32,000 nt of DNA from Mycoplasmoides pneumoniae FH. GTDB lineage: Bacteria > Bacillota_I > Bacilli_A > Mycoplasmatales > Mycoplasmoidaceae. The translations under genes were made by a program, and so were the position numbers. The notes beneath the pieces were generated by a model, which was not told the origin of the DNA, ran no database searches, and was given only the letters and a program-made list of their open reading frames with translations. Positions within the stretch are counted from its first letter, which is position 1, and the number at the start of each line of letters is the position of its first letter. The stretch spans positions 150,803 to 182,802 of the forward strand of contig NZ_CP010546.1 in NCBI RefSeq assembly GCF_001272835.1. Direction: 5' to 3'. This document shows positions 1 to 32,000 of the stretch, in pieces.

Positions 1-10983: not shown

Positions 10984-12786
10984 TTGATCATCGTGAACAA
11001 TACGCTCGCTTTTAAGTTAAAGAACGCACCCCATAAGCCAGGCTGCTATTTGTGAAAGGATGACGCTGGTCAAGTTTTGTATGTCGGGAAGGCTAAGGAC
11101 ATCTTTAAGCGGGTACACCATTACTTTAATCCAAACCGTTCCTTTAAAACACGGGCACTAGTGGAGCGAATTGCGGATGTCGAATACGTCATTTTGAAAA
11201 ATGAAAATGATGCTTTGAACTTAGAGGCCAAACTAATTAAACAGTACAAACCGCGCTTTAATTTAGTTTTAAAGGAAAATAATGGTTATCTCTATTTCTT
11301 TATTACCGCCAGTGTTAAACCCACCTTGGAATTGGGCCGCCGGTATGAGTTTTCCAAGAATAAGTACTTCGGTCCGTTTGCATCGAGTAAGTTTCGACTG
11401 CGTGACATTTATGACCTGTTGTTAAAGCTTTTTCCATTACGCAAGTGCGCGCCCCATGAACGGGGTCACCCCTGCTTTTACTATCAGCTTAAAATGTGCA
11501 TGGGTCAGTGTATGGGCGAGGATACACCGGAACGTTACCAGACCACCGTCAAGGGAATTGAACAGTTTTTTAACCACGGTCCCGAGCAGGTTTTAAACCA
11601 CTTGCAACAGCAAGAAATCAAGGCTAGTGAACAACAAAACTTTGAAGCAGCACGCCACTTCTTGGACTTACAGAAAGCCGTTTTAGAACTAGTGAACATG
11701 CAACAAACGGCCTTCATTAAAGCAAAGCAAAGCCATGACTTTATTGGTTATGTCTTTGAGAAAAATGTGTTAGCCATTACCGTCTTTGCTTACGTTGATA
11801 ACCAACTAATAGGCAAAAACCAGCAGGTCTTTGAACTACCACAGGACGATGAAAAGGAAGTTGAAAGTGCTTTGGTTACCTTTATTTACCACTATTATTC
11901 CACCAATAAGATACCCAAAACCCTTACAGTTTCTTTAAGCGAAGAGAATTTGAGCTTACTGGCCAACAGTCTTAAAATTAATGTTACGCAACCAAAAAAC
12001 GGCGAGCAAAAATCCATTTTGCAAACCGTGATTGACAACGCCCGTTATGCCTTAAACACCAAGTGAACTGGGTTTATCAATAACCTTAACCGTGCCGAAG
12101 TGCACCAGCAATTAGCGCAGCTTTTACAAGTTCCTTCGATTCAAAGTCTGGAAATTATTGACATCTCCTTTTATGACAAAGACCACGTGGTGGGGGCGAT
12201 GTTACGGTACGAAAATGGCAAACGGATGAAAGCGTTATCACGCCGTTACAACATTAACATTGACCATAAGGGTGACACTAACTATATGGCTGATGTGGTG
12301 TACCGCCGGATTATTTCGTCCATCCAAACCCATAAACAGCTACCTTTAAGTGATCTTTTAATTGTCGATGGTGGGATTGCCCAAATTAATACGGTAACCA
12401 AGGTGTTTGCCTCTTTCCCTAACGTTACCCAACCGATCATTATTGGCTTAGCGAAAAACACCCGTCACCAAACTGACCACATTGTGTTAACGGATAACAC
12501 TACCATTAACATTGACAAAAATACGCCTTTGTTTGCTTATCTTACCACCATTCAAGAAGAGGTCGATAGCTTTGCCAAACACAATGCCTTTAAGCGAGTT
12601 AGTCGCGCTCGCTTCCAAAATCCACTCTTACAAATTGAAGGGGTTGGGCGAAAAACTGTCCAAATATTACTTGATAATTTTCAAACAATGCAAAACATTG
12701 AAGCTGCTTCTTTGAGCGAATTATCACAGTTTATTCCTGCTAATTTAGCACAAAAAATTAAAACTTTTCTAAAGGAAAATGACTAA
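10984..12786 (+). CDS. uvrC: Excinuclease ABC subunit C
   Basis: ORFs 11077..12066 and 12100..12786 share a frame, and the frame extends upstream through TGA 11053-11055. A GIY-YIG domain is present ([30 protein letters not shown]...NENDALNLEAKLIKQYKPRFN). The C-terminal (HhH)2-like sequence is LLQIEGVGRKTVQILL. The start is either TTG 10984 or GTG 10993. Confidence 0.85.
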
Positions 12787-13258
12787 AGTATTAGTGTTAT
12801 CAGACACCCATGGCTATAACGATAGGTGACTAGCCGTTATGAAGTTGCACAACCCTGATGTAGTAATTCATGCTGGTGATCATTTAACTACTAAAAAGTT
12901 TATGGATCAAAATGCCACTTTTTGGGTTGCTGGTAATCATGATGTTGTTGGCGAAGAGATTCAAATGTTTGAGTTAGAGGGAATCCAGTTTGTTTTAATG
13001 CACGGCCATCAAGCGCCCCGTCATGATCTCAAGCAGTGGTATAAAATGCTGGTTGATCAAGCTAAAAGCTATCTTTGTGATGTTTTAATTGTGGGTCACA
13101 GTCACATAGAGCACTATGAAACTATTGATGGGATCCAGGTTATTAACCCCGGTTCTCTAGAAATTCCCCGTAATCCGAGAAAGCTACCTACCTACTGTAA
13201 TTTAAACTTAAGTCAGGGCAGGATAAGTGATTTAACGTTCCATTTTCCTCGGGATTAA
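12779..13258 (+). CDS. Calcineurin-like metallophosphoesterase (YfcE/MJ0936 family), 159 aa
   Basis: ATG 12779 overlaps the uvrC end by 8 nt and the frame reads through TGA 12827-12829. Phosphoesterase motifs present: LSDTHG, HAGDH, GNHD, MHGH, GHSH. Confidence 0.85.
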
Positions 13259-13425
13259 GTCAAATAAATAAAAAAAGCCATCTACCTAACAAGCAGAAGG
13301 CTAAAAAATACTTTTTTAGCGATATTGAAATTAACAGAAAGATCTGTTAGCAAATGTAAGGAACAAGCTTATGCAAACTTTCAATATGTGACGTGTTGAA
13401 AAACCTTTAAGAGTATGCATCAATT

Positions 13426-13474
13426 GGGAGTAGGAAAGCAGGCTTTCAACACAAGTTTTCGTTTTCCTGCTCCC
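13426..13474 (+). other. Strong imperfect hairpin inside a degenerate, inverted copy of the leader module
   Basis: GGGAGTAGGAAA (13426-13437) pairs with TTTCCTGCTCCC (13463-13474). This gives 12 bp with one U-G pair on the plus-strand RNA. The flanking CCCACTAAATAAATTG resembles CTCCACTAAATAAATTG of the module at 26680-26696. Confidence 0.5.
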
Positions 13475-13648
13475 ACTAAATAAATTGGGAAAGGTTTTCA
13501 AAGTCGCCAAAAAGATTAAATATTTTTGGAATTTTGAATTTTTAGTTGCTTCTAATTGTTAATAGAGATTTACTTTCAAAAAAACTTTTTGGTTTATTTT
13601 TGGTGTCTTTACTAACTTAAAGCAATTTAGTTAGTGTAAAGACTCATA

Positions 13649-14464
13649 ATGTTTAAATTAAAAATTAACAACTTCCAATTAGGTTTCAAACTCGTTCAGT
13701 GACCAGTGACGAACCACCTTCTTAAACATTTTTACGTTTTTCCAATCAATAATAAAGGAGGTCTTGCCATTAAACGCATAATTTCACTTGCTTTGTTTAA
13801 GAAAAGACTTAACAAAGATAAGATTAATAATTGTCATGTTTGGGAAGAAGAGTTACCTGATGGTAGCTACGACATGGGATTTAATGGCAATTTCAACCAT
13901 ATGGAAAAACGAAAAAGTGGTTATGTTACCCAAAAGCAGTTTAGCGAGTTCAAAGATGCCAACAATCAGCGTCTCATAAAGATTGAAACTACTTTGGCTA
14001 TCCAAGGCGAACAAATCAACAAATTGACTCAAACTGTTGAAAAGCAAGGCGAACAAATCAATCAATTAGTTCAAGTTGTGCTTCTTCAGGGCGAGCAAAT
14101 TAGAGAACTTCAAGTGGAGCAAAAAGCACAAAGACAAGAGTTTAATGCCCGCATGGATCGTTTGGAAAATCTTTTGGTGGAAAGTATAGAATCTACCAAT
14201 AATCGCTTCGACTCTATGGAAAGACGTTTAGACTCTATGGATAGTCGTCTTGATTCTATGGAAAATCGCTTGGTTTCAATGGAAAGCCGTCTTGATTCTA
14301 TGGAAAATCGCTTAGATTCAATGGAAGGTCGTCTTGATTCTATGGAAAATCGCTTAGATTCAATGGAAGGTTGTCTTGATTTTGTTGAAGGACGCTTAGA
14401 CTCTATGGAAACTCGTTTAGACTCTATGGAAACTCGCCTGGACAAAGTCGATCCGCCCAAATAG
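13649..14464 (+). CDS. DUF16 (UPF0134) family coiled-coil protein, 271 aa
   Basis: ATG 13649 reads through TGA 13700-13702 into track ORF 13706..14464. The C-terminal half carries QGEQI repeats, then 11 RLDSMEx heptads, and ends RLDKVDPPK. That ending is shared with the two minus-strand paralogs at 25981 and 26793. Confidence 0.85.
14204..14434 (+). repeat. Tandem 21-nt (heptad) repeat, 11 units, in-frame within the DUF16 gene
   Basis: There are eleven consecutive 21-nt units of the form CGY YTW GAY TCW ATG GAA NNN, encoding R(L/F)DSME(x). I counted them unit by unit from 14204. A partial 12th unit leads to the stop. Confidence 0.9.
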
Positions 14465-14485
14465 TTTTTAGTTAAAAAATAAGGG

Positions 14486-14525
14486 TATCAGCAGTTAATC
14501 TTAAAGATTAGTTGCTGGTATTTTT
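14486..14525 (+). terminator. Rho-independent terminator after the DUF16 gene
   Basis: TATCAGCAGTTAATC (14486-14500) pairs with GATTAGTTGCTGGTA (14506-14520), giving 15 bp including 3 G-U pairs and a TTAAA loop. TTTTT follows at 14521-14525. Confidence 0.7.
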
Positions 14526-14548
14526 ATTCATTTAATGCTTTCTAAAAA

Positions 14549-14720
14549 CTTTTTGTCAATTTTGTTGGCACTTCTAAATTGCTAGTTCAATTTATTAAGT
14601 GGAGGAGCAAAATGCAAATCTTTAATTTTTGAAATTGATCAGTAAAAAATCTGATCACCGTTGGTAGCATTGCTGCAAATAGTAGTTATGTAATTTGCAA
14701 ACAGAAAGGAATTTTTCAAT
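14549..14720 (+). promoter_or_regulatory. Leader module copy A (RepMP1-type upstream element)
   Basis: The conserved block is CTTTTTG..TTTGTTGGCACTTCT..TAGTGGAGGAGCAAAATGCAAATCTTTAATTTTTGAAATTGATCAG-N8-CTGATC...GTTGG...TTGCAA...TAGTTA. It recurs at 18072-18253 (+), 26557-26734 (-) and, diverged, at 27285-27437 (-). Confidence 0.7.
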
Positions 14721-14728
14721 ATGAGTAA
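14612..14728 (+). CDS. Candidate leader peptide A, 38 aa (MQIFNFWNWSVKNLITVGSIAANSSYVICKQKGIFQYE)
   Basis: GGAGG lies 7 nt upstream of ATG 14612. The ORF has two in-frame TGA codons (14630, 14636), and its TAA stop at 14726-14728 overlaps the downstream ATG 14721. Homologous ORFs of identical length occur in copies B and C. Confidence 0.45.
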
Positions 14729-15002
14729 TACAAAAAAATTAAGAATAACTTCAATCGAAGAAACAATAGAAATAATAGTTAATTCAAAACTATTAGCTTT
14801 TGGTTTTTACCCAGTTGGTTTAGAAGATGGAACTTACGAACTTAATGTAAGGATTATTTTTAAAGAAAAAACTGCAGATTCTGAGAAGAGTAGCAGTGTA
14901 CATCCTTTACAAAAGGAGTATTATGTAAGGGAATTTTTGAGATTTCTTGAGCGCCATAAAGATTCTCTGGCGCAACAACTATTAGTAGTAGAAGACAATT
15001 AA
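14721..15002 (+). CDS. Small hypothetical protein, 93 aa (paralog of 18254..18460)
   Basis: ATG 14721 has AAAGGA upstream, and the frame is clean to TAA 15000-15002. An ungapped core is shared with the 68-aa ORF: Y...EDGT.E....I......AD.E.....PL. Confidence 0.6.
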   Translation: MSNTKKLRITSIEETIEIIVNSKLLAFGFYPVGLEDGTYELNVRIIFKEKTADSEKSSSVHPLQKEYYVREFLRFLERHKDSLAQQLLVVEDN

Positions 15003-16136
15003 ATGATTTCTCCCAAACTGGATTGACTCATCCTCACCGCCACCGCCTCCCTCGCGGCGGGACTCACCGTAGTGGGACACTTCACAAGTACCACCACGAC
15101 GCTCAAGCGCCAGCAATTTAGCTACACCCGCCCTGACGAGGTCGCGCTGCGCCACACCAATGCCATCAACCCGCGCTTAACCCCGTGAACGTATCGTAAC
15201 ACGAGCTTTTCCTCCCTCCCCCTCACGGGTGAAAACCCCGGGGCGTGGGCCTTAGTGCGCGACAACAGCGCTAAGGGCATCACTGCCGGCAGTGGCAGTC
15301 AACAAACCACGTATGAACCTGCGCGAACCGAAGCGGCTTTGACCGCATCAACCACCTTTGCGTTACGCCGGTATGACCTCGCCGGGCGCGCCTTATACGA
15401 CCTCGACTTTTCGAAGTTAAACCCACAAACGCCCACGCGCGACCAAACCGGGCAGATCACCTTTAACCCCTTTGGCGGCTTTGGTTTGAGTGGGGCTGCA
15501 CCCCAACAGTGAAACGAGGTCAAAAACAAGGTCCCCGTCGAGGTGGCGCAAGACCCCTCCAATCCCTACCGGTTTGCCGTTTTACTCGTGCCGCGCAGCG
15601 TGGTGTACTATGAGCAGTTGCAAAGGGAGTTGGGCTTACCACAGCAGCGAACCGAGAATGGTCAAAATACTTCCACCACCGGGGCAATGTTTGGCTTGAA
15701 GGTGAAGAACGCCGAGGCGGACACCGCGAAGAGCAATGAAAAACTCCAGGGCGCTGAGGCCACTGGTTCTTCAACCACATCTGGATCTGGCCAATCCACC
15801 CAACGTGGGGGTTCGTCAGGGGACACCAAAGTCAAGGCGTTGCAGGTGGCGGTGAAAAAGAAATCCGGGAGTCAGGGCAACTCCGGTGACCAAGGCACCG
15901 AACAGGTGGAACTTGAATCTAATGATTTAGCCAACGCCCCGATTAAACGGGGCTCCAATCCAGCAAGTCCAACTCAAGGCAGCCGACTTCGGCACCACCC
16001 CATCCAGTTCGGAATCTGGTCAATCAGGCACCCCCACCCCCTGAAGGCCGTGGCTTGCGACCGAGCAAATTCACAAGGACCTCCCCAAATGATCCGCCTC
16101 GATCCTCATTCTGTACGATGCGCCTTATGCCTTTAA
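15003..16136 (+). CDS. P1 adhesin-like ORF derived from a RepMP4-type partial copy of the P1 5' region (377 codons)
   Basis: ATG 15003 directly abuts the preceding TAA. Track ORFs 15255.. and 15543.. share its frame across TGA codons. From aa 8 the product parallels the P1 N-terminus ([54 protein letters not shown]...). The last ~60 codons are out of the P1 frame. Confidence 0.6.
15019..16130 (+). repeat. RepMP4-type repeat: partial copy of P1 nt 28561-29680
   Basis: I aligned it base by base to 28561-29680. The flanks are near-identical, and one block is strongly divergent (about 15625-15830 versus 29165-29370). Both borders to AT-rich DNA are sharp. Confidence 0.9.
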
Positions 16137-16212
16137 TTGCTCTTGTTAATTTAGTTAAGTTTTTGTTTGCACAAAATTAAATTTTCTGTTTAATTAACTA
16201 TCAATATTTTGC

Positions 16213-16231
16213 TGCTTTAAAATTTAAAGCA
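16213..16231. other. Perfect 19-bp palindrome TGCTTTAAA-A-TTTAAAGCA
   Basis: The inverted repeat was read directly. It lies in AT-rich DNA about 70 nt upstream of ATG 16299. Confidence 0.6.
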
Positions 16232-16298
16232 ACTTTTAAACAGTAAGTTGTATCTTTTCACAAAGATTTAGTTCGATAAATTATTGGTAACAAGAGGG

Positions 16299-16439
16299 AT
16301 GGAAACAACCGCAAAAAGTATTGATTGCAAAGAATTAGGCCTTTCTGTAACGACGAAGCAACAACTGCATAAATTAACACTTGCTACTATTTGACTTTGG
16401 GATTCTTTGTTTTTTGTTTTCTCTTACTTTTGTTTATAA
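16299..16439 (+). CDS. Short ORF, 46 aa: possible 5' fragment of the downstream membrane-protein gene
   Basis: ATG 16299 follows AGAGGG. The product is METTAKSIDCKELGLSVTTKQQLHKLTLATIWLWDSLFFVFSYFCL, ending at TAA 16437-16439. The hydrophobic tail overlaps the opening of the next frame at a T6 run (16410-16415). Confidence 0.35.
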
Positions 16440-16939
16440 CGCTTACTTATACGATCTATTTTGAGCAACACATTTTGGGAAGTGATAAACCACTTCCTTT
16501 TTGGTGATACATTAAAAATCATGTGGTTCCCACCTTTGGCGTCTTAACTTTAGCTTGTTGGTGTGCGTTGATTGGGATTAACTTTTGGGTTTACAAACAC
16601 ACTTCACAAACAGAGCTGTTTCACAAATCAATTAGGTGACTTAAATGAGGTATTTTATTACCGCAAATTGCGCTAGCTAACTCCCTTTTCATTAGACAGA
16701 AACTAAGGCTAATGGAAGGCGAAGAACAGTTGAATAACAACAAAATAGAACAGAAACTAAAAGCTTTATTTATTAGTTTCTTTACTATTTGAGCAGTACA
16801 ATTGCTTTTAGGTTTTTTCTTTTGGTTGCCGGTCTATGGTCTCTTTTTTTGATATATATACCAAAGCATCGATTGTAGAAGCTGTACGTTTTTCTTTTTT
16901 GAATACCTTTCAATTAAAGGAACTTGGTTTACCGATTAA
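16391..16939 (+). CDS. Multi-pass membrane protein ORF (middle segment; start uncertain)
   Basis: This frame is open from 16373 to TAA 16937-16939 under code 4, with 5 in-frame TGA codons; I checked every codon. The first plausible start is TTG 16391. Several hydrophobic stretches are present (LTLGFFVFCFLLLLFITL, VVPTFGVLTLACWCALIGINFWV, LFISFFTIWAVQLLLGFFFWLPVYGLFF). Confidence 0.45.
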
Positions 16940-17285
16940 AGAAATTGCTGTACCATTAGGCACATTAGTCTTTCTTTTTGTTGTTATTATTACCTTAATT
17001 CCGTTGTTAATTATTGGTAATTTAATTTGGACTAACTTGCGTTTAATAGAACGGGAAAATACACAGCAGTACCAACTCGTTTTTGGTTACAGTTTGATAG
17101 TTAGTGATATTGTTGGTTTTGCTATTGTTTTCTTCGGTGCCATTTTAGGTACAAATTTAAAAAGTGTTGAATTATTCATAGCATTGGGTTGAATGATGAT
17201 GTTAGGATCATTAATTGCATTGGGCACTACTGTTAACTTAGTGAGCTCAATTTATCTCTACATAAAACTAGCATTGAAGAGATAG
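16836..17285 (+). CDS. Membrane protein ORF (3' segment), 149 aa
   Basis: ATG 16836 reads through TGA 17190-17192 to TAG 17283-17285. TM-like stretches are present (LGTLVFLFVVIITLIPLLIIGNLIW, IVGFAIVFFGAILG, MMMLGSLIALGTTV). It overlaps the previous ORF by about 100 nt in another frame. Confidence 0.5.
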
Positions 17286-17286
17286 A

Positions 17287-17890
17287 CACACTTCTCCCCC
17301 ACGCTCACGCGCTTCTCCACCGGGTTCAACCTCGCGGGGTCGGTTCTCGACTAGGTGTTGGATTATGTGCCCTGGATTGGGAATGGGTACAGGTATGGGA
17401 ATAACCACCGGGGCGTGGATGATATAACCGCGCCTAAAACCGGCGCGGGGTCGTCCAGCGGAACTAGTACGAACACAAGTGGTTCGCGTTCCTTTCTCCC
17501 GACGTTCTCGAATGTCGGCGTTGGCCTCAAAGCCAACGTCCAAGCCACGCTTGGTGGCAGTCAGAAGACGACTACAGGCGGCTCCAAATGACCCACCCTC
17601 GACCAAGCCAACCTCCTGCTCTGAACCGGCGCGGGGTGAAGGAATGATAAGAACGGACAAAGTGACGAAAACCACACCACCTTTAAAAGCGCTACGGGCA
17701 GTGGCCAGCAGGGTGGTTCTTCAGGTACAAATACCTCAGCGGGGAATCCCGACTCGTTAAAGCAGGATAAAATCACCAAGGAAAGCTCGGGTAACCTCAA
17801 AACGGAGGACGGCGCTGCCAACTCTAACGAAAACAAAGACAACACTAATTATCAAAATTTACCCGCTTATGGGAAAGTTAGTGGGTGGAT
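17287..17890 (+). repeat. RepMP2/3-type repeat, copy a: partial copy of P1 starting at nt 30877
   Basis: CACTTCTCCCCCACGCT...GGTGTTGGATTATGTGCCCTGGATTGGGAATGGGTACAGGTATGG aligns to P1 30877 onward. It diverges in blocks and ends near a TTACCCGCTTATGGG motif resembling P1 about 31640. It is GC-rich and sits within AT-rich flanks. Confidence 0.85.
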
Positions 17891-17906
17891 AACACCTGAT
17901 TATTAA
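17355..17906 (+). CDS. P1-like ORF fragment within RepMP2/3 copy a (183 aa, GTG start)
   Basis: The ORF is open under code 4 from GTG 17355, just after an in-frame TAG at 17352-17354, to TAA 17904-17906. The product (M)[26 protein letters not shown]... parallels P1. It is probably a silent cassette and not a functional gene. Confidence 0.4.
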
Positions 17907-18071
17907 TAGGCTTTTTACTTTCCAAAAGTTTTAAAGTTGTTTTGGCACTTTCAAACTTTAAAGACCATTTAAAAGGCATAAAAGGATAGTTATGTCTTTA
18001 AGAAATATTTTGCGATTCAGTTCGCTTTTGGTTTTATTTGGTTTTGAGTCTTTTCTAGTTAATGCTCAAAT

Positions 18072-18253
18072 CTTTTTGCAAAGTTTGTTGTCACTTCTAA
18101 ATAACCTACTCAATGTATTTAGTGGAGGAACAAAATGCAAATCTTTAATTTTTGAAATTGATCAGCAAAGCGTCTGATCCCTGTTGGCAACCGAGTTGCA
18201 AGTGTTAGTTATTTTTTAAAAAATCAAAAGAAAAAAGAAAGGAACATTTAAAC
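18072..18253 (+). promoter_or_regulatory. Leader module copy B
   Basis: It carries the same conserved block as copy A: TTTGTTGTCACTTCT...TAGTGGAGGAACAAAATGCAAATCTTTAATTTTTGAAATTGATCAG-N8-CTGATC... Confidence 0.7.
18135..18251 (+). CDS. Candidate leader peptide B, 38 aa (MQIFNFWNWSAKRLIPVGNRVASVSYFLKNQKKKERNI)
   Basis: GGAGG lies upstream of ATG 18135. There are two in-frame TGA codons (18153, 18159). TAA 18249-18251 sits 2 nt before the downstream ATG 18254. The ORF is exactly 117 nt, like copies A and C. Confidence 0.45.
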
Positions 18254-18460
18254 ATGAAAAAAGTTAAAGCATTAAGGAATCTTTTTTTAGAAAAAGCCAG
18301 TGAAAAACTTGAATACCCCAAAATTGCTTCAATGGTAGCTTACTTTGATCCAAAGGAAGATGGTACTTGTGAATTCATTATGAAAATTAAAACTGTCAAT
18401 GAAGTTGCTGACACTGAGACGACAAATAAGGAAAAGCCTTTAGGCACTTGAAAGAGTTAG
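18254..18460 (+). CDS. Small hypothetical protein, 68 aa (paralog of 14721..15002)
   Basis: ATG 18254 reads through TGA 18449-18451 to TAG 18458-18460. The EDGT core is shared with the 93-aa ORF. Confidence 0.55.
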
Positions 18461-18490
18461 TTGATTTTTTGGTCTAAAAAGACATAAATT

Positions 18491-18529
18491 TACCAACAGT
18501 AAGTGTTAAAACTTGCTGTTGGTATTTTT
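18491..18529 (+). terminator. Rho-independent terminator
   Basis: TACCAACAG (18491-18499) pairs with CTGTTGGTA (18516-18524), a perfect 9 bp. TTTTT follows at 18525-18529. Confidence 0.7.
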
Positions 18530-18591
18530 ATTCCCCCACGCTTTCCCGCTTCTCCACCGGGTTCAACCTCGCGGGGGCACTCCTCGACCAG

Positions 18592-19257
18592 GTGTTGGAT
18601 TATGTGCCCTGGATTGGGAATGGGTACAGGTATGGGAATAACCACCGGGGGAGCAACAGTAGTACGAGTGGGGTAACGACCCAGGGACAATCCCAAAATG
18701 CATCCAGTAACGAACCCGCACCGACGTTTTCGAATGTCGGCGTTGGTCTCAAAGCCAATGTCAACGGCACCTTAAGTGGTTCGCGAACTACGCCTAATCA
18801 GCAAGGCACTCCCTGGTTAACCCTCGACCAAGCCAACCTCCAGCTCTGAACGGGCGCGGGGTGAAGGAATGATAAGAACGGACAAAGTGACGAAAACTAC
18901 ACCAATTTCGCGAGTGCTACGGGCAGTACGAACCAGCAGGGTTCAACAACGGGTGGATCAGCGGGCAACCCCGACTCGTTAAAGCAGGATAAGGCTGATA
19001 AAAGTGGTGATTCGGTAACGGTTGCAGAAGCCACATCGGGCGACAACTTGACGAATTACACCAACCTCCCCCCAACCTCACCCCCACATCCGACTGACCG
19101 AACGCGCTGTCATTCACCAACAAGAACAACGCCCAGCGGGTGCAGCTGTTCCTGCGCGGCCTGTTGGGCAGCATCCCGGTGTTGGTCAATAAGAGTGGGC
19201 AAGATGATAACAGTAAGTTTAATTCCACCGACCAAAAATGGTCTTACACCGAATTAA
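18592..19257 (+). pseudogene. P1-like ORF piece b1 (frame 1); leaves the P1 frame after the C6 tract
   Basis: GTG 18592 to TAA 19255-19257 under code 4. The product is P1-like up to ...NYTNLPP. After C6 (19068-19073; P1 has C7 at 31434-31440) the product becomes unrelated ([15 protein letters not shown]...). Confidence 0.5.
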
Positions 19258-19769
19258 AGTCGGATCAAACCAAGCTCAACCTCCCCGCTTATGGTGAGGT
19301 GAATGGATTGTTGAATCCGGCGTTGGTGGAAACCTATTTTGGGACGACGCTTACGTCTAGCACTGCGAACCAAAACAGTACAACCGTCCCCAGTATCGGT
19401 TTTAAAATTCCCGAACAAAATAATGATTCAAAGGCTGTGCTGATCACCCCCGGGTTGGCTTGAACGCCCCAGGACGTCGGTAACCTCGTTGTCAGTGGTA
19501 CCAGCTTGAGCTTCCAGCTCGGCGGGTGGTTAGTTACGGTTCACGGACTTTATCAAACCCCGCGCGGGTTATTTGGGCCTCCAGTTAAGTGGCCTGGATG
19601 CCAGTGACAGCGACCAAAGGGAGTTAATTTGGGCCAAGCGGCCCTGAGCGGCATTTCGTGGCAGTTGGGTCAACCGGTTGGGACGGGTCGAGAGTGTGTG
19701 GGATTTGAAGGGGGTGTGGGCGGATCAAGCTCACAGCGCGGTGTCCGAGTCGCAAGCAGCTACAAGTAG
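19140..19769 (+). pseudogene. P1-like ORF piece b2 (frame 0)
   Basis: The P1-like reading ([49 protein letters not shown]...) continues in frame 0, which is open from 19002. The first start is GTG 19140. It loses the P1 frame at an extra G (19538/19539) and ends at TAG 19767-19769. Confidence 0.5.
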
Positions 19770-20343
19770 TACCACCACCACCGCAACAGGGGACACCTTA
19801 CCGGAGCACCCGAATGCCCTCGCGTACCAAATTAGCTCCACCGACAAGGATTCGTACAAGGCTTCCACTCAAGGCTCCGGTCAAACCAATTCCCAAAACA
19901 CCTCCCCCTACCTGCATTTGATTAAACCTAAAAAAGTTACTGCTTCCGACAAGTTAGACGACGATCTTAAAAACCTGTTGGACCCCAACGAGGTTCGGGT
20001 GAAGCTGCGCCAAAGCTTTGGTACAGACCATTCCACCCAACCCCAACCCCAAGCCCTCAAAACAACGACACCGGTGTTTGGGACGAATAGTGGTAACCTC
20101 GGTAGTGTGCTTAGTGGTGGGGGTACCACGCAGGACTCAAGCACCACCAATCAACTGTCACCCGTTGAACGGGTGAGTGGGTGGCTTGTGGGGCAGTTAC
20201 CAAGCACGAGTGACGGAAACACCTCCTCCACCAACAACCTCGCGCCTAATACTAATACGGGGAATGAGGTGGTGGGGGTGGGAGATTTGTCTAAGCGAGC
20301 TTCCATTGAATCAAGTCGTTTGTGAATAGCATTAAAACCTTAG
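19573..20343 (+). pseudogene. P1-like ORF piece b3 (frame 1)
   Basis: Frame 1 reopens at 19534, directly after TAG 19531-19533. TTG starts occur at 19573 and 19678. The product is P1-like ([52 protein letters not shown]...). It reads through TGA 20323-20325 to TAG 20341-20343. Confidence 0.5.
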
Positions 20344-20533
20344 CTAACGCTAACTTTGGGCGATTTAATCCACTTAGTTTTGAACTCCTTAAATTTGTGT
20401 TTTTCTTGACTTTGCTAAAAAAACAATTCAAAGAGGCTTGCAATGAACAGGTCAGCACTGCTAAATTGGTGAGTGCAAGAACTAAATAAAAGTAATTATT
20501 TTGTAATTTTTCGGCGGTCTTGCCATACATCAA
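20291..20533 (-). CDS. Hypothetical ORF, 80 aa (weak)
   Basis: ATG 20533 to TAG 20291-20293. I recognise no motif. Its 3' end runs over an inverted fragment of a DUF16 gene tail in a different frame, so it may be a fortuitous ORF in repeat debris. Confidence 0.25.
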
Positions 20534-20800
20534 TTAAATGCTTGATCAAAACCAAGGTGTCAAAATTTAGTGCACAATTGCTAAGAGCGCCTGTATATTT
20601 AGAGTAAAACTACTTAAATTGCTAAAAATTAACCGTTTTTGAATTAGTTTTAGGGTCAAAATTAGGCCAATTTCCCGCTTTCTTTTTTTAAAAAATCTCT
20701 ACTTTTTACCCCCTAAATAACCTAACAACTACACAATTAATTCCCAATTAATGTAAATTTATCTAAATTGTTCACCGTAGTTAGTTCAATTTAGGTAAAG

Positions 20801-21706
20801 ATGAAAGGGTTTTCTTGCTCCAGACCGGGCTATCTTACTGGTCTCTTGCTCCTCGCTGTAGCCCCTATTCTCACTGCTTGTACCCGCGACTATACTACCA
20901 AGAACGAATTTCAATTAACAACAGCTCAACAGGCCAAATTAAAGCCAGCCACCATCGAATATTGGCGTGATGGTGATACGCCTGAGATCAATTACGCAAG
21001 CGAAGAGCGCCGAAAGGAAGCTGAACAAAAATCTAAAGAAAACGCTAAGAAAGAAGACAAAAAAGAGGAAAAGAAAACTGAAGATTCCCAAGATTCTTCT
21101 TCTGCATCCACGCAAGTTCGTAGTAGTAAACACGGTCTCCGCATCTATGGAATAGATACACCCGAAAAACATGTAAGTAGCAAAGGCGATAGCACCGGTG
21201 ATGAAAAAATCGAAGCCGAAAAGGCCTCTAACTATGCTGAAAAGCTAATCCCTAAAGGCAGTACTGTTTGGGTTTGATCACTCAACACTTACAGCTATGA
21301 TCGTGAAGTGGGCGCTTTATTCTTTAAGTCTAACCCTAAGCAAACCTTCTTCCAATCCTTTGAAGTAGCTATGGTTGAGGCTGGTCATGCTATTCCAATT
21401 GCTGGGACTGGTTTAAATTTAATCGCTGATCCGGAATTAAGTGCTGATGATCCTTTAAGTGTCATTGGTCTACAGTTAGCCAACGCTGCCAATAAGGCTT
21501 ACAACGCTAAAATTAACATTTGGAGCCATGACACTGATGGTTATCGTTCCTTGACTGCTGTTTACAAGTTAAGGGGCGCTGATATTAGTTGAACCCGTTT
21601 CCTAGATGAAGCCAATGGATATTCCTCTGCTAGTGCTGGAACCGGTGCTAGTTTGTACCAACTCTGAGATCAACGTCAAGCCAAATTAGCCCAAAAGGGT
21701 AGTTAA
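20801..21706 (+). CDS. Lipoprotein, staphylococcal-nuclease (SNase) fold membrane nuclease with a Glu/Lys/Ser-rich insert, 301 aa
   Basis: ORFs 20801..21277 and 21308..21592 plus a tail share one frame across three TGA codons, ending at TAA 21704-21706. The signal peptide has lipobox ILTAC (Cys27). SNase motifs present: WRDGDTPEI, LRIYGIDTPE, YDREVGALF, MVEAGHA. Confidence 0.85.
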
Positions 21707-21729
21707 TGAAAGCAGTTTAAATCAGCAAT

Positions 21730-23490
21730 ATGGAAAAGATACAAGCGGAAAAATCCCAAAGTGCAATTGAGTTTAAGAATATTGTAGTCGACTTTGGTGA
21801 GTCAATCGCAATTGATAACATTAACCTCACGGTTAAAAAGAAGGAGTTAGTTACCTTACTAGGTCCTTCTGGGTGTGGGAAAACAACTTCGCTTTCCGTG
21901 ATTGCGGGTCTTATCGCCCCTACTAGTGGTCAGGTTTTATTTAATGGTTATGATGTCACAAAAAAGCCACCACAACAACGCAAACTGGGATTAGTGTTCC
22001 AAAACTATGCCTTGTATCCGCACATGAGTGTGTTTGAAAACATTGTCTTCCCACTCTACAGTGATACGTCTTGACGCGAAGCCATCTTTGAAAAAAATAC
22101 CTGAGCGCAACACGACATTAATTGCTTGATCTTAAAGGCTAATGGTGCTACTAGTGAGGAGCTGGCAGAGCTCAATCGTTTAATGCAACAACGAATCGAT
22201 GAGCCCAAACGAATGGCTTACCAGATTAATGATTTGATGGTAAGTGTGTTTCAAAAACAGAGTGAACTGGAAGCTAACCTAAAGTTAATTCCCCGCAAAA
22301 AACAGTTTGCCATTATTTCACTCAGCAAGGAAACACTAAGTCAAATAAGGGATGTTGAAACTAAAGCCAAGGCTGCATTGGAAACCGCTGATAGTGCTGA
22401 AGTGGAGCAGACCATTAAGAGTGAACTTAAGCAAAAACTAAGTGAAATTAAGGCTAATTACCACGATGAAAAGGCCAACATTAAAGCTTACTGATGGGAA
22501 ATGTTGGCCAATATTAAGACCGAATTAAAAACCGAAAAAACTGCCATTAAGCAAACTAATGACTATGCCAAATTGAAGGAATTGAAGTGAAAGATCCACT
22601 TTGAACCCTTGAATTTAAAGAAGCAGTACCGCAGTTACTTTAAACAACTAAAAGCCAAATACAGCTTAAAAGATGGCAATTTAACTGAAAGCGAATTAAG
22701 TCAAATTGAGGAGTTGCAAAAACGGATTGTTTCGCTCAAAGATTTCATTAACCGCACTGCTAAAGAAGTAGCTGAAAAACTGGAAATTACTAAGATTCTC
22801 CACAAGCGCCCCGCTAATATTTCTGGGGGTCAACAACAACGGGTAGCTATTGCTAGAGCAATTGTTAGAAGACCTAAGGTTCTACTTATGGACGAACCGT
22901 TGTCCAACTTAGATGCGAAGTTGCGGGTACAAACACGGCAATGGATCCGTAAGTTCCAGCAAGACCTGCAAATTACTACTGTCTTTGTGACTCACGATCA
23001 GGAAGAGGCAATGAGTATTAGCGACACGATTGTCTGCATGTCAACTGGTAAGGTACAGCAAATAGGCTCCCCTTCCGAGTTGTACTTAAAACCGGCCAAT
23101 GAGTTCGTTGCTACCTTTTTGGGTAGCCCGGAAATGAATATCGTCAACGCTACGGTTAAAGCTGGACAGCTGTTGTGAAACGAAAGTCCCCTAGTTAAAA
23201 CAAAGTTTGATTTACCTGATGGTGCCATTCGGGTTGGTTTCCGTTATGATGAGGTAACGGCTCCCAAAAACGATGGTAGTCCCGTATTTAGCGGTACCCT
23301 TATAAGTGTGGAAAACCTAGGGAAACACATGGTTGGGGTTGTGGAGAGCAATGGGGTACAGCTCAATGTGCGCTTAGAATTGAGCCACCAGTTTGAAGTA
23401 GGTAATGCAGTTAAGTTTACGATTAAGCCTAATGGCTTACACTTCTTTGATCCCCAAACAACGCAACGGGTGGAGGTAAAACATGTTTAA
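21730..23490 (+). CDS. ugpC: ABC transporter ATP-binding protein, MalK/UgpC type, with a large internal insertion (586 aa)
   Basis: Four track ORFs (21730, 22126, 22609, 23308) share one frame. The gaps contain only TGA. Walker A is GPSGCGKTT, the Q-loop is LVFQNYALYP (Q91), and the signature is ISGGQQQR (about aa 364). Walker B is VLLMDEPLSNLD and the H-loop is VTHD. A MalK-like C-terminal regulatory domain is present. Confidence 0.9.
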
Positions 23491-24472
23491 GTGATTGTTA
23501 AAGCACCGCTCTAAACCAACGCCATTGGAGCTGGGAATCTTTGACCAAAAGGTTTCCTTTTGAAAACCATTTTTGCTGTTTTGCCCAGCTTTATTAACTA
23601 CCTTTCTCTTTACTTTAGTACCGTTCTTCCTTACGTTACAGAAAGGGTTTAGTCACAATGAGGACATCTACCGGGTTGATTCCCAACAGTTTGGCTTTCA
23701 AACTTTCGCTAACCTTTTTAGTGAGTCCAACTTTATTTTGGGCTTGCGCAATTCCTTTTTGTACTCGATTATTTCCCTACCACTGACAATTGTGCTAGCA
23801 ATTATTATTTCTAGTGCCATTGTCTTTGTGTACCGGAAGTTAGCACGGGGCTTTTGACAAACAGTATTCTTTTTACCCTATGTAACTTCCGGAGTAGCGG
23901 TTTCGATTGCTTTTATTTATATTTTGGACTCCTCTTCGGGAATCTTAAACAACATCTTTCATGTCAACATTAAGTGGTTAGATTCGGGGGAACGTGATAC
24001 CTTTAATGCCTTATGGGGAATTCTTATCTTTGGAATTTGGAAGAACATGGCTTTTAATGTGCTGGTAATATCAACCGCCATGTTAAGTGTGGATCCTACT
24101 TTATATAAGGTAGCTAACTTAGATGGTGCAAAACCAATTAGGCAGTTCTTTAAGATTACCTTACCTTCAATCCGCCCAACCTTAATTTTCCTGTTGACCC
24201 TGTTAATTTTGGGCGGAATGCAGGTGTTTCCAATTTCGTTGTTTAACGGGAATGATAGTGAAGCTGTAACCAATGGGGGTTCGACCATCTTGCTTTACAT
24301 CTTCCAAAAGATTCGTGATCAGAATAACAATTTTGCTGGTGCTGCTACCTTGGTGTTGTTCATCTTGGGGGTTTGTTATGGGTTAGTGTTGCGCAATGGT
24401 TTTCGCTTAATTGAATGAGCGCAGTGAAAGATAAAGAGACATTATGTTCAAACAAAGCTTAATCTGGTATAA
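23483..24472 (+). CDS. ugpA: ABC transporter permease (CUT1/UgpA-like), 329 aa
   Basis: ATG 23483 overlaps the ugpC stop by 8 nt. ORFs 23573.. and 23924.. share its frame across TGA codons, ending at TAA 24470-24472. It is a multi-pass TM protein with an EAA-type loop (LYKVANLDGAKPIRQFFKITLPSIRP). Confidence 0.85.
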
Positions 24473-25403
24473 CCGTTACGTCCAAAAACGGAAGAAGGGT
24501 TTAGATCTCACCATTAAAGATCGATCTTGATCGAATGTATTGTTGGGTTTAATCTTTAAAACGGTGGTGTTGTGCTTCTTTGGTTTAATGGTCATCTTTC
24601 CCTTTTATTTGATGCTGGTGGTAGCACTCACCAGTGATGAAGTGGTCTTAAACATTCGTGAACCAATTCTCAAATCCGATGGGTGGCACTTCGAGAACTT
24701 CCGCCGTGTTTTGGAAGATGGTAAATACCTTAATGCCATTTGGATTAACAGCTTAGTAACAATTTTGTCGATTATCCTACGGCTTTTCTTTACCGTTAGC
24801 ATGGGCTATGCCTTTTCGTTAAAAAAGTGAAAGCTCAAGAAGCTGTTTTGGTTTATCTTTTTGGCAGTGTTAATTTTACCCGAATCGGCCTTGCTAATTG
24901 GTCAGTATCGTGTGGTGGTAGTTGCCAATTGAAATCAACCAGAAAAACCAGCGATTATCTTGGGCTTAACAATGCCATTTGTCGCTTCTGTGTTCTCTGG
25001 GTTTATGTTCCGTACTGCCTTTGAAGCAATTCCACCACGAATTAAAGAATCGGCCTTTGTTGATGGTTGTACAGGGTTGAGGTACTTCCTCAAAATTGCC
25101 TTTCCAATGGTACGTAGTACCACTTGAACGGTAAGTATTTTAACGGCCTTTGCGGCGTGAAATTCTTACTTATGACCGTTATTGTTACTAACAAACAGAC
25201 CCGATCTCAACATTAACCTGTGGGTGTTGGCGCAAGGGACTGATGGCAATGCCGGGCAAAGTGACGAACAAATCCGGGTGTTGTTGAATTTAAAGATGGC
25301 AGCAGCCATTTTAGCAATTCTGCCAATGTTTATTGTTTACTTCTTGTTTAGGAAAAGGATTATGAAAGCCGTGGGATCACGTGCCAATACGATTAAAGGA
25401 TAG
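24444..25403 (+). CDS. ugpE: ABC transporter permease (CUT1/UgpE-like), 319 aa
   Basis: ATG 24444 overlaps ugpA by 29 nt. ORFs 24540.. and 25182.. share its frame, joined across six in-frame TGA codons that I read codon by codon. The EAA loop is FEAIPPRIKESAFVDGCTGLRYFLKIAFP. TAG stop at 25401-25403. Confidence 0.85.
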
Positions 25404-25405
25404 TT

Positions 25406-25564
25406 ATGGACAGCTTAAAGCATTTTTGACAACAACTAGTAATGTGATCAAAAACTGTTACCTTTTGAATCATAGTAGCAGTAGGGATTGCTTTTTGTGC
25501 CTTTGCCATTTGGGGCATTATTGCTTGCATTGAAACGATTATCAAAGAAGGGGCGTTGTTGTAA
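25406..25564 (+). CDS. Candidate small membrane protein, 52 aa (MDSLKHFWQQLVMWSKTVTFWIIVAVGIAFCAFAIWGIIACIETIIKEGALL)
   Basis: ATG 25406 sits 2 nt after the ugpE stop. The ORF has three in-frame TGA codons, so it is invisible under the standard code. It has one clear TM helix. TAA stop at 25562-25564. Confidence 0.4.
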
Positions 25565-25815
25565 GTTAGCTTTCTTAGCTTTTTTATAAAAACACCAGAT
25601 TGATATTTAGCCTTTTTGAGTTAGCTGTTCTCACTGCTTTTGGCGGTTGCTATACAGAATGAAGGTCGTTTGTAAAGGAACGTAAACTTTGCTAACTTAA
25701 AGATCTCTTTTTGGGTTTTAGGTGTTTTATTTTTGTTACATAAAATGAAGAAAAGGTTAGGAAACTACTTGCAATCAAAAAAAGCGTTTTAGGTAAAAAA
25801 AGTGCTTTGTTTCAT

Positions 25816-25839
25816 AACCACCCTTCGAGGTGGTTTTTT
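25816..25839 (+). terminator. Rho-independent terminator
   Basis: AACCACC (25816-25822) pairs with GGTGGTT (25829-25835) across loop CTTCGA, and the right arm runs into a T tract (T6 at 25834-25839). This is the first canonical terminator after the ugp genes. Confidence 0.75.
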
Positions 25840-25916
25840 ATTTGTTTTATAGCTTTGTATACGAATTCACTCTATAGATATAGGGTGCTTTTATTTTCTG
25901 GCAAGCTGAAAAGGGT

Positions 25917-25963
25917 AAAAAATACCAAAAGTTAGCAGTTAAGAAACCACTAAGAATTGGTAT
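25917..25963 (-). terminator. Terminator-like hairpin after the minus-strand DUF16 gene (possibly bidirectional)
   Basis: ATACCAA (25922-25928) pairs with TTGGTAT (25957-25963), and inner TTAG/CTAA pairs extend the stem. An A6 run lies on the plus side, which gives U6 on the minus transcript. TTTT also follows on the plus strand. Confidence 0.5.
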
Positions 25964-25980
25964 TTTGGTTTTACTAAATA

Positions 25981-26556
25981 CTATTTGGGTGGATCGATTT
26001 TGTCTAAGCGAGTTTCCATTGAATCCAAGCGATTTTCCATAGAGTCTAAACGTCCTTCAACAGAATCAAGGCAACCTTCTATTGAATCCAAGCGATTTTC
26101 CATAGAATCAAGACGACTATCCATAGAGTCTAGACGACCTTCAATAGAGTCGAAGCGTTTATTGGTGGATTCTATACTTTCAACCAAAAGGTTTTCCAAA
26201 CGATCCATGCGGGCGTTAAACTCTTGTCTTTGCGCTTTTTGCTCCACTTGAAGTTCTCTAATTTGCTCGCCCTGGATTCTTATTTGTTCACCTTGGGCAG
26301 CCAAAGTGGTTTCAATCTTTATGAGTCGTTGGTCGTTTGAGTCTTTGTACTCGTTAAACTCTTTGCGCGTTACGTATTCCGTGTTCACTGGTATAACCGG
26401 TTTGTTAAGTTTAAATTGTCTATTGAAATTGCCAGAGAATTCCACACTTTTGTTTTCTGGATTAATGATGTATCAGCCCGAAAAAGTGCCCTTTTTGGTC
26501 TTTTTCATCATCTCGTTAAATTCCTTTTCGTTATAAAACGGAATTTTCTCTTTCAT
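25981..26556 (-). CDS. DUF16 (UPF0134) family coiled-coil protein, 191 aa
   Basis: Track ORF 25981..26445 extends upstream through TGA 26481-26479 to ATG 26556, with AAAGGAG upstream. The N-terminus is [42 protein letters not shown].... The C-terminus has 7 RLDSMEx heptads followed by RLDKIDPPK. Confidence 0.85.
26011..26157 (-). repeat. Tandem 21-nt heptad repeat, 7 units
   Basis: The units encode [42 protein letters not shown] and RLDSMET. The unit is the same as at 14204-14434 but the copy number is lower. Confidence 0.85.
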
Positions 26557-26672
26557 TAATAAGCGACTCCTTTCTTTTCAGTGAAATTTAAAAAGTAACT
26601 ACTACTTGCAACTCAGTTGCCAACAGGGATCAGACCATTTACTGATCAATTTAAAAAATAAAAGATTTGCAT
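26556..26672 (-). CDS. Candidate leader peptide C, 38 aa (MQIFYFLNWSVNGLIPVGNWVASSSYFLNFTEKKGVAY)
   Basis: GGAGGAGCAAA precedes ATG 26672. There are two in-frame TGA codons. TAA 26558-26556 overlaps the DUF16 ATG (TAATG). The ORF is exactly 117 nt. Confidence 0.45.
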
Positions 26673-26734
26673 TTTGCTCCTCCACTAAATAAATTGACCG
26701 GCTTATTGAGAAGTGCCAACAAAATTGCAAAAAA
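26557..26734 (-). promoter_or_regulatory. Leader module copy C
   Basis: The reverse complement reads TTTTTTGCAATTTTGTTGGCACTTCTC...CAATTTATTTAGTGGAGGAGCAAAATGCAAATCTTTTATTTTTTAAATTGATCAG-N8-CTGATCCCTGTTGGCAAC... Confidence 0.7.
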
Positions 26735-26746
26735 TTTCAAATGAAT

Positions 26747-26783
26747 AAAAATACCAATAGCAATTTAGCCATTGGTATTTTTT
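26747..26783 (-). terminator. Bidirectional-type terminator hairpin after the second minus-strand DUF16 gene
   Basis: ATACCAAT (26751-26758) pairs with ATTGGTAT (26771-26778), a perfect 8 bp with a 12-nt loop. A5 lies on the left and T6 on the right. Confidence 0.7.
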
Positions 26784-26792
26784 AGTCTACAG

Positions 26793-27284
26793 TTATTTAG
26801 GCGGATCGATTTTGTCTAAACGAGTTTCTATTACGTCGAGGCGTTTACCAAAATCAGTCAAAGTGTTTCCGATTGATTCTAGACTTTTAAGCACAAGACT
26901 TTCAAAGCGATCCATGCGGGCGTTCATTGCTTCACCCTGGGTTTTGATTTGTTGACTCTGAACCATAACAACTTCAGTTAGTCGATCAACTTTGTCCTCA
27001 ACAACTTGAATCCTTTGACCCTGACTCTTTAACTCAGTTTCAATCTTTGTAAGTTTTTGGTCGTTTGAGTCTTTGTACTCGTTAAATTCTTTACGCGTTA
27101 CGTATTCTGTGTTCACTGGTATAACTGGTTTGTTAAGTTTAAATTGTCTGTTGAAACTGCCAGAGAATTCCACACTGTTGTTATTTTTATTGATGATGTA
27201 TCAACCCGAAAAAGTGCCCTTTTTGGTCTTTTTCACCATGTCATGGAATTCTTTTTCGTTATAAAACGGAATTTTCTCTTTCAT
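26793..27284 (-). CDS. DUF16 (UPF0134) family coiled-coil protein, 163 aa (diverged; no RLDSME array)
   Basis: Track ORF 26793..27173 extends through TGA 27209-27207 to ATG 27284. The N-terminus [42 protein letters not shown]... is near-identical to the 25981 gene. It ends ...[16 protein letters not shown]. Confidence 0.85.
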
Positions 27285-27370
27285 TAAGCAATAACTCCTT
27301 TCTGATTAAAGCGGTTCAAAAAACTACTACTTACAACTCTTTGTCATTGGACTTTTCAAAATTTGATCAT
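27284..27370 (-). CDS. Candidate leader peptide D, 28 aa (MIKFWKVQWQRVVSSSFLNRFNQKGVIA)
   Basis: AAGGAGC lies 10 nt upstream of ATG 27370. There are two in-frame TGA codons. TAA 27286-27284 overlaps the DUF16 ATG (TAATG). The 3' half aligns to leader C with a single 3-nt, in-frame indel. Confidence 0.4.
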
Positions 27371-27437
27371 TGTTTTAATGCTCCTTACTAACTAAATTGA
27401 CCCGCTTCATAAAAACTGCCAACCAAGTTCAAAAAAG
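27285..27437 (-). promoter_or_regulatory. Leader module copy D (diverged)
   Basis: The reverse complement reads CTTTTTTGAACTTGGTTGGCAGTTTTT...GTCAATTTAGTTAGTAAGGAGCATTAAAACAATGATCAAATTTTGAAAAG.... The layout matches copies A-C but the sequence is diverged and the GATCAG hairpin is missing. Confidence 0.5.
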
Positions 27438-27534
27438 TTTTTAAGCTATTTTTGCACCAAAATGGCGTTGTCAGTCAAACTACGACAACAACAGTTGCTG
27501 TTTGATTCTTTAAACTTAAACAGAATTAGCACCA

Positions 27535-28509
27535 ATGAATAGCCAAGTACACCGCAAGGGCTCTATTGCAGAAGCAGTTAGTGCCATCCAAGCTCATGAT
27601 AAGATCGTGATCTTCCACCACATTCGTCCTGATGGCGATTGTTTGGGCGCACAACACGGCTTAGCGCGTTTAATCCAAACTAACTTTCCCCACAAGCAGG
27701 TCTTCTGTGTTGGTGATCCCAAACACAACTTTCCCTGATTGGAGATGGTTTTCACTCCAAAGGAACAGATTACCCCGGAGTTAATGCAACAAGCCTTAGC
27801 CGTTATTGTTGATGCCAACTATAAGGAACGGATTGAGTGCCGGGACTTATTAGACCAAAACCAGTTTAAGGCAGTATTGCGGATTGACCACCACCCCAAT
27901 GAGGACGATCTCAATACGACCCATAACTTCGTTGATGCGTCTTACATTGCCGCGGCTGAACAAGTGGTAGATCTAGCGGTGCAGGCCAAATGGAAGCTTA
28001 GCCCCCCAGCGGCTACGGCGCTGTATTTAGGTATTTATACAGATAGTAATAGGTTTCTATATAGTAATACATCATGAAGAACACTATATCTAGGATCTAT
28101 GCTATATAGAGCTCAAGCTAATATAGCTAAGATCCATGATGAGTTAAACCACACTTCCTTAAAGGACATCCAGTTTAAACAATATGTCTTTAAAAACTTT
28201 CAGACCTTTCAGAATGTTATTTACTTTGTGGCCGATAAGAAGTTCCAAAAGAAATTAAAGGTAACACCCTTAGAATGTGCACGGGTAAATATCCTAGCTA
28301 ACATTGAACAATTCCACATTTGGCTGTTCTTTATAGAAGAGGGTAAGAACCACTATCGGGTCGAATTCCGTAGTAACGGAATTAACGTACGCGAAGTAGC
28401 TTTAAAGTATGGTGGCGGGGGTCATATTCAGGCCAGCGGTGCAGTTCTTAAAAGCAAGCGCGACATAATTCGTGTAGTTCAAGATTGCCAAAAGCAAATT
28501 GCTGTATAA
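27535..28509 (+). CDS. nrnA: DHH/DHHA1 family phosphoesterase (NrnA-type oligoribonuclease/pAp phosphatase), 324 aa; first gene of the P1 operon
   Basis: ORFs 27535, 27739 and 28099 share one frame across two TGA codons. DHH motifs present: HIRPDGDCLGA, VIVDAN, RIDHHPN. The DHHA1 motif is KYGGGGHIQASG. It ends 12 nt before the P1 ATG. Confidence 0.85.
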
Positions 28510-28521
28510 TTTTTAACAACT

Positions 28522-31500
28522 ATGCACCAAACCAAAAAAACTGCCTTGTCCAAGTCCACTTGGATTCTCATCCTCACCGCCACCGCCTCCCTCGCGACGG
28601 GACTCACCGTAGTGGGACACTTCACAAGTACCACCACGACGCTCAAGCGCCAGCAATTTAGCTACACCCGCCCTGACGAGGTCGCGCTGCGCCACACCAA
28701 TGCCATCAACCCGCGCTTAACCCCGTGAACGTATCGTAACACGAGCTTTTCCTCCCTCCCCCTCACGGGTGAAAATCCCGGGGCGTGGGCCTTAGTGCGC
28801 GACAACAGCGCTAAGGGCATCACTGCCGGCAGTGGCAGTCAACAAACCACGTATGATCCCACCCGAACCGAAGCGGCTTTGACCGCATCAACCACCTTTG
28901 CGTTACGCCGGTATGACCTCGCCGGGCGCGCCTTATACGACCTCGATTTTTCGAAGTTAAACCCGCAAACGCCCACGCGCGACCAAACCGGGCAGATCAC
29001 CTTTAACCCCTTTGGCGGCTTTGGTTTGAGTGGGGCTGCACCCCAACAGTGAAACGAGGTCAAAAACAAGGTCCCCGTCGAGGTGGCGCAAGACCCCTCC
29101 AATCCTTATCGGTTTGCCGTTTTACTCGTGCCGCGTAGCGTGGTGTACTATGAGCAGTTGCAGCGGGGGTTAGCGCTCCCTAACCAAGGGAGTTCGTCAG
29201 GCTCAGACAGCACTAACCAAACAGGCGCAATGTTTGGCTTGAAGGTGAAGGATGCAACCGTGGATAGTTCGAAGCAATCAACGGAAAGCTTAAAGGGCGA
29301 AGAATCGAGTTCCAGTTCCACCACATCTTCCACCTCCACCACCCAACGTGGGGGTTCGTCAAATGAAAACAAAGTCAAGGCGTTGCAGGTGGCGGTGAAA
29401 AAGAAATCCGGGAGTCAGGGCAACTCCGGTGACCAAGGCACCGAACAGGTGGAACTTGAATCTAATGATTTAGCCAACGCCCCGATTAAACGGGGCTCCA
29501 ATAACAACCAGCAAGTCCAACTCAAGGCGGACGATTTTGGTACTGCCCCTTCCAGTTCGGGATCAGGCACCCAAGATGGCACCCCCACCCCCTGAACGCC
29601 GTGGTTAACGACTGAGCAAATTCACAACGACCCCGCCAAATTCGCCGCCTCGATCCTGATTCTGTACGATGCGCCTTATGCGCGCAACCGTACCGCCATT
29701 GACCGCGTTGATCACTTGGATCCCAAGGCCATGACCGCGAACTATCCGCCCAGTTGAAGAACGCCCAAGTGAAACCACCACGGTTTGTGGGACTGAAAGG
29801 CGCGCGATGTTTTGCTCCAAACCACCGGGTTCTTCAACCCGCGCCGCCACCCCGAGTGGTTTGATGGCGGGCAGACGGTCGCGGATAACGAAAAGACCGG
29901 GTTTGATGTGGATAACTCTGAAAACACCAAGCAGGGCTTTCAAAAGGAAGCTGACTCCGACAAGTCGGCCCCGATCGCCCTCCCGTTTGAAGCGTACTTC
30001 GCCAACATTGGCAACCTCACCTGGTTCGGGCAAGCGCTTTTGGTGTTTGGTGGCAATGGCCATGTTACCAAGTCGGCCCACACCGCGCCTTTGAGTATAG
30101 GTGTCTTTAGGGTGCGCTATAATGCAACTGGTACCAGTGCTACTGTAACTGGTTGACCATATGCCTTACTGTTCTCAGGCATGGTCAACAAACAAACTGA
30201 CGGGTTAAAGAATCTACCCTTTAACAATAACCGCTGGTTTGAATATGTACCACGGATGGCAGTTGCTGGCGCTAAGTTCGTTGGTAGGGAACTCGTTTTA
30301 GCGGGTACCATTACCATGGGTGATACCGCTACCGTACCTCGCTTACTGTACGATGAACTTGAAAGCAACCTGAACTTAGTAGCGCAAGGCCAAGGTCTTT
30401 TACGCGAAGACTTGCAACTCTTCACACCCTACGGATGAGCCAATCGTCCGGATTTACCAATCGGGGCTTGAAGTAGTAGTAGTAGTAGTCACAACGCACC
30501 CTACTACTTCCACAATAACCCCGATTGACAAGACCGTCCAATCCAAAGTGTGGTTGATGCCTTTATTAAGCCCTGAGAGGACAAGAACGGTAAGGATGAT
30601 GCCAAATACATCTACCCTTACCGTTACAGTGGCATGTGAGCTTGACAGGTATACAACTGGTCCAATAAGCTCACTGACCAACCATTAAGTGCTGACTTTG
30701 TCAATGAGAATGCTTACCAACCAAACTCCTTGTTTGCTGCTATTCTCAATCCGGAATTGTTAGCAGCTCTTCCCGACAAGGTTAAATACGGTAAGGAAAA
30801 CGAGTTTGCTGCTAACGAGTACGAGCGCTTTAACCAGAAGTTAACGGTAGCTCCTACCCAAGGAACAAACTGATCCCACTTCTCCCCCACGCTTTCCCGT
30901 TTCTCCACCGGGTTCAACCTTGTGGGGTCGGTGCTCGACCAGGTGTTGGATTATGTGCCCTGGATTGGGAATGGGTACAGGTATGGCAATAACCACCGGG
31001 GCGTGGATGATATAACCGCGCCTCAAACCAGCGCGGGGTCGTCCAGCGGAATTAGTACGAACACAAGTGGTTCGCGTTCCTCTCTCCCGACGTTTTCCAA
31101 CATCGGCGTCGGCCTCAAAGCGAATGTCCAAGCCACCCTCGGGGGCAGTCAGACGATGATTACAGGCGGTTCGCCTCGAAGAACCCTCGACCAAGCCAAC
31201 CTCCAGCTCTGAACGGGGGCGGGGTGAAGGAATGATAAGGCTTCAAGTGGACAAAGTGACGACCACACCAAGTTCACGAGCGCTACGGGGATGGGCCAGC
31301 AGGAACAATCAGGTACCTCCGCGGGGAATCCCGACTCGTTAAAGCAGGATAAGATTAGTAAGAGTGGGGATAGTTTAACCACGCAGGACGGCAATGCGAT
31401 GGATCAACAAGAGGCCACCAACTACACCAACCTCCCCCCCAACCTCACCCCCACCGCTGATTGACCGAACGCGCTGTCATTCACCAACAAGAACAACGCG

Positions 31501-32000
31501 CAGCGCGCCCAGCTGTTCCTGCGCGGCCTGTTGGGCAGCATCCCGGTGTTGGTTAATAAGTCCGGCCAAGATGATAACAGTAAGTTTAAGGCGGAGGACC
31601 AAAAATGGTCCTACACCGACTTACAGTCGGACCAAACCAAACTGAACCTCCCCGCTTACGGTGAGGTGAATGGGTTGTTGAATCCGGCGTTGGTGGAAAC
31701 CTATTTTGGGAACACGCGAGCGAGTGGTTCGGGGTCCAACACGACCAGTTCACCCGGTATCGGTTTTAAAATTCCCGAACAAAGTGGCACAAACACAACG
31801 TCGAAGGCTGTGCTGATCACCCCCGGGTTGGCTTGAACGCCGCAAGACGTTGGTAACCTCGTTGTCAGTGGCACCAGCTTCAGCTTCCAGCTCGGCGGGT
31901 GGTTAGTTACGTTCACGGACTTTATCAAACCCCGCGCTGGTTACCTCGGGCTCCAGTTAACGGGCTTGGATGCAAGTGATGCGACGCAGCGCGCTCTCAA
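28522..32000 (+). CDS. p1: Cytadhesin P1, 5' 3.5 kb (continues past the window end)
   Basis: ATG 28522. All seven large track ORFs (28522, 28795, 29083, 29812, 30181, 30922, 31531) are in frame 1 and are separated only by TGA. The N-terminus [69 protein letters not shown]... matches the P1 precursor sequence as I remember it. The gene is GC-rich relative to its surroundings. Confidence 0.95.
30472..30489 (+). repeat. (AGT)6 trinucleotide repeat encoding Ser6 within P1
   Basis: Six consecutive in-frame AGT codons were read directly, in the context GCT TGA (AGT)6 CAC. Confidence 0.95.

What the first reader, a model, noticed from the sequence alone, without database searches (positions are those of the whole stretch)
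14549..14728. Four-copy leader module: a strong Shine-Dalgarno site plus a short UGA-containing ORF that always ends on the downstream start codon
A conserved element of about 150-180 nt precedes four genes. These are the 93-aa ORF (module 14549-14720), the 68-aa ORF (18072-18253) and two DUF16 genes (26557-26734 and 27285-27437, minus strand). Each copy contains GGAGG or AAGGAG followed by an ATG-initiated ORF.

- Copies A, B and C are each exactly 117 nt (38 aa), although their 3' halves are strongly diverged.
- They begin MQIF(N/Y)F(W/L)NWS and share LI(T/P)VG and S(S/V)SY.
- Copy D is 28 aa. Its 3' half aligns to copy C with one 3-nt, frame-preserving indel.

Every leader stop sits at the downstream start: an 8-nt overlap in A, a 2-nt gap in B, and TAATG in C and D. 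An open frame kept in AT-rich DNA across four diverged copies, together with this stop/start geometry, suggests a translated leader that delivers ribosomes to the downstream gene. From general knowledge, canonical SD sites are uncommon in this organism, so GGAGG here stands out. The repeat itself is probably part of the described RepMP1 family. I am not aware that the leader ORF has been described.
Basis: partly seen in the sequence, partly recalled or inferred. Interest (0 to 1): 0.7.

Follow-up and report, generated by a model that had tools for sequence, protein, structure and literature searches.

The report
Repeated short-ORF leader before Mycoplasma genes
A repeated 5' cassette in Mycoplasma pneumoniae puts a short upstream reading frame, of no conserved peptide sequence, in front of about twenty DUF16 and small-protein genes, laid out as this bacterium lays out translationally coupled gene pairs; its parts are already catalogued, and its function is untested.

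Summary
The window is M. pneumoniae, type 2 and FH-like, read with UGA as Trp. All four leader ORFs exist as described: 38, 38, 38 and 28 codons.

I recovered about 20 distinct genomic copies. Every copy has an ATG-started ORF running from just after the published short repeat sRepB to the downstream start.
- 13 of 20 end on the start codon (TAATG or ATTAA).
- 4 end between -2 and +23 nt.
- 2 run on into the gene.
- 1 (MPN127, in this window) is fused in frame.

The peptide is not conserved: pN/pS is 1.13. The frame stays open only modestly more than neutral drift predicts (P about 0.03-0.06). GGAGG is present in only about half the copies. The invariant signal is a second Shine-Dalgarno site, 8-14 nt complementary to the 16S tail, inside the leader's 3' end. 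Two 5-bp hairpins inside the leader show compensatory changes.

Best reading: a first mini-cistron coupled to the main gene by termination-reinitiation. This is inferred, not shown.

The parts are already catalogued: sRepB, hypothetical proteins in strain FH, and smORF lists with Ribo-seq or ProTInSeq flags for two copies. The family-level reading appears undescribed.

The parts
14481..14525 (+). Intrinsic-terminator-like hairpin plus T-run ending the upstream DUF16 gene (MPN127). It marks the start of a new expression unit before copy A.
   Evidence: stem of up to 20 pairs followed by a T-run. 3 such sites found against 0.3 expected in shuffles.
14549..14605 (+). Copy A, 5' half. It is equivalent to the published short repeat sRepB of the RepMP1 mosaic and ends in SD1, GGAGG, at 14601-14605.
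   Evidence: The sRepB coordinates in PMC3472980 Table 3 map onto the homologous 5' halves of copies C and D. Alignments. SD1.
14612..14728 (+). Leader ORF A, 38 codons plus stop. It overlaps the downstream start by 8 nt.
   Evidence: It has no internal stop, against 2 and 4 stops in the other two frames.
14636..14657 (+). Hairpin HP1 inside the leader ORF: TGATCAG-N8-CTGATCA.
   Evidence: RNAalifold predicts it, and 3 of its 7 pairs show changes on both sides across 11 copies.
14664..14676 (+). Hairpin HP2 inside the leader ORF: GTAGC-ATT-GCTGC.
   Evidence: 94% of cells are paired. The fourth pair alternates A-U (6 copies) and G-C (5 copies) and is never unpaired.
14703..14710 (+). SD2, AGAAAGGA, 10 nt before the downstream ATG and inside the leader ORF's 3' end.
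   Evidence: 8-14 nt of perfect complementarity to the 16S 3' tail GGATCACCTCCTTTCTA in all 19 copies scored.
14721..15002 (+). Downstream 93-aa ORF. It belongs to a small-protein family with the 68-, 84- and 88-aa ORFs.
   Evidence: No Pfam match. Listed as mpneu10820 with ProTInSeq and RanSEPs flags.
18072..18128 (+). Copy B, sRepB half with SD1 at 18124-18128. The crossover of the type-2 mpn130 deletion lies at 18116-18129.
   Evidence: the first 87 nt are identical to the type-1 copy upstream of MPN130 and the last 175 nt to the type-1 copy upstream of the 68-aa ORF. Agrees with PMC3472980.
18135..18251 (+). Leader ORF B, 38 codons. Contains HP1 (18159-18179), HP2 (18187-18199) and SD2 (18236-18243). 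Its stop is 2 nt before the 68-aa ORF at 18254.
   Evidence: Annotated in strain FH as ADK87000.1.
26683..26737 (-). Copy C, sRepB half, listed in the literature as 'downstream of MPN139'. SD1 is at 26679-26683. The MPN139 terminator hairpin lies at 26747-26782.
   Evidence: with the coordinate offset taken from MPN139..
26556..26672 (-). Leader ORF C, 38 codons. Contains HP1 (26628-26648), HP2 (26608-26620) and SD2 (26567-26575). TAATG junction with mpn138/7.
   Evidence: Annotated as MPNE_0162 / BAL21711.1 and called on 451 contigs.
27387..27442 (-). Copy D, sRepB half, listed in the literature as 'upstream of MPN139'. SD1, AAGGAG, is at 27381-27386.
27284..27370 (-). Leader ORF D, 28 codons. 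HP1 is deleted. An HP2-like stem (ACAA/TTGT) lies at 27333-27344 and SD2 at 27295-27303. TAATG junction with MPN139.
13580..13790 (+). An sRepB copy is followed by a leader of another sequence type ([12 protein letters not shown]...), which here is fused in frame to MPN127. SD2-like AATAAAGGAGGT starts at 13751.
   Evidence: The MPN151 paralogue keeps a separate 41-codon leader ending CAT TAA over an ATT start. The window copy differs by a 1-nt indel.

Best explanation
The module is the 5' expression cassette of the RepMP1 mosaic. In order it holds:
1. the terminator of the preceding gene;
2. the published short repeat sRepB;
3. in about half of the copies, a canonical SD (SD1);
4. a short upstream ORF of 28-42 codons whose amino-acid sequence is free to drift;
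5. two small conserved hairpins inside that ORF;
6. an exceptionally long SD (SD2, AGAAAGGAGG..., 8-14 nt complementary to the 16S tail) embedded in the ORF's last codons;
7. the main start codon, usually overlapping the leader stop (TAATG, or ATTAA where the main start is ATT).

Proposed mechanism. Ribosomes load at the leader AUG, either through SD1 or through this organism's tolerance for SD-less initiation at the first AUG of a transcript. They translate through the hairpins and terminate on or next to the main start while SD2 sits in the position it would hold in an initiation complex. They then reinitiate there, or hand over to SD2-driven initiation. The leader would thus act as a first mini-cistron coupled to the main gene.

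Shown: the anatomy, its recurrence in about 20 copies, the lack of peptide constraint, the hairpin covariation and the SD complementarity.

From the literature: SD plus TAATG is enriched at coupled internal cistrons in M. pneumoniae, and two copies carry translation flags.

Inferred: that the leader is translated in most copies, that the open frame is selected, and that main-gene output depends on it. The promoter and transcription start site were not located.
For: - An ATG-started ORF is open in all copies, with 0 internal stops against 1-3 and 2-4 in the other two frames.
- This holds across at least five leader sequence types whose middles barely align: MQIF..., MLFINK/MPLINK..., MKTNKKYAFA..., MITLEKLNSW..., [12 protein letters not shown]....
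- Leader stop relative to the main start: TAATG or ATTAA in 13 of 20 copies, and -2 to +23 nt in 4 more.
- Where the ancestral ATG is lost (MPN094 and MPN145 copies), an in-frame ATG sits two codons downstream.
- Three well-aligned indels inside the ORF are 3, 3 and 21 nt.
- Neutral simulation on the copy tree gives P(all open) = 0.061 for 9 copies over 25 codons and 0.028 for 6 copies over the whole ORF.
- SD2 is 8-14 nt complementary to the 16S tail in 19 of 19 copies, with a gap of 5-10 nt (8-10 nt in 17 of 19). SD1 is 5-7 nt complementary in 10 of the 19 sequences scored, and a weaker 4-nt GGAG in one more.
- PMC10568206: SD is found in 8.1% of genes, 3.2% of leading genes and 28% of TAATG junctions. 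The authors link SD plus TAATG to termination-reinitiation.
- PMC10920889: the MPN037 leader (mpneu19790) is flagged by Ribo-seq with RCV 5.06. The ORF derived from the leader downstream of MPN104 (mpneu10646) is flagged by ProTInSeq. The paper also states that the first ATG of an RNA initiates without an SD.
- Terminator hairpins lie directly upstream of copies A and C.
Against: - Statistical support for selection on the open frame is weak: P is about 0.03-0.06, the two tests overlap, and a dinucleotide shuffle of a single copy yields such an ORF in 7-35% of cases.
- About half of the inferred indels shift the frame: 7 nt in copy B/H, and 1 nt each in A, D and the MPN204 copy.
- Two copies run more than 100 nt into the main gene out of frame, and one is fused.
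- SD1 is missing in about half of the copies.
- SD2 is strong enough for independent initiation, so coupling may be unnecessary.
- Weber et al. report that SD strength did not predict translation efficiency.
- Only 2 leaders appear in the curated SEP list. Leaders A, C, D and G are absent, and the Ribo-seq data lack frame periodicity.
- Most TAATG junctions are inherited with the RepMP1 core flank and are not independent events.
Confidence: 0.45

Rival explanations
1. Neutral by-product. The cassette (sRepB plus 5' UTR plus SD2) was copied along with the genes by duplication and RepMP1-mediated recombination. The upstream ORF is open through shared descent and chance, is translated at most as noise, and has no effect on the main gene, which initiates on its own very strong SD2.
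For: - pN/pS is 1.13 with no third-position excess.
- Frame-shifting indels occur in the 3' third.
- 7-35% of shuffles give such an ORF.
- Neutral simulations reject only at 0.03-0.06.
- SD1 is lost in about half of the copies and SD2 is invariant.
- The stop position varies, with run-on and fused copies.
- PMC10920889 stresses translational noise in this organism.
Against: - The frame is open in all of about 20 copies, including types with barely alignable middles.
- Replacement ATGs are in frame.
- Three in-ORF indels are multiples of three.
- Simulation expects only 2.9 of 6 and 5.9 of 9 copies to stay open.
Confidence: 0.3
2. The selected feature is RNA structure. The two small hairpins in the 5' leader act in mRNA stability, processing or binding of a regulator, and the reading frame over them is incidental.
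For: - On 11 copies, 89.5% of cells pair against 81.5 +/- 1.5 in shuffles (0 of 500 reach the observed value).
- 5 pairs change on both sides against 2.2 +/- 1.0 (4 of 500).
- Slid controls pair in only 12-44% of cells.
- RNAalifold independently predicts the same two stems, with 4 of 10 pairs compensatory.
Against: - The stems are only 5-7 bp and AU-rich. The consensus energy is -6.5 kcal/mol, and whole-leader folds are no better than shuffles in 4 of 6 cases.
- HP1 is deleted in copy D, and both hairpins are deleted in the copy downstream of MPN104. The F, M, L and R leader types lack them.
- The A-U to G-C swap in HP2 may be a single inherited event.
- No Rfam family matches.
- This reading does not exclude the coupling model, since the hairpins lie inside the ORF.
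Confidence: 0.15
3. The leader ORFs encode a real family of about 38-aa small proteins, as the FH annotation ('conserved domain protein', hypothetical proteins) would suggest.
For: They are called as genes in several assemblies and annotated in FH as MPNE_0041, 0162, 0174, 0428, 0619 and ADK87000.1. A motif is shared: (W/K)S(V/I/A)K.LI.VG...A.SS(Y/F).
Against: - pN/pS is 1.13, and variable columns by codon position are 15/22/15.
- C-terminal thirds are read in different frames in different copies.
- N-termini are non-homologous between types.
- No Pfam match and no homologue beyond the same locus.
- RanSEPs flag is 0 for mpneu19790.
Confidence: 0.04
4. A classical leader-peptide attenuator, in which ribosome position on the leader selects between terminator and antiterminator hairpins.
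For: A short leader ORF with two hairpins, tandem UGA (Trp) codons in some copies, and a T-rich stretch after HP2.
Against: - No terminator-like site lies between the leader and the gene. The only ones are upstream of the cassette.
- There are no alternative pairings.
- The Trp codons are not conserved: there are none in the G, O, J, P and F types.
- HP2 is not followed directly by a U-run.
Confidence: 0.03

Closest known systems
SD-assisted TAATG stop/start overlaps between operon genes in M. pneumoniae (termination-reinitiation coupling; Weber et al. 2023, PMC10568206; general mechanism in Huber et al. 2019, cited there)
   Same: A stop overlaps the start as TAATG, with an SD a few nucleotides upstream inside the preceding ORF. 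This is the class in which that paper finds the highest SD frequency (28%).
   Different: Here the upstream cistron is a 28-42 codon ORF with no amino-acid constraint, sitting in a repeated cassette at the head of the transcription unit. It is not a conserved protein gene. Coupling has not been measured for any of these pairs.
sRepB / RepMP1 mosaic of M. pneumoniae (Forsyth and Geary 1996; Musatovova et al. 2008; PMC3472980)
   Same: The 5' half of every copy is sRepB by position. It is intergenic, adjacent to RepMP1/DUF16 genes, and mediates the type-2 mpn130 deletion, whose junction is copy B.
   Different: sRepB as published is 55-72 nt and stops at SD1. The leader ORF, hairpins and SD2 lie outside it. 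The 2012 paper treats sReps as recombination substrates and does not mention promoter, SD or ORF. The 1996 and 2008 papers could not be read.
Bacterial regulatory uORFs acting by coupling or RBS occlusion (for example S. meliloti uRBS study PMC13285730; Salmonella Mg2+-transporter intergenic uORF PMC8092293)
   Same: A short upstream ORF with its own SD and AUG, whose translation would set ribosome access to the main start.
   Different: Those cases were tested experimentally and are single loci. The Salmonella case works by unfolding an RBS-sequestering structure. Here SD2 sequestration is not general: mean z is -0.34, and it is significant only for the MPN151 leader. I compared with these papers from their abstracts only.
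smORF catalogues of M. pneumoniae (RanSEPs PMC6385055; ProTInSeq PMC10920889) and the FH genome annotation
   Same: Individual leader ORFs are listed: mpneu19790, mpneu03205, mpneu10646, and MPNE_0041/0162/0174/0428/0619.
   Different: They are listed one by one as putative small proteins. They are not recognised as paralogous leaders of one cassette. ProTInSeq states that upstream regulatory smORFs are 'not described in MPN'.

Membership tests
RepMP1 mosaic / sRepB short repeat | Sequence corresponds to published sRepB copies, at positions in intergenic regions flanking RepMP1/DUF16 genes | tested here: met
   Table 3 of PMC3472980 gives 179019-179073 and 179723-179778. With the MPN139 offset these map to window 26683-26737 and 27387-27442, the 5' halves of copies C and D. 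nhmmer finds the segment next to DUF16 genes in all loci.
RepMP1 mosaic / sRepB short repeat | Restricted to M. pneumoniae | tested here: met
   The gapped pattern scan of 185,579 species genomes returned 25 single hits in unrelated taxa, none similar by nhmmer. All DUF16 relatives that carry a source name are named M. pneumoniae. Caveat: M. pneumoniae itself is absent from that collection.
Translationally coupled cistron pair (termination-reinitiation) | Upstream stop overlaps or lies within a few nt of the downstream start | tested here: met
   TAATG or ATTAA in 13 of 20 copies and -2 to +23 nt in 4 more. 2 copies run on and 1 is fused.
Translationally coupled cistron pair (termination-reinitiation) | SD for the downstream gene located inside the upstream ORF at initiation distance | tested here: met
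   SD2 has 8-14 nt complementarity to the 16S tail and a gap of 5-10 nt (8-10 nt in 17 of 19 copies), in 19 of 19 copies.
Translationally coupled cistron pair (termination-reinitiation) | Upstream ORF is translated | tested here: inconclusive
   Published flags exist for 2 copies only: Ribo-seq RCV 5.06, just over the threshold of 5, and ProTInSeq for mpneu10646. Leaders A, C, D and G are not in the curated list.
Translationally coupled cistron pair (termination-reinitiation) | Downstream translation depends on upstream translation | not testable with these tools
   Needs reporter mutagenesis in M. pneumoniae.
Leader-peptide transcription attenuator | Intrinsic terminator between leader ORF and structural gene, with alternative antiterminator pairing | tested here: not met
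   Terminator-like sites occur only upstream of the cassette. The consensus fold shows two independent small hairpins.
Leader-peptide transcription attenuator | Conserved regulatory codons in the leader | tested here: not met
   Trp (UGA) codons are present in some copies and absent in the G, O, J, P and F types. pN/pS is 1.13.
Functional small protein (SEP) family | Purifying selection on the amino-acid sequence | tested here: not met
   pN/pS is 1.13 in the leader frame, against 0.90 and 0.60 in the other frames. Variable columns by codon position are 15/22/15.
Described structured RNA family (Rfam) | Match to a curated covariance model | tested here: not met
   No family reaches its gathering score on the module. 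Only weak matches fall on the upstream terminator hairpin.

The most novel reading that the evidence does not exclude
The cassette is a family-wide translational control device. A sequence-free upstream ORF carrying two covarying hairpins, followed by an unusually long SD, would make the output of about 25 DUF16 and small-protein genes depend on ribosome traffic over the leader. That would give a bacterium with very few transcription factors a shared post-transcriptional switch for its largest paralogous gene family. Copies that lost SD1, run on, or are fused would then be tuned or silenced variants.
Probability: 0.15. Interest if true: 0.7.

Novelty: new member of a known kind. Interest (0 to 1): 0.42.

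Why it matters
M. pneumoniae is a reference organism for whole-cell and quantitative models. SD sites are rare there, and upstream regulatory smORFs are stated to be undescribed.

If the cassette works as proposed, it would be the first uORF-type leader in this species. It would explain why the DUF16 genes look like internal cistrons (SD plus TAATG) although each follows a terminator. It would also link the RepMP1 recombination repeats to gene expression and not only to sequence variation.

The practical consequences for annotation hold whatever the mechanism:
- About 20 hypothetical 34-42-aa proteins are better labelled as leader ORFs.
- MPN127 in type-2 strains is a leader-gene fusion.
- Several family members seem to start at ATT.

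If it is a neutral by-product, the finding is ordinary.

Tried and rejected
1. **SD2 sequestration as a general mechanism.** The idea was an anti-SD-like pyrimidine tract, relieved by leader translation.
   - Pairing probability of SD2 exceeded every shuffle only in the MPN100 (F-type) copy; in the others 12-68% of shuffles did as well.
   - RNAduplex gave a mean z of -0.34 over 18 copies. Only the MPN151 leader, which carries an 8-nt copy of the 16S tail (ACCUCCUU), was significant, with z = -3.2.
   - Rejected as a general feature.
2. **Promoter.**
   - No TAnnnT box sits at a conserved position in sRepB or just upstream.
   - The consensus scan found one unremarkable site in copy A.
   - TSS tables of four papers (PMC4402517, PMC3377991, PMC6721554, PMC4920955) are not held.
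   - The TSS is unresolved.
3. **Genome-contig scan.** The upstream regions of MPN283, 287, 368, 465, 484, 504, 655, 010, 013 and 344 were not examined.
4. **Leader A in published tables.** Look-ups by sequence and by coordinate found nothing.
5. **Homology search with the leader A peptide.** It found only the same locus.
6. **HP1 as a palindromic operator for a DNA-binding protein.** Considered. Symmetric double changes fit an RNA stem better, but this was not tested.
7. **Other readings.** Attenuator, riboswitch or other Rfam family, and real small protein are rejected as set out in the rival explanations.
8. **Earlier RepMP1 papers.** The 1996 and 2008 papers could not be read.
Full report
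**Identity of the window.** The sequence is Mycoplasma pneumoniae, running from infC/rpmI/rplT to the start of the P1 operon, and must be read with UGA as Trp. It is a type-2, FH-like strain.
- It carries the 576-nt mpn138/7 fusion at 25981-26556(-) and lacks mpn130, as PMC3472980 describes for type-2 strains.
- Leader B's exact peptide is on record only from strain FH.

**The observation.** All four leader ORFs exist as described.

| Copy | Coordinates | Codons | Stop relative to downstream start |
|---|---|---|---|
| A | 14612-14728 (+) | 38 | ends 8 nt inside the 93-aa ORF |
| B | 18135-18251 (+) | 38 | 2 nt before the 68-aa ORF |
| C | 26556-26672 (-) | 38 | TAATG with mpn138/7 |
| D | 27284-27370 (-) | 28 | TAATG with MPN139 |

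- GGAGG sits 6 nt before the ATG in A, B and C. AAGGAG sits 10 nt before it in D.
- A, B and C are 80-86% identical over about 145 nt.
- D's N-terminal part is not homologous in frame to C. A 21-nt and a 1-nt deletion are offset by a different ATG.
- The window holds a fifth copy at 13580-13790. There an sRepB copy is followed by a leader of another sequence type, which is fused in frame to MPN127.

**Relation to known repeats.** The 5' half of the module is the published short repeat sRepB of the RepMP1 mosaic.
- The sRepB coordinates in Table 3 of PMC3472980 map, with the MPN139 offset, to window 26683-26737 and 27387-27442. sRepB therefore ends at SD1, and the leader ORF lies outside it.
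- That paper says sRepA and sRepB are exclusively intergenic, next to RepMP1/DUF16 genes, and treats them as recombination substrates. It does not mention promoter, SD or ORF.
- Copy B is the product of such an event. Its first 87 nt equal the type-1 copy upstream of mpn130 and its last 175 nt equal the type-1 copy upstream of the 68-aa ORF. The crossover lies in the shared TATTTAGTGGAGGA at 18116-18129.

**Genome-wide copies.** The species-genome collection lacks M. pneumoniae. I therefore fetched 19 loci through exact-protein look-ups and scanned them with BLASTN and an nhmmer profile. This gave about 20 distinct copies:
- upstream of DUF16 genes MPN037, 094, 100, 127, 130, 137, 138, 139, 145, 151, 204, 410, 501, 524 and 675;
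- upstream of five genes of a small-protein family of 93, 68, 68, 84 and 88 aa. These are mutually related at 25-38% identity (the two 68-aa paralogues are 88% identical) and have no Pfam match.

No copy was found outside M. pneumoniae. The upstream regions of about ten further DUF16 genes were not examined.

**The reading frame.**
- Every copy has an ATG-started ORF beginning shortly after sRepB and free of stops up to the main start. The other two frames hold 1-3 and 2-4 stops.
- This holds across at least five leader types whose middles barely align.
- The stop lies on the start codon (TAATG, or ATTAA where the main gene starts with ATT) in 13 of 20 copies. It lies at -2, +8, +14 and +23 nt in four more. 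Two copies run more than 100 nt into the gene out of frame, and one is fused.
- Amino-acid sequence is not under constraint. Summed over pairs, pN/pS is 1.13 in the leader frame against 0.90 and 0.60 in the other frames. Variable columns by codon position are 15/22/15.
- Indels are mixed. Three well-aligned ones are 3, 3 and 21 nt, but 7-nt and 1-nt indels shift the frame in the 3' third, so the conserved GAAAGGA is read in different frames in B and C.
- Where the ancestral ATG is lost (MPN094, MPN145), an in-frame ATG lies two codons downstream.
- Neutral simulation along the copy tree from a stop-free ancestor gives P(all open) = 0.061 for nine copies over 25 codons (5.9 expected open). For six copies over the whole ORF it gives 0.028 (2.9 expected open).
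- A single copy is not surprising: 7-35% of dinucleotide shuffles give such an ORF.

My reading is that the open frame is modestly better kept than drift predicts. What could be selected is the act or extent of translation, not the peptide.

**Translation signals.** The 16S rRNA ends GGATCACCTCCTTTCTA (L010:13530).
- SD2, AGAAAGGA(GGT(GAT)), is 8-14 nt perfectly complementary to that tail in all 19 copies scored. It lies 5-10 nt before the main start (8-10 nt in 17 of the 19).
- SD1 is 5-7 nt complementary in 10 of the 19 sequences scored, with a weaker 4-nt GGAG in one more, and is absent in the rest.
- In this species only 8.1% of genes have an SD: 3.2% of leading genes, 11.3% of downstream genes and 28% of TAATG junctions. 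Weber et al. propose that an SD enhances termination-reinitiation at such junctions (PMC10568206).
- The DUF16 genes thus carry the signature of internal coupled cistrons, although terminator hairpins precede the cassette and each DUF16 gene carries its own operon number in the ProTInSeq gene table (column read without its header).

**RNA structure.** Two small hairpins lie inside the leader ORF of the MQIF-type and related copies. In copy A they are at 14636-14657 and 14664-14676.
- RNAalifold predicts exactly these two stems, with 4 of 10 pairs compensatory.
- On 11 copies, 89.5% of cells pair against 81.5 +/- 1.5 in shuffles (0 of 500 reach the observed value).
- Five pairs change on both sides against 2.2 +/- 1.0 (4 of 500). 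Slid controls pair in only 12-44% of cells.
- The stems are weak, with a consensus energy of -6.5 kcal/mol, and are missing in several copies and types.
- No Rfam family matches.
- A general SD2-sequestering structure was tested and rejected. Only the MPN151 leader, which contains an 8-nt copy of the 16S tail, shows it.

**Published evidence on translation and annotation.**
- ProTInSeq Supplementary Data 10 lists the MPN037 leader (mpneu19790, 46178-46294(-)) with a Ribo-seq flag. Its RCV is 5.06 against a threshold of 5.
- The same table lists the run-on leader ORF downstream of MPN104 (mpneu10646) with ProTInSeq and RanSEPs flags.
- The other leaders I searched for (MQIF..., MIKFWKVQW..., MLFINKLIKS...) are not in it.
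- RanSEPs lists a further copy at 570322-570438.
- Strain FH annotates six of the leaders as hypothetical proteins or as a 'conserved domain protein'. Leaders C and E are called on about 450 contigs each.
- ProTInSeq states that upstream regulatory smORFs are not described in M. pneumoniae, and that the first ATG of an RNA can initiate without an SD.
- My literature searches found no paper treating these ORFs as a leader family.

**Conclusion.** The best-supported reading, at confidence 0.45, is that the cassette is a mini-bicistron. A short ORF of unconstrained sequence is translated from the 5' end. It terminates on or beside the main start, over a very long SD, and feeds ribosomes to the main gene by termination-reinitiation.

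The main rival, at 0.30, is a neutral by-product of duplication with independent SD2-driven initiation. A structure-centred reading stands at 0.15 and is compatible with either. The small-protein and attenuator readings fail their defining tests.

The promoter and TSS remain unlocated, and dependence of the main gene on the leader is untested.

Noticed in passing
window 13649-14464 (MPN127); compare L017:7560-7830 (MPN151): MPN127 in this strain is a fusion of a cassette leader ORF ([12 protein letters not shown]...) with the DUF16 ORF. The MPN151 paralogue keeps a separate 41-codon leader ending CAT TAA over an ATT start. The two differ by a 1-nt indel after AAAGGAGGTCTT.
   Followed up: partly
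L017:5304, L013:9977, L017:7764; window about 13770: Several family members (the 84-aa ORF, MPN675, MPN151, and the core of MPN127) appear to start at ATT (IKK.../IKR...), 7-8 nt after SD2, where paralogues have ATG. Gene callers instead pick TTG starts or long N-terminal extensions.
   Followed up: partly
window 13456-13518 (-); L008:10882-10944 (-); L009:11735-11806 (-); L011:10778-10839 (-); L015:10806-10866 (-); L016:10797-10866 (-): Isolated sRepB copies in inverted orientation lie a few hundred nt downstream of DUF16 genes and point back towards them. If sRepB carries a promoter they would drive antisense transcription. In the window, an inverted and a direct sRepB copy face away from each other at 13456-13650.
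   Followed up: no
window 18116-18129: The junction of the type-2 deletion of mpn130 lies exactly in the 14-nt TATTTAGTGGAGGA shared by two cassette copies, that is, at SD1.
   Followed up: yes
window 14721-15002, 18254-18460; L008:15635-15901; L017:5304-5552; L010:10682-10888: The 93-, 68-, 88- and 84-aa ORFs form a paralogous small-protein family with no Pfam match. They are not part of the original MPN gene numbering: in the gene table I saw, the numbers MPN128 and MPN129 belong to other ORFs. The 88/90-aa member has MS, ProTInSeq and validation flags in PMC10920889.
   Followed up: partly
window 17992-18219 (+): A 75-codon ORF in another frame runs through sRepB and leader B (MSLRNILRF...NVFSGGTKCKSLIFEIDQQ...). 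It is called as a gene in some assemblies. Similar 83-100-aa ORFs cover the F-type cassettes (mpneu10617: RanSEPs flag, zero Ribo-seq footprints).
   Followed up: partly
window 14168-14461 and 25994-26156: 21-nt tandem repeats (heptad repeats, RLDSMEN-like) lie in the DUF16 coiled-coil regions of MPN127 and mpn138/7. This is the known type-variable repeat number.
   Followed up: no
L017:7707-7714; window 13714-13723: The MPN151 leader contains ACCTCCTT, an 8-nt copy of the 16S rRNA 3' tail, about 40 nt upstream of SD2, and is predicted to pair with it (local z = -2.8). The fused MPN127 copy has a mismatch (CCACCTTCTT).
   Followed up: partly
L011:9806-10040 (MPN204 copy): A 1-nt deletion just before SD2 shifts the leader frame, so that the ORF ends 23 nt inside MPN204 instead of at TAATG. 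This is a natural uncoupled variant that could serve as a comparison.
   Followed up: no
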